Positions 1 to 64,000 of a DNA stretch of 64,000 bases are shown here, one piece after another. The stretch is from the NCBI GenBank assembly GCA_047495785.1, contig JBLDXI010000038.1, positions 806,001-870,000 of the forward strand. The letters run 5' to 3'. The stretch is from Lepidodermella squamata (Eukaryota > Animalia > Gastrotricha). Both the position numbers and the translations under genes were made by a program. The first letter of the stretch is position 1. The number at the start of each line of letters is the position of its first letter. The notes under the pieces were generated by a model, which had not been told where the DNA came from, made no database searches, and saw only the letters and a list, made by a program, of their open reading frames with translations.

Positions 1-2551
1 GCATTGTTATTTATTACCTTGTTTTATAACCTCATCGATTATAAACAGACACTAACTCGGGTAAAGCATAATTAACAAGGAGGGCTTTCACTTTCATATC
101 TCAACGCGTGTATTTGTTTGGCTGATATTCACGATTCGTCATTTCAGCGGGCTAATTTTCTCCTACACAAACATGATCAGAGCCTTGTGTGTAAGATAGC
201 GGAAGAAGATACCGCCGAGAGGCCTAACCACGGCATACGCGTGCCATTGGTGAACATGTTCGCCCCTGGCCACGCGTCAGGTTAACCAGCCGTATCTAAA
301 TACTGACTACAAGCGCGAAATAAGATACAAAATTGTAGTTATAATATGCAGGCGGCTAACAATAACGCTCGCACGAACCTTGCCGGTTTCAGCAACGTCG
401 AAAACAAAGAAAATCAACAGTAACGCAATTATGATGATAATGATGATAGACACGGCGGTTCGTTCTTTCTGCTCATATTTGGCGCTTAGCAGCGTCTATG
501 GCTACGGCGCCAGAAAAAGCTATCCGATAGGATGAGAGGCTTGGCTGCGTTTGCTTGTGAATATATAATCATTTTTAGTCCCCAACGATTTGTTGTTGTT
601 TGTTTGTTACGAGAACCGTTGCTCGAGGCCAAATGGATTAAGCACCCTCGCTAGTCAGCAAGTACCTATGCGGATGTAAGAATTAAATGAGGCTACGCCG
701 CTGATTTCAATCGGAATCTTTGGCATGGGCTCATGCGCTTAGAGGTGGAATTATTATGCATCATTAGCTTCAATGGCCGAATGCCTACCGGCGTGTTTAT
801 TTCGTTAATATTGCTGCTTAGCAGTCATCGGACGTTATCGATCGTCGGAAATGATTCGATTTGAAATGCCTGCTTAAGCCGATTCTTATGTTTCTTGAAC
901 AGCTGTGCTAATACATTATTATTGTCCGCAGCCCTTGCAAAGCTTTGCACCGCTTGCTGTTTGTTTTTTCCAAATTCCAAAACAGTGCAAAATAGTTTGC
1001 GTATCACGCGCGGTGTGGAAAGTGCCGCCGGCGGCAAAAACACAACCGCTGTTACGCGCGCGCGGTGTGTTTTCTCGCCTGGCCGGCTATTTGTGTCCGG
1101 CGCCGTGATCACCGGTCACACCGCTTCTATCGCCCACCTGCGAGCCCATCCCCCGCCACCGGTGTCAGTAAATCGCATGCATTTTTAATGGCAGCTGTCT
1201 CAATTCTCGCCGGCCGGCGACACATGCGCGTATTCGGCTACCAATTTCACACCCTCTCGTGTTTAATTTTGTCTTATGCCGAGCTGCCTGTTGCATGATT
1301 AATGCCGGCCGCATTAGTCGACGGGCCGCACCTCCGGCTGGGCGAGAGAGCCCACTAAGCGGGGCATTAATGAAGTCGCTGCAGCCGCTGCTGGCCGTGA
1401 GTTGCCTCTTTCACCTCAACTGCTGCATTATTCATGGCCTAGGATGTGAAACAGTTGACTAGCGTCGCTTGGATGCTCCACGCACTGGCCTGGGTCGCTG
1501 TCGATGCGCGGCCTCGCTCGGCACTTAGGCGGCGTGTCGTCTGCTGCTAATAGTAAACATTCCGCGTTATTGGTGTTACGTTGTAAACAAACCTGGCCAA
1601 CTTGCCGCTGTAATAACAATGATAAATAATATACAACTGCAAGTAGTGGCTATTGCAAGGCACTGTGGCGCTTTGCTTTTTGCATCGCCGTCGCTGATGA
1701 TTGTGATGGGCCAACTGAGCAGTGGCCTCGAGGTGCGCATGTCGCCAGCGAGAAAGTAACAACAATGAGCCCCGGATTTAGCGCTGTCTTCATTACACAC
1801 TCGCATGTGAGCTGAAGATTTCAGCCAGTCGATACGAGAACATCATAGCCAGGTAATGCGCCACACTGCGCCATGCGCCGCAGAGCACCTACGTGTCCCG
1901 TATGCGAACGAACTGAAGGGCCGAAGAACGGACGAACACGAGAGCGTGTGGCACCGTAAGCAAATTTACTAAAGGCGAGATCGAGCTGCTGACGAGCTGG
2001 ACGATGTTGTATGCACACCTGGGTATTATTCAGTAGGTAATAGGTAGATGAGCAGTAACAGCATAAACATAATCATGAATATTTATCATTAATTCAACGA
2101 CGCCTTGGCATACAACTTTTTATTCACGCGAATCGTCGCGTTGCCACAGCGACTGACAATGTTTCCGCGTCGTTACTTCCCCAGCGGTGACGGTGGCGAC
2201 GAGCTGCCCTCATAGCAGTAACGATGCGCTAATTGATAGAGGACGCCATTGGGGTCCCGTTGCGGAAAACTTACGGCTAATTGCGTTCGTAAAACATCCG
2301 ACTAGCCCGATGGCCGTGAGATCTACAAGTATCATCACCATAATCATCTGAATAATTACTACAGGTGTTGAATAGCTCCTAATTCATTAGGCACAATGAG
2401 CCATTCATTAAGCAAGCTAATGGGAAATGATAATAATGGAGTAGCAAATCAAAATTTTAAAATAATAAAGATGGAATTGAAAATATTGTGTTGAAGAGGC
2501 AGTTTCATGAACTTGTAGACCTAAATATAATGTTCAAATATTTGACGACAG

Positions 2552-5500
2552 GGTTTCCTGTGCTGACTCAGCGACCATTTCCGGCCAGTGCAGGTGGTTC
2601 CTTGGTACTACAATGCCAACCTCAAGTGCCAGCTGGCATCGGTGTTGAATGTAATTCGCTGAACGTTCGTATAACTTGCAATGGCCGGCAGCTGCATTCG
2701 GTGACATTTCCAACGCTGTTACCGCTCTACGAGACGATGCGTCTGCCGAGAACGCCTGTTCGACGAGCCGAGAACGGCAGCTTGATGGCCACGCCGAAGA
2801 ATGGCACGACCATAGCTTCGATAGACTATGCGTTCGATTCGGTAACGGGCGATTTGAACGCTGCAGATTGTCTTTGTTTAGTCAAATATAACCGCCGATC
2901 CGTAAAAATGAGTGACAATCAACCAAGTACTGCTAACGCAAGCATAAACAGTGCCTCTGAATTGATGACGTCAACAAGATTAGTGGTGCTGTTCCCGCCT
3001 AGCGGCGTTCAGCTAGTCGCAGACCCACCGCTACCGTGGCTTCTGCACCCGGATCGTGGAAATGGAAGTGCATTAACTGAAAGACCTCGTTACAGACTGA
3101 AATGTTCCGTTGGTGTTGTTGGAAATCCCAAAAATGTGCGATTTTCTTGGCCTTCTGAGCAGCCTGGCCTCGTAGCCTCTCCCACTGAAATGCCATGGAC
3201 GACCACGCTCGATCTCAGCGGAAACTTGCGGCCCGAGATCGATAATGGTCGGCGGGTGTCATGCCTGGCGTCGAACGATGCTGGTAAGGAAGATATTGAA
3301 TTTAGATATTGGTTTTTGTTATAAAGAACTTTTCAGGGCACGCGCCTGTTGCTGAGATAGCATTATCTGTATTCGGCCCGCCTTCAGTATCGATAGTATC
3401 CTTGACATCGGGCCAAGTTATAGAACCCGGCTCGATAGCCGAGTATCGCGAAGGTTCCGCTCTCACGCTCCGATGCATCGCCTCGGTTTCAGGTGCTACT
3501 CCGCAGCCTCGTCATTTCATCTGGCGGCGGGATGGAATGCTGCTGTCGACGGACGGTTCTGATCTTACTTTCCCGTCGATCAATTCATTGCATTCTGGTC
3601 GCTATCACTGCGAAGTCGTCATTGATACGCATTCGTAAGTTTTATTTTGTATAAGGCTGACTTTTGGCTAATCAAAATATGTTACGCCAGGTCGAAGATA
3701 GGAGTGTTAACCGCGTCATCGTCCTTTCAAGTCGCCGTAGTTTACATAAATGTTACCTTGGAATTGATCAAGCAATCCGATAGTAAGCTACAAAAATTGT
3801 GCTTGCCTAAATGAGCCTCTAATATTTAATCTTTTCAGTCATCGGCGAGGGCGATAATGTAACGCTGATTTGTAGAGCTGATGGATACCCGTCGCAAAAT
3901 TTGACATTCGAACCCTGGTTGTTCGAACCGTTGATAACGCATGACGGGGAGGTCGTGCCACCCACGCGAACAATACAACCCGGCGCGAGCAGATCAGATG
4001 AGCAACTGCTGTCGACGGCGTTCGCCGAAGAAAAGCCGGAATCTTACGCACCTGAAATGGTTTTGCACCTGACAAATGTGCAACCGTCAGATTCCGGCAA
4101 GTACTGGTGTACGGCGAGGAACAGCGCCCTTTTAGCTCGGCGGCGGTTCTACGCGATCGACGTTCACTTCAAGCCGCGGCTGAACGCAGCTTTGAGCTCA
4201 CCACTCACCGTACCTGTACGCGTTGGCCAGCCAATCGTGCTGATAGCCGCGCTCAGTGCCCACCCATCGCCGGACGAATTCGAGTGGCTGCGGCTGGATG
4301 GCCAGCAACAGCGGCCTGAACAGTTGCCGCAGTCTTGGGTTGTCGGTCGGCTGTCGCCCACAGTCAGCCAGCTGCACATTCCTTCACTTGCGCCGACTGA
4401 CCTGTACGACGGCCCTCTCGGTATAGCCGTGCGCGTTCGAAATTCGCGCGGCCAGTCGATGTTCCATTTCACGCTGTTCGCTCGCGGGCCCCCATCTGAC
4501 CCGACCAACATCAGGGTGTTGCGCACCTGGCCGACGTCCCTTCTCATCGGCTTCCAGCCCGGCTTCGACGGCGGGCAGCCGCAAGTTTTCGGGATCGAGT
4601 GTCTGGCCGAGGTGACTAACCGATCGGAAGCAAATGCGATCCTAGCTCCGACGCCAATACCGCATAACGTTGTAATTCGAGACCCTGGGCATGGCAAAGC
4701 CGCTCGTGTGTTGATTTCCAATCTGCTGCCGTCGACGTCGTACCGCTGCAGCGTTGAGGGTGTTGCAACTCGCTTCGAAAACGACTCGTCCTCGCCGGAA
4801 GCGGTCGCGACATGGCGAACTGCTAAACTTTTCATTACAACAAAAACACTGAATATGCCTGTTTTCAATCTGACTCGTGTGGAATGGGTTCTGGCACCGG
4901 CGCCTGTTCCTGTTCCAACGAACTCTTCTGAGGTTTCCCAGGTGTTTGCGACGAGGAGTCAGCGGAAAGAACTCTACTACTTGAAGTCCATGTGCATCAG
5001 CGTCACCTGCTCGCACCATCCCCAACAGTGCGACGGCAAGGGCTCCCGTATGCTAACCGAGGACGGGGTGTCATACCTGACCAACGTAGCTGGAATGCGA
5101 TTCGCTGCCGAGGTTACTATCTGCTCTGCTCGCAAAAGCCAAGCGGGCCGTCGCAAGTCCAAATCACCGTCCGAAGAGACGCAGGCTTGTTGGACGACTT
5201 CAACTAACCATACTTTGGAAATATTCGAGCTGCCGACGGGCAACAACTCGCTACTACCGGATGAATTGAGTTTATGCTTGAAGCACAATTTTCCAGATGG
5301 CAATTCATCCGACGCAGTTATGAAACCGGCAGAATCGATTCATGTTGCTTTTGACACGGCGGTCTTGGTAGGTGTCAGGCTGTTCTCGTTGATCGATGGC
5401 GACTTCGTGGCGTCGCTCAACGATGCGCTGATTGTTGCGCCGTTACTGAAAAGAGCTAGCAATCGGTTTTTCGACGACTACTGGGACGACAGTGACGCCG

Positions 5501-6534
5501 CGGAGTCGTCAATTATAGCCGACACCATGCTGTGGCCGCTGCTTGGCACGCTCTTCGGCATCGTCCTTGTCTTCAGCTCGGTTGGCGTGATTGCGCTCGT
5601 AGCTTGTTCGGCCGCGCGACGGGCGAAGCGTGACGCGCACTTTCGCCATCGAATGTCTCTATCCACATCGAGCACGACGAACAACGAAATACGAACCGTG
5701 AACGACATGTACGCCCTGTCGACGTCACCGTCGTCGTCCGAAAACGGCGCCACGTCGTCGAAGAGCAACATCCTGCACGGCGGCAGTATCAGGCATGCGA
5801 AGAGCGAACGATTTGCTTTCGCAGCTTCGAATAACTCGACGGCGGAAAGTAATCGCCGGCGCAGTGTCGAAGCCACGTCGGGCAACTCTGATTTCCACTG
5901 GGCCGATTTTCGCGCGAACCCTCTGCTCGCCAGTGTCGGCGTCGCCCCGACACTGCCCAGCAATTACAGCGTTGCCAGTTTGAGGTCGCGTCGCGAGGAG
6001 CGTGTCATCACGTGTGTCAGCGGCCTCAGCAACACGGGCAACATCTTCAGCGATAACGCACCCTCCTCGTCGCTGCGGCGAATTATGCAAAATCAAAATT
6101 TCGTGCCGCCCGTCGTGCCGGAGGGTGAATTCGACGAACTGCCGTCCGACTTGTCTCGCACGAGTGACAGCTCGGACTTCCAGTGCGTCGACGGCTTCGA
6201 AGCTCAGCAGCAGAACAGGCGACTGACAACTGCTGATGGGGAAGTGGTGAAGCTGTCGCAGAAGCCGCAGTCGACGTCACCGCCGCCTCGTTACACGACG
6301 CTCTACAGCCGGTTGGCAGATATCAGGCCGCCGAGCGATCGTCCTGTAGTAATGACGCCGGCCTCCCTTGCCACGGAGTATGCCAAATTGGACTTTCTGA
6401 GAATGGCCGACCTTGCCGCGGCCGGCAGCCCGGCTTCGCGGAAAGATGCGCCTGCGAAAGCGTCATCGAAACAACAGCGACGCCAAACATCGAAGCAAAA
6501 CGAAGAATTGAACGAATTGAGCACGTCCCACTAA
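2552..6534 (+). CDS. Ig-superfamily single-pass cell-adhesion receptor (several Ig domains + FN3 + TM + long Ser-rich tail), nephrin/sidestep-like; 5' exon(s) not located
   Basis: Predicted exons ~2552-3283, 3337-3634, 3691-3782 and 3839-6534, joined by 53-56 bp GT-AG introns. Ig motifs (LTLRC...FIW...SGRYHC; GDNVTLICRADGYP; DSGKYWCTARN), FN3 motif (GPPSDPTNI...FQPGFDGG...NLLPSTSYR), TM segment LWPLLGTLFGIVLVFSSVGVIALVAC and a cytoplasmic TEYAKLDF motif. Confidence 0.8.
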
Positions 6535-7334
6535 AACTCGAAGCAGCTGCCCATCCGTATTCCTTGTAGCAAGTGTAGCAACGCGTGCTCATGCATACAC
6601 TCTTCGTCTTTCACAACTAGTTCGCGCTTTAATTGATAGATACTATTAGCAGCCTTGTAGCAGCGCCTGTCCGCCGTTGGTCATAGCTGTTGTCACCTGG
6701 TTTACTTTTAAAAAAGCTATCGTGCTGTTACCGAACCTGGGCCGAAAATGACTATGATCAAGCTATATGTATTATTGTGCAAATATTCGAATTTATATTT
6801 AATTTATATCTGTATTTACCTGATCTTTATTTGAGTTTTCATATTTTACCTCGGGTTTTGAAGCAGTTAAATAAAACCGTGTCGTGTTCGCCGTCCTCAA
6901 CTGGTTCGTGTTTTGTTGAGTACCTATACCTATAATATCTTTTCCTAAGGTTCAAGATAAGTTTCTGAGCCGCTTCGATAAAAACAACGATGCGTCCTGA
7001 TTTGCCCTTGTTCGTAATTGCCCTGATTAATTGGCACTGAACGTTCAGCTCCCCGATAGTTTTTACGCATTTGCCACTGTGAACAAGATCGTGCGCTCTT
7101 AGCAGATTTTGCCCTTTTGTTGAGCTGAAATTTACAATGAACGATACTTGCGGGAGTAGAACCTGGCAGTATAATACCATCAACTGGAGTGACTTTCGAC
7201 AGTGAAGTCACTTCGACATGCCAAAATGGGGTGACTCGAAGTTGTCTGGCAATGTTTATGTCGTTGCAGGAACTTGATTGACGTTCATTGCCTGCCATGC
7301 TCTATGTAGATGACGATGGTCTCATTAAACAAAT

Positions 7335-7559
7335 TACCGTAAATTACCTAGGGTGGTTTTGGCCAGTGGGGTGACTTTGACATGTCAAAAAGGGATGACT
7401 TTGGCCACTCAAATATCGAAGCCGGCAAGGTAAAGACCCCATGAGTGGGATACCGCTGGGTAGCCCAATGAAAGCCAGGCCTAGATGTTTACAGTGTACA
7501 CCATTCCGACGTATTACCGATCGCAAAAACCTATGCCAAAGTAACCCCAAATTACGGTA
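7335..7559. mobile_element. Tc1/mariner-pogo-type MITE remnant
   Basis: Ends TACCGTAAATT... and ...CCAAAGTAACCCCAAATTACGGTA are inverted and TA-terminated. GGGGTGACTTTGACA-type motifs recur inside and just upstream (7184-7240). Confidence 0.55.
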
Positions 7560-8295
7560 TTAAACGTTGGCCACGGGCTCTAAGCTCTTTCTGAAAAAGT
7601 GAGTCGGAGATTTCCTCTTCGAAACTATTTGGAAGCCTTTCGCCAACAGCAGTACGTCCGTGTGTAAAACAGCGCAACTAGGAAAAAAATTCGCCCGGTA
7701 CATAATTCCTTAGCGTGAATTCGACTCCATTAATCGAACGGTAATGTCCATCGCATGAAGGCACGGTACCGGAACGGGGATTTTATTATTTAGAACAAAG
7801 ACAGTCTTGTTTTAGATGCTGCGGTACTAAACTGCGATAAAAACGCCCGACGGTACCATAGGTACTTCAAGTACTCCAATAAAACAATAACGGTAAATAT
7901 GATCAGGCTGCAATCGCGTATACGAACACACGGTACTCCAGACTTTTATGACTGGTGCTGTTTTATCAAATCACGAACGAGTGGTACCTTGAAAGTATTT
8001 CTGAAAAAAATTCTGCCAAAATCGACGATCGTTTTTTTCAAATCCGCCATTCAATTCGCTCTCCACAGTTTTTCAAGGAAGAATTATAAAGCGTATCCGC
8101 TGCATCAATGGCGTCCCATATTCCATGATTCCCTGAGATGATGTTTGACTCCAACAATAAAAACAAGCAACGTAAACAATCGCGATTGGCTATTTATTAT
8201 GAAAGAATTAAAAGAAACCAGTTTTACTGCTGAGAGCAATCGTGTTGCGAAGTTCAAGAGGGTACAATAATCACAAAATAGCATCACTGCCAAGA

Positions 8296-10611
8296 TCAGT
8301 CAGTTGCTTCGTCTTCCCCAGATTCGCTGTCGCTGTCCCCAGCAGCGGCGTCCGCCTTCGAATCGGTGTCCTTGGCGCCCGCCTCGTCGCCGTTCTCGCC
8401 GTCCGCTTCGCCGCGTCGCCTTTTCGATTTCTTGTGTCGTCGCGAAGATGAGCCGTGCTTGCGATGATGACGATGCCGCTTTTTCTCCTTCTTGCTCTTT
8501 TTGCTCGAATCGCGAGTTTCGCCCGCCTCCAGGGCGCTGTCTTCTTCGTCCGAATTCCGCAGTTCGCCGCTTTCTTGCGCCGCCCGTTCGCGCTTGATGC
8601 GCTTCGACGCGCCATAGTCATTCGGCCCGATGCGAACTCCTGGCGAAGCGCAGCTCTCGTCATCGCTCTGCTTATCCTTTTTGCGCCGCTTCCCATTACC
8701 GCCGGAATGTTTATGTTTCGAATGCTTGTGTGCACAAACTTCTTCCAGAATATCAAGAAAGTCATTGAAAATTCTTTCGCGTTCAGACTCGCTGTCTATG
8801 GCGGCGAATTCAGGACGATCCACCAGTCTAGGGCGAACCTCCTCCCATTTAGAGTCGAGAGATACTGGCGGGTCAGCGAGCTCACGAAGCGCTTTCTGGA
8901 AATTGCTCTCCAACTTCTGCAAATGTTTAGCTTCTTGCCGCAGCAACTCCTTTTCAGCGAGCAGCGCTTTCTCGGTCAGCCGAGTGTAAGCTTGCTTGAT
9001 ATTACCCGCGTCCAGTGTCAAGTACCGCTTGTCTTCGGCGAGGGCATTTGCGAAAGCCTCGAATGAGGTTGAAGTTGTGACGGTAAAACTCACCTGCGCC
9101 AGAATATCAGCAATGATCTTTTTATCCTCCTGGTATCGCGCTTTCAGGTCTTCGACGTAGAACTTGAACAGGTCGAGCGGGGTCGAACCAGGCTGGCTCA
9201 ACATGGCATGAAACCGCTCGTCCTTCGATATTGTCAAGTATAGCTCTGTCCACAGCGACATCGAGTGCAATTTGCCCTGCTCGTGAAGCTCCTCGAGCAA
9301 AACAATAAACGCCTCCCGGTTTTTGCGCTGTTGCCTGCGCGAACGCCGCCGCTCTCGCTCCTGCTCGTCGTCGTACTCGTGTTCGAGCGCTCGAATGTGA
9401 TCTTCGAACACGTTCAGCGCGTCTTCGCGCTCCAGCATAGACAGTTCGGGACAACCGGACAGCAGCTGTTGAGCTTCCGTCCAGGTCGTCTGCATAGAAA
9501 TTTGCTCGTTCGAACGTAGCAGCTCCGCCAGACCAGTCATTCCCTTCTTGCGCCGCGACTCGGCCTGTTCGTGTTCGCGCTTCGAAATCTCACGCTTCAC
9601 ATTCTCGAGTGCCTGTTTTCGCGTGCCGTCGTCGATGCGGCGCCATTCCTCCATGTTGGCGAATATCTCCTCGGCCTTTTTGAAACTGGTGGACGCCCGC
9701 AGGATTTTGTCGGTGATGGCAGTCGCCTGGGCCGCGTCTTTCGCATTGATCGCCGCCAAGTTCAAAGGTGAGTTGTAGTACGTCAACATGACTGCTTCCA
9801 GCTCGTCCTTCAACTTGTTGATTTTGGCCCGACTTTCATCACGCTCTTCGCGCGCCTTCTGTGTGCGATAATTTTGAAAATGAGACTTCTTCTGCTTGAC
9901 ATTCACAAACTGTTTGTATCGAGGATCGTTCATGATAATCGTGTGCGCCTGGTCCCAACTCAAGTACGACGCCAGATTTTTCTCCTTCAGAAATTTTCGA
10001 AAAGCCTCGATGCCGTCTTTGCCACCACTGTAGACTATGCTCAAATCACCGCCTCGAGGACTAGAACCACCAACATCTGAGTGCCGGGGTGAGTTGTCCC
10101 CGTCGTCCGAATCCGAGTCTGAGGCGCCGTTCGACTCTTCGGGTAGCGGAATCATGGCGTCTTGCTCCTTCTTTTTAGCAATCATTGCATCTTCAGCCGC
10201 CGCGCGCTCTTCCGCATCCAACATATCTTGCGGCTTCTCCCAAGACGTCTCGCGAGTCACCGTGTTGTAGTAGTAGCACCGGTCATCGGGCGTTCGATGC
10301 TCGCGCCACGGGCACGCAGCGAGAATACGCTCACCTGGCGTTTTCAGGTCATCTGGTTTTTCCCACACTGTATTTGGAAAAATTCAGATTAAGTCTAGTA
10401 GAAGAAGTAGAAGAAAATGTTCAGGACTAACCGGATTGGCCGGTAACAGTATTGAAGTAGTAAGTTCTTCCGTCTGGTCCGACATGCTCAGTCCACACGC
10501 CAGTTGCTCCAGCAGTAGGCTATTATAAAAACAATAATAATTGAAGACAAATAAGATGAAGAAAAGCTATTTACTCACCACAATCAACGATGCTGCGGCT
10601 GGCAAAGCCAT
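8296..10611 (-). CDS. PRPF40A: Pre-mRNA processing factor 40 (2 WW domains + FF repeats + Lys/Arg/Ser-rich tail)
   Basis: Exons 10611-10579, 10519-10432 and 10367-8296. WW motifs ([26 protein letters not shown]; [26 protein letters not shown]) and the conserved FF-region [21 protein letters not shown]. Confidence 0.95.
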
Positions 10612-11918
10612 TCCAGTTATATATTTAGTGAATCCTCATTAATCTAAAAATTCAAGAGCAAAATTAGCGGTGAAATTCAGGCAAAGTTATGAAGGATCCC
10701 TAAATGCTGCTAAAAGAGAACCACCGCTTCAAAACGCCGAAATGGCTGCAAATGCAAGCTCATCTCCGATTGGTAAATCTAGCAATATTTCAGCCCAGTA
10801 TTGGTCGCTATCTACTCAACAAATTGAAGAGAAATCATCAAGGAATTCATCAAATTTATTCCATTGTTCATGATAGAGATTCATCGTTTTTTCAACTTTA
10901 CAGATACACCACTCAGAAAATTTCTAAATTCTGTCAGAAAATTAATATAATTTCAAGAACAATCATGGTATGCAATTTTGCAATCGAACAATATTGGGAT
11001 TAAGACATTTATATTAAACGACTTCGCTGATTCAATAAGACAAGTAAGACGAAAGATAAGTATCTATTAAAAAATGATGCTCTTCAAAAAAATATCTGAA
11101 AATGTACACGCTACCACGGGAAGAACACAAGTTCGAAACTGTTGCTCGTAAGTTAACAAAACATCAATATAAAAATCGAGTTTCAAATACTTTGAAAATC
11201 AAACACGCAAATCAGCCTCTCACGAATATGAAAAATTCAATTCCGTGTTGCAATTGAGCAAAACACTTGGTGATCTTATTTCGAGCAACTCGTATTAGCT
11301 AATATGTTCGGCGGTCATCATTTTTTTCGAGCGGTTTCGTTGGACTGAGAATGTCTTTTGCTATGATAATTGCCATGCTGATAGATGTCCGAGTGTTACG
11401 ACAATGCTGTTAGCATTTGAGAATTGACGACGATCCAAAAATTAATGCATCTTTCCACTGGAAGTAGATGTATGTATGTTAATCTAGCTCAAGTTATATC
11501 GATAATACACGCAACAGGCAAGCGTAAATCAGAAATGTGTAAAAATTACAAAAAGTGCAAATATCAAATTTTTCGAGGCTAGATAGGGTAATAAAATGCG
11601 ATGCCGAACAATGAGTATGGCATTTAACCTGGGCTGACATCACAGCGTTGAACAACACGAGGTGACTTGTACAAAAATCGATATCATCAAGCAAAATATC
11701 AAGTTGTATCACTACTACATACTACTGGTGGGCGCACAAAGACGGAGACAGATTGTCACGGAGAAAAGCAAAGCATGCCAGAATAACGCTTGGCGAGAGT
11801 GCTCAACGAGGCTTGTTATGATCGCTGCGGGATGAAAGTTAGTTGAGTGCGCATCACAAGTAGCTGCTACAAGTCGCAACATAAGAACGTTCAAGGACAT
11901 GGACAAGGGGGTGAGCGC

Positions 11919-14900
11919 TCATGATATTTTGTGGTAACGCGGAAGAAAGTCCAGCAGGGGGAGGCCTTCAAAACCAGGCGCATGGCTCATTTGATTTGGG
12001 TTTATGCCGGGTATGATCGGCGTGGAAGGCCATCGCAAGGTCTGGGCGAATGGCGCCCCGGCGAACCAGATCAACGGCAGCGTCAGCAATACTATGCCGA
12101 GTAGCAATAAACAGTAAACCGACAGTATTCCGAGGGGCCGGCAGACAACTTCGCCTGCTGATTGCACCTTAGCGGCTAATTCATTGCATCGTCCTGTCTC
12201 GTCTCTCGCGAGTATTGCTTCGAAGTCTCCCATTTTTTTCCGCGCGACGACTTCGACGTAATTTCCGAGGTCCCTCGATGCATCCAATAGCACTGTTTTG
12301 AAATGACCCCCACTGCCCATTATCTTTTTGGCGATTTTGTCTATCCGATCGGATATGTTGACTGCTGCGGCATTCGCAATTTTCAGTCGTTGATCGATCG
12401 AGCGAGCTGAGCGGGTGAGTCTTTGCAGCTTCTGACTGATGAGATCGCCTTGGCACTCGCGATCAAAAGTTCTGATCGCTTCGAGATGATCAGAACCGAT
12501 TTCACGAGCAACCAAAAATGAAAGCCGCGCAGCGCTAGCACCATTAGCAATGAGAGAGATTTCATTTTCCGACGGGTATCGTGGTCTAAAAAATAATGAA
12601 ACATGATATTTTAATACACAAAGCGTGGCAAAACAACTGACATTTCCCAGCTTCCAAATTGCAAATCCGTCAGCTCTCGAAGCGAGTTCCGCAACTGCTC
12701 GCTTGGCTGGTCAATGCCGTCTAGACGCGACTCAATTTTCAGGATAGCATCATTTGTCGCCTCCTTCAACTCGGCTCGAATGCTTTTGATCAGCCGATCC
12801 GCCAACATGGATTGCGGCAGTTGGAGTTGCAGGGCTTGCATCAGCGATTCGTTTTTGCTGCATCGATCCAGGGCGGTGCCAAATGAAAACCTCCAGGTCT
12901 CCGCATGCGAGCTGCTATTGCATTTAAAAACGACACTAGGTATTTATTTATCAACGAAATAAAACTCACCTCGAGCTTGCAAATATCAATTCAGGTGGCC
13001 AATCTGAGTTGTTGTGGCTACCGCTTTCGAAGTCGCCTTGCAAAAGAGCTTGAGTAACAAAATCATCCACAAGACGGAACATCTGCGAGCTGCCGGGGTG
13101 GTTGATGGGCCGGCAAACTTCTGAATGGCCGAGTGCAGTGACTAGAAAGAGTGCAAGACATGCTACCGCTAGCACCGTGGCAAAGAGAAATGAAATCGCA
13201 ATGGCACTCATTGCGAAGCAACTGGCTCGTTTGTAATACGACTTGCCGGCGCAGCAGGCCAGGAGGGAGAAGCCAATGAACAGCACCAGGCAGCCGATGA
13301 CCGATGCTACGCCCATCAAGCCGTAGAACGTGTGGTCGAGAACAGGGCGTACGTAGCTAGCCACCAGGGGCTGGTTGGTCCCCGCATCGCTCTTTGACGT
13401 CGGCTCACTACACACGAGCGCAATGACCTGTTCAGAGGCTGATGCGGCCAGTCTGTCTGTCCTACGCTTCAATACATCAGCTGCAGCGCCCAATGACGAG
13501 TTCAGGGTCGAAAAAACTGAACGCCGAACCGAAGAACCGCTAGCGATTCTGTAAGCCTCGGCTTGGATTTTGTCCAGTTCTCTCGCGTACGCGTTCAGTA
13601 AGGCTTCAGCCTTATCGCCAATCCTCCTTTGTTCGAGACCCCGAATTTTTCCCTCATCAAGTTTCGGAATGACATCAAGCTTTTTCTTGACTTGCGAAGG
13701 AACGTCTAAAACTCGTAGCTCTTGCATCAACTCCTGCGAGCACTCACGTGCTACGGTTTCCGAGCAGGCCGAGCTGATGTCTGCAACTAGTCTTTGCGCA
13801 TTAAAAACGCAGGTTTCAGCTTGCTGCTTTGCATCATTGTGATTTTCGATCAAATCTGTCATGTCCTTCACAAGAGATGTAACATTTTGCTGCAGATGCC
13901 GAGTCTCCTCGAGAGTTCCGTTCGCACCGCCAAGCCAGTCGATATCCAAGTAATGGGAAAGTCGTTTGATTAGATCTTTAACGCCAGCCATCATGCTCTC
14001 AGTCAGATCCTCGACGTGCCGCCGTAGAATGGATGCATAAGCGTCACCCAACTGCTGCACCGCCTCAATCGTATCCAGTGCAGCAGCGCCTAAGCGCTCC
14101 GTGACCAAGTAGGACTCGGATGGATCTGCTGTTTCAGTGAAAATAAAAAAGGTAAAGGTCGATTGCGATTCTGAGAACAATTGGGGATCACCCGAGAAAT
14201 ATAACTATTCCGGGGAAACGGCCCTTCAAAGAGTTTAAAACGAATTCTACACTACGACGCCGAATCATGGAAATTCCAACGAAGTCAGAAAAAAGCAACA
14301 CAGACGCCTGATGTGGGGTCTCGAATTCAAATCAGTAAATGAAAATAACAGGATTGATTTTGGAATTTATTATAATTTATAATTTTGAGAGCAAAGGGTA
14401 TAGTGTGGTTCTATACGATCTCGTCTGTTTCTAACTTACATGTTCTGCCGTTTTTGTTGGTGTTGTATGCAGATAAGGTGGCCTCCGAAGCGGCTTCGAT
14501 GGAAGATGTTGAAGTAGTATTAAAACGGAATATAACGGCACTGATGAAACAGCCGAGACAAGCGCCCATAACACAAAGGAGTAAAACGAAGAAAATGAAG
14601 CCGCAGCCGCCACGGCGACATCCGTTTTTCGACGATGTCGAGTAAATGTCGCCGCGATAACCATAACAGCAGCTCTTACAACAGCATCGGCAGCAGCAGA
14701 AAAAGAAACCCGCTATTGGCCATATCGCGGCAATTATAATGAGCAACAAGGCAATGACCGTGTAGCCTGTATAGTAGGAAACGATGCGCCACGTCGCTGG
14801 GCCGACTGGATTTGCTAAAATGTCGCGATATGTCACGCTGATGTTGCCTACAGCGTTGACAAAGAGATCTGTGCGGGGCTGAAGCTGGTCATAGAACCAA

Positions 14901-15100
14901 GTAGACGCAAACAATAACGGGTCCAGAGAGATTTCCAAGTTGGATTTCGGCAGAGGCGGGGGGCTTACAAAGGAAGATGTCGGCCTTCCAGAATCACTGC
15001 TGCTAGAAGCGGGAAGGCGTTGGCATGATGATTCCACACAGAAAGCAGGCGAAAAATATTGAATCGCGACAGTGGATAGAATCAAAATATAAAAAACCAT
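11919..15100 (-). CDS. PROM1: Prominin (CD133-family) pentaspan membrane protein
   Basis: Signal peptide, TM1 followed by Cys-rich FFCCCRCCC, TM2, large loop, TM3/4, GHSEVCRP, second large loop, then VCRPL preceding TM5. Exons approximately 15100-14440, 14128-12970, ~12915-12615 and ~12585-11919. Confidence 0.88.
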
Positions 15101-15201
15101 CTTAACCAGCCCTACAAAATTAAAGAAAAAGTGTAAACAAATAAGAACTACATCGTAGTTGCATTAGTGGCTTCCATGGCACAAGACTAGAAAATCCGAT
15201 T

Positions 15202-15662
15202 TCACTGAGTTGGCTGGGGGAATTTGCTTAAAAATTGGTTGAGCTGCTTTGATGGTAATTTGCGACCAGCTGGCGCCGCGGCACCCCGACCGCCACTCGG
15301 GGTCAAAATGCCTTGTTCTTCTGCCAATTTTTGCGATCGTTTAGCGCGAATGTGAGCTTCGTTACATTTTTTGTACCTGTCGATTTCAACGTGGCAAGGT
15401 TTCTCGTCAAAATCATTTTCCTGCAAATCGCACTTTCAAATCCATGTTTTCAATAATTCGATTTGTCTACCTTAAAACATGAAAGCATAAGCATGAGCTC
15501 TTGCAAACATGCCGCGTCAGAACTGCGGTCGCCTTTCTTCGAGAGTGAAACTTCGTCTTTTAAAGCCGGGGGTAGTAATTCTTTATAAGGCGCGACGTAT
15601 TTGTAGTTTGTCCATTTCTTAACAACACCACGGGCAAACAATGGAACAGCAAGACTAGGCAT
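15202..15662 (-). CDS. CHCHD1: CHCH-domain protein 1 / mitoribosomal small-subunit protein mS37
   Basis: Two exons (15662-15471, 15420-15202; 50-bp intron). Twin CX9C (CLQELMLMLSC...CHVEIDRYKKC) and C-terminal QLNQFLSKFP. Confidence 0.88.
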
Positions 15663-16091
15663 GACAAATCACCGAATAAAAGAATTTCTAAATTAAAATT
15701 AAAATTAAAATTCATTCTAAAACGCTGTTTAAGCGCAAAATGTCAGGTAATGAGAGCTGTGAGAAATTAGTCACATTCGAGTATCACATAAGGAGGTGGC
15801 AACCTCGATGAGCAGAGTAAATTATGAAGACCACGTTGAAAGTTGGCAGACCTGGAAACAAAACGATAAATAAGCAGCGATAATGTTTGGAATATATATA
15901 CTTAAATTGGACACCATCGCCAGCGAAAGAACGGCCCCAGAGAGAAATCATACTTTTCCGCGTCAAAAGAATTTCCGGAAGCAATGAGGTATCATGTGGT
16001 GGCAACTGAGTTAGTCGATATTTTCCCAAGAGATATTGATCAATTGGATTTAATACAGCTGAATTATAAGCATATATTAGCCGCTATTTAG

Positions 16092-17317
16092 CTATTCCCA
16101 AATAAACAAATTCATACAAGATCTGAATATCCATGGCGATGACTCGATGCGGACGGCAGATGTCGACGGCAGTGTTGATGATCCGTTTAGGCCACTAGTA
16201 TGCACACAAGCGGCAGAAAAAATAGCATTCTCTTTTAGTTGGTTATGCAGATGTAATAGCTTGCGCATGGCGCAGAGAAACCAAAAGGCGTCACATGCAG
16301 GCATTAGATGGAGGTTTGACTGCTCCTGAGATTTCCCAAAATATGAATCGCGTAGCCAATAAATGAAATCGCTAAGTCTAAGTAATTCCGACATTTCATC
16401 CGAAGAATCTTCTGCTTCCTAATAAAAAATCTACGTATTATATAGACCTAAATCGATGTCGCTAATAAGGCATACATTTTGTTTGATTGCAGCTAATTTT
16501 GCATCGAATCCACTTCGCGCTTTATCGGCAGAATCTCTATCAGTCAAAGCATGTTTCTGCAACATCCAGCAGTCCTCAAACATTTTTTGCATTTTTCCCA
16601 ATTCTTTCAAGAAGCTATTTGGCGAGCTTACGCCACCCACTGAGATGCTGAAAACATATAAAGAGCTAATTGTTTGGGGCGATTAGACAAATCGACTTTG
16701 ACTAACCAAGGGTCTTTCCGTCTTGCACTGACAGCCGTTGGACTCTCTTTAATTTCCGGTATATTAACTAATAACTCAAGTTCTTTCTTCAAGCGTGTCG
16801 CATCGCTTGCCGGAGAGGCGTTGGCCTTCCCTGACGATTTCGAGGCGCATTTCGCAGATCCTCTACTAGACTCTGACAATAACTTCACAGCCTTGACTTG
16901 ATTAGCAAGTGGCTTGACTTTTGGCTTGGCCATGGCTGCGTTCGATGTAGTCTTAGCTTTAGCAGAGATGTTTTCTTTGGCCTGGTTAATCGATTAGTAT
17001 AGAGAGAGAGCAAAATCCAAAGATATGCGTTTAATTTAACCTTGTTGATAACTTTCTCAGCCATAATCATCATTTCAGCGGCCTGTTCAATTTTTTTAGC
17101 CACATCAGCATCATTGCTTGCAGGCAAATTCGGCGGAGCCTCCTCTGAGAGATCCTCAACAGTTTTCCTAGGATAATTTGGAAAATGCTATCAACAAACG
17201 CAAGGCGACACAAAGCAAAATCTAAACCAACCTTAACGACGCAGACAAGTAATGCGAATCTAGGTTGAGAAAGACCAAGCGCTCCTTGAAGTAATTAAGA
17301 GCATCACTGTTATTCAT
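16092..17317 (-). CDS. Hypothetical protein; candidate remote homologue of tubulin epsilon and delta complex protein 2 (TEDC2/C16orf59)
   Basis: Multi-exon ORF chain with short GT-AG introns starting MNNSDALNYF. Segments LSASLR, IEQAAEMMIMAEKV, PNSFLK...ADKARSGF and PWIFRSCMNLF occur in the order of motifs recalled from TEDC2. Confidence 0.45.
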
Positions 17318-17974
17318 TCTAATAAGTATTACGGGATAAACGGATTTTAGCGGGCATTCATTATTGGATATGATTGGTCGCCTGACAACATTTTTAGGTT
17401 ATTTCATTTCTGGTTTCTCACTGAGTATGACATATGGCAACAAACGATTTAGATCAAAGTTTCATTAGATTTATAAAATTCGATAATGTTTAGTAAAACT
17501 GTCGATCAACTAAGTACGTGATCGCAGAAAGCCAACGAAATCTATGCAAAAGCGGGGAAAAGCGGGGAGTCGTAGCTACTAACCAGATTTAATCCAAACC
17601 GCTCAACCTTGGCCCGAAGGGGCACTGTAAACTTGGACCCAAGACCCAGAAGGCGGAATCACTCAGCTCAGCCAAAGATATTTCTCAAGCTAAGCAGACG
17701 AAAAAATGCAGGATGAGTTCGCACATAAGCGTACTGAGGCAACGATTTCCACGTTAATTTGTACAAAATATTTATTACTAATGAATAATATTGTCAAGAA
17801 TTTTAAATATAATTTCAAATTTTGAGTTTTAAATTTTTTCGCGGGGAAGCGCGCTAACAAATAAATAATTATTACTAGGAGTATTCCACTTGTCCAAGTG
17901 TCATGTGCGGAGCGCCTGCTAAAGTCCACGTCCAAGTCCAAGAAAAGAAACGTGCAGCCACAGTTACATAGATA

Positions 17975-18330
17975 ATATTTGCAGTCGTAGCGCTTTGAGC
18001 TTCGATTGGCAGGTTGTTGAGCAAAATCGCCCCGCGTAAGGGAGTGATTTTTACTCTGAGTGGAAGTGAAACTTGGGACGACAAGTGTTTGTGTGAACTG
18101 GCTACGTTTCATTGGTTGAGAATGATTAAAGACTTTGCGGCCGAAAAGAGACTGGCGAGGCTTTCTGGTGCCTCGCCGTTGATGCATCTCCATATAATAA
18201 TAATACCAGGGATGCTATAGGTGAACGTCGTGTTTACCTCACGTGGGAAGCCAGTTTGGAGCTTCTTTTGTAGTTGGCCAGCAGTCAGGTTTGAGTCAGA
18301 GGACTGCAATGCGCGTCGGTTTACTACACG
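17975..18330 (-). mobile_element. Degenerate 3' fragment of a CR1/L2-type non-LTR retrotransposon ORF2
   Basis: Broken reading frame LQKKL/NWLP...IIIWRCINGEAPESLASLF...LRGAILLNNLPIEAQSA matches the post-RT C-terminal pattern also seen at 41971-42327. Contains a frameshift and a stop. Confidence 0.6.
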
Positions 18331-19337
18331 GGTGACACACCGGCTATTACATATATTACATCACATGACCGTCATCTTGAACTTGCAAGGTTTCCCCTTT
18401 ATTCCTGACTCGTCACCCGCAAATATACCTAATCATGCGGACGAGACCCTAGACATTGAAATTCGAGACGGCTCAATTCACGGTTCTGACCAAACTGACG
18501 AACTTCTTATCTCATCTCTATAAGCCATGTCAAGCCAAAATTCATCGATGGCTTACCGTAGGCAGCCATTACCGAATATCTCATAATTATTAGCGCTAAG
18601 ATTCAATAAAATGTTCTTGCTATTCGGGCTGTAAAATCTTGGGTGTTGAAATAATAAACTCTTTAAAATTGGCCCATGGGTGATTTCCTGTGATTTTATG
18701 TTTGTCTCATCCCTCTATCTCGAATCTCTCTGGAAGTCCTCGAATAGGCCGAATGGCACCATGCGCCTTCGATGAGATACAGGTAACAGGTTTTACTGCA
18801 ACACGCAACACCAAATTTGACAGCTATGTTTGAGCCCTTATTACAGCTGTACGATATCATGAAATACTATGATTAGAGGTTTTATTATTTCTTTTATCGG
18901 TCCTCGTTTTTTTCAGAAAGAGGGTAAGCCTGACTTTTTGGCTCATTGCAGATTTGATGCTGAGATATCTGAAAATATGTGGAAATTTATGTGATAGTAA
19001 TGACTCCAATTTCTGAATGAATTTCTGATTCTGATTGAATATGGTAAGTGATACGTACGCGACTATTAATTCTAAGTAAAATAAATTCCATTTGTTCACT
19101 TAACATGTCTTTCGGTACTTTAAAATTTGTTGACTTTTGTTATAATGGTGTGTCCAAGTTTGACATAGTTTTAATAAGGAGTGACTTGGACATAAACATT
19201 TTCGTTTACTGCTGCTACCAATTCTCAATGATCAATTGTCGTGAACATGATGGTGGACTCCAAATAATCGTCCAATGTCGTAATCAAAAATCATAATATA
19301 CCTAATATTTATCGAAGAGTACGACGAACAACAAACA

Positions 19338-19681
19338 ATTAGCTCTAATTTCGGACTGCGCCTAAATAATACGGATCCCTTATTTCGGAAACATCAAGGT
19401 AAACTTCAACCCAGCTAAATTTGGTGTCGTTCGAAAGCCCTCCAGGAGCTGATGGCGAATGTCATTCATTTTTTAGGTTTGTTTATCTGAGTTTCACTCA
19501 TTTATATCACCTTGAAACTCGCATAAATAAGCCTAAATTATACTTAGTCGGCCGAACTATTGATATTCGTCATAAGCTATCATGGAGAGCTTTCGAACGA
19601 TACCAAATTTGGCTGGGTTGACGTGTACCTTGATGTGTCCAAAATTAGGGACCCTACAAACTGTCCGAAATTTGAGCTATT
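19338..19681. mobile_element. MITE with long, diverged terminal inverted repeats (~125 bp)
   Basis: 19378-19463 is an imperfect reverse complement of 19561-19650 (e.g. CAACCCAGCTAAATTTGGTGTCGTTCGAAAGC vs GCTTTCGAACGATACCAAATTTGGCTGGGTTG). The outer ends AGCTCTAATTTCGGAC / GTCCGAAATTTGAGCT also pair. Confidence 0.8.
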
Positions 19682-21050
19682 CACTCTATTAAGGGTAGTA
19701 CCAAGCTAGAAAGGCATGTGTGGCTATATAGCAGTTTCCAGTGCAGTGTTTTTTAAGCGGCATGTTACACAGGCTACAATGTAAATTCGTTTGTAACAAC
19801 CAATCGTTTGCTTAAAAAACCCTAAGTGTTGCGAAACATGAGCTAGACCTGACCTTATTACGATGCCTCAATTTCACATCAAATTCAATAAAAAGCTGAC
19901 AACTGTTCAACCTTTGTATGAAGATAATCTCAACAACCTCACTTCAGAGTATTCAGGTTTTTCATCCTTTTTCCACTCCAACAACTGTCAATTGTCATGA
20001 GCAGGCATCCACAACTGGATTTTGACTATCGTACTGTCTGTAGTCATTCGCACTTTTTTAAGAACTATTTGTGAGAAATTATCATTCTTTTAGAGACCAA
20101 ATTTCAACTTACAATATCTATTTTCTAAATACCCTGTTGTTAGATATTGTATTGACACATAATTCTGACGTCACCAGGCTTCCAGAATCATGGCTGTGTA
20201 GTACACCAGTGACAGTGTTGCCCAAACACTGACTTCTGACCTTTGAGTCATTTAGAATCTTTTTTCGTTTTACATTGGTCCCGCTGGGTTCCATTCCTTA
20301 CCGATACGATTGGTCTAGATTTACGGCTGGAATCGTACCTAAACAAAACCACGAGATCTTGGATACCGCTTGACTCCAATGTCCAGTGTTACTCCCATTT
20401 GTATGCCATTTGTGACTCGGTGATCCGGTAAGTACCATCTCATCCTGAAGGACATACCGACGAGCAAGATCTCTGTTGGGGCAGCTAATTCCCATTTTTC
20501 AATTTTTATTTCAACTTGAATTTAATTTCACTGACAGTTAACTATTGCTATAGCAGTGAACTTGGTCGCGGAGGATACAGCTACCGACAGCTAACTTGAG
20601 TCGTCTCTCTCAAACTACGACAACCTTGAGTCGTTTAGGTTTTCTTTTGCGCGCGCTCAATGATTCAAGGTCATGCCTATTTTATTTCCTCATGAAAATA
20701 TTATTTTTGTTTTTAGTTGTTTCATTTTTGTTGACGGGATAATAATTTTTTTGTGTTTTATTTTTTGAGAAGGTTTTGGGTCTCGATTTGTGTGCGTTTC
20801 TTGGGTTGAAGAGCGACTGTAGGTGCTCCGCGCTTCGCGCTCCGCAACAATTATTTAAGGAAAGGAAAGGAAGAGAGCGGCGGCGTTGAGCGAAAACCGT
20901 ACTGAATGAAAAAGTGCCAGGAACAGAAAGAAGCACGTGCTAAACGCCCACCCAAGTTCGCCCTCCTTCGGCCAGGAGTCACCAGCAACCACTTTGTTAC
21001 TTCAGCGAGTTTCTTTCTATCTCACGTAGACTACCGGCCGCCACCTCCAC

Positions 21051-21469
21051 CATGAGACGTACCAGGACGCAGCGGCTTCGAAGCTCCCGTTATCCGGGTT
21101 TGCGTAAAAAATCACGTGATGTGTTTAGCATAAGTGTGCATAATAATTACTTTCGATGGCAAATTTTTTATTTATTAAAAAATAAAATTGCCATCGAAAA
21201 TAAAAATTATAATTGAAAACATAATAACTGATATTTTCGCGGCCCGCCGTTTTCTTGACGATCGAGATATCTTCATGCAGCTGCAAAAAAGCTGATCTTT
21301 GCGTAAATACGTGATTTTCATGAATGAGATTTTTTGCTGGTCGCAGAAGAAAAATAACGTTCGCTGCTAATGAGGTTATTTTTAGCTACAACGACCTTCG
21401 GACCTTAATAAAAAATGACACAAAAATCAGGCATTTAAATCGAGGCGCTGCGTCCTGGTACGTCTCATG
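21051..21469. mobile_element. Non-autonomous DNA transposon (P-element/hAT-like MITE) with 24-bp perfect TIRs and 8-bp TSD
   Basis: TIR CATGAGACGTACCAGGACGCAGCG at 21051-21074 and its reverse complement at 21446-21469. TSD ACCTCCAC at 21043-21050 and 21470-21477. Confidence 0.92.
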
Positions 21470-23044
21470 ACCTCCACAGCCTAGCGGACAATTAAGATTA
21501 ACTTCAGCGAAGCCAACCGATTGGGATATGTTTAACTCAGGCAATCACTACAGACATTCCGTATCTTAGTCGATGATCACCGAGCTGAGCAAGTTCCATA
21601 ACGATATGCCTCGCTGCAACATCCAGGCCACGGGCCAGCACGGGCCCCTCTGTGCCAAGAGCCAGGAAAGGACGCTACTCATGTCACAGGATCACCCATC
21701 ACCCAGATCACGTTTAGGGGGTGACAAGAGCATGGTTTGTGCGGGAGTCGGGAGGTTTGTCAGAGCAGATAAATAAATAATAAATACCGGTGTGAAATGA
21801 AGGGAAAAAGGAACGAATACCTAAATGATTTCAAATTGAGTACCTACGTTTACGAGATTCGATCTGAATTCTTGAATACTTGAATGAGTACCTAATACTT
21901 GAATTCCAATGGAAAACGAGATTCGGTGTCAAAATCGGAAATTCGGTAATTTAATATGCTAAGTGGTAAATTGATGGTTCTTTTTGCATAAAATTTGGCA
22001 TTTGACAAAGTTTATTTTGGCCAATCATACCCGGGTTCTATTTGACATCGATTTCCCGCAAATCACTCCTAAAGGTATCGATCGGCGCAAATCCTTCGAT
22101 TTCAATCGATCGATATCGATCTGATTACCCCCTTGATATGGATATCGTTGGATAGGAAATTTTATATAGATTCGGGAAGGTTCGGGAAGTTATATAGCGT
22201 CTTTTGGTGAGTTTTGGTGATAAAACCTTGATGGAAATTGCCTATTACGGGCAGGGTTCCGGAAAATTTTCAATTGGGAAAATCTGGTGCTGATTGAAGT
22301 CAGCAGAAGGTTCCGATCAGAATACATCGGCGAGCAGACTCTTCCCAACCGAGTGAATTCATTCTCCGTTTAGTTATTACCTATATATAATGCCCAATCG
22401 ATAGGAAAAGCCGCATCTTGAAAACATCTTCCAACGGCATTCTGCCTTCTGCCAGAATTGAGCCTTTACGTATAGTTAGCGTATTGGTTTCTCGTTTTTG
22501 GGATATAGGTGTCATGTTATGCCTGGCATGGCGGTTGTCCCTTTTATCCTGTCACAGTGATGGCACCTAGCGCGTCAGCATGCTTAAATTTGTCTCTGAG
22601 TAAAAATCGCTGATTCTTGAGGTGTACCTACCTAATTATTTTCTTATCAAAAACACATAGGCAGATTTAGCGGCCACAATCCAGGTAACGATGCTAACCT
22701 GAACAGGTAGATGCCACCTGATCATTGAACAGCACCAATCGATTCTCCGAACATGAATAACGTAGAAATCCGTAGAATATCCTAGCCAGTATTACAGCCG
22801 GTATTACCCAGAAATACGTCCACCTTTAATGTTATTTATCTGTGGCATTTCATGATAGAATTGTCGTCGAGTTCGACGTTAAGTTAGTATATTTTGATTC
22901 TTGACTGTCATGCATTTTCTGTTGTATTCCATATGATTGTAGCAAATTTATTAGCAATGTGCGTAAACCTTGATACAAACAATTATTTCATTAGTGGTAG
23001 GTGCAGCGTTATGAAAACGTAACAAACTAAACAACAGAAGAATG

Positions 23045-26000
23045 TCATCTTAAAAAAGGCTGGGTCTGCTTTGCTTCAGCGTAAATTTGCGACTTGACAG
23101 CTTCTGCGTCGAGTTCTCGGAATGCGATCCGTTCGGCTGCGAAATCAGCCGCCATTTGACCTTGCATTCCACGAAGTTCTGCCTCAAGCTTAGATCGCAA
23201 TTCTCGCTTCATTTTCGACAAATAACGAGCCTGTCAATACAATGAAGAGTTAATATGTCCACAAATTCATATAGATTTCGATGGAGATTTCTAGTCTCCA
23301 TTTAAATCGAGGTATCACTATCGAGGCTCAACATGTCTCAGTTTCGCCGTCCTGATCAATTTTCGGCCTCAGTCAGGGGATTTGATTTCAACAAGCTAAA
23401 TATCTCAATTAGACGACGTTTTCACTTAGACCATCACTTCGTGAACAGCTGTCGCCATATAAAATGGACATGTTTTGTTAATAAGGAAGATTGCCTTATT
23501 AATATTCGGAAAATATTTATCTAATTTAGGTACCAACTGATGTGACGGTGTTACTTGCGGCAACACCTTCGTCCAAAATACTAAATAATAATCAAAATTG
23601 AAGTGTAGGTATATTTATATTGCAAATAATTGTGAATTAAATGTATCCCGCAACGATTGGCGAAGAACTGAGAGCAACCCTCAGAAATCTAGAATCATAC
23701 CCTAAAAATGGGTTCACTCACTTCGACTACATACTGGCTGAGGAAACCAAGTTTTGGTTTCTGCTGTGGCGTCGAAACGTCAAATACGTCACAGGGTCAA
23801 TGAAAAGCTCACAGGTAAACGAATAAAAGTAATTTCTACTCTCAGCTCATAAAGACGAATCCAAGGATACAATACTCAAAGACTTCATGATGTGGCCGGC
23901 TTGGCGCCAAAATTAAGCCGAAAACAAGGTCAAGTTTATGGGATTAGCCGAAGCCGATAGCACATTAGCGCCTCTATGACCTGGCGCATGCCGTTAATTT
24001 GTTTCTTCTCGGAAATTTGAGTAACCTCAACACATATAATGCGACCCAAAATTAAGACAGGCTACTATTAGGACTACTACTAGGATTGTTACTATTAGGA
24101 CGGATATAGAAGCAAGAGAAATAAAATGAAACAAGAGGCGGTGATCGATAGTGACGAGCCATAAGTCAAGTGATATAAATAGGTTAAAATATTGACTAAC
24201 CGGTCTAGGTATGAAAGGCATGAAAATAGATATGGACGGCAAAAACAAATGGAGATAAATTAACTTCCCGATAGTGACAGAGTGCTCTTACGTAGTGACA
24301 ACAACATTTCGGGCCTAAATATTTGCTTCATACCTGCTCCTTTTCGCGCATTTCGACCGAGTACCGCTCGTTTGCGACTTGTTCATTTAGCATTTTCAGC
24401 CGTTCTTGGAAACTTGTTCTCAACTGAGACGCGCGCTTTGCCTCGGCAGCGTCACGTTTTGCTGCCAACTCGCGAGTTGCTGAAGCCAAGTCCAACAGAC
24501 GGTCCCTCTGAGCCTTGATTGCTTCTCGAAACAAATTACGGAAAAGCTGAATGATCAAGAAACATATGTTTATAGCAATTTTGTAAATATAAATCCCCAC
24601 CATTTCCTCGCCGAACTGTTTGTTAGCCATTCGAGCCCTAGCTTGATCGACAAATTCAGAATAATACCGCTCAGAACGGATTCTTTGAATCTTCGACTCC
24701 TCGACACGATTTTTCGAAGTAACAAATTCTACGCGCCGTTCGTTTTCTTCGCGCAATCTCTTGGCCTGGTTCATCTCTCTTTTCACGATATTGAGTAAAA
24801 TCTGCTGCTGACGCTCTGCCAGAGCTAGGGCCGCTTCCCGCGAGTGACGCCTGGTAGCAGCTTGGGCACTATCAGCAACACGACCGAGCGCTTGCACGTG
24901 GCGCGAATATTCAGCCCATAGCCTACGAGACGTGGCGTCATCCATTTCTAAACCAGGAAAATGAACTTGAAGTCTCGCGAGTAAATCACGACGCGTCGAC
25001 GCTGATGGGCTTGCAGTTGATTTTTCGGGTGTTGAACGAGACTTGCGGTATTTTTCACATAACCTCTTGACTGCAAGACGTTTCCGGTCTTCGGCGTGCG
25101 TTTTAGACAGAAAACCAACATTAGTAAACGAGGGTGCTGATGACTTTTTCTTTCGTGAATTCATCACACGGTTGTTTAAGAAGCCCCCACTTGTATTTAA
25201 TAGCGATGATGACGCTACAGAGGCATCCTATGACACACGAAAATGACCAAACATGAGTAGTGAGTTTCAATTGAGAGATAGGGCAACTCACTAGTGAAAT
25301 CGGGTTGCGTCGACCAATCAAGGCATCTCTAGCATCTTCGGCCTCAATTTTGGCGTTTAGTTCAGCACGCATGTATTTGGACTTGACAACGTTGAGGCGC
25401 CGAGATAATTCCGCCTTCTCAGTGGCCAGCTCCTAGTGTAAATGAAAATACATTTTTTGTTAGCTGAATTATGCCGAATTTTCTGACAAACTGTTTTAAG
25501 CTCGGCAAACGTCGCCTTGTAATTGCTGGCGTCTAAAACAGTTCCGTGATGCGTGCTCTCCTCGCGACGCGGTACTTCGTTAAATCTAATGGTTCGCCTC
25601 GACTGATCAGGTCTGAAAGATGTAATCAAATGTTCGTCAATCAAAGAGTATAATTTAATAGATACCTCTGATTAGAAGAATCATATTGCAATTTTGCTAC
25701 TTTTCGATGCCGATCAAATGACGACTGAGTCGATTGAATGCGAGATACCAGTGGGAGTCTCTCTCGCAAAGGGCTCCTCTCCTTCCAAGAGCTGCTAGTA
25801 TCTACGTTCAGCAAACTCTCCAAATCACCATCTGCGTTCTGGCGTTCTAATATGATATTTGTAAGTTTCATTGTATAATACTAGCATTGCGATAATTCAG
25901 ATTACCCTCCACTCGATCAATTGAGGAAGATGAAGCGTCATAAACTTGCAGAACTTTCTCTCGACCCACAACAGAGAAAATATTCGGAAAACGCGATCGC

Positions 26001-27173
26001 AGTTCTGATTTGAAATTAGCGTGACACAAATAGATCATAAATAGTTATTCGCGTGTTTCTTACCGTCTGCTTTTTCGCTAGAATCAGAACTTTCATCTTG
26101 ACGATAGCGAGGAGGACTGCCGACGTTTTCTGCACTAAAAGGTTCCGTTTTTTCCGACTCGCTTTCTGTAACTATAGCATCCATCAGCTGCTCCATCAAT
26201 CCGGAAAATATTTCGACTAGATTGTATACAGCGATTGGATCGCTGTTAACTAATAAGCGAGGTGATATGTGGTCAAGCGACACGCCAACTATATCTGCTA
26301 GTTTGTTCAATATCAGCTTGCAATTATTTTCTTTTTCTTCTTTCAAAAATGCAGGCCTTCTCACTCCTGAAAAAATTAAGCATAGGTATGTGTCATGGTC
26401 AAATAAGCAATTTAGTTTGATTCCTAACTCATCAAGTTTTCAAGTTAATCGAACAATAAAATTTAGCAGAGCATTATCATTATACGCAGAGGCTAAGATT
26501 TTGAGCTGCTAACTCGGTTGATAGCGACAAACTCTGTGAGAAATGCTGTTTTGGATATTTTTCCCAGTCGTTCAATTTGCAGAAAGTAATTTTTTTCTGG
26601 TGAAGACATTTTCACTTAAGATGCGAATAACAGAACGGACACTCATGACCATCTTGGCCTTCTTCAGGGTTGGTTTCTCACCATTTAAAGTGAACTGCGC
26701 AACATTTTGCCATTCGAATGGATTATTGGTATGGAACCAGCTGTGACAGCAGATCAAACTAGGTTTTAGACGAATTCAGTAGTAATAAATGGAGAAGAAA
26801 CTTTCAGTTGCTTTCTTTTCCACCAAATTTATATCTGACACGGGCATTTATGTGATCGCGTAAGAGCAAAATAGCAAAAAACTAGTTGCATGGGGAATCC
26901 ACCTAAATTGCTCATCAGACTATGACTACTTATGTTAAAGGTAGATAGTGTCATTAGCTTTCTTACCATTAAGCTGTTCGCCGATTAGCGATTCAAAAAT
27001 GTCCAAAAATACGTGAGGCGTAATATCCTCAAAGCATTGCACTCCAAGGTCCAGATTCAGCTGATCCAAGATGCATTTAACGATCTGCACAGCATTTTTC
27101 GCTTTACATATAACAACCAGATAAAATTTCACATTTCAAAATTGAAGTTACCGTAGTTCTCGGGAGATGCCAT
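23045..27173 (-). CDS. CEP95: Centrosomal protein of 95 kDa (CCDC45)
   Basis: N-terminal domain (FLDIFESLIGE...VGVSLDHISPRLLVNSDPIAVYNLVEIFSGLME), central coiled coil (RIRSERYYSEF...ARMAN...EE) and last exon 23232-23045 (LSKMKRELRSKLEAEL...FRELDAE), all matching CEP95 as recalled. About 10 exons. Confidence 0.85.
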
Positions 27174-28593
27174 GACGAGATGATTCCGATTTTCAAAGTA
27201 AAAGTCAGTTCTAGAATTGTTGGGAGATTTAGAAAAACTCTTGAATAAACCAAATCATTGAGATGAATTGAGGTTGTTTAGGTAATTAATGAACAACATA
27301 CCACATCTACCTTAGTGCTAAATAGGCGAGTAGTATACAAACATTAGATTAAATGAAGAGATATTTAGCAAGTTTCTAACCTGACCAATTGCCCGAACAA
27401 TGCTCACACCTCTTTCTCTACCATCTTCGGTGATTCATTAAATTAAGGACCAGATGGAAACGGCCCAAGAAGAGTGCCTTACGGCTATGATTATGACAGG
27501 TTTGGTGAGGGTGAGCTGGCAACCCAAACTCTTTCCTCCCACTCTAATGAAGATTCGACACCATTGGATGTGGTGCCAAACCCCGCTCGAGTTTATCTAA
27601 GCCTTTTTGCAGATGACCGTCAATCGACATATGTGTTTCCCCACCTCTCGAGCGAGAAAAACATTGAGAGTCATGGCGGCCCACATGTGCATCCTTAAGC
27701 GGCCTCTGCGGATACAACCGTGTCATCTGCTCAGGTCAACGACAGCGCCACTACTTCATCAGCTAACCGAGCAAAAAGGGCAATTGAATTTCCCGCTTCA
27801 CTGCTAGACAACCTTGCCGTATATTTTTAAAATTGCAATTTGAAATTTTGACAGGCAACAAAAACCGGCTAGGTATAATCAGAAGTAAAATTAAAGATTC
27901 AAGATTCTGGAAAAAACAAAATCTTTGCGAATATCGCGAAGTCGACCTTGAAGTGATAGTTCTAAACCCGTTCAGTTGGTTCAGTTGGGTAAATCCACAT
28001 CAGTTGCTTGCGCGGATTTGCAACGACTTGAAAGTTGTTTGCAACGACAGTTTGAGCCGTTCCGACGTCCGGGCTAGGAGCAGGAGAAATCATTACTCGC
28101 GGCGAAGTCAGAGACTGAGCCCGTAAGCCCTAAGCCCTAAGGTTATTTGAGAACCTAACCCTGGAAGGCAATTTCAGGACTATCTTTTTCTCTGTCTTGC
28201 CATTCATTTGAAGAGATGAAACTTGGGACTTGAGAATAATCATCTTCGTTTAAGCACAAAGGTTGACATGAAAAAGCATGTTGGTCCTAAAATCCTCTTC
28301 GCTATCAGTCTCAGTTGGCAATCGCCTGGCCTCAGGTCTTTGAAATTCTTATGAGTTAATGATCAGAAAATACAACCCTGATTTTTCTGAATGGCGAACG
28401 GATATTTATCTTGAATACTTGCTCGCATTTGAGCTCGCATTTTCAAAATCCTGATTTGTTATCATTGCCTAGTGCTTATGCGTAAAGCAAACCGTTTTCT
28501 TTAATCTCCTATTGGGCGTTGCTTGCTGTGTGTGTTGTTTTTTACTGAATAAGTATAGCCGTTTCCCATTTTAGGTACTATTGAACTCATAAT

Positions 28594-28800
28594 ATGTATT
28601 ACGGCGGCGCCCGCTCTTATCTTGTCCCGATAGGACTGTTCACAATGGTTGCCGGTGCTATGTATATGATCGCTGTATATCCAATGCAAAACCAACAGAA
28701 GTGGGCTGAATTGCGGAAGGAAACCGATGAACTATATGCTGACTATTCACAGCGTTACATGCCAAAGGGTAGAGATGGAAGAGGAGGCCCTAAACATTGA
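28594..28800 (+). CDS. Small single-TM protein, SMIM20/MITRAC7-like
   Basis: 68-aa ORF with one N-terminal TM helix (LVPIGLFTMVAGAMYMIAVYP) followed by a charged helix. The G..A.Y.I...P pattern resembles SMIM20, but the C-terminus diverges. Confidence 0.5.
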   Translation: MYYGGARSYLVPIGLFTMVAGAMYMIAVYPMQNQQKWAELRKETDELYADYSQRYMPKGRDGRGGPKH

Positions 28801-28901
28801 TTAAAACCCTAGAAAATAGAACATATTTATAATAATTTTTATAAATGTTGACGTTCAATTGTTCAACTTTGGATTTTTAGTGTTAATTATCGATTCGAAT
28901 A

Positions 28902-31554
28902 ATGTCATCCCCCGAAGCCAAGTCGAAGCGCAAGCTTAAAGATTTACGTGTTAGTGATCTAAAAACTGAACTGGATAAGCGAGGTCTCGACAACACCGGC
29001 AATAAACCAGTTTTAGTCAGTCGTCTAGAAGAGGTTAATTTATACTTTGAATATAGCTATTTCCATGTTATGACTATTCATTGCCATATATTGCAGGCAA
29101 TGATCAGCGAAGGGTTGAATCCTCAAGATCACGTGTTCCGTGACGAAGAATCGGACGACAAAAATACTGACAGCTTAGGTATGTTTGATTTGACTGCATT
29201 TAATAGCATAGGCTTCACAGTGAGAGTTATCTATGAGAATCCACAATCCTATTGTCTGTCGCATGTTGCATGATTCGATTTATTGTGATTTCGAGCCTTA
29301 CCGAAACGCGGCAGCACTTTATGTTACGAAAGGCGACTAAATACCTCCAAAATATCCACGAGATTTATCGATAATCAAGATGGAGCTGTTGGTTATTATG
29401 GATCGAATGAAGCAAGATTTGACGAATTAACTGAACAACTATGCAACTCTTTTATTGTTCGAAGTTATTTTGAATCATGGATAATCTACATGCCTTATGA
29501 AATTATCAATCAAACGCGAAAGCTTTTATAAAGATTTTGTTCATCCTAATAATATGGATTGTAGTTCGAAACGCTTCTGGTGACTTGGAGCTTGTCTACG
29601 ACGAAGAAGAAGAAACGGATGTTTTGTGGAATGATAAAGGCGAACGCCAAATTAATACAAATCAAGCTGAATCGCCAACTCATCATGCTAATAACGATGG
29701 TGCAAATGGAAGCGGTGAATCAGACCAAAATGCTGTGAATGGTGGTGAAGATGGAAGTAGAGACAGTGCTAAGGAATCGGCAGCTGGCCAAACTCATCAC
29801 CATCATCATAACGATGAAAATGAAGACGAACTCAATAGGTTTGTAATCTGTCAAAGCCATTGACTTAACTATGCAAACTAGCAATCAGTTATCTGCTGCT
29901 ATTAATTCAATGGAAAATACTGAGCGAAACTTAACGTGACTGTTGTCGACCTGGAATCGTCGTCCTATGTTGTAAATGCACTTGCTGCGGCGAAGTTCTG
30001 CCGCTGTTTAATTACTTTTGACCTGGATGTGCCATATATTAATACCTATTTTATAAATTCAAGCTACTTTGCTTTTCTTTGTTTCACAGGTCTCGCGAAT
30101 ATGTCAAATCAGCGAAAATACCAAATGAAGACGACGAAGGTACTTTTCTATTGAAGTTGGTTTTCAAAATAATTAATTTGGCCTGTGATTAGAACGAGCT
30201 AAATCTCGAAATTTATGGGTGAGTAACTTGGCCGCTCATATCAAAGCAAGCGACTTGACGACCTTATTCTCACGATATGGCGCGGTAAGTTGAATATCGC
30301 AATCTCTTATGTTGATTTGCAATTACATTCGCACTTTAGACCGATGGAGCGAAGGTGATTGTGAGCAATCGTGACAAAGATTCTCCCTTCGGCTTCGTTA
30401 CCATGTTAACCGTGGAAATGGCCGATGAGTGCATCAAGCAGCTTGATGGTTATGAGTGGAATGGAAAAGTCATCAAGGTGGAGAAAATTGTTCGTGATCC
30501 AACTTCGAAAAGCCCTGTTCAAAATGGGAATACTTCTACCAACACAGCAGTTAATGAAACCGTCAAGGCTAGCACGCCCAGTGTTACCGGGTCGCACCAG
30601 CAGTCGGCTAGGAGAATCGCTGCTTCGGATAGGCGCCGCTTGGGGGCGAAAAAAGACGCCAAAACCGATGAGAAAATTGTTAGTAACGGCGAAAAACACG
30701 ATGGGGAAAGCGCGACCGTTGAAAAAGACATCGAGTACTACAAAAGCAAGGCACGACGTGACTACGACAGGATTAGCGAACTTCAAGTCACGATCGAGCG
30801 GATGAAACGCCGGCATATATTCCAGTTGCAGAAGGAAAGAGAACGCGCAACTCGTGCCGAGAATCAAGCTAAATTCACCCTGCGCCGTGAGCGAGAATTG
30901 TTGGCTACAGAGCGGGATTTGTTGGATAAACGGCGATCGGATTTAGACCGCCTTGAACGCCTTCTGAAAGACCGAGAGCGGCATTTAGAGGAACGGGAGC
31001 GAAGTAGCAATGACTACGGCAGACCGGGTGGGTCGTCCCGCCAGACCACCACGTTATCAGCTTCGACTTATGGCGGTGCATCACAACCGACTTCAAGTCG
31101 CTACTATTCAAATCCCCCGGCAGTTCCGTCCGCCGCGAAGCGACCTTACGAGGGCGGTTCGTCGTCGTGGGAGAACAGCAAGCGGGTCAACTCGCGTTCG
31201 GACTATCCGGCTGCCAACGACCGGCAGGGTGCTTCTTCCTATTCAGCCTCTTCTTCGTCATATCGAGGCGCGACTAACTCATCGGGTGCTCGTAGGGGCG
31301 GTGATTACGATGACCGCAACCCGGGTTACGGCGACGGTGGGGAGGGTAACAGCTACAACCGAGGTGCTGCGGGGTCGCGGGGCGGGCGTCGTTGGCAGGG
31401 CGGTGACCGCTCCGGCCCAGTCACTTCGTCTACTGTTGGCCATTGGCAAAAACCAGTCTCGCACCGCCCACCTCCTTTCGTCGGCTCAAATGACGTGGAC
31501 TCAGCTGGTGGCGAATCGTGGTCACGCGGGGGTGGCGGCTCAAGACGGTACTAA
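28902..31554 (+). CDS. SAFB: Scaffold attachment factor B / SLTM-family protein (SAP + RRM + Glu/Arg coiled coil + RGG)
   Basis: SAP domain LRVSDLKTELDKRGLDNTGNKPVLVSRL; RRM (NLWVSNL...FGFVTM...CIKQLDG); ER-rich coiled coil; Gly/Arg-rich tail. Multi-exon. Confidence 0.9.
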
Positions 31555-33356
31555 TAGAACGAGTAACAAAAAACGAAAAAATGACTCGGGAGATTCATTT
31601 CAAGATTGATAGTATCTTTATCTTTTTGTTTCTCTTTTTCGAAGCCGTTGTTTTTCTTCTTCTTGCTGTCTCTGCTATCAAAATCCTGAACGTGATTATG
31701 ATTTGTGTTTCTGCGGGAAAACTGCTGCCCTCTCGTGATGATGTTGATGATGGCAAACCAACAAACATTTCTGCACAATTTCTGTTATTACTATTGTAAT
31801 ATTGTATGTTATATTGATATGAAAAATTAGTTCATTGTTAAATCGGGCGCTGCAAAACGATGATTTGGCCGCGTTGCTACCGACAGCGTGTTGTTACAAC
31901 TTGTAAACAGAAGAATGAAGTAAAATCGTTATCCATTTTTAATCGTTTCATCTTTTTTCGACAAAATAATTGAAAAACTGCACAGTGAATAATGGATCAT
32001 TCAATATTACTGTTGGGCAGGGTTGCTGGACATAGTGGGGTTACTTTGACTTGCCAAAATAGGGACGTCTTGGCATCACAGAAATCGAAAGTTGCAAGGA
32101 GACGATTTCTCGAGTACAGGGTACTTTTTGATCAATTCTATTACGGGGTACATGAATATGGGATGCATTTATCGGTTAGATCACACCTGCTCGCCTAAAT
32201 TTTCTCGAAATTTCCCAATTGCCTGGTCTTGATGTACCATACACGAACGCAGGATTGCTTCAACTTAGGACTTGGATCATCAAACGCTATCCCATTCATG
32301 TGGCCGCTTTAGCTTGCAGCGTTCAATTTTCGCTTAACCATTGTCATGAAGTAATATCCTCAATATGTAAGCATAGAACGGTCAGAGTGTGTATCGGTAT
32401 CCAAGGAAAACTCTGATTAGCCGGTTCGACGAAACTTGACGAAAGACATCATATTTGCATTGTACTATAGCTGAGGTGATATGTTCCATTCATTCTGTTG
32501 GATCCGTTTTGCTCATTTTTGCTCCCATATGCTTCAAAAGAGTGAAATCAGATAGTGAAAATTAATAGGCAACAACGTTACAGCATTGTTTTTTTGAGCG
32601 GGAATGGCTTTGACCTTTATTGAGTTCGAAGACTGTAATGGCACTGAAAAAACCGGATTCCTAAGCTGGCAGCTGATTGTTGTTATTGTCTGGTGTGGTT
32701 ACAAGCAGACCTGAGCGCTCAAGGCCGAGCCATTCCCGAAGCCTCATCTTCACTTAAGAATCGAGCCGCCATTACGCACGCGGAAGTTACTGTTGCTACA
32801 CGGAGCAAGCGAAAGCCCTCGTAGTATTGACCGCGGCGGGCGCCGTATGAGAACAAAAACGCGAAAAAGGTAAACGAAACACGGCACACAAGCAATAATA
32901 TTTTCCCGCTCCGCTTGGCTTGTTTCCATCAACGCAAAACATTAAAAGTTGTGCGCACCCTGAAAAAACCGCGATTATATTGCGGATGTAACGTATGATT
33001 GAGTCGTGCCGCTCCTACTTACCGAGGTGTTTATAATGCGATAATGCCCCTAATAACAAAGATATCATTCTTAACTACGATCACCCTCATCATAATCCAT
33101 ACGTTTCGTATAAAACCCGAACATATCCATGGGTAATAATTACCAGTTCTTTTCAGAAGTGGAGCGTAAAGCAACACGATTTTTTAATAATTTGCTCATT
33201 TTTTCGTTGAATTGCCCTGCTAAAATTGCCTTGGACTAAAGTATTTCAACATCACAATTCCTCATACTATTTTCTTTGCTATAAACCGTAGCAATTTCTC
33301 AACTTTTTAGCTGGCGGCTTTATTGTGTATTTCGAGTCGATCCACCTGATACGGCG

Positions 33357-36300
33357 ATGACAGCGCCAGCTCGCTCGTCAATGCCGCTGGACTACCCTAA
33401 TTTTACGCGCTACGTTCAGGCTCAAGATAACGGTCGCTTGCTAGCGATGGCCGATGAGCGTCGCCGCTCAAAACTGCTCGCGCTCTACGGCGAAAACGGC
33501 GATGATTTAATTATGATGCCCTCAGCTCAAAGCGCGATATCAGTTGCATTTTCTCCGCGGCCATTGGAATCAACCGATTTGCTAGACGATTTACGATGTT
33601 TAATTCGAAGCGTCGAAGCACTCGAACAAGAAAACAAGCGGTTGCGTGGCAAATGCGCTTATTTAGCTACCGTCAACGATTTGCTGTCGAAGCAGCAAAA
33701 AGCTCTTGCTTCGGTCTCGGTTGCTAACAACAAAATGGCGGTGAACAATAATCACTCGCCAGCTTTATTACATGTTGATGCCTTATCAGACGGCGGCACT
33801 GGCCATTCGCCTTTTCCCGCCTCGCCGCAATCACCGCCGCCATCGGCTCCAGCCGGCGCACCTTTAGCCGTTTATACACCGTCGCCGAATTTACCACCCA
33901 AAGAAACCCAATCAAGTACACCACGTGATGAAGTTAAAAATGACATGTCTCCGAATCGACTGACATCATTTGGTGCAAAAATGAGCAAAGCCGCAAAAGG
34001 ATTTTTGTAAGTTGATATAATCTTACATTTTCATTCAACGATTTTTCATATGCCAGGTCCAAAAATCGCAAATTCGTCGCAACCCCTTCATCGTCCAAGT
34101 CAATTCGCGTCGGTCAGAGCAAGGAGGCTCCATTTTACAGCTTGGAGCCATCTTCGTCCGGATCGAACCTTGCCGATGACCCCACCCCAGTTTCGCGTTC
34201 TAAGTCGTTCATCGCTAAAACGAAACACTTCCCGTCACCTCTTCTCCGAAAAAATGACAGCGAGGAGATACCGGAATCACCACGAAATTATAGGAAGGTC
34301 TCGGTGTCCAAAGGGTCTTTGTCTAAATCAGAGGTATAAATTCACTTACGAATAATTGAGGAAATTATTTTTTTAATCTCCAAGGATGAGTTGGATGCTG
34401 GCTGTGGAAGCCCGGAGCCGCACTTTCCTATGAAACCTTCTCCAGCCAACAGTGTTACTCAGGAAACATCGATGACTACCTCTGTCCTCTCTAACGAATC
34501 TCTGGGACCGGTATTTTCACCTCGCGTCGATAAAAAACCTAGAACGGCTGTCCCTAAACACCCATTAATAAATGACGATTTTGGGAAAGACGCGCTTTTA
34601 CCAGCTAATCGTGGTCGAGCCTGGACGTGGGACGTGACGATCCGCTCGGCAACCAAACCTTGGAATCGGTTGAAGCAAATGTTACGGAGAGCTTCATCAC
34701 CTCACACTAGCGGAACCGGCGGGATGTTGAACGACACCGTTTCACAGCCAACGTCTCGGTTATCAAACAATTTAAGCCCGAATTATCACCAAAGAGTAAC
34801 TCCAACTAACATCGCCGCACGCAGCTTGAATACGGCGACTCAACAGACACAAACCAGCCCGAGATTGGGCGAATCGCCACGACCCAGGTTGCAAAGCACT
34901 GGGGAATCTAGCCCTTTGACTGGAACAAAGAAGTCCGCGCTTCGGTTACCGATTGTTCCACAGCCTGAAAACAGTAATTTAGCGAAAACTTTACACTTGC
35001 TAGCAATGACTGGAAGTGGCGAGGTTTCTGAACAGCAAGAGACGCAGCGTAAGCAAATCGCCAAGGCATTAGCCAGCCTAAAATTCGAAGAAGAAGATGA
35101 AGCTGGAATGGAAGCGATAAATGTGCCGCAAATGTTTGCCAAACATCTCGAGCAACCTGTCAGTAACTTCATCACAACGCTTTGGAATAGTCTTCGAACG
35201 ACGATAGTTGAAAATCGCAACGTGAAACGCGCCTATTTGACTGATCGATTGAAATTGCTGGAGTGGGCTAATGCTCATTGTAATCGCTTGTTGAATGATA
35301 ACGTCGGTGTCAAGAAGAGATATAGTTACCGTGGTCTAAAGCTGTCGACATCCGGTGATAGTCTCGACAGCCGAGCGAGGTACAACGACTCAACGGGGCT
35401 TTGCTATGGCAAAAGTGGCGGAAATCTATTACAAGATAACCACCAAGGATTCAAACCACAAAGACTGAGTCGGCGGTGGTTCTCGATCGGAGCTGCTGTA
35501 AGTTCAAAATTAGTGAAAGGTTTCTAAAAGTATTATCGCGAGGATTGGAGCTATATAATTTAGGGCCAAGTCCATGTAGATTTTTGGGAGACTGAACTTT
35601 TCTGCTTCTATTAGGATCGACTATCAACGAGTCAGCGGGATGTTAGCTGTCGCTTGGCTGCCAGTCTTTGTGCTCTATTTTCTTCACTCGAACCTCTTAG
35701 CGACATAGCTGTTGCTGAGAGAATAAACCGCTTCGATGCAATGAGCAAAATGGTGAAAGAAGTTGAGGCTACCTTAATTGCCGAACCTCCCGTCTCTCAC
35801 CAGCCATTTGGGAAACCTCCCATCTCACCCCCGCTTTTGAGTCGCCTTCCTAGAACCGAAGAGACCGTGGTTAGCCCGCCAGCTGTGACCTCGAACTGCT
35901 ACTCAGGTGAAAATTCTGCGACCCATACGCCCACGTCAATTAGGACACCTCGAGCTCTTCGCTCTTTACAGCAAACTCGATCGTTATCACGCGAAGGTGA
36001 GGCGGAACTGTTGCCGAAACTGCCACTCGAGTCTGTCAATTCACAGCCAATGGTAACTCAAAACTCGGAGATGACGTCGTCAGGCGTTTTCTCGCCAACA
36101 TCACTCGCAAATCGAAGGCATCCCTCAATAGCCCTCATGTCAGCGGATGAACTGATAAAATCGGTCGCGAGGTCAAGGTCGGCAAGCTTAGCCAGTACTA
36201 CGCAGAGAACGGCTAGTATTTCTCTGAGTACCACGTCGCCATTTACTGTGGATGAGGGTAGTAATGTCTCGTTATTAGATAAAAGACGGTCGATAGCTGA

Positions 36301-37315
36301 AATGCCAACAGATAGAGGCCGACATCCGAGTCTGGCCGCCTTGGCCATAGCCATGGATTTTGTTCATGCAGCCCGGCAAAGAGCGGCAAGCACCGGATCG
36401 CAAACCAACCGATTTCGATTCAAAACGGTGAAAGAGCCTAACCTACCCTCAGTTAACATGTCACCTTCCACCTCGGAACATTGTGAGGAGGTTTCTTCGG
36501 CCTCGCCGGTTCAACTAGACCCGATTGAAGACGGCAATATCTCACCCACCCCGCCCTTGATGTCGCCATCACCTAAATCGATAGCAAGCATTCGAACCCT
36601 AGACTCGAATGGCGGGTTGATTGAAACCACGCCCAAGGCAATGCAACTGCCTTCTGTTCAAAGAATAGCGCCTATCATTACTGTGTCACCTGAGCACCAT
36701 TTCTCACCATCTCACGCCTCGAGAGGGCGGATTAAGTCGTTAGTGGAGTTATCGACAATCACCCCGATAGGGAAAATTTTCGGGTCATTCAAGCCTACCT
36801 TCAACCACACGATGTATTCTTCGACTAGATCGGCGCCGGATGGTTCGCCTAGCCCAGCGCCTGGGTCATCAGTATCCCCGTCCGTCTCCAGTAGTAGCAC
36901 TGCGAACAGTAAAAGCACTGTAGTAGCTCACTTGGCACCGCCGCCTATTATCAGCACTGATATTCAGCCTGCTGAGACTGACTCGCCCTCGCCAGACGCC
37001 AGCCAGTCTCCTGACAGCAATAACATGGCAGGGTCAGATCTTGCGCTGAAACTGGAAACTCATCGATATAAAAAGAATACAAAGCCAAACTGGTTCTCTA
37101 AGCTATTTAAAAAATCGCCTGGTCCTCTCAAGCGCTTCTCTTCATGTCAGGTCGGACCTGCTGCCGCGGTTGATGAAACGGTAATGGGGGAAGTGCCGCC
37201 GCTTGCTCACAAAACCCCACCTTACTCACTTGGCTCGACCTCGCCGAAAACTGCGCCGAAACCGAGTGCGATGAGCAAATTCTTGAAACGCGACTCAAAA
37301 CCACATAAACACTGA
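33357..37315 (+). CDS. Large (~1250 aa) Ser/Pro/Thr-rich, mostly disordered protein with N-terminal coiled coil; family not recognised
   Basis: Four long ORFs joined in frame by GT-AG introns (exons approximately 33357-34007, 34057-34333, 34385-35497, 35614-37315). Coiled coil LIRSVEALEQENKRLRGKCAYL. Confidence 0.75.
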
Positions 37316-38340
37316 ATGACATATTATCAACTCAGCTGCCGCCTGAGGGCGGTACGTTAGCAAGCATTTTTGCTCATCTAGTATTTGAAAAAGAATGCTT
37401 AGTTCCATGGTTTCGAATTTATTCGCACATCAGTGCCGTGGTACAGGAGATAATTTGTTCAAGTATTTTTCTTCGAATAACATGTGTTCAGTTCATTTTT
37501 CATGTTGTAATAAAATTACTATATCATCATAATTATGTCAATAATCATTATATTTATAATGTACAAAGGAGGATTGACTGCAGAAATAAATTGCAAAACC
37601 AAAGAAAAATGTGGTTATTTTTTGTTCAAAGATTTGACACGACACTGCCATTTTAGAGAGGAAAAGTGAGAACTGAAGAAAAGAGAATTTGGTTGAATTG
37701 TTAACAAAATTATCCCCGCCATCCATCTTAAAATTTGTTACACCCTGTCGAGAAGTTAGAAAACGAAGCTTTTTCACCGAGAGATGTTTTTTCTACTATT
37801 TACAGCATTATGGAAGTGGCAACTGGAGAGCGCTACGGCGCAATCAAGCTAGAATAATTTAAGGTGGCATTTTTTCAGTGTTGACAACATTAAATGCTGG
37901 CCTGATGATGAATGCAAAACAGTAATAAAAATGAAGAGGGATAACGATGGAGAAGAAAAACAACATGGCACTTTCTCAAATTCGACAGAGCTGGCGATTT
38001 AGCGTATGAGCGCACGTCGCGAACAACGAGAGATAAAAACTAAAACTGAACAAAAATCGACTACATTTGAAGTTTCGGTATGAATAATTCAACATTGCAA
38101 CACCCGATAATATTTCGAATTGTTGTGCCCAGATAACAACCAGATGCGTGCGTTGGCTCGTTATAAAGTCCAATTGAGAACCGATATTTGGCTGATAACC
38201 ACACATACACTCATAAAATCGGAAAATAGTGATCGAATTATGGCGGATCCCGAGATACGCACAGCGTGCGCTCAGATTTGACAAGCAACGATTTTTACAA
38301 AATGAAAGATATACTGACAATACAGGCCGATACCAAGGAT

Positions 38341-40162
38341 TTACATCTCATTGCCGCCATCGCACGTGGCACTGCTTTCGCCGCCCTTTCTCAGAGCGAA
38401 ATTGAGAACTGTCGCCATTTGTTTCGGAGGAGCATCGGTAACAGTAACCGGGCAAGTACGACTGCCGTAGCCGGGGGCGCTAACCGTCACCTTGTAGGTC
38501 TTGCCAGGGGCTAATAAACGGTAGTAATCGCCATCAGCATTCGAAGTGACGTCATGGGCGATCGGTGCGTTTGTTTGGGCGTCGACGACGGTGATGGCAG
38601 CGTCGCGGATCGGCGCGCCTGTATCCGCATCAGTAACAATGCCTTTGACGCCGAGATGGACTAGCCACATGAATTCGAGAAGAGCTTTCTTGTTGTCAGC
38701 CCAGATTGTTGGCAACATCTCGCCAGGCGGGTATTTCATGCAACCCAGTTCAAGGGTGATTTCAAATGCATTGGACGCCAAATAGTTGAAGTCCTGCATG
38801 CCACCAGCCACTGAATACCAGTCAGCTCCGTTGGTTACGCCATTTTGGAACATCGAATCGAAACATTCCTTCTCTTGACGGTACATTTTCGTATTGTCCT
38901 GTGCGTAAGACTCAGCCAGATACCTACAAATTTCACCTTAAATTGAATCTCTTATATCTTCCTTCGATTTTTTTACTTGAAAGTATCATCATCAGGCGAC
39001 TTCGAATAGCTACCCTGTGTTCTGCCGTCTTTGCTTTGATCGTACGGGTAATTTGCGACCAAATCGCCGTTGTGCATGTTTGCAGACAGGACGAACGGGT
39101 GGTGTAAAAGCCATCCGATAACAGCTCGAGTTTCGGGTTGGAGCTAAAAAACACAACAAAAATACACGCGTCATTACAAATTGCTATTGGCATATTTTCA
39201 AGTCTTTAATCCCTCCGCGTCACACTTCCGCCTAGCGCAGCGTGAATCATTTTTCACGCAATCGATTTTTTTTTAAATGCAAGTGGCGCAGCCCACGCAC
39301 GGTCTCATAATTTTACACAGAAAGCATATGCGCGTATACGCTCATATCTAGTATCATCTGCCGCATAAAAAATCACGTCACCAAGCACACTATGCATGAC
39401 ATTATAAACAAACTAAGCAAATATAATTTGCCCTACACCAGATGGCCCTATACAAATATAACAAAAAGTAACAAAACGCACCGTGCTATTGTTGATCATC
39501 CTAGACTGGAACAGGTGATGATTTGGAGATCCGGCAATTCGCTCGTTCTTGAACATGATAGCATCGAGGTTAGGAAAATCGCGATTAAGATCCACTTCGT
39601 TAGCGTTCGAACGACCAACTAAATAATCCGCGCGGCCTGTCTTCTGCAGGTTATCGGTGGCAATTTCCCATCCATCAGGGTTCATCGACGGCATCAAATG
39701 AATGCGAGTGCTCGTAATGAGCTTGATGACATCAGGGTTTCCACCTCGATATTGGCAACATAACCAATGAGCGAGATACAACAAAAGTTCTCGCCCAGCC
39801 ACTTCATTGCCGTGCATGTTACCAACGTATTTAAACTCGGGTTCGCCTGAGAACAAAAATTATGCCTTATAATTTGAAGGTTTAATTAGGTTGAAGGTGG
39901 ACATACCAGTTTCATGAACTCCCGGTCGATCGGTAAATTCAATAACAAGAAGCTGACGCCCGCGAACAGTTTTTATGTTCAGCGCATATAACCTCGTGAT
40001 ATCAGGGCACATATTGCGGATAGCGATCAGGTACCCCTTCAACGAGTCGTAATCATGATGTCTGATGTCCAACTGCGAATCGCATTCATCAATCAACCTC
40101 CGTACCGGAACAGCGACACATGATGAAATAAATAGAAGGCAGCTCAGTAATAACAAATTCAT
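38341..40162 (-). CDS. CPE: Carboxypeptidase E-like metallocarboxypeptidase (M14B) with signal peptide and transthyretin-like domain
   Basis: [68 protein letters not shown] and GDYYRLL motifs. Four exons and no C-terminal TM. Confidence 0.92.
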
Positions 40163-40539
40163 GGCCCTATCAACAATCAATAGATGAAAATGAAAATACC
40201 GAAATTAAGTATACGAAAACTAAAACATTTCAACATTCCCATTAGGCAGCCAATCATTATAATTATTAAAGGATAGATGGGTTAATATGGGGAAATTGCT
40301 TCCCACCAAATAATATTTCCTAGTAATTTCTCGCAACGAGCAGCACGTGGTTAATGGAGTTAATCTTTCAAAATCTCCATGGCTTGAACCCTGTAATGAC
40401 GCGTAGCAGTTCTGAACAGCAACCAGCAACATTTTTGTAACTAGCAGATATAAATAGCAAGAATAAGCTATTTGAGAAAATCGGTACCTTTTCATCTTGA
40501 AAAAATTCTTATTCTTGCTACAAGTCATAGGAGCCGTTT

Positions 40540-40747
40540 CCAAATTCGTTGGTAGAAGTGCGCTCTCAGAGGGTTCCCTCTCAGATGGCAGATGGCTCAG
40601 AGGGCACCCCACCCCCAACCCTAACCATAACCCCTAACCCTAAAACTAACCCTAAAACTAACCATAACCCTAACCTTAACCTTTATCTTGACCGTCTGAG
40701 AGCTGAGAGCGGTCCCTCTGAGAGCGCACTTCTACCGACGAAATTGG
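40540..40747. mobile_element. Small foldback/MITE (or HINE-like) element with ~45-bp inverted repeats enclosing degenerate (CCCTAA)n repeats
   Basis: TCGTTGGTAGAAGTGCGCTCTCAGAGGG at 40546 pairs with CCCTCTGAGAGCGCACTTCTACCGACGA ending at 40741. CCCTAA/CCATAA/CCTAAAA units at 40616-40681. Confidence 0.75.
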
Positions 40748-40853
40748 CTCATAAGAAGCCATATATCACGATCAAGATCAAAAATACTCAGCTAGGGGGT
40801 ACTTTTAAGAACCTAAATCAGCCGCTACATTGTGTATGGGTTAAGCGTAATGT

Positions 40854-41511
40854 GAAATAAGTAAGCCGATTTTCAGAAAAATACATTGAAACATGGCGCA
40901 TCTCATTCTTTTCTGCTTGGAAGCTACTCAAATATGAGTATCTGAAAATTCTAGAATACTCGCATATCACCTATGCCTGTTAAAGGTTCAAACAATACAA
41001 GACATAAGAACGAAAGAACAGGTGATCCGAAATCCGGCTCCAATCTACGGATTGTACAGAGGGGTGGCCAAACGCTGAGCCAAGGGAATAGGTATTACTG
41101 GCACTGGTAATTATGGGGAATTTTGCTTATATGGGCAATCAGTATCAATAAAAATTATATTTTATTGTAAATAATAAATAATTATTTTATTGACCTTGAC
41201 ATATTGATCTACTTGGCGGGGGCGGTGAGAAATTTTAGAGGGGTCGACGTTTGCATGAATTTTTGTCCTTTCTTGCACCTGTTAGTTCCTTGTACCAAAA
41301 ACAGCGAATCGCTATCGCAAACTTCATCCCAAGCTCTCTGCTAGCTGTCTTTCGTTCTTATGTCTTGTATTGTTTGAACCTTTAACAGGCATAGGTGATA
41401 TGCGAGTATTCTAGAATTTTCAGATACTCATATTTGAGTAGCTTCCAAGCAGAAAAGAATGAGATGCGCCATGTTTCAATGTATTTTTCTGAAAATCGGC
41501 TTACTTATTTC
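40854..41511. repeat. Perfect 164-bp inverted repeat with 330-bp spacer
   Basis: 40854-41017 reads as the exact reverse complement of 41348-41511. No flanking TSD is visible. Confidence 0.92.
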
Positions 41512-41796
41512 TAGAGAAAACACTTACAAAGAGAAAATATCCATGAAGTATGAAGTCCCGGGTAGTGTCTCCTTAACAACAAAACCTTATAATCTATAAT
41601 CCCATGATTGCTGGACTACTTGGTTGTAAAATGAATGATGTTTGACTAATTTCCAAGCTAGCCTGGCAGATTCTGCACTGCTCTATTCATCGCTGATTTC
41701 ATGAATCGCAAGGTTTATCTTACTTCCCTTTGGAGAGTTTCCCCCGAAATTGTTGCCATTATGGGCGGTAATAACTATTTAATTAAGTATTGGATC

Positions 41797-42330
41797 TTAT
41801 TTATTTATTTAAAAGCTATTAACCCCAAGAGAGGGAAGCTTGACAAAGTATAAGGAAAACAACATATAATTGCAGGACAGGATCACATTTAGGGCAGGAA
41901 AAGTGTTGTAGAAGAAGCTCAACAAACAGCGAAAATACAAAATATTATTTTTAACTATGCTTTTACGACATTACTGATGTTGAAATGTGCGACACGCCTT
42001 TGCAGCTTCGCGACACGCCTTTGCAGACTGCGCGTCGTGAACGATCGAAGGCATTTCATTCCATAGATGCGGGCCCCTGTACGACAGGCTCAGCTGGCCG
42101 CGCTCGGTCGTGAGGGTCGGCTTGAACATCGGCTCGAAATTGCGACAGTTATAGCCGTGGCTGCGGTTGTTCAGCTTGAACATCGACTTGAAGTCGTCCG
42201 GCGCCATCTCGTGCAGGCTTTTCCAGATGAATGTGCATAGGTGTACTGCATGTTTCTGGTTGACAGTAAGCCATCCAAGTCGATGCCGAAGCGGGTTGGG
42301 ATCTTGTAACTTGTTGGCTTCAATCAAAGT
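41797..42330 (-). mobile_element. 5'-truncated CR1/L2-type LINE: ORF2 C-terminus, 3' UTR and (TAAA)n tail
   Basis: ORF 41971-42327 contains LGWLTV...FIWKSLHEMAP...HGYNCR...SLSYRGPHLWNEMP, typical of the post-RT end of these LINEs. TTATTTATTTATTT at ~41797-41810 forms the microsatellite tail. Confidence 0.8.
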
Positions 42331-42779
42331 TCACGTTTCTTTTTGAGACCGTCCGCAAGAAAGGGGAAGAAAATGTTTTATGGTTTGTCCCGCAATGCCT
42401 TTCCGATTTTGACTGATCTCACCAAAATATTCCAAAGAGTCCGCTAAGAGTGTGACCCAGGTAAACCCGCCAATTGCTATTATATACCTAACGAAATGAA
42501 GAGTCGGCTCCGCGGTCTTCCGACGCAAGGCAAAATCACTGGCATTTTGGTAGAACAAACTAATTAGTTCAACGATTTTGATAATAATTTAAAGCATTGA
42601 CAGTCATCGTCTGACCGATTAGATATGAAATGCCTGAATTTTACTCCTGTCTCCCGTCTTGGTGCGAAGACAGCTTTCTCGAAGCTAGTTAGTAACTTCT
42701 TTGAAGTACTTAGCTTCAGTACGGAATTTACGGAAAAATTGCTAAGTAAAATTACTATTTTGTTTAGAATTTCATTATC

Positions 42780-44610
42780 ATGAATCACGTTGGACTCGGC
42801 AGCAGTGGCGCTCTGGATTTGATCGAAGATGAAGATAGCATGGTTGCTGAGCAATCCTTACCATCCTTAATAAACAGCGGCCTCGTCAGCGCAGCTATTG
42901 ATGGAATGAGCACAGGATCGCCAGATGAAGCTATGGCGTATGCAAGCAGCGCTGGTGACATGATCTTAGGTGCCGATCGTGGAATCCGTGAAAGCAGCTT
43001 TGCTGGGACCAATCTCGTTTCAAACGATTTTAGCATCGACCGACCCGTTTTAGATATAGAAGCTTACGCCTCCCAGTTCGAAGGAGTTGCCCGACTTCAG
43101 CGCTTGCTATTCATAGCTGACCATTGTCCTCCTCTTCGGAAAGACGCGTTGAGCATGGCTCTTAGTTATCTGCGAACCTCTAATTCCAAAAATACGAGGG
43201 CGTATGAAAACATTTCCGAACAGTTATTGCGCTGCGTAACTGCGCAGGCAGAGGGCAGCGGTGCTGTTGGTAAAGCCGCCGATAGTTTGCCAGCATCTCT
43301 TGGACCCGTGCCAGATAAGACGTGGCTTGACGCTACTAAGCGGCAAGTTGAAACAACGCAGGCTCATTTAGAGGCGGATTTGAAGTCTTATCGAACCTCG
43401 TCTATTAAAGAAAGTATCCGTCGAACTTACGAAGAGCTTGGAACTTTTTTCGTGGAATGTGGTGACTACGACGCGGCTTTGCGAAACTATTCTCGTGCCC
43501 GTGAGAATGTGACCACTCCTCGTAGTTTGCTGTCAACCACCCTATCCGTAACTTGAACCCCGTTGCTTTTTGTGCTCAGTTGTTGAATTTTTATGCTCTA
43601 GGTTATCCGAGTAGCTGTTTATAAACAAGCTTGGGCTGTGGTTTCAAGCTTTTTAAGCAAATCAGAACTACACAGACGGCCAGATGAACCTTTAGGCTCG
43701 GCCAAAGATGAGGCTTGGTGGGCTCAAACTCGATGCCAGCTTGTTTGCTTAGCTGTAAACCTTCTAATCAAAGAAAACATGCCAATGTATTAACAACATT
43801 TATTTTAGGGACTGGCTGATCTTGTGCATGGTCGTTACAAGCAAGCAGCCAGAAATTTCACTTCGGCACCGGGGCAACAAGTTGCTGTTCACTCGACCGG
43901 TCACAACGACGCTCTGTCGAATGCAGCCGCAGTGGCTGCTGCTGCTGTAGACCCATGCTCAGGCTTTGCCGACCTCTTGTCGCCGAACTGCGTCGCAATT
44001 TACGGCGCAGTCTGTGCTTTGGCGAGCATGGACCGCTCAGAGCTCCATCGGATGGTGCTCGGAAATGCTCACTTTCGTTCATTGCTTGAGTTGGAACCGG
44101 ACTTCCGCGAAATGCTACGCAGCTTCTACGATACAAAGTACAGTACCTGCATTCAAGCAATGGACCGCGTTCGCGATATTTTGCGCCTGGACATATACCT
44201 CTCGCCCCATGTGAACCATTTGTACAATGAAATGCGCCGCAGGGTGCTTGTTCAGTATTTCAGTCCGTATTCATCAGTTGATTTGAACCGAATGGCTGCT
44301 GTAGTTAGCTCTCCAGCAAGCGTGAATCAGTCAGCTGACGGCGGCGTGTTGGCTCTGGAGGCAGAACTTGCTCAGCTCGTTGTCGAAGGTCAGCTTTCAG
44401 CTCGCGTTGATACGAAGGCCAAGGTCTTGAAGGCGCGTGATACTGATCACAGAGCTCAAACCTTCACCCGGGTGATGCAATTGGGTCACGAATATGCTCT
44501 TGCTGCCAGGGCTTTGCTTCTTCGTCACGCGGTAAGTACGGGAAAACTATTTCAAAACGCGAGTTGATAGCTGATGTTTCGCTGCTTGCCTTTTAGTGGC
44601 ATGTAATCCT
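42780..44610 (+). CDS. GPS1: COP9 signalosome subunit 1
   Basis: RLLFIADHCP, DLKSYRTSSIKESIRR, ALRNYSRARE, and PCI domain (LDIYLSPHV...LVQYFSPYSSVDLNRMA...ARVD). Exons approximately 42780-43547, 43602-43753, 43809-44531; the short last exon is uncertain. Confidence 0.93.
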
Positions 44611-46612
44611 CTTATTCAGTATCTGACAACTAGGAAAAGTAGACATGGTTAAGGGCCGCGTGCAGTCTAGACTTCGTGTGGTTGTCACTCATTGATGAAT
44701 TTCGACCATAAGTTAATTTTGTTCAATATTTTGTCAATTGGCCTCAAATTCACAACATTTATAATGGCTTCGATTACTGCTCTGTGGGGTAAACACCAGG
44801 ATGATGATACCGAACACAGCACAGAAGATAACCTATCTTAGGAACCTTTGAATAAGTCTTATTAAGCATTCAGAACAACTTTATACCTAATTATTTGTTT
44901 TATTTCAAAACATTTTATTTCAACATTGGCTTGATTTAGTAGGCAAAGTAAATATTTGTGACAATTATTTGTAAAGAGCGGTAAAGAGGGTTCATCTAAA
45001 GTTTATGCTGCCTTTTAAACCAGGCAAATCCTATAGTTATATGAAATTCTTGCATTCTTCCTGCAACCTACGAGCGTTTCTTGTAAAATTAACCTGCCCC
45101 GGCTAAACAAAGGTATTTGCCGGAGTAAATTTACACAATTTGTCGTTAACAATAAGTACACTTGTGCATTGGTAATACGTGTCGTGCAGGGGGTTGATTT
45201 CCTACGTTTTTTTCTTTTGAGCGACGGCTTGTGGGAAGGGGTTGCCATTTTTAGTTTTAAAAGCGGCATTGTAAAAAGGCTATGCTTGAAACCACTGAAG
45301 ACTTTTGTATAACTCCGAAAGCGTGTTTAATTTGCACAGGCATTTAGAGAGGTATGGTAATGATTGATGATAATATGGCTCGACCACGGCTAAACTGGAT
45401 ATTAATGCGCGTAACTAGACAATATGGTCACATGATGATACTGCGCCAATAACTGATCTTTTACACATTGCTGTTGAGTGACAATACCCATGTTCATAAT
45501 ATCAATTTTATCCTCTTATCTCAATCAAATTTTAATGGTTCTTTCAATTTTAAATGACAGCTATTACGCGCCAACGTATCCGTTCGAGTCAATTCGCCTG
45601 GGTCAGGTTCGTCACAGATGATTGTCGACCACCAGCAACTGACATCTCATTCTGTCGAAGCTGCTGTTGCCGCGGGTATGGGTGGTGGCGCATCTTCATC
45701 TCAGCGACACTACAGGCCATAACAGCGGATCCACCGTTGCACCTTGGAATAAATACCTGTACTATTCTTGAAAGTTGTGATGCCAGATTATATGATAACA
45801 ATGCTTCAAAATGCGGTGAAATTTTCCATATTAAATACTTGTCTGAGCCACGTTAAAAAACGCGCGCTTTTTCATTTTCATTTGACGAAGGATCTTGAAG
45901 TCAGTAAAACATAGGTTGCTTATTTTTAACGTGTTTCTCTAATCTTGGCAATATTTCGTGCATAGAATCTCATTATTTTATACGACGAAGCACGAGACCT
46001 CCGGTTTGTTCCGCCATTCTGCCCTGAATCTCAACAGTATTCTATGGACAACGCGAATAACCGATCATCGCCTCCTGGCTCTAGCAACGGCAAGCGCATC
46101 GTGCCTGATCTCATGGCAGGCACACCGACTGTACGTCCCATTAACATATTCTATGATATTACACTATCTCTGCAATGATAAGCGCGTTATAAGCCTGCAC
46201 ATGCGTTCAAGCGATTAGGTAATTTCAAACTTGCCAACATTGACAATTTGACCTAGATATGTATGGGGGACGTTGTCAGTAATTGACGATGTACTTGGGA
46301 GAGACTCTGGTTTTCTTAATCGGAATCGCACCGCGCTCCGTGCTTCCGAAGGCGTGCACATCATTTTGCGTGTAGTGATAACTCTTATCTGCGGAACAGC
46401 TTACTTGCATTATGTATATCGTTATCGTAGTTCGTGGGTGCCAGGCGCGTTAACAGCTGGCAACCGCCGGCACCTGATACTGTTTCTCCCGGGGTTTAAA
46501 TGCCTACTCGAAAACACGCCACTTCAGTAGCCCTATTTTGCTTGTGAAGTTTGCATCCGCCATTCATTGAAAACCTTTCGTATCTCTCCTCATTTATTGC
46601 TTTCATTTCCAG

Positions 46613-48926
46613 ATGGGTCCAGTGTTTCGGACATCGCACAAGGTGACTATGATTAAGCCTAGTTGCGAAGTTTCTTAATTTCTTGCGGCAGGTAACTCGC
46701 GCCAATCGGGCGAAAGCCCTGGCTGCATGGCACGGACGCAATGATGTACCTTTTCGCGGTTGCACTATTTGGCTAACTGGTCTCTCCGGAGCTGGAAAAA
46801 CCACGCTTTCTATGGTAATAACTATTCAATCTCGTGTAATGATGAAATTTCACGGAGACTGGTGTTTTCTTCTCATCTAGGCGCTTGAAGATTTTTTGGT
46901 ATCGCGAGGAGTAGCTAGTTACAGCCTTGACGGTGATAACGTTAGAACTGGCCTGAATAAAAACCTTGGATTCACTGCTGCCGACCGTGAAGAAAACATT
47001 CGACGCGCTGCTCAAGTGTCCAAGCTGTTCGCTGACGCCGGCCTTGTATGCATTACTTCGTTCATTTCACCGTACGCCAAAGACCGCCAACTGGCCCGAG
47101 AAACGCATGCTGAAAATAATGCCAAATTTTTCGAAGTCTATGTGAGCACACCCCTTGAAGGTAATCCGCTTTCAACCTCCCACTCTTGCCGCTTTACTTA
47201 TGTTTCCGTTCAGTTTGCGAGAAGCGTGATCCGAAGGGGTTGTATGTTCGGGCCCGCGCTGGTTTGTGGTTTTCGCTTTCTGCTGTTGTTGTATCTTCTA
47301 CCTACATTTTCAGGCGAGTTGAGGGGTTTCACGGGCATCGACGCTGCCTATGAGCCACCTGCGAATCCTGGTGGGTAGATTCATCCAATTTGTTGTCCGT
47401 TAACATGAAATTACTTCCATCACAGATATAACCCTGCCCACGCAGGAGATGAGCGTGTATGACTGTGTTCACGAAGTCGTGAAAATGCTTGTCAAGCAGC
47501 ACGTGTTGCCACCAACATTATTGAACGTTGTTGACGAACTTTTTGTGCCCGAAGACGCTCTACCTAGCGCAATTGAAGAAGCCAAGAAGCTGCCGGCTCT
47601 TGCTATTAGCGAAGTTGACGTCCAATGGATTCAGGTTATTGCCGAGGGGTGGGCGTCGCCACTCAAGGGTTTCATGACCGAACGCCAGTATTTACAATGC
47701 CTTCACTTCGGAGCGCTGCTCGATGACGAGTGGGGAGGTTTTTCGAGTCTCACCGTTCCTATCACGTTAGTAATTGAACAGACTGAAATTTTGAAACGAC
47801 TAAAGCTCAGACATTTTCAGGCTTGCCGTCTCCACTGAGGATAAGGTTCGCCTAGCTGATGCGGAGGCTATTGCCCTCACGTACAAATTCCCAGGCACTG
47901 ACGAGAGTCGCATTGTTGCTGTGCTTCGCAAACCCGAATTTTACGAACATCGCAAGGAAGAGCGATGCTGTCGCGTTTTTGGCATCAATCACCCGGGCCA
48001 CCCTGGCGTCAAGTTGGTGCTGGACTCCGGCGATTGGCTGATTGGCGGCACCATTGAAGCTCTGGGCCGTATTACGTGGAACGACGGTCTCGACAAGTTC
48101 CGTTTGACTCCGAACGAACTGCAAGCGAAATTCCGCCACATGGACGCTGATGCCGTTTTTGCATTCCAACTGCGCAACCCTGTCCACAACGGGCACGCAC
48201 TGCTGATGGCAGAGACACATAAGCAATTGTTGGCTGACAAAAGAGCGTTCAAAAAGCCAGTGCTTCTGCTACATCCTCTCGGTGGCTGGACCAAGGACGA
48301 CGACGTGCCCCTGGACGTGAGAATGCGTCAACATGAAGCGGTGCTCGATGCCGATATGGATGGGCTGCGTCGCGACCAGACTGTTCTCGCCATCTTCCCA
48401 TCTCCAATGCTTTATGCTGGCCCGCGCGAGGTACAGTGGCACTGCCGTACTCGAATGATTGCCGGCGCGTCTTTCTATATTGTTGGACGAGATCCTGCGG
48501 GTGTGCCTCATCCGGTATGTCGCATCAGTGTTACGACTGGGTAATTTATTCACCTACATTTTCTTGTTTCACCAGGCTGACAAAAGCCGGGATCTTTACG
48601 AACCGACTCACGGTGCTAAGGTTTTGTCTATGGTAACTTTGATAGTCCTTCAATTTTGAAGCAGTCTGAATTGAAATGTCAAATATATTTAGGCCCCTGG
48701 ACTAGATTCGTTGGAAATTGTTCCATTCCGCGTTGCTGCTTACGATCGGACGACGCAGCAAATGGCGTTATTCGACCCCAAACGCCCGGGCGACTTTGAT
48801 TTCATCAGTGGTACTAAGATGCGCGCTCTTGCTCGCGGTGGCATCGATCCTCCAAATGGCTTTATGGTTCCTGCAGCTTGGAAAGTTCTGGCTGAGTATT
48901 ACAAATCATTGGCATCCCAAGCGTGA
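46613..48926 (+). CDS. PAPSS: Bifunctional PAPS synthase (APS kinase + ATP sulfurylase)
   Basis: P-loop [57 protein letters not shown] and FISGTKMR motifs. About 9 exons. Confidence 0.96.
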
Positions 48927-49439
48927 AGATCTTTATTTCGATGCCGGTTGTGACTGAAGCATTCCAACAGCTGCGTGATAGACACTTCGATCCGTTTTGA
49001 CTTTTGACTGACATGTAGCCAAGTGCACAAGAATTACGCTATACGCTATTTATTGTGGTATTTATAACCCACGACTCTTTTTGAGACAGTTCTTATTGCT
49101 ATCTCTGCACGTAACATTGTTTATGATTTCAGCAAATTATTTGGAACGAAAAAGGCTCGTGCTTTAATATGCACTGAGTCATTTGAAACGATTTATCTCT
49201 TATTTATGCAATAATTCAAGTGATCGATACATCGAATGGAATAAATAATAATTTTAAAAATGCTATGATATTTTACTCCCACCTCTTGCTGATTGAAAAG
49301 AAAAGTCGCTTTATCCATTGCATGATTAATTTTTCGGTATGCACTAACGTCTAATCCTTTCAGCACAGTGAAAACCCAACATTTCGGCCGAAGCCGATCA
49401 ATCAGTGCTTAAATTCTAATGATGAACCCGTTCCTCGTG

Positions 49440-49590
49440 TCTCTCTTCCTCTTCCCTCTCTGTTCTTCCTTCTCTATCTCCCATCTTCCGTCTACTCTTC
49501 CATATCTTCCAAAAGGAAGAAGATGAAGAAGGAAAAAGGGAAGAGAAGACGGGAGAATAGGAAGAATAAGAGAGGGAAGAGGAAGAGAGA
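49440..49590. repeat. Polypyrimidine/polypurine foldback
   Basis: CT-rich arm TCTCTCTTCCTCTTCCCTCTCT... followed by a GA-rich arm ending ...AGAGAGGGAAGAGGAAGAGAGA; the outer 22 bp are exactly complementary. Confidence 0.8.
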
Positions 49591-49651
49591 TCTTATTTCT
49601 ATGTAAACGCTAGAATTTTTAATCTTTAATTATCGAGTCAAGTCCTCGCCA

Positions 49652-52048
49652 ATGTATTCAGTGAAACCAGTAGTAGTGCCGTTCGAGAAACTCGAAAATC
49701 CTCCGAATATATATCACATGCGAAGCTATCATGACAATGCAACTTCCCGTGCGAAAGGCGTTGATACTCAGGATATCGTTGTTAGACAGAGTGCTGTTAT
49801 CGAACGACTGGAAAACTTGACCGATCGCATCAAGAAAGCCTGTCAAGCCAAAGGGTATGCTTACGAGCATGCGAAGTCGAATTTAGCACTAATTGTGACC
49901 ATTTTAAGGATTCCCGATGAGCTTCTAGCTTTGCTTGGCCAACCAACATGCTCGAGCGAATCAGCAAATCATAACGAGATCAAATTAATTTCTAAGAAGT
50001 CGAAGCCGTCGCTAGCAACCAGGTAACCGTTTAACTGTTAAAGTTGAACGCTGGTAATCAATATTTTGATTTCAGTCCGCATCAGTTTGACGGATACATT
50101 GAAATAGTTTGCCACGCTGTAAACATGCCGTTTTCGATTCTAGGTGAGTTTCAGTATTCAATGAATATTTAGCTATTGAGTGAAGTCAGTGAGTGTTAAG
50201 CTACATAGCGTAGAATGGGGTGACTGGGCCTATCAAAAATCGAATATGGCAAAACGAAGACCACAAGAGTAGGTACCGTTGCCAGGTGATCATTCGTTTC
50301 AGTTTTTATTGTTGCAATCTAAGCTACGTTCTTCCGAAGTGGGTTTATTAAGGCTTCGAGATCGGCTCATATATCGCCCTTAGCTGGCTCACGGTCATTC
50401 CACATCCATATGCCATATCCATTTGTGAATAGGGAGTGGTACTTCTTGCCACCAGATTTGGGTTTTCTGCCATGGGATTAGGGTTTTCCGGCACCAAATA
50501 TGAAAATCCAAAAATTGCCACTAAATTGAGGTTTCTTGCCACCAAATTGGTCTTTATACCACTGAAACGAGGCTTGCCACCAATTTAGGGTTTCTTGCCA
50601 CCAATTTAGTTTTCTTCCCAAAATCAAGAACTGAAGCAACTTTAACAAGATCACGGATTAAAATTTCGGTGCCGAAGTAGCGTTAGCCACTCGACCACGA
50701 ATGGCCAGGCCATCCAGAACAACGGATCAGTACTTCTTATCAATCGGCTTGGAACCATGCTTGTGCCCCATCATGAGAACATGCTTACAAACCTACAAAA
50801 ATTACAGATAGTTAACAGATAGACTTCGCCCACTTTGCAGCCTCTTTTAAGCTGGCAAAACGCGTATCGAACGTTTGATAATTTTTTAGGCTGCCCCTTT
50901 TCCGGCGCGTTTAACGGGCTTAGGTGTAACTTCTGACTCTTGAGATTCCTCTGATGTAGCTGGCTGAATGTTGTCTGATAAGAGGCGGAGAAGAGACTAA
51001 AGCAGGCGACGCCGGAGAAATGGACGGCGAGGCTTTTAATTGTAATCGCTTTCTCCCCATCAAGTAACATGTTGATTCGAAAGTAAGTTAGGTATTTGTG
51101 TTAAAATTCGAATCGTGTAGCAATTTGTGTTGAGGAATTTTCATTGAACTAAAGATTCTTCTAGACGCGTCTTACAATCGCCGGAAAAGGACGCCAAACG
51201 ATCGCGCGTATTGTTACGTTCAAGTCTTACCACGCGCCGCTTCTCTAAACGAGCAAAATACTCAGTTTCAGCATTTTTAGTGGCAAGAAACCCCAAATTG
51301 GTGGCAAGAAACCCTAAATTGGTGGCAAGCCTTGTTTCAGTGGTACAAATACCAATTTGGTGGCAAAAAACCTCAATTTAGTGGCAATTTTTGGATTTTC
51401 ATATTTGGTGGCAGAAAACCCAAATTTAGTGGCAGAAAGTCCAAAATTAGTGGCAGAAAGCATTTCTCCCATATTTAAGTGATTTTTCGCCACAGCATTA
51501 TCTGATTGGATTGCAATCAATGCCAACCTGGAAATTTTACTGTACGCCCATTCGTCACTGCTTAATGCTGGCACGGCTGATTCCCGCAAAATGGAATTAG
51601 CTCTGAAAAAGCTTGGCAACAGAGTTGCTTTTACAAATGAATCATCTAAACTTCGGCTGACGGTTCGCATAATTCTTCATGATATCAATTCGAACGGTAT
51701 AGTTTCTTTATTCGAATACGTCATGAAACAATTCATTATGTAATTGAAGCAGAATCTCGCAAACGATTCGAAATTTCGCCTGTGTTATTTTCTGTCACCG
51801 ATTATTCGCGGAATCAAACGTCCAGCGAATTGGCCGGTGAAACTATATTATATAGATCCATGTTGCGTTTGTGTGGATACCTACCGGACGATGCCTTGGT
51901 CTCAGAGATGACTGAATTTTCGAAAGCTGCTGGCGACTTGCTGTTCGCCTCTTCTAAAACAATCAAATCATTTAAACCGTTGAATCAGCCTGAATCTCAT
52001 ACGTCATGTGCGACTTCACTTTTAAAGTCCTTGCAAGCTGCTGTTTGA
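49652..52048 (+). CDS. AIMP2: Aminoacyl-tRNA synthetase complex-interacting protein 2 (p38)
   Basis: N-terminal MYSVKP (MYxVKP LysRS-binding motif), RQSAVIERLENL coiled coil, IEIVCHAVNMPFSIL...HSS thioredoxin-like part and LAGETILYR. Five exons with a ~1.35-kb third intron. Confidence 0.75.
50443..51460. mobile_element. Intronic foldback element with ~180-bp inverted arms built from ~21-bp subrepeats
   Basis: Left arm 50443-50615 (TTTCTTGCCACCAA... units) is the reverse complement of right arm ~51277-51460 (TTGGTGGCAAGAAA... units), including a shared unique segment. Confidence 0.85.
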
Positions 52049-52811
52049 GTCGACTAGTCTTGTAAAATCGACGTTTTGACATTTATAAACATTTTAACCG
52101 CCTCACCTTCGATGAATATGATTTTCACCTTGTTTACATGATTTCATTTTTCTTTTGTGACCACATGGATAACCCAGTATTTTTTAAGTTAATAAAATGC
52201 GTGTTGCTTCACAACTGATGTTTTTGGCTGGATGAAAATGGCCTTGAAATATGGAATACGATATTTAGGTAACTAGTTTCGTCAGCCCATCTCACTTATA
52301 TATCAAGGGCGAAAAATTATGAAAATATAGATCATTCGCAACTAACGGTACCTATACCAATCAGTAACTCAGGCTCAGGCGACAACGTTGCTGCACAAAG
52401 AGTTGAGAATGCTGAGGTGAAGCTTTGAACAACCAGCAATGATACTGATGGACCTTCACACCTATATGACAACAACGCTTAAGGAGGTCAAGAAAATAAG
52501 TTTTATTATTATCGATTTTGACTCATTATTGTTGTACATGATTTCGATCTCCAGGAAATAACTTTTCCAGCCTACTTATCACAGAATATCTTTTGATTTT
52601 TAGTTTAAAGTTGAGTCTGTATGAGATTCCTTACTATTGAGTGAAAATTCTATTCCGGCCGACATGTGCTAATAGGAAACAGGAAAGGAGGGAACATCAA
52701 GCGAAACAGCCAAATGAAATAATTATTAAGAGCTAATCATTGTCATGAATACACGCGACTTCCTATCCAGTCGATTGTTTCTCTCAGCGATGGCCGCCAT
52801 CGCTCACAGCT

Positions 52812-55800
52812 TTAATAACAAACAACACGTGGAGCCTGTGGGAATAGGAGTTAAAGTCATGCTTGAACACAAATTCCATTACTCACCAATGGGAAAGCTC
52901 GTCGCATTCCTTGTTGAAGGTAAAAATGGAACAGTCGTAAATATATTCAAATTGAGCTAAAAAAATCAAGTCACTTACCTAGGCATTTCTCCCTAAAAAA
53001 TAAACCAGGAATTACTATTGTTACTGCTGATATATTAACTTGGTAAGTTTACCTGTCCAGAAAGATCGAATTGTTTTTCACAGCAAGATCATGTTCAAGG
53101 GTGGATTTTGTCATGAGAAGTTGCTGTAATGTGGCTTCTGCATAACGGTGTTAATTATTGTCGTAAGTTGGCGTGCTTAACGTTTACAAAAACTTGAACA
53201 TACCCGATGCTCTTAAACGGGCATTTAAGGCGTCTACACTCTCGTAGATTTGATGTACTTCCTCAACAAGGCGATGCTAAAAATTAAAGGCGATATGAGC
53301 GGAATATCGTCGTTAACAACTAATACATACTTGTGCCGGATCTCGTGTGGCCTCGGCGTTCGGGCGGTGCGTGCGTACTTCCAACCGCGTCTGGGCGACT
53401 TTCAAGGGGTTCTCTTGCTCTTGAATAGAGCGTCGCAGAAATTCGACGTTTTGCTCCATATCGAAGATTTCTTGGCAAACGCGGCTCAGGTGCGCTTGCG
53501 TTCTGTTGCGAGCTATAAATTCAAATCAAATGTTGTCAGTGTCTCGAGTTATCTACCGTAATCTTCACATTTTGAAATGTGATAGAACCGGAGATAGTTT
53601 GCGAAGAATACTTATATTTCGCTTGGATTTGGAACCTGGGCCAAGCTACCATTCAAATCATCCCGTTGATAAATGAACCAGGGACCAAGGATTCAATTAA
53701 CAGGGACCATGGACAAAGAGGAATCTTTCAGGTTTGAACACATGAAATGCTGGGAATCTATCTTTTTGGTCCATTTAAATGGGTGAAACTAATTCCTGAG
53801 AGGGCGATACATGACGCATGCTGTAATGGACTATCTCTTTCCCCATAAAAATGCATTTTACGCTAAGGAATGAAGATGACCCATAATATATTCGTTGAAT
53901 CTTCAAACCTTCAGTTGTTTCTTGCACTCGGCGAGACAGCTCTGCATTCACCGAGTTCCAAGCTTGCCACATGTCATTAGCACATTCGTCCAAGGCCTAT
54001 AAACCACATTTTCATTAAAATGAAGTTGACGATAGCAGCCGACTGAATACATACCTTAGCTATGTCTGCGCGAAGTTCTTGTGATCTTGCGCGCTCACCT
54101 AGGATACACAATTAATTAGACAGGTGATCGTGGAAGTTTCGCAGCTATAATAACATACTTTGAGACCGAAGGATGTGTGACTCGGTCAATCTAGCCCAAG
54201 TTTCCGGCACAGTTGTAGTGTTATCCACTCGCTCTATTCCTAATGGTATTATAATCATATCAACAATGAAAAAGTTGATTATTATTTTTAGATTACTTAC
54301 CGTTAACCAAAGCTACCCCGCGGCTGGAGTTTCGAAGGGCAGCTGCGCTTTGATCTGCCATTAGAGCAACAAATTTATCGCGGCTGTCGTTTTCCAACTC
54401 ATGTAGAGTAGCGCGGTCAACCGCCATTTGGCCATTGGTTCTGCAATAATTCATATTTCACCCCTGTTTCTTTGCAATAAAAGAAAAAATACCGCTCCAG
54501 CAAACTGCGCATTCGCTCTTGACAACGTCTCACCACATCCACCTCTATTAACATGAGTAAATTATCTCATCATCGAAACCGTTTCTTGTTTAGGGATATA
54601 TAACTCACCACTGAGTAGAGACCGTTCCACATTGTCATGAACTAGAAAAATGAGTATATTTTCGTTGTTATATCAAAAGAGCATCGTAAAAACAAACCTA
54701 GTTCAATGCCCTGCCGTTTTTCCCGCTCATACAAACATTCTTGGGCGATTTGCAACGGTACTGCAGCTTCAGCAAGCGATTTTTCTAGGCATCGTTTAGA
54801 TTCCGCCAAGTTTGCCATCTCTCGGTTAAGAGCATCGGTCTCATTAGATAGCTCGCTGCGCCAGAATTCGATGTCGGAGATTCTTTCGCCGAGACGTTTT
54901 CCAGATTCATCCTATTATTTGATTGATTGATTTCATTGGCTTTCTGAGTTTATTCGCGTTTCATCTAAATTTTTACCTGAGCTCTACGTGTGCGTTCTTC
55001 AACTTCTCTTGCCATGCGAGAAGCTTCCATTCTTAAACGTTCGCCTGCTGATTTGAGTTTGTCAGCCGCCAGCCAGTTGAAGGAATTTACTCGCTGCCAT
55101 TCGTTGGGCGAGTAACGCGTGTAAAGAGCAGCGCGAGTGGCGGCCAAGACATTGGGCGTTCTCAGGGGATCCACCGTATCTAAATGAAGCTGCGCACTGA
55201 TTGGAGCAGGAGCACTACGGCTAATGCTTCCGGCAGCTCGGAGCCGGGGCGCGGAAACCGATTGAGACATGAAAGGCGACAAGCTTTATACGAATAATGC
55301 AACGGTATTATTTTTTGTCGACATCACAATAAGAGAATAGGGGAAATATGGGCACAGTTTCGATTATTTAATTGTTAGCCCAAGACTAGCCTAGATCTTT
55401 CACAAAATTTACCTGCTGCTCGATAAGCCTGGAGGAGGACTTGACGCAGGTGCACAAAGAGCGCCTAATACGAAAATGATAAAAGTGGTAAGAATATAAT
55501 TGGCACAATATTAGAACATCTTCATACCGGCAGAAGCACCTGGTCTAAAATCCAGCGTAGTGTAAGCCCTGCGCATAGGCGTAGGATTAGGATGAGTATC
55601 GGTCGTGCTATCAAAATAGAAAATTATTTCCGTGAGATGAACATTTTGATCGACTATTTTGGTATTACTTGAAATATCTTGGATTAGGATCTGATGTTTG
55701 ATTCAGGATACTCGGCAATCCTCCAGAATCTACTCCATTTCGAGCGAACATATCTGTCCGACCCGTAGGTGTTGTTAGATACGCAGCAGTAGCCGTCGAA

Positions 55801-55856
55801 CCCATGTAATGTGCGGCATTGACACCGTTCATTGGGTTCATAGTTGCGGTCGCCAT
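52812..55856 (-). CDS. TEKT3: Tektin (tektin-3/5 group), axonemal microtubule inner protein
   Basis: [63 protein letters not shown] and [27 protein letters not shown] motifs. Many small exons; last exon 52835-52812. Confidence 0.92.
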
Positions 55857-56710
55857 ATATACAGCTATATACCAACCTCAATTTAAATATTCTATATTAT
55901 GGGAATGATTTTTCAACTTCGCTTGCCGAAGAATGTTCATGCAACAACTGATGCATTTTTATGAGTAATAATCAAAATTGTATTGGTCATAAGAACGTAT
56001 TAACTTGAAGTCACAGTCGAAAATTTAACGAAACGTTTTAAAAGAGAAGCTCCTTATACGACCCTAACAAGCTCTCAGTGCCCTTAAGCAATGAGGCGAA
56101 GTCCTGTAGCTATTGATAAAATTTTCCTCAAAAAGTATTTACGGCGTCATTCATCACGACTGACCTGCCGTTGGATACAATCTCAAGGAGCCTCACTTTT
56201 TGCCCTATATAGAATGGTTTACACAGTTATATTATTATCTATATAATTCAAAAAATGTAGGCGGATTAATTGGCTTCCTTTCGAGATAAACATATTGTAC
56301 AGCAGTGCATTCTTACCTGTATTTTGAGCATCAGAGATCAGAGATATCGATATAAAACTCAAATGTTACCGTTCAAAATGTTGAACAAAGTATCAATAAT
56401 ATCACTTATCAGCGGTCAAATATAATAACATATTATCATCTGAAAGCAATATGTGTTTACTTTCGTAGTCACTATTATAATGTACGAGAGAAAACCGATT
56501 ATAATTCATCTTTGATTCAACAGATAAGTGCGCTCATTTTTATTCCGAAAAACGGATGAAAATGAAGAACTGCGCCTTGGTCTTTTTTCAAAATGAAATT
56601 TTTCGAAAGCTGATTGGCTCGCGTCATTGTCTCAAAACATCAGAAATTTCCTACAACAGGGAAGAAAGTAAGAGCGCAGAGGCCAGCGCAGGGGCCAGCG
56701 CGGAAGCTAT

Positions 56711-56798
56711 GGAAGAAGAAGAAGAAGAAGAAGGAAGAGAGATAAGAAGAAGAGTGGAAGAATGAGAGAGGGAAGAAGGGAAGATAGAAAAGGAAGAC
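56711..56798. repeat. (GAA)n / purine-rich low-complexity tract
   Basis: GGAAGAAGAAGAAGAAGAAGAAGG... almost purely purine for ~90 bp. Confidence 0.8.
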
Positions 56799-56960
56799 TT
56801 TCCATGCACTCAAGTCAGATAGAGCAAATCATTTTTTAAAAGACGCGTCTGTGAAAAATAGCGCATGGAAAGAAATCATGCCGTACGTATGTGAGTTTTT
56901 GTGTATGTATGTGTCATGTTATATTGCTGGATGAGAGAAAGAATCAAGAATAGCCAGTGT

Positions 56961-56973
56961 GTCACCAGGTAAC
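56961..56973. promoter_or_regulatory. Candidate RFX X-box upstream of the tektin gene
   Basis: GTCACC-A-GGTAAC fits GTYNCC(N0-3)RGYAAC and lies ~1.1 kb 5' of the tektin ATG. Confidence 0.4.
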
Positions 56974-58399
56974 CGTCACCCAGGGTTTCTATTGAACGTG
57001 CGCACTATATCGATCCGCACCCTCATTTCAAGCAGCAGCAGCGGCGGCAGCGACGGCAGCGCAGAAAAAAACAACGCCATTCTACTTGTATATTCCAGCA
57101 CCTCGAGCTGCCTGCGCTAACCAGTGGTATCGATAGGTATACATCGTCTCGCAAATAGCAGCAATCATTGCTTGCCACACGTTTAGTAGAAACCCGCCAT
57201 AATACAGGCATAATCGATCAGTATAATTTACTATAGCAATTTGGATTGCTAAGTTGAATTTATAATAATATTGTAAGGAAGTGATTTCTTTTGAAAAATT
57301 ACAAGCGAGGCAATGCTAATAATATGCGATCGATATATTCGTGACAGCCATATACAGCCATATACACATGTGGTTGTAATATCTACGAAGACCGCAGTTA
57401 TTTATGTTTATCATCTGGTTTCAGGCGGGGCAATCGATGTAGACGTGGAGTGTTCCACTTGCCATTTCTGTTATATTATTCCGGTTTTTGTTCGTTGAAT
57501 TTCATCCAATTCATTGGAACATGAGATTTTTTTGTACAGCTAAGGAATGCGGGAATCGGCTTCGTTCTTAGTCGAAGGAGATAAACGCCGAACTACATCG
57601 TTGTCAAACTGACGTTGCTGTGGAGCAGTCATGAGTTAAAATTGGACTTGAAAAGCTAAAAAGAACCTCTCATTGTTTGTTAGGTATTTGCAAGTTGAAA
57701 TAGATTCCAATTCAGATGTTTCAAAATAGAAGTCGGTGTTACTGTTAATGTTACGCTTGATGGGACTAATCCAACGACATCAGCATTCGGAGCTTGAAAA
57801 ATAATACATTTCAGGGTAATAACGAAGATAATTTCGAATCCTCTTTATTCGATTTAGGTATCAAATCATCAAAAACATTATAGGAAAGTTTGACATCAGA
57901 GATCAACACAGAATATTCATGAGTAAAAAACATTTGAACGCGCGTACCACAAATAATCGTCTACAGACTGAGATCACTTCAGCAACAACAATTTAATTAG
58001 AGACAGAATCTACCCTTCGACGACAGACACCTTTCAAAAGTGCTTCGAAAACCTACGATGGCCGACATCATTTTCATTCAGATTGAATTCAAGAATCATT
58101 CACGGCGTTAGCGAGAAAAATTATTCTACAACGTTTCCAACTTCAAGGGTACTATTTGAAATTATTTAAGATGAACTGACTGTAAAATTTAACTTGTGCA
58201 ATAAGTGTACTTCGCCTATTACAATTAAATGCTGAAAATCATGGTGTTAATTAGTGTTTCCTCGCACGATAATTAAACAAAACGCAATTATGTAGCCAAT
58301 CAGATAGGCATATTTTCTTGTAGCTCAATCGGAGCTATATAGTACACTGTGAAATAAACGCAAGTAACAAGAGCATAATTCTTGACAATCAAATATGCA

Positions 58400-60641
58400 T
58401 CCTTCGGTTTCATCCGTGTTGCTCTGAGTAAGCTCTATCGACGCCTGCACCTACATCAAATATCTTCAAATCTTGAACATTCGAACGTGTTGACTCTTTA
58501 GTAGAGGCCATTTTAATCGGAGCAGTTGCCGGCAGCGCCCATTTTACATCAACAGCTTCCAGATCAGTCCCGATACCTAGACAAACAAAAAATATTATCA
58601 GGACGCCTGGGGACTAGCAGCGTTCGATCACATAACGAAGCCTACACCGCATCGCCATGCGTGCAAGGAGCTTTTCAAACCATTAGTAACATGAGAAAGT
58701 CCTTTACGTTAATAATAACTACCTCTACCTAATTGTTATGCCGGTTGAGAAAGTTCAAGCCAGCGAAGCTCATTTCACCTCGGCAGAAATCGAATGAAAA
58801 TGAAAGTGTTTGAAAGCTCATGAGCAAATGTTTGACGTCCTATCGAAAGGATGATTTAGGAATGAGGGAAGGCCTATTCAGTTAAAAAGTCTTAGTTAAA
58901 GATAAAGCTACTTTTTGAAAGTTCAAGCTTATCCGCTACATTCAAAAGATTTCGCTAAGACAAAGCGGCAAAAAATGAAGATTTATTATAGTTGTTTATT
59001 CCTTAATGTTAAACTAAGACCTTTTCTGACCTAAGGGGAATTTTCATGAACCTTATTTCAATTTAAATAGAACGATTAATTCTATTATCATAGGCTTAAG
59101 CGAGTAGTGAGGTTTATACTCTACGCTGTAGCTAAGTTGGCTATCCACAGCATGAATTTCAACAGTTAATGACACTCACCTTCTTCGACATGACGGTGAC
59201 GGCGCTGCTCTGTTGAGTGACGATTTTGCGAACGGCCAAGACCACCGGAAGTAAGCCGTTTTAACTCACGGTACTTTTCGTAAAGAGGACGAACTATTTG
59301 TCGTTCCACTTTATCGATTGGTCTCCCGTAGCTGGATTCTAGCTGTAACAATGCACGCTGCAGAGCTGTAACATATAACAGCATAGCAACATAGAGCATA
59401 AACTCGATATAAATATTTTCCACCCACCTATTTTCTCTTCAATAGATGAAATGGAAGATTTCCTCGCCAGCAATCCGCTGTTTGTATGACTAACAATGCC
59501 AAAGCGATCGCACAATATTTGAACAATCCTACTGAGGTGAGCTATTCGACTGTTATGATGATCACTGATATGACAGCAAAGCAAAGAAATAATAAAAGTT
59601 ATTCTCAGCACTATTCACTCACCTTGTTCCAAGATGCAAATGCGTTCCTGGTCGACCGTTATGAAAACTCAGCGAATTTGTATTATTATGGGCTTGTAAT
59701 ATTGCTGATTTCGTATTTGTCAATTCATCTTTATCATCGGCATCTTCGGTTTTGTGGCCGTCATCATCATCGCCATCATCATCCTCAGGGCACGCGGAAG
59801 AAAAATCACATTTGCTGACACTCAGTTGATTGCTTGATTTACTACAATTGAGAGTTATTTCACGAGACTTGGAGGGTACGGATTCGACTCGGCTTTGTTG
59901 CTGTGGTAATTGAAGTTGTGAAGTAGACATAACAGATTGTATCGCATTTGCATCGATTGGCAAACGATGGAATAGCCTTTCCCTGATAACTGATCGAATT
60001 ACTGCGAGCCATAAGTTTTGAAAATCTGCATTGACCTGTCGATCACAGTCATAAACTTCGGCCGCAGAACAGCTACTGGGCTTCAGTATCAATCTCTCCG
60101 TAAGCTTTGTCAGCTTAGACAGCCTTGCAAGACCTGTTAGAGACTCTGGACAACCGAACAAGCCTGGGGCAAATACGACAGCTAATTGAGCAGCGCCCAT
60201 TCGGGTTACATCCGAGGACTCGATTAATTTGTTTAACATTCGTAAAATAGCCAAGGCTGACCTTCGGCTGTCAGCACTGATCGTAGAAAAGCTCCTGCTT
60301 ATTTGATTGTCAAGGACGGTATCCTGGACATCGGCGTAATCAAGTGTACCATCGTCCTTATCGACGATGGAGCCAACTGCCAATAATAGTGGTTCTGGAA
60401 GCTCAGCCAGTAAAAGCTTGAGAAGGCTAGCCACAGAGTAAGGGTCCGCGAATTTTACACCGCTGGTAAGATCTCGATAGAACGCGATCCCCTCATCTTC
60501 ATTAAGACGGTTTCGTAAAGCCTTGACAGACGTTTGATTAGGACAAACCCGGAATATACCTTCTTGGTCATGTCCGAAAGTCAGCAGATAATCACAAATT
60601 TTTTCTATAATTCTTCCAATTCCTTCGCTTTGAGAAGACAT
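58400..60641 (-). CDS. FAM13: FAM13-family RhoGAP protein (3' end uncertain)
   Basis: RhoGAP domain (EGIFRV arginine finger, DPYSVASLLKL...PEPL, RMGAAQLAVVFAPGLF) plus the FAM13 signature LQRALLQLESSYGRP..ERQIVRPLYEKYRELK at ~59260-59365. Confidence 0.82.
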
Positions 60642-61278
60642 CGCAGATGGAGATTGGGCACGATAAATATTATGCTCCAGTCATACTATCGGCTATCGGC
60701 TATTCATCATCGGCAGAGATTCAAGCCGCAATCGAATGGATCATTTGAGCCAGCATGAACCATTTCACAGCTCCTCCTAATTTAGGACAGGATTCGCGCC
60801 AAGGTGATAAATCTCATTCTCATCAAGGGAAGGATCGATTTTAGAGTTGACCAATCTTGCAAGAATAAGTCTTAGAAGAGGAATTCCCCTCGATAAATTT
60901 TTTTTATTAATGATGATCAATAATCAATAAGTATTGACGTAGATAGTTAAATAAAATATGTAAATCTATGTTTAAATACTTACATATTCAAAAATGATCA
61001 GTGTTTATAAAAATTAGAAAAATAATTCATTAATGAATCAGGGGTAGTCTGTTTGAGGGTTGTTTTAAATAAATAAGAATATGTATGAAAGGTGGTGCAA
61101 AGAAAGTTGTTGGGTGGAGGGTGGAGGTGGTGAGTCATCATTGAACATATTATCTACTGGGTCTTCCATAACATTTTGCTTACAGCTGCTCAGGACTCTA
61201 GAATCTCATATCGAAGCAACTAAATGGATAAAATTGGTTGGCCTATGTTTTTTAAAACGGTTATACCAGCAAGTTACT

Positions 61279-61705
61279 TCCGCTATTCTGATGATGTTGA
61301 TATGCAGTCTCAAACTCACCCTCCTCGCCTGATGAGGCAATCTGTTAATTGAAGGAGTCACTCCCTTCTCATGCTCGTGTTGACGTCAAGCGAAGTGTGT
61401 TGGAGAGGCGATGATCGAGAGCTATGAGCTATGGACACGGGTCTACGCGTGGCTGGCATTAAAGGGTAATGGGTGAAGGGTGATAATGTTAAATGTTACC
61501 CGTTACTCGCCGCATCCTTAATGGTCAGTAGCTAGTAGCTCGGGCGACCATCTAAGATCATCCTCCTTTGCACACGGCTCACGCTGAGGAAGTGCGGCTG
61601 TTAAACTCTTTGGAGCTTAGGTTGATCACGTCAGCTTACAACGGCCGGAGTGTCGTCTTGGCTCTTGACAAAACTCTTGATCTGTTCAGATGGAATTGTG
61701 TTTTT
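61279..61705 (+). ncRNA. Candidate structured RNA (long G.U-rich rod hairpin plus second hairpin) upstream of the TMEM184 start codon; class unresolved
   Basis: Nested complementary blocks: GTGTG/CACAC (61395/61571), GATGATC/GATCATC (61410/61556), ATGG/CCAT, CTAC/GTAG, GCTGGCATTAA/TTAATGGTCAGT (61452/61518), GGGTGA/TTACTC and GGGTGATA/TGTTACCC. GC-rich island in AT-rich flanks with no long ORF. Confidence 0.55.
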
Positions 61706-61741
61706 ACATTTTAGATTTTACCCACCGTAGTGTAGATTGAG

Positions 61742-63601
<1,860 letters not shown>

Positions 63602-64000
63602 GAACAGAAGCCTGTATTAACGTGGTAAATGTGTGTGTGGCGATTTTGGCTTCGCCGGCCAGTGCTTGCATCGCTTTCGAATTTGCACTCGCTTCGTCCA
63701 CTCGAATGAATGATCTGTATGTCTCAAGGTGATTGACATTTATTTATTATCACGGATGCGCCTAACTCGATGAACTCTATTTCTAATACTACTTATACTT
63801 TACTGTTCGTTATATGCGTGTAATATTGTTCGCATTAAATGTTGAATTTTAGTTCAAATTTGAGGTATTTATTTACAGTTAACAGTTTTGCATTTACTGC
63901 TTCCTTGTGGGCGTTTTTGTGGCGGCTCTTTTATGAATGAGAATGCAGACGCCCTCACACACGATGAAAATTCCAATCCTGTTTAACTCAATTGTTTCTT

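Follow-up and report, generated by a model that had tools for sequence, protein, structure and literature searches.

The 7SK RNA has a hairpin at its 5′ end in which GAUC motifs pair, with bulged U beside them, and is made from a Pol III gene with PSE and TATA elements and a T-run terminator after the 3′ hairpin; arthropod 7SK is close in size to the RNA described here. Box C/D RNAs have their C box (RUGAUGA) close to the 5′ end and their D box (CUGA) close to the 3′ end, the two being joined by a terminal stem (kink-turn). Hairpin loci of another kind start from a target gene, and Allen et al. are said to have described in 2004 how young miRNA genes of the plant type arise by inverted duplication of the target. 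In Drosophila, hairpin-RNA (hpRNA) loci were born from inverted copies of their targets (PMC10317233, PMC10292708). Transcribed pseudogenes form a further point of comparison, and it was to these that the locus studied here, a transcribed GC-rich island, bore the closest likeness. We consider it somewhat better than an even chance that the island is a transcribed, degenerate, pseudogene-like paralogue of a dispersed family of small open reading frames (ORFs).

The island lies in a window, that is, the whole stretch of 64,000 nt that was analysed, which comes from an animal genome and codes for Ig, prominin, PRPF40 and RhoGAP domains. The window was compared with a DNA run that is its likely source (X1) and with two RNA-type assemblies from different studies (X2 and X3), which were recognized as RNA because the introns of the gene were spliced out in both. 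Introns of the window's genes, as read from RNA contig joints, were of the GT..AG type and 50–105 nt long. The spacer holding the island measured 1.1 kb, with the RhoGAP gene and the TMEM184-like gene diverging from it (Table 1). The former matched PF00620 (E 2.9e-21) and was spanned by an X2 contig at 59800–60792. The first exon of the latter was covered by an X2 contig at a depth of 246, followed by a joint from 61879 to 61939, and PF03619 was found in proteins related to its product.

GC content was 0.50 in the island (61295–61684), against 0.26 at 60800–61080, 0.40 at 61081–61294 and 0.33 at 61685–61741, as an earlier note on this DNA had described it: a GC-rich island in AT-rich DNA. The exons of the window had a GC content of 0.45–0.53, comparable to that of the island. 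The motifs named in that note were all found when the sequence was re-read: CTGATGA at 61288–61294 and 61329–61335, CTGA at 61584–61587, CTTGATCT at 61676–61683, and the AG dinucleotide, there taken for an acceptor, at 61713–61714. GATC, a self-complementary 4-mer, occurred four times (61413, 61556, 61624 and 61679), against about 1.7 expected by chance. On the plus strand, TTTT was present at 61248–61253 and next from 61701, with none in 61254–61700, and AAAA at 61670–61673 is TTTT if the minus strand is read. TATA-like TTATAC and TTTTTTAAAA lay 28–46 nt upstream of 61295.

Table 1. Positions of the features at and around the island, with the hand-translated readings of its paralogues.
Feature	Position	Strand	Remarks
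RhoGAP-domain gene, divergent neighbour	59619..60792	-	ATG 60641; RNA contig to 60792
Unspliced RNA, two RNA assemblies	61295..61684	.	Direction not given by contigs; + weakly favoured
Family segment, with homologues at 5 or more other loci of this genome and in one other expressed copy	61357..61455	+	Core 61387–61425
Predicted irregular rod	61359..61594	+	Minimum-energy fold; 83 pairs, 12 G.U
Residual 18-codon ORF MLVLTSSEVCWRGDDREL, then stop	61371..61427	+	Carries family N-terminal motif; ATG 61371
7-nt tandem duplication GAGCTAT GAGCTAT	61419..61432	+	Shifts frame, makes TGA 61425–61427
Apical hairpin	61452..61529	+	28 pairs, 8 G.U; sole part clearly beating shuffles, + only
3′ arm, possible old decayed inverted copy of 5′ arm	61524..61594	+	Local alignment
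T5 run	61701..61705	+	First T run of at least 4 on + after 61253
TMEM184-like (Solute_trans_a) first exon	61722..61879	+	mRNA contig start 61722; ATG 61742
Paralogue reading MSKPSEVCWRGDDRELSTRMYPQQAL			Consensus of two or three contigs; hand translation
Paralogue reading MPKLIEVCWRGDDRELWTRIYLKQAL			Hand translation
Paralogue reading MSKPSEVCWRGDDRELSNRMYP			RNA copy (X2); hand translation
Paralogue reading ..DDRGPLNRIYPLR			3′ side of a further contig; its 5′ side within the first consensus

The island is a real, unspliced, non-coding transcript. An X3 contig covered 61295–61684 at a depth of 19.4 and an X2 contig covered 61298–61583 at a depth of 58.1, with no differences from the window over 390 and 286 nt, respectively; of the sampled words of the island span, a fraction of 0.97 was present in X2 and 1.00 in X3. 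The depth of X2 fell to 0 at 60928–61068 in the adjacent spacer, so DNA carry-over does not account for the island signal, and the paralogues described below were too divergent from the window to be the source of either contig, which places the origin of the transcript at the island locus itself. Among the RNA contig joints, none linked the island to any exon. No ORF longer than 51 aa lay within it, and stops interrupted all six frames; an 83-aa ORF (61081–61332) overlapped its left edge. The RNA contigs showed no A-to-G differences from the window. The unannotated RNA that had been predicted at this locus was thus borne out, in the form of an unspliced and non-coding transcript, and as matters stand the finding is a point of annotation, an unannotated non-coding transcript between two divergent genes. 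Its length would be near 390 nt and could reach about 530 nt. A SMART-adapter junction was seen at 61596, in an orientation that is wrong for a true RNA end.

An alternative is that the island is an upstream start or long 5′ leader of the TMEM184-like gene, or a promoter-upstream transcript from a bidirectional promoter, in which case its likeness to other loci would have no bearing on its function. Judged from bin depths, weaker X2 coverage appeared to begin at about 61190 and to run to the mRNA start with no clear gap, at a mean depth of about 26 across the 89 nt at 61633–61721, and at most 37 nt separated the end of the island from the mRNA start (61722). These X2 bin depths fit an island RNA continuous with the TMEM184-like mRNA as well as a separate one. 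Against a leader, the main mRNA contig started at 61722 with 4–10 times the depth and one non-genomic letter ahead of the genomic start, and no joint from island to exon was present. The X3 assembly covered the island at 19.4, the TMEM184-like exons at 61774–63042 at 0 and the 3′ part of that gene at 13.3; an island that is covered while the first exons are empty favours a separate RNA over a leader, and we consider this alternative as a whole distinctly improbable. The related proposal that the element lies 5′ of an acceptor, and hence in an intron or outron, found no support: no joint used the AG at 61713–61714 and the mRNA contig started downstream of it.

The transcript probably reads the plus strand, from about 61295 to about 61684–61705. 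Three features of the sequence weakly favoured this strand: the apical hairpin folded on the plus strand only; the plus strand held no T4 run in 61254–61700 and then a T5 run, while the A4 run at 61670 would be T4 on the minus strand; and T exceeded A in the island, a bias also present in the sense strands of the two flanking genes. The ratio of G.U to A.C in the rod (12:1) was also considered as strand evidence and was dropped, as the minimum-energy fold of a G+U-rich strand yields G.U pairs regardless.

The island matched no Rfam family, either at the gathering score in a search of the whole window or at E ≤ 10 in searches of 6 kb (58000–64000) and of 491 bases (61240–61730), and ARAGORN reported no tRNA-like gene. 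The cmscan comparison that had been suggested was therefore negative even with only 491 bases searched. The earlier note had proposed a box C/D scaRNA-like RNA or a 7SK-like snRNA with paired GAUC motifs. In keeping with this, CTGATGA and CTGA motifs are present, GAUGAUC (61410–61416) pairs with GAUCAUC (61556–61562) in the predicted fold, the T5 run stands at the end, and the size is near that of arthropod 7SK. However, no snoRNA, scaRNA or 7SK model (RF00100 and RF01052 for the latter) matched at E ≤ 10. The C box at 61288 lay outside both RNA contigs, which start at 61295 and 61298, and no terminal stem joined C and D boxes, the flanks of 61329 and 61584 giving about 2 bp when paired by hand. 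Counted from the contig starts, the GAUC pair was about 118 nt inside the RNA, where 7SK has it in a 5′-terminal hairpin. In addition, the same segment is the start of an ORF in the paralogues, and by eye, resemblances to U1, U3 and 7SK were equally easy to find and hence carry no weight. We regard both proposals as hardly credible. Resemblances of the paralogue family to the U1 5′ end and stem-loops, the 7SK 5′ hairpin, the U3 box C, the tRNA A and B boxes and a hammerhead core were set aside in the same way, being mutually incompatible and supported by no model. In the predicted fold, GCCUGAUGAGGC made its own small hairpin.

Folding statistics gave a divided picture. The rod of about 235 nt described in the earlier note exists as the minimum-energy fold of the plus strand, with 20 short helices, the longest of 8 bp, and −83.7 kcal/mol on the plus strand against −68.1 kcal/mol on the minus strand. 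Its z was −2.38 on the plus strand (3 of 200 shuffles as good) and −2.13 on the minus strand; the bounds of the rod were chosen for good folding, and when 540 arbitrary 236-nt tiles of the window were scanned as a control, 23 (4%) had z ≤ −2.38 and the rod would have ranked about 13th. When tested against shuffles, the whole 427 nt folded no better (z −0.74 on the plus and −0.91 on the minus strand), and the values for 61295–61705 (z −0.56), for the left part at 61295–61360 (z +0.8) and for the second hairpin region at 61618–61690 (z −0.38 on the plus and −0.62 on the minus strand) were similar. That second hairpin had been thought closable by GATC/GATC, a closure that occurred only in the minus-strand fold. 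The exception was the apical hairpin (61450–61536, bounds picked after the fold was seen), which reached −30.6 kcal/mol on the plus strand, with z −3.30 and 1 of 200 shuffles as good; the minus-strand values were −15.3 kcal/mol and z −0.96. The argument that G.U pairs favour the plus strand therefore held for the apical hairpin, but not for the rod as a whole, which scored similarly on both strands. Overall, the fold was near chance level and may be taken as incidental, not as the reason for which the sequence exists; the island is probably not a new class of structured RNA.

The homology of the island to other loci pointed elsewhere. Five further contigs of X1 matched 61387–61426 with 1–3 differences, at depths of 44–82 compared with 89.8 for the contig of the window; four of the five were short (256–582 nt), and two had about half the single-copy depth. 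The 30-nt loose ends of the X1 copies were related on both sides, to one another and to the window, and relatedness on both sides argues for a dispersed family with a well-conserved core and against a chance match. One X2 contig, and thus an RNA, also matched the family core with related flanks. The core occurred once within the window, no further copy of the island was detected by blastn in the window or in the two contigs of a relative, and a search for the family motif in six-frame translations returned the island and nothing else. Searches with a core 20-mer returned nine matches in metagenomes, all attributable to chance (20–21 nt, on bacterial-type contigs of 50–67% GC), and core and flank 15-mers returned no papers from literature full text.

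The paralogues were translated by hand from the approximately 100 nt visible per copy, some of it consensus with an agreement of 0.83–0.84, in the frame GAA(61392) GTG TGT TGG AGA GGC GAT GAT CGA GAG CTA. The family N-terminus, beginning at a conserved ATG that precedes the core by 18 nt, read M-S/P-K-P/L-S/I-EVCWRGDDREL-S/W-T/N-R-M/I-Y.., and the frame was open for the visible 23–33 codons in four of the five copies with a visible start; one copy had a TAA at codon 4. The first X1 consensus of Table 1 and the X2 RNA copy were identical from the ATG on, over the visible part, and wholly different just upstream. As the RNA copy began 20 nt or more ahead of the ATG, identity that starts at the ATG lies inside the transcript, and this makes the boundary of conservation the start codon and not the transcript start. 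Synonymous differences were found among the copies for Arg (CGG/AGG), Pro (CCG/CCA), Ala (GCG/GCA) and Leu (CTA/CTT/TTA), and third codon positions showed no clear excess of differences between copies. The minus-strand frame through the core was also open in three of the five copies, so the coding strand may be either one. Pfam searches of the ORF pieces and of two translated paralogue N-termini gave no match, nor did phmmer for the minus-strand ORF of 33 aa, compared with 1.84 billion proteins. Read in this way from 30-nt flanks translated by hand, the family would be a coding one.

A lineage-specific, multi-copy family of non-coding RNAs, perhaps transcribed by Pol III on the plus strand, would make the ORF-like reading of the paralogues accidental. 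Such a family would fit a core that is conserved over at least six loci with divergent flanks, at least two of the loci being expressed, as well as the lack of T4 on the plus strand until the T5 run 17 nt after the end of the X3 contig, the TATA-like elements upstream and the break of both RNA assemblies at 61295–61298. It is harder to reconcile with a conservation boundary at an ATG inside the transcript, with the lack of an Rfam match and of a tRNA-like head, and with a fold near background, the 3′ region at 61618–61690 being no better than shuffles. The lack of T4 itself has an estimated chance probability of about 0.1, and the libraries appear to be of the poly(A)/SMART type, judging from a SMART adapter at a loose end. 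We consider this reading quite unlikely.

Many dispersed copies had been expected, in the earlier note, to mark the element as a decayed foldback transposon. At least five other loci do share the segment, but their look is that of ORF-bearing paralogues and not of a foldback transposon. A decayed foldback or MITE-type element transcribed by accident would nevertheless have some points in its favour: the dispersed copies themselves, four of five on short contigs and two at about half depth, could represent repeats or polymorphic insertions, and the structure has an inverted-repeat character. Furthermore, the orthologous spacer of the nearest relative compared, a metagenome-assembled genome (67% identity for PRPF40 and 63% for the TMEM184 exon), is without the island and holds a different, MITE-like palindrome. 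The relative's contig, from an ENA metagenome (L011), keeps the RhoGAP/TMEM184 synteny, and its spacer showed no GC island (GC ≤ 0.38) and no similarity to the candidate. Against a transposon, neither 61359/61594 nor 61279/61695 showed, on inspection by hand, terminal inverted repeats flanked by a target-site duplication, and a repeat search listed no matching inverted pair. The shared part is internal and ORF-like rather than terminal, the copies are ancient and much diverged, and the relative is too distant for an empty-site test (63–67% protein and 66–80% exon nucleotide identity). A transposon origin is very improbable, and at such a distance, absence from the relative's spacer would neither support nor refute conservation.

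The copy in the window carried disabling lesions. Depending on the alignment, the position of the family ATG was occupied by ACG or GTG. The 7-nt tandem duplication was not found in other copies (in the loose ends behind 61425/61426), and when one 7-nt unit was removed, the window read ..ELWTRVYAWLALKGNG before a stop, collinear with the paralogues. In the minus-strand frame, the duplication also shifted the frame, and removal of one unit, by hand, left TAG in place of TAC. ORF-bearing paralogues, disabling lesions and a transcript from the locus were thus all found, as in a transcribed pseudogene, though on short fragments.

We envisage the following history. A copy of a small ORF-bearing gene of the family would have come to lie in the RhoGAP/TMEM184 spacer as a degenerate paralogue, and the 50% GC and conserved core of the island would derive from its former 5′ coding end, with the motif EVCWRGDDREL. 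The copy in the window would have lost the family ATG, and the 7-nt tandem duplication would have left an open frame of 18 codons. The imperfect rod may stem from an ancient inverted duplication of part of the fragment. If so, the island shows that a GC-rich, well-pairing stretch in AT-rich DNA can be gene debris and not a structured RNA, and it points to a dispersed family of small ORFs that merits a separate description.

The suggestion of an inverted duplication came from the two arms of the rod. When the 3′ arm was reverse-complemented and aligned locally with the 5′ arm at the DNA level, the score was 14, compared with 9.5 ± 1.8 for shuffles, 31 of 1000 of which were as good; blastn did not report the similarity. 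Collinear blocks were GTGTG, GGAG, GATGATC, GAGCTAY.AGCTAY.GAC and CATTAA(A)GG, and in the reverse-complemented 3′ arm the 7-mer was doubled as GAGCTAC TAGCTAC, in the block GAGCTAC-TAGCTAC-TGAC followed by CATTAAGG. Because the collinear blocks include the doubled 7-mer in both arms, they suggest, marginally (P about 0.03), an ancient inverted duplication that took place later than the frameshift. The 5′ arm was much closer to the paralogues (1–3 differences in 33–39 nt) than the 3′ arm was. Neutral decay of both arms does not readily explain this imbalance, which may reflect gene conversion, or constraint acting on the 5′ arm.

A hairpin on the plus strand could also have been created by inverted duplication of the 5′ coding motif of the family, and the island would then be a hairpin-RNA or young miRNA-type locus whose putative small RNAs, from the antisense (3′) arm, control the paralogues in trans. 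In the rod, the family core at 61389–61416 is paired with 61556–61585 (about 24 bp in 30 nt), both arms hold the doubled 7-mer, and the locus is well expressed. The apical hairpin, with z −3.3 on the plus strand only, is of pre-miRNA-like size, with 21 bp and an 8-nt loop at 61462–61519, and the birth of Drosophila hpRNAs from inverted target copies offers a precedent (PMC10317233, PMC10292708). On the other side, the arms would make poor double-stranded RNA, with many bulges and a longest helix of 8 bp; the z of the whole rod (−2.4) was equalled by 4% of arbitrary tiles; the inverted similarity reached a P of only about 0.03; and the RNA contigs were without A-to-G differences. The hairpin or miRNA precursor listed in the earlier note may apply to the apical hairpin, but no known miRNA family matched and the rod was near background. 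Such a locus is, in our estimate, unlikely.

Some observations sat less easily with a dead copy. The island was about 16 times more expressed than the sole paralogue seen in X2 (58 versus about 3.6, as gauged from bin depths), and such expression is unusual for a pseudogene. The one-strand folding of the apical hairpin was likewise unexpected, and the closeness of the 5′ arm to the paralogues, relative to the 3′ arm, is odd under neutral decay since the inversion. A lineage-specific hairpin-RNA gene of intermediate age, with a plus-strand RNA kept for small RNAs or as an antisense decoy against the paralogues, would explain the near-identical 5′ arm, the one-strand apical hairpin and why the "dead" copy is expressed best, and we give it a small likelihood. 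If the hairpin reading were true, the locus would add an example, from beyond flies, plants and mouse oocytes, of a regulatory hairpin that arose as an inverted copy of the family it targets, and the origin of such loci would become testable in a little-studied animal lineage.

Set beside the known systems, the island shared with 7SK snRNA (RF00100, RF01052) a length of about 400 nt, a GAUC/GAUC pair within a long hairpin and, on the plus strand, a T run at the end. It differed in that no covariance model matched, the hairpin lay away from the 5′ end of the RNA as given by the contigs and the sequence was homologous to a multi-copy ORF family; the upstream TATA-like sequences are, at most, a candidate for a Pol III type-3 promoter. 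Box C/D snoRNAs and scaRNAs have RUGAUGA-like and CUGA motifs in common with it, whereas the island had no terminal stem or kink-turn, no model match, a length of some 390 nt or above and one of its C boxes outside the RNA. Foldback and MITE elements were alike in inverted-repeat architecture, dispersed related copies and absence from a distant relative's syntenic spacer; they differed in that no terminal repeats with target-site duplication were found at the island, and its shared part was internal and ORF-like.

The likeness to Drosophila hpRNAs and the young miRNAs of plants lies in one transcript that would hold a sense and an antisense piece of a multi-copy family, the piece being, at the island, the most conserved part of that family. 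In known hpRNAs the arms are long and nearly perfect and siRNAs are abundant, whereas the arms of the island are about 100 nt long, about 70% paired and statistically marginal, and are known from sequence and RNA contigs. The transcribed duplicated pseudogenes and pseudogene-derived lncRNAs, the systems with which our preferred reading groups the island, differ from it in three respects: its visible homology covers about 100 nt, its expression exceeds that of the visible paralogue, and it possibly contains an internal inverted copy. Like them, it has ORF-bearing paralogues, a lost ATG, a frameshift and stops, and it retains an exon-like GC content and is still transcribed, unspliced.

Directly upstream of the conserved core (61387-61425), the best-conserved part of the transcribed GC-rich island, was a perfect CRE palindrome, whose GACGTCA was kept in one paralogue and was absent from the others. 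The dispersed family at other loci of the same genome, recovered as contigs of the DNA run that was the likely source of the window, shared the N-terminal motif M-S/P-K-..-EVCWRGDDREL, for which no Pfam match was found. Two of the five DNA contigs of this family had about half the single-copy depth and may represent heterozygous or polymorphic copies.

Features in the window and in the orthologous spacer of a distant relative
Feature	Location	Remarks
Perfect CRE palindrome TGACGTCA	window 61381-61388	directly upstream of conserved core
Inverted repeat, CT/GA-rich	window 49424-49660	22-nt arms 49440-49461 and 49569-49590, perfectly complementary
Palindromic MITE-like element, ~200 nt	L011 4040-4250	orthologous RhoGAP/TMEM184 spacer of relative

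Among the 540 arbitrary 236-nt tiles of the control scan, the CT/GA-rich inverted repeat was the top fold by a wide margin, with z-scores of -10.7 on the minus strand and -7.5 on the plus strand. The MITE-like element in L011, a metagenome contig of the relative, had terminal inverted repeats of CGTCCCTAGG(G)GAAAAA and contained repeats of the CCTACTAGG type. Weak snoRNA-model matches at window 59663-59792 (minus strand), with E values of 0.2-8 and scores far below the gathering score, lay on GATGATGA-type repeats within the RhoGAP coding sequence and were most likely chance matches.

In one of the two RNA assemblies (X2), the sequence of one contig passed at window 61596 into a cDNA adapter of the SMART type that lay in the "wrong" orientation, which indicated that the library was SMART-amplified; the junction itself was probably a library chimera. 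The AG at 61713-61714, taken as an acceptor in the earlier note, gave no sign of use for cis- or trans-splicing in the RNA contigs over the locus. The TMEM184-like mRNA contig began at 61722, which lies 20 nt 5' of the ATG, and was preceded by one non-genomic letter. A few hundred nucleotides 5' of the TMEM184-like ATG, the plus strand carried a G-rich tract in both species (window 61080-61150, GC skew +0.44 to +0.47; L011 4300-4700, GC skew +0.33 to +0.54), which may be a promoter feature common to the two.
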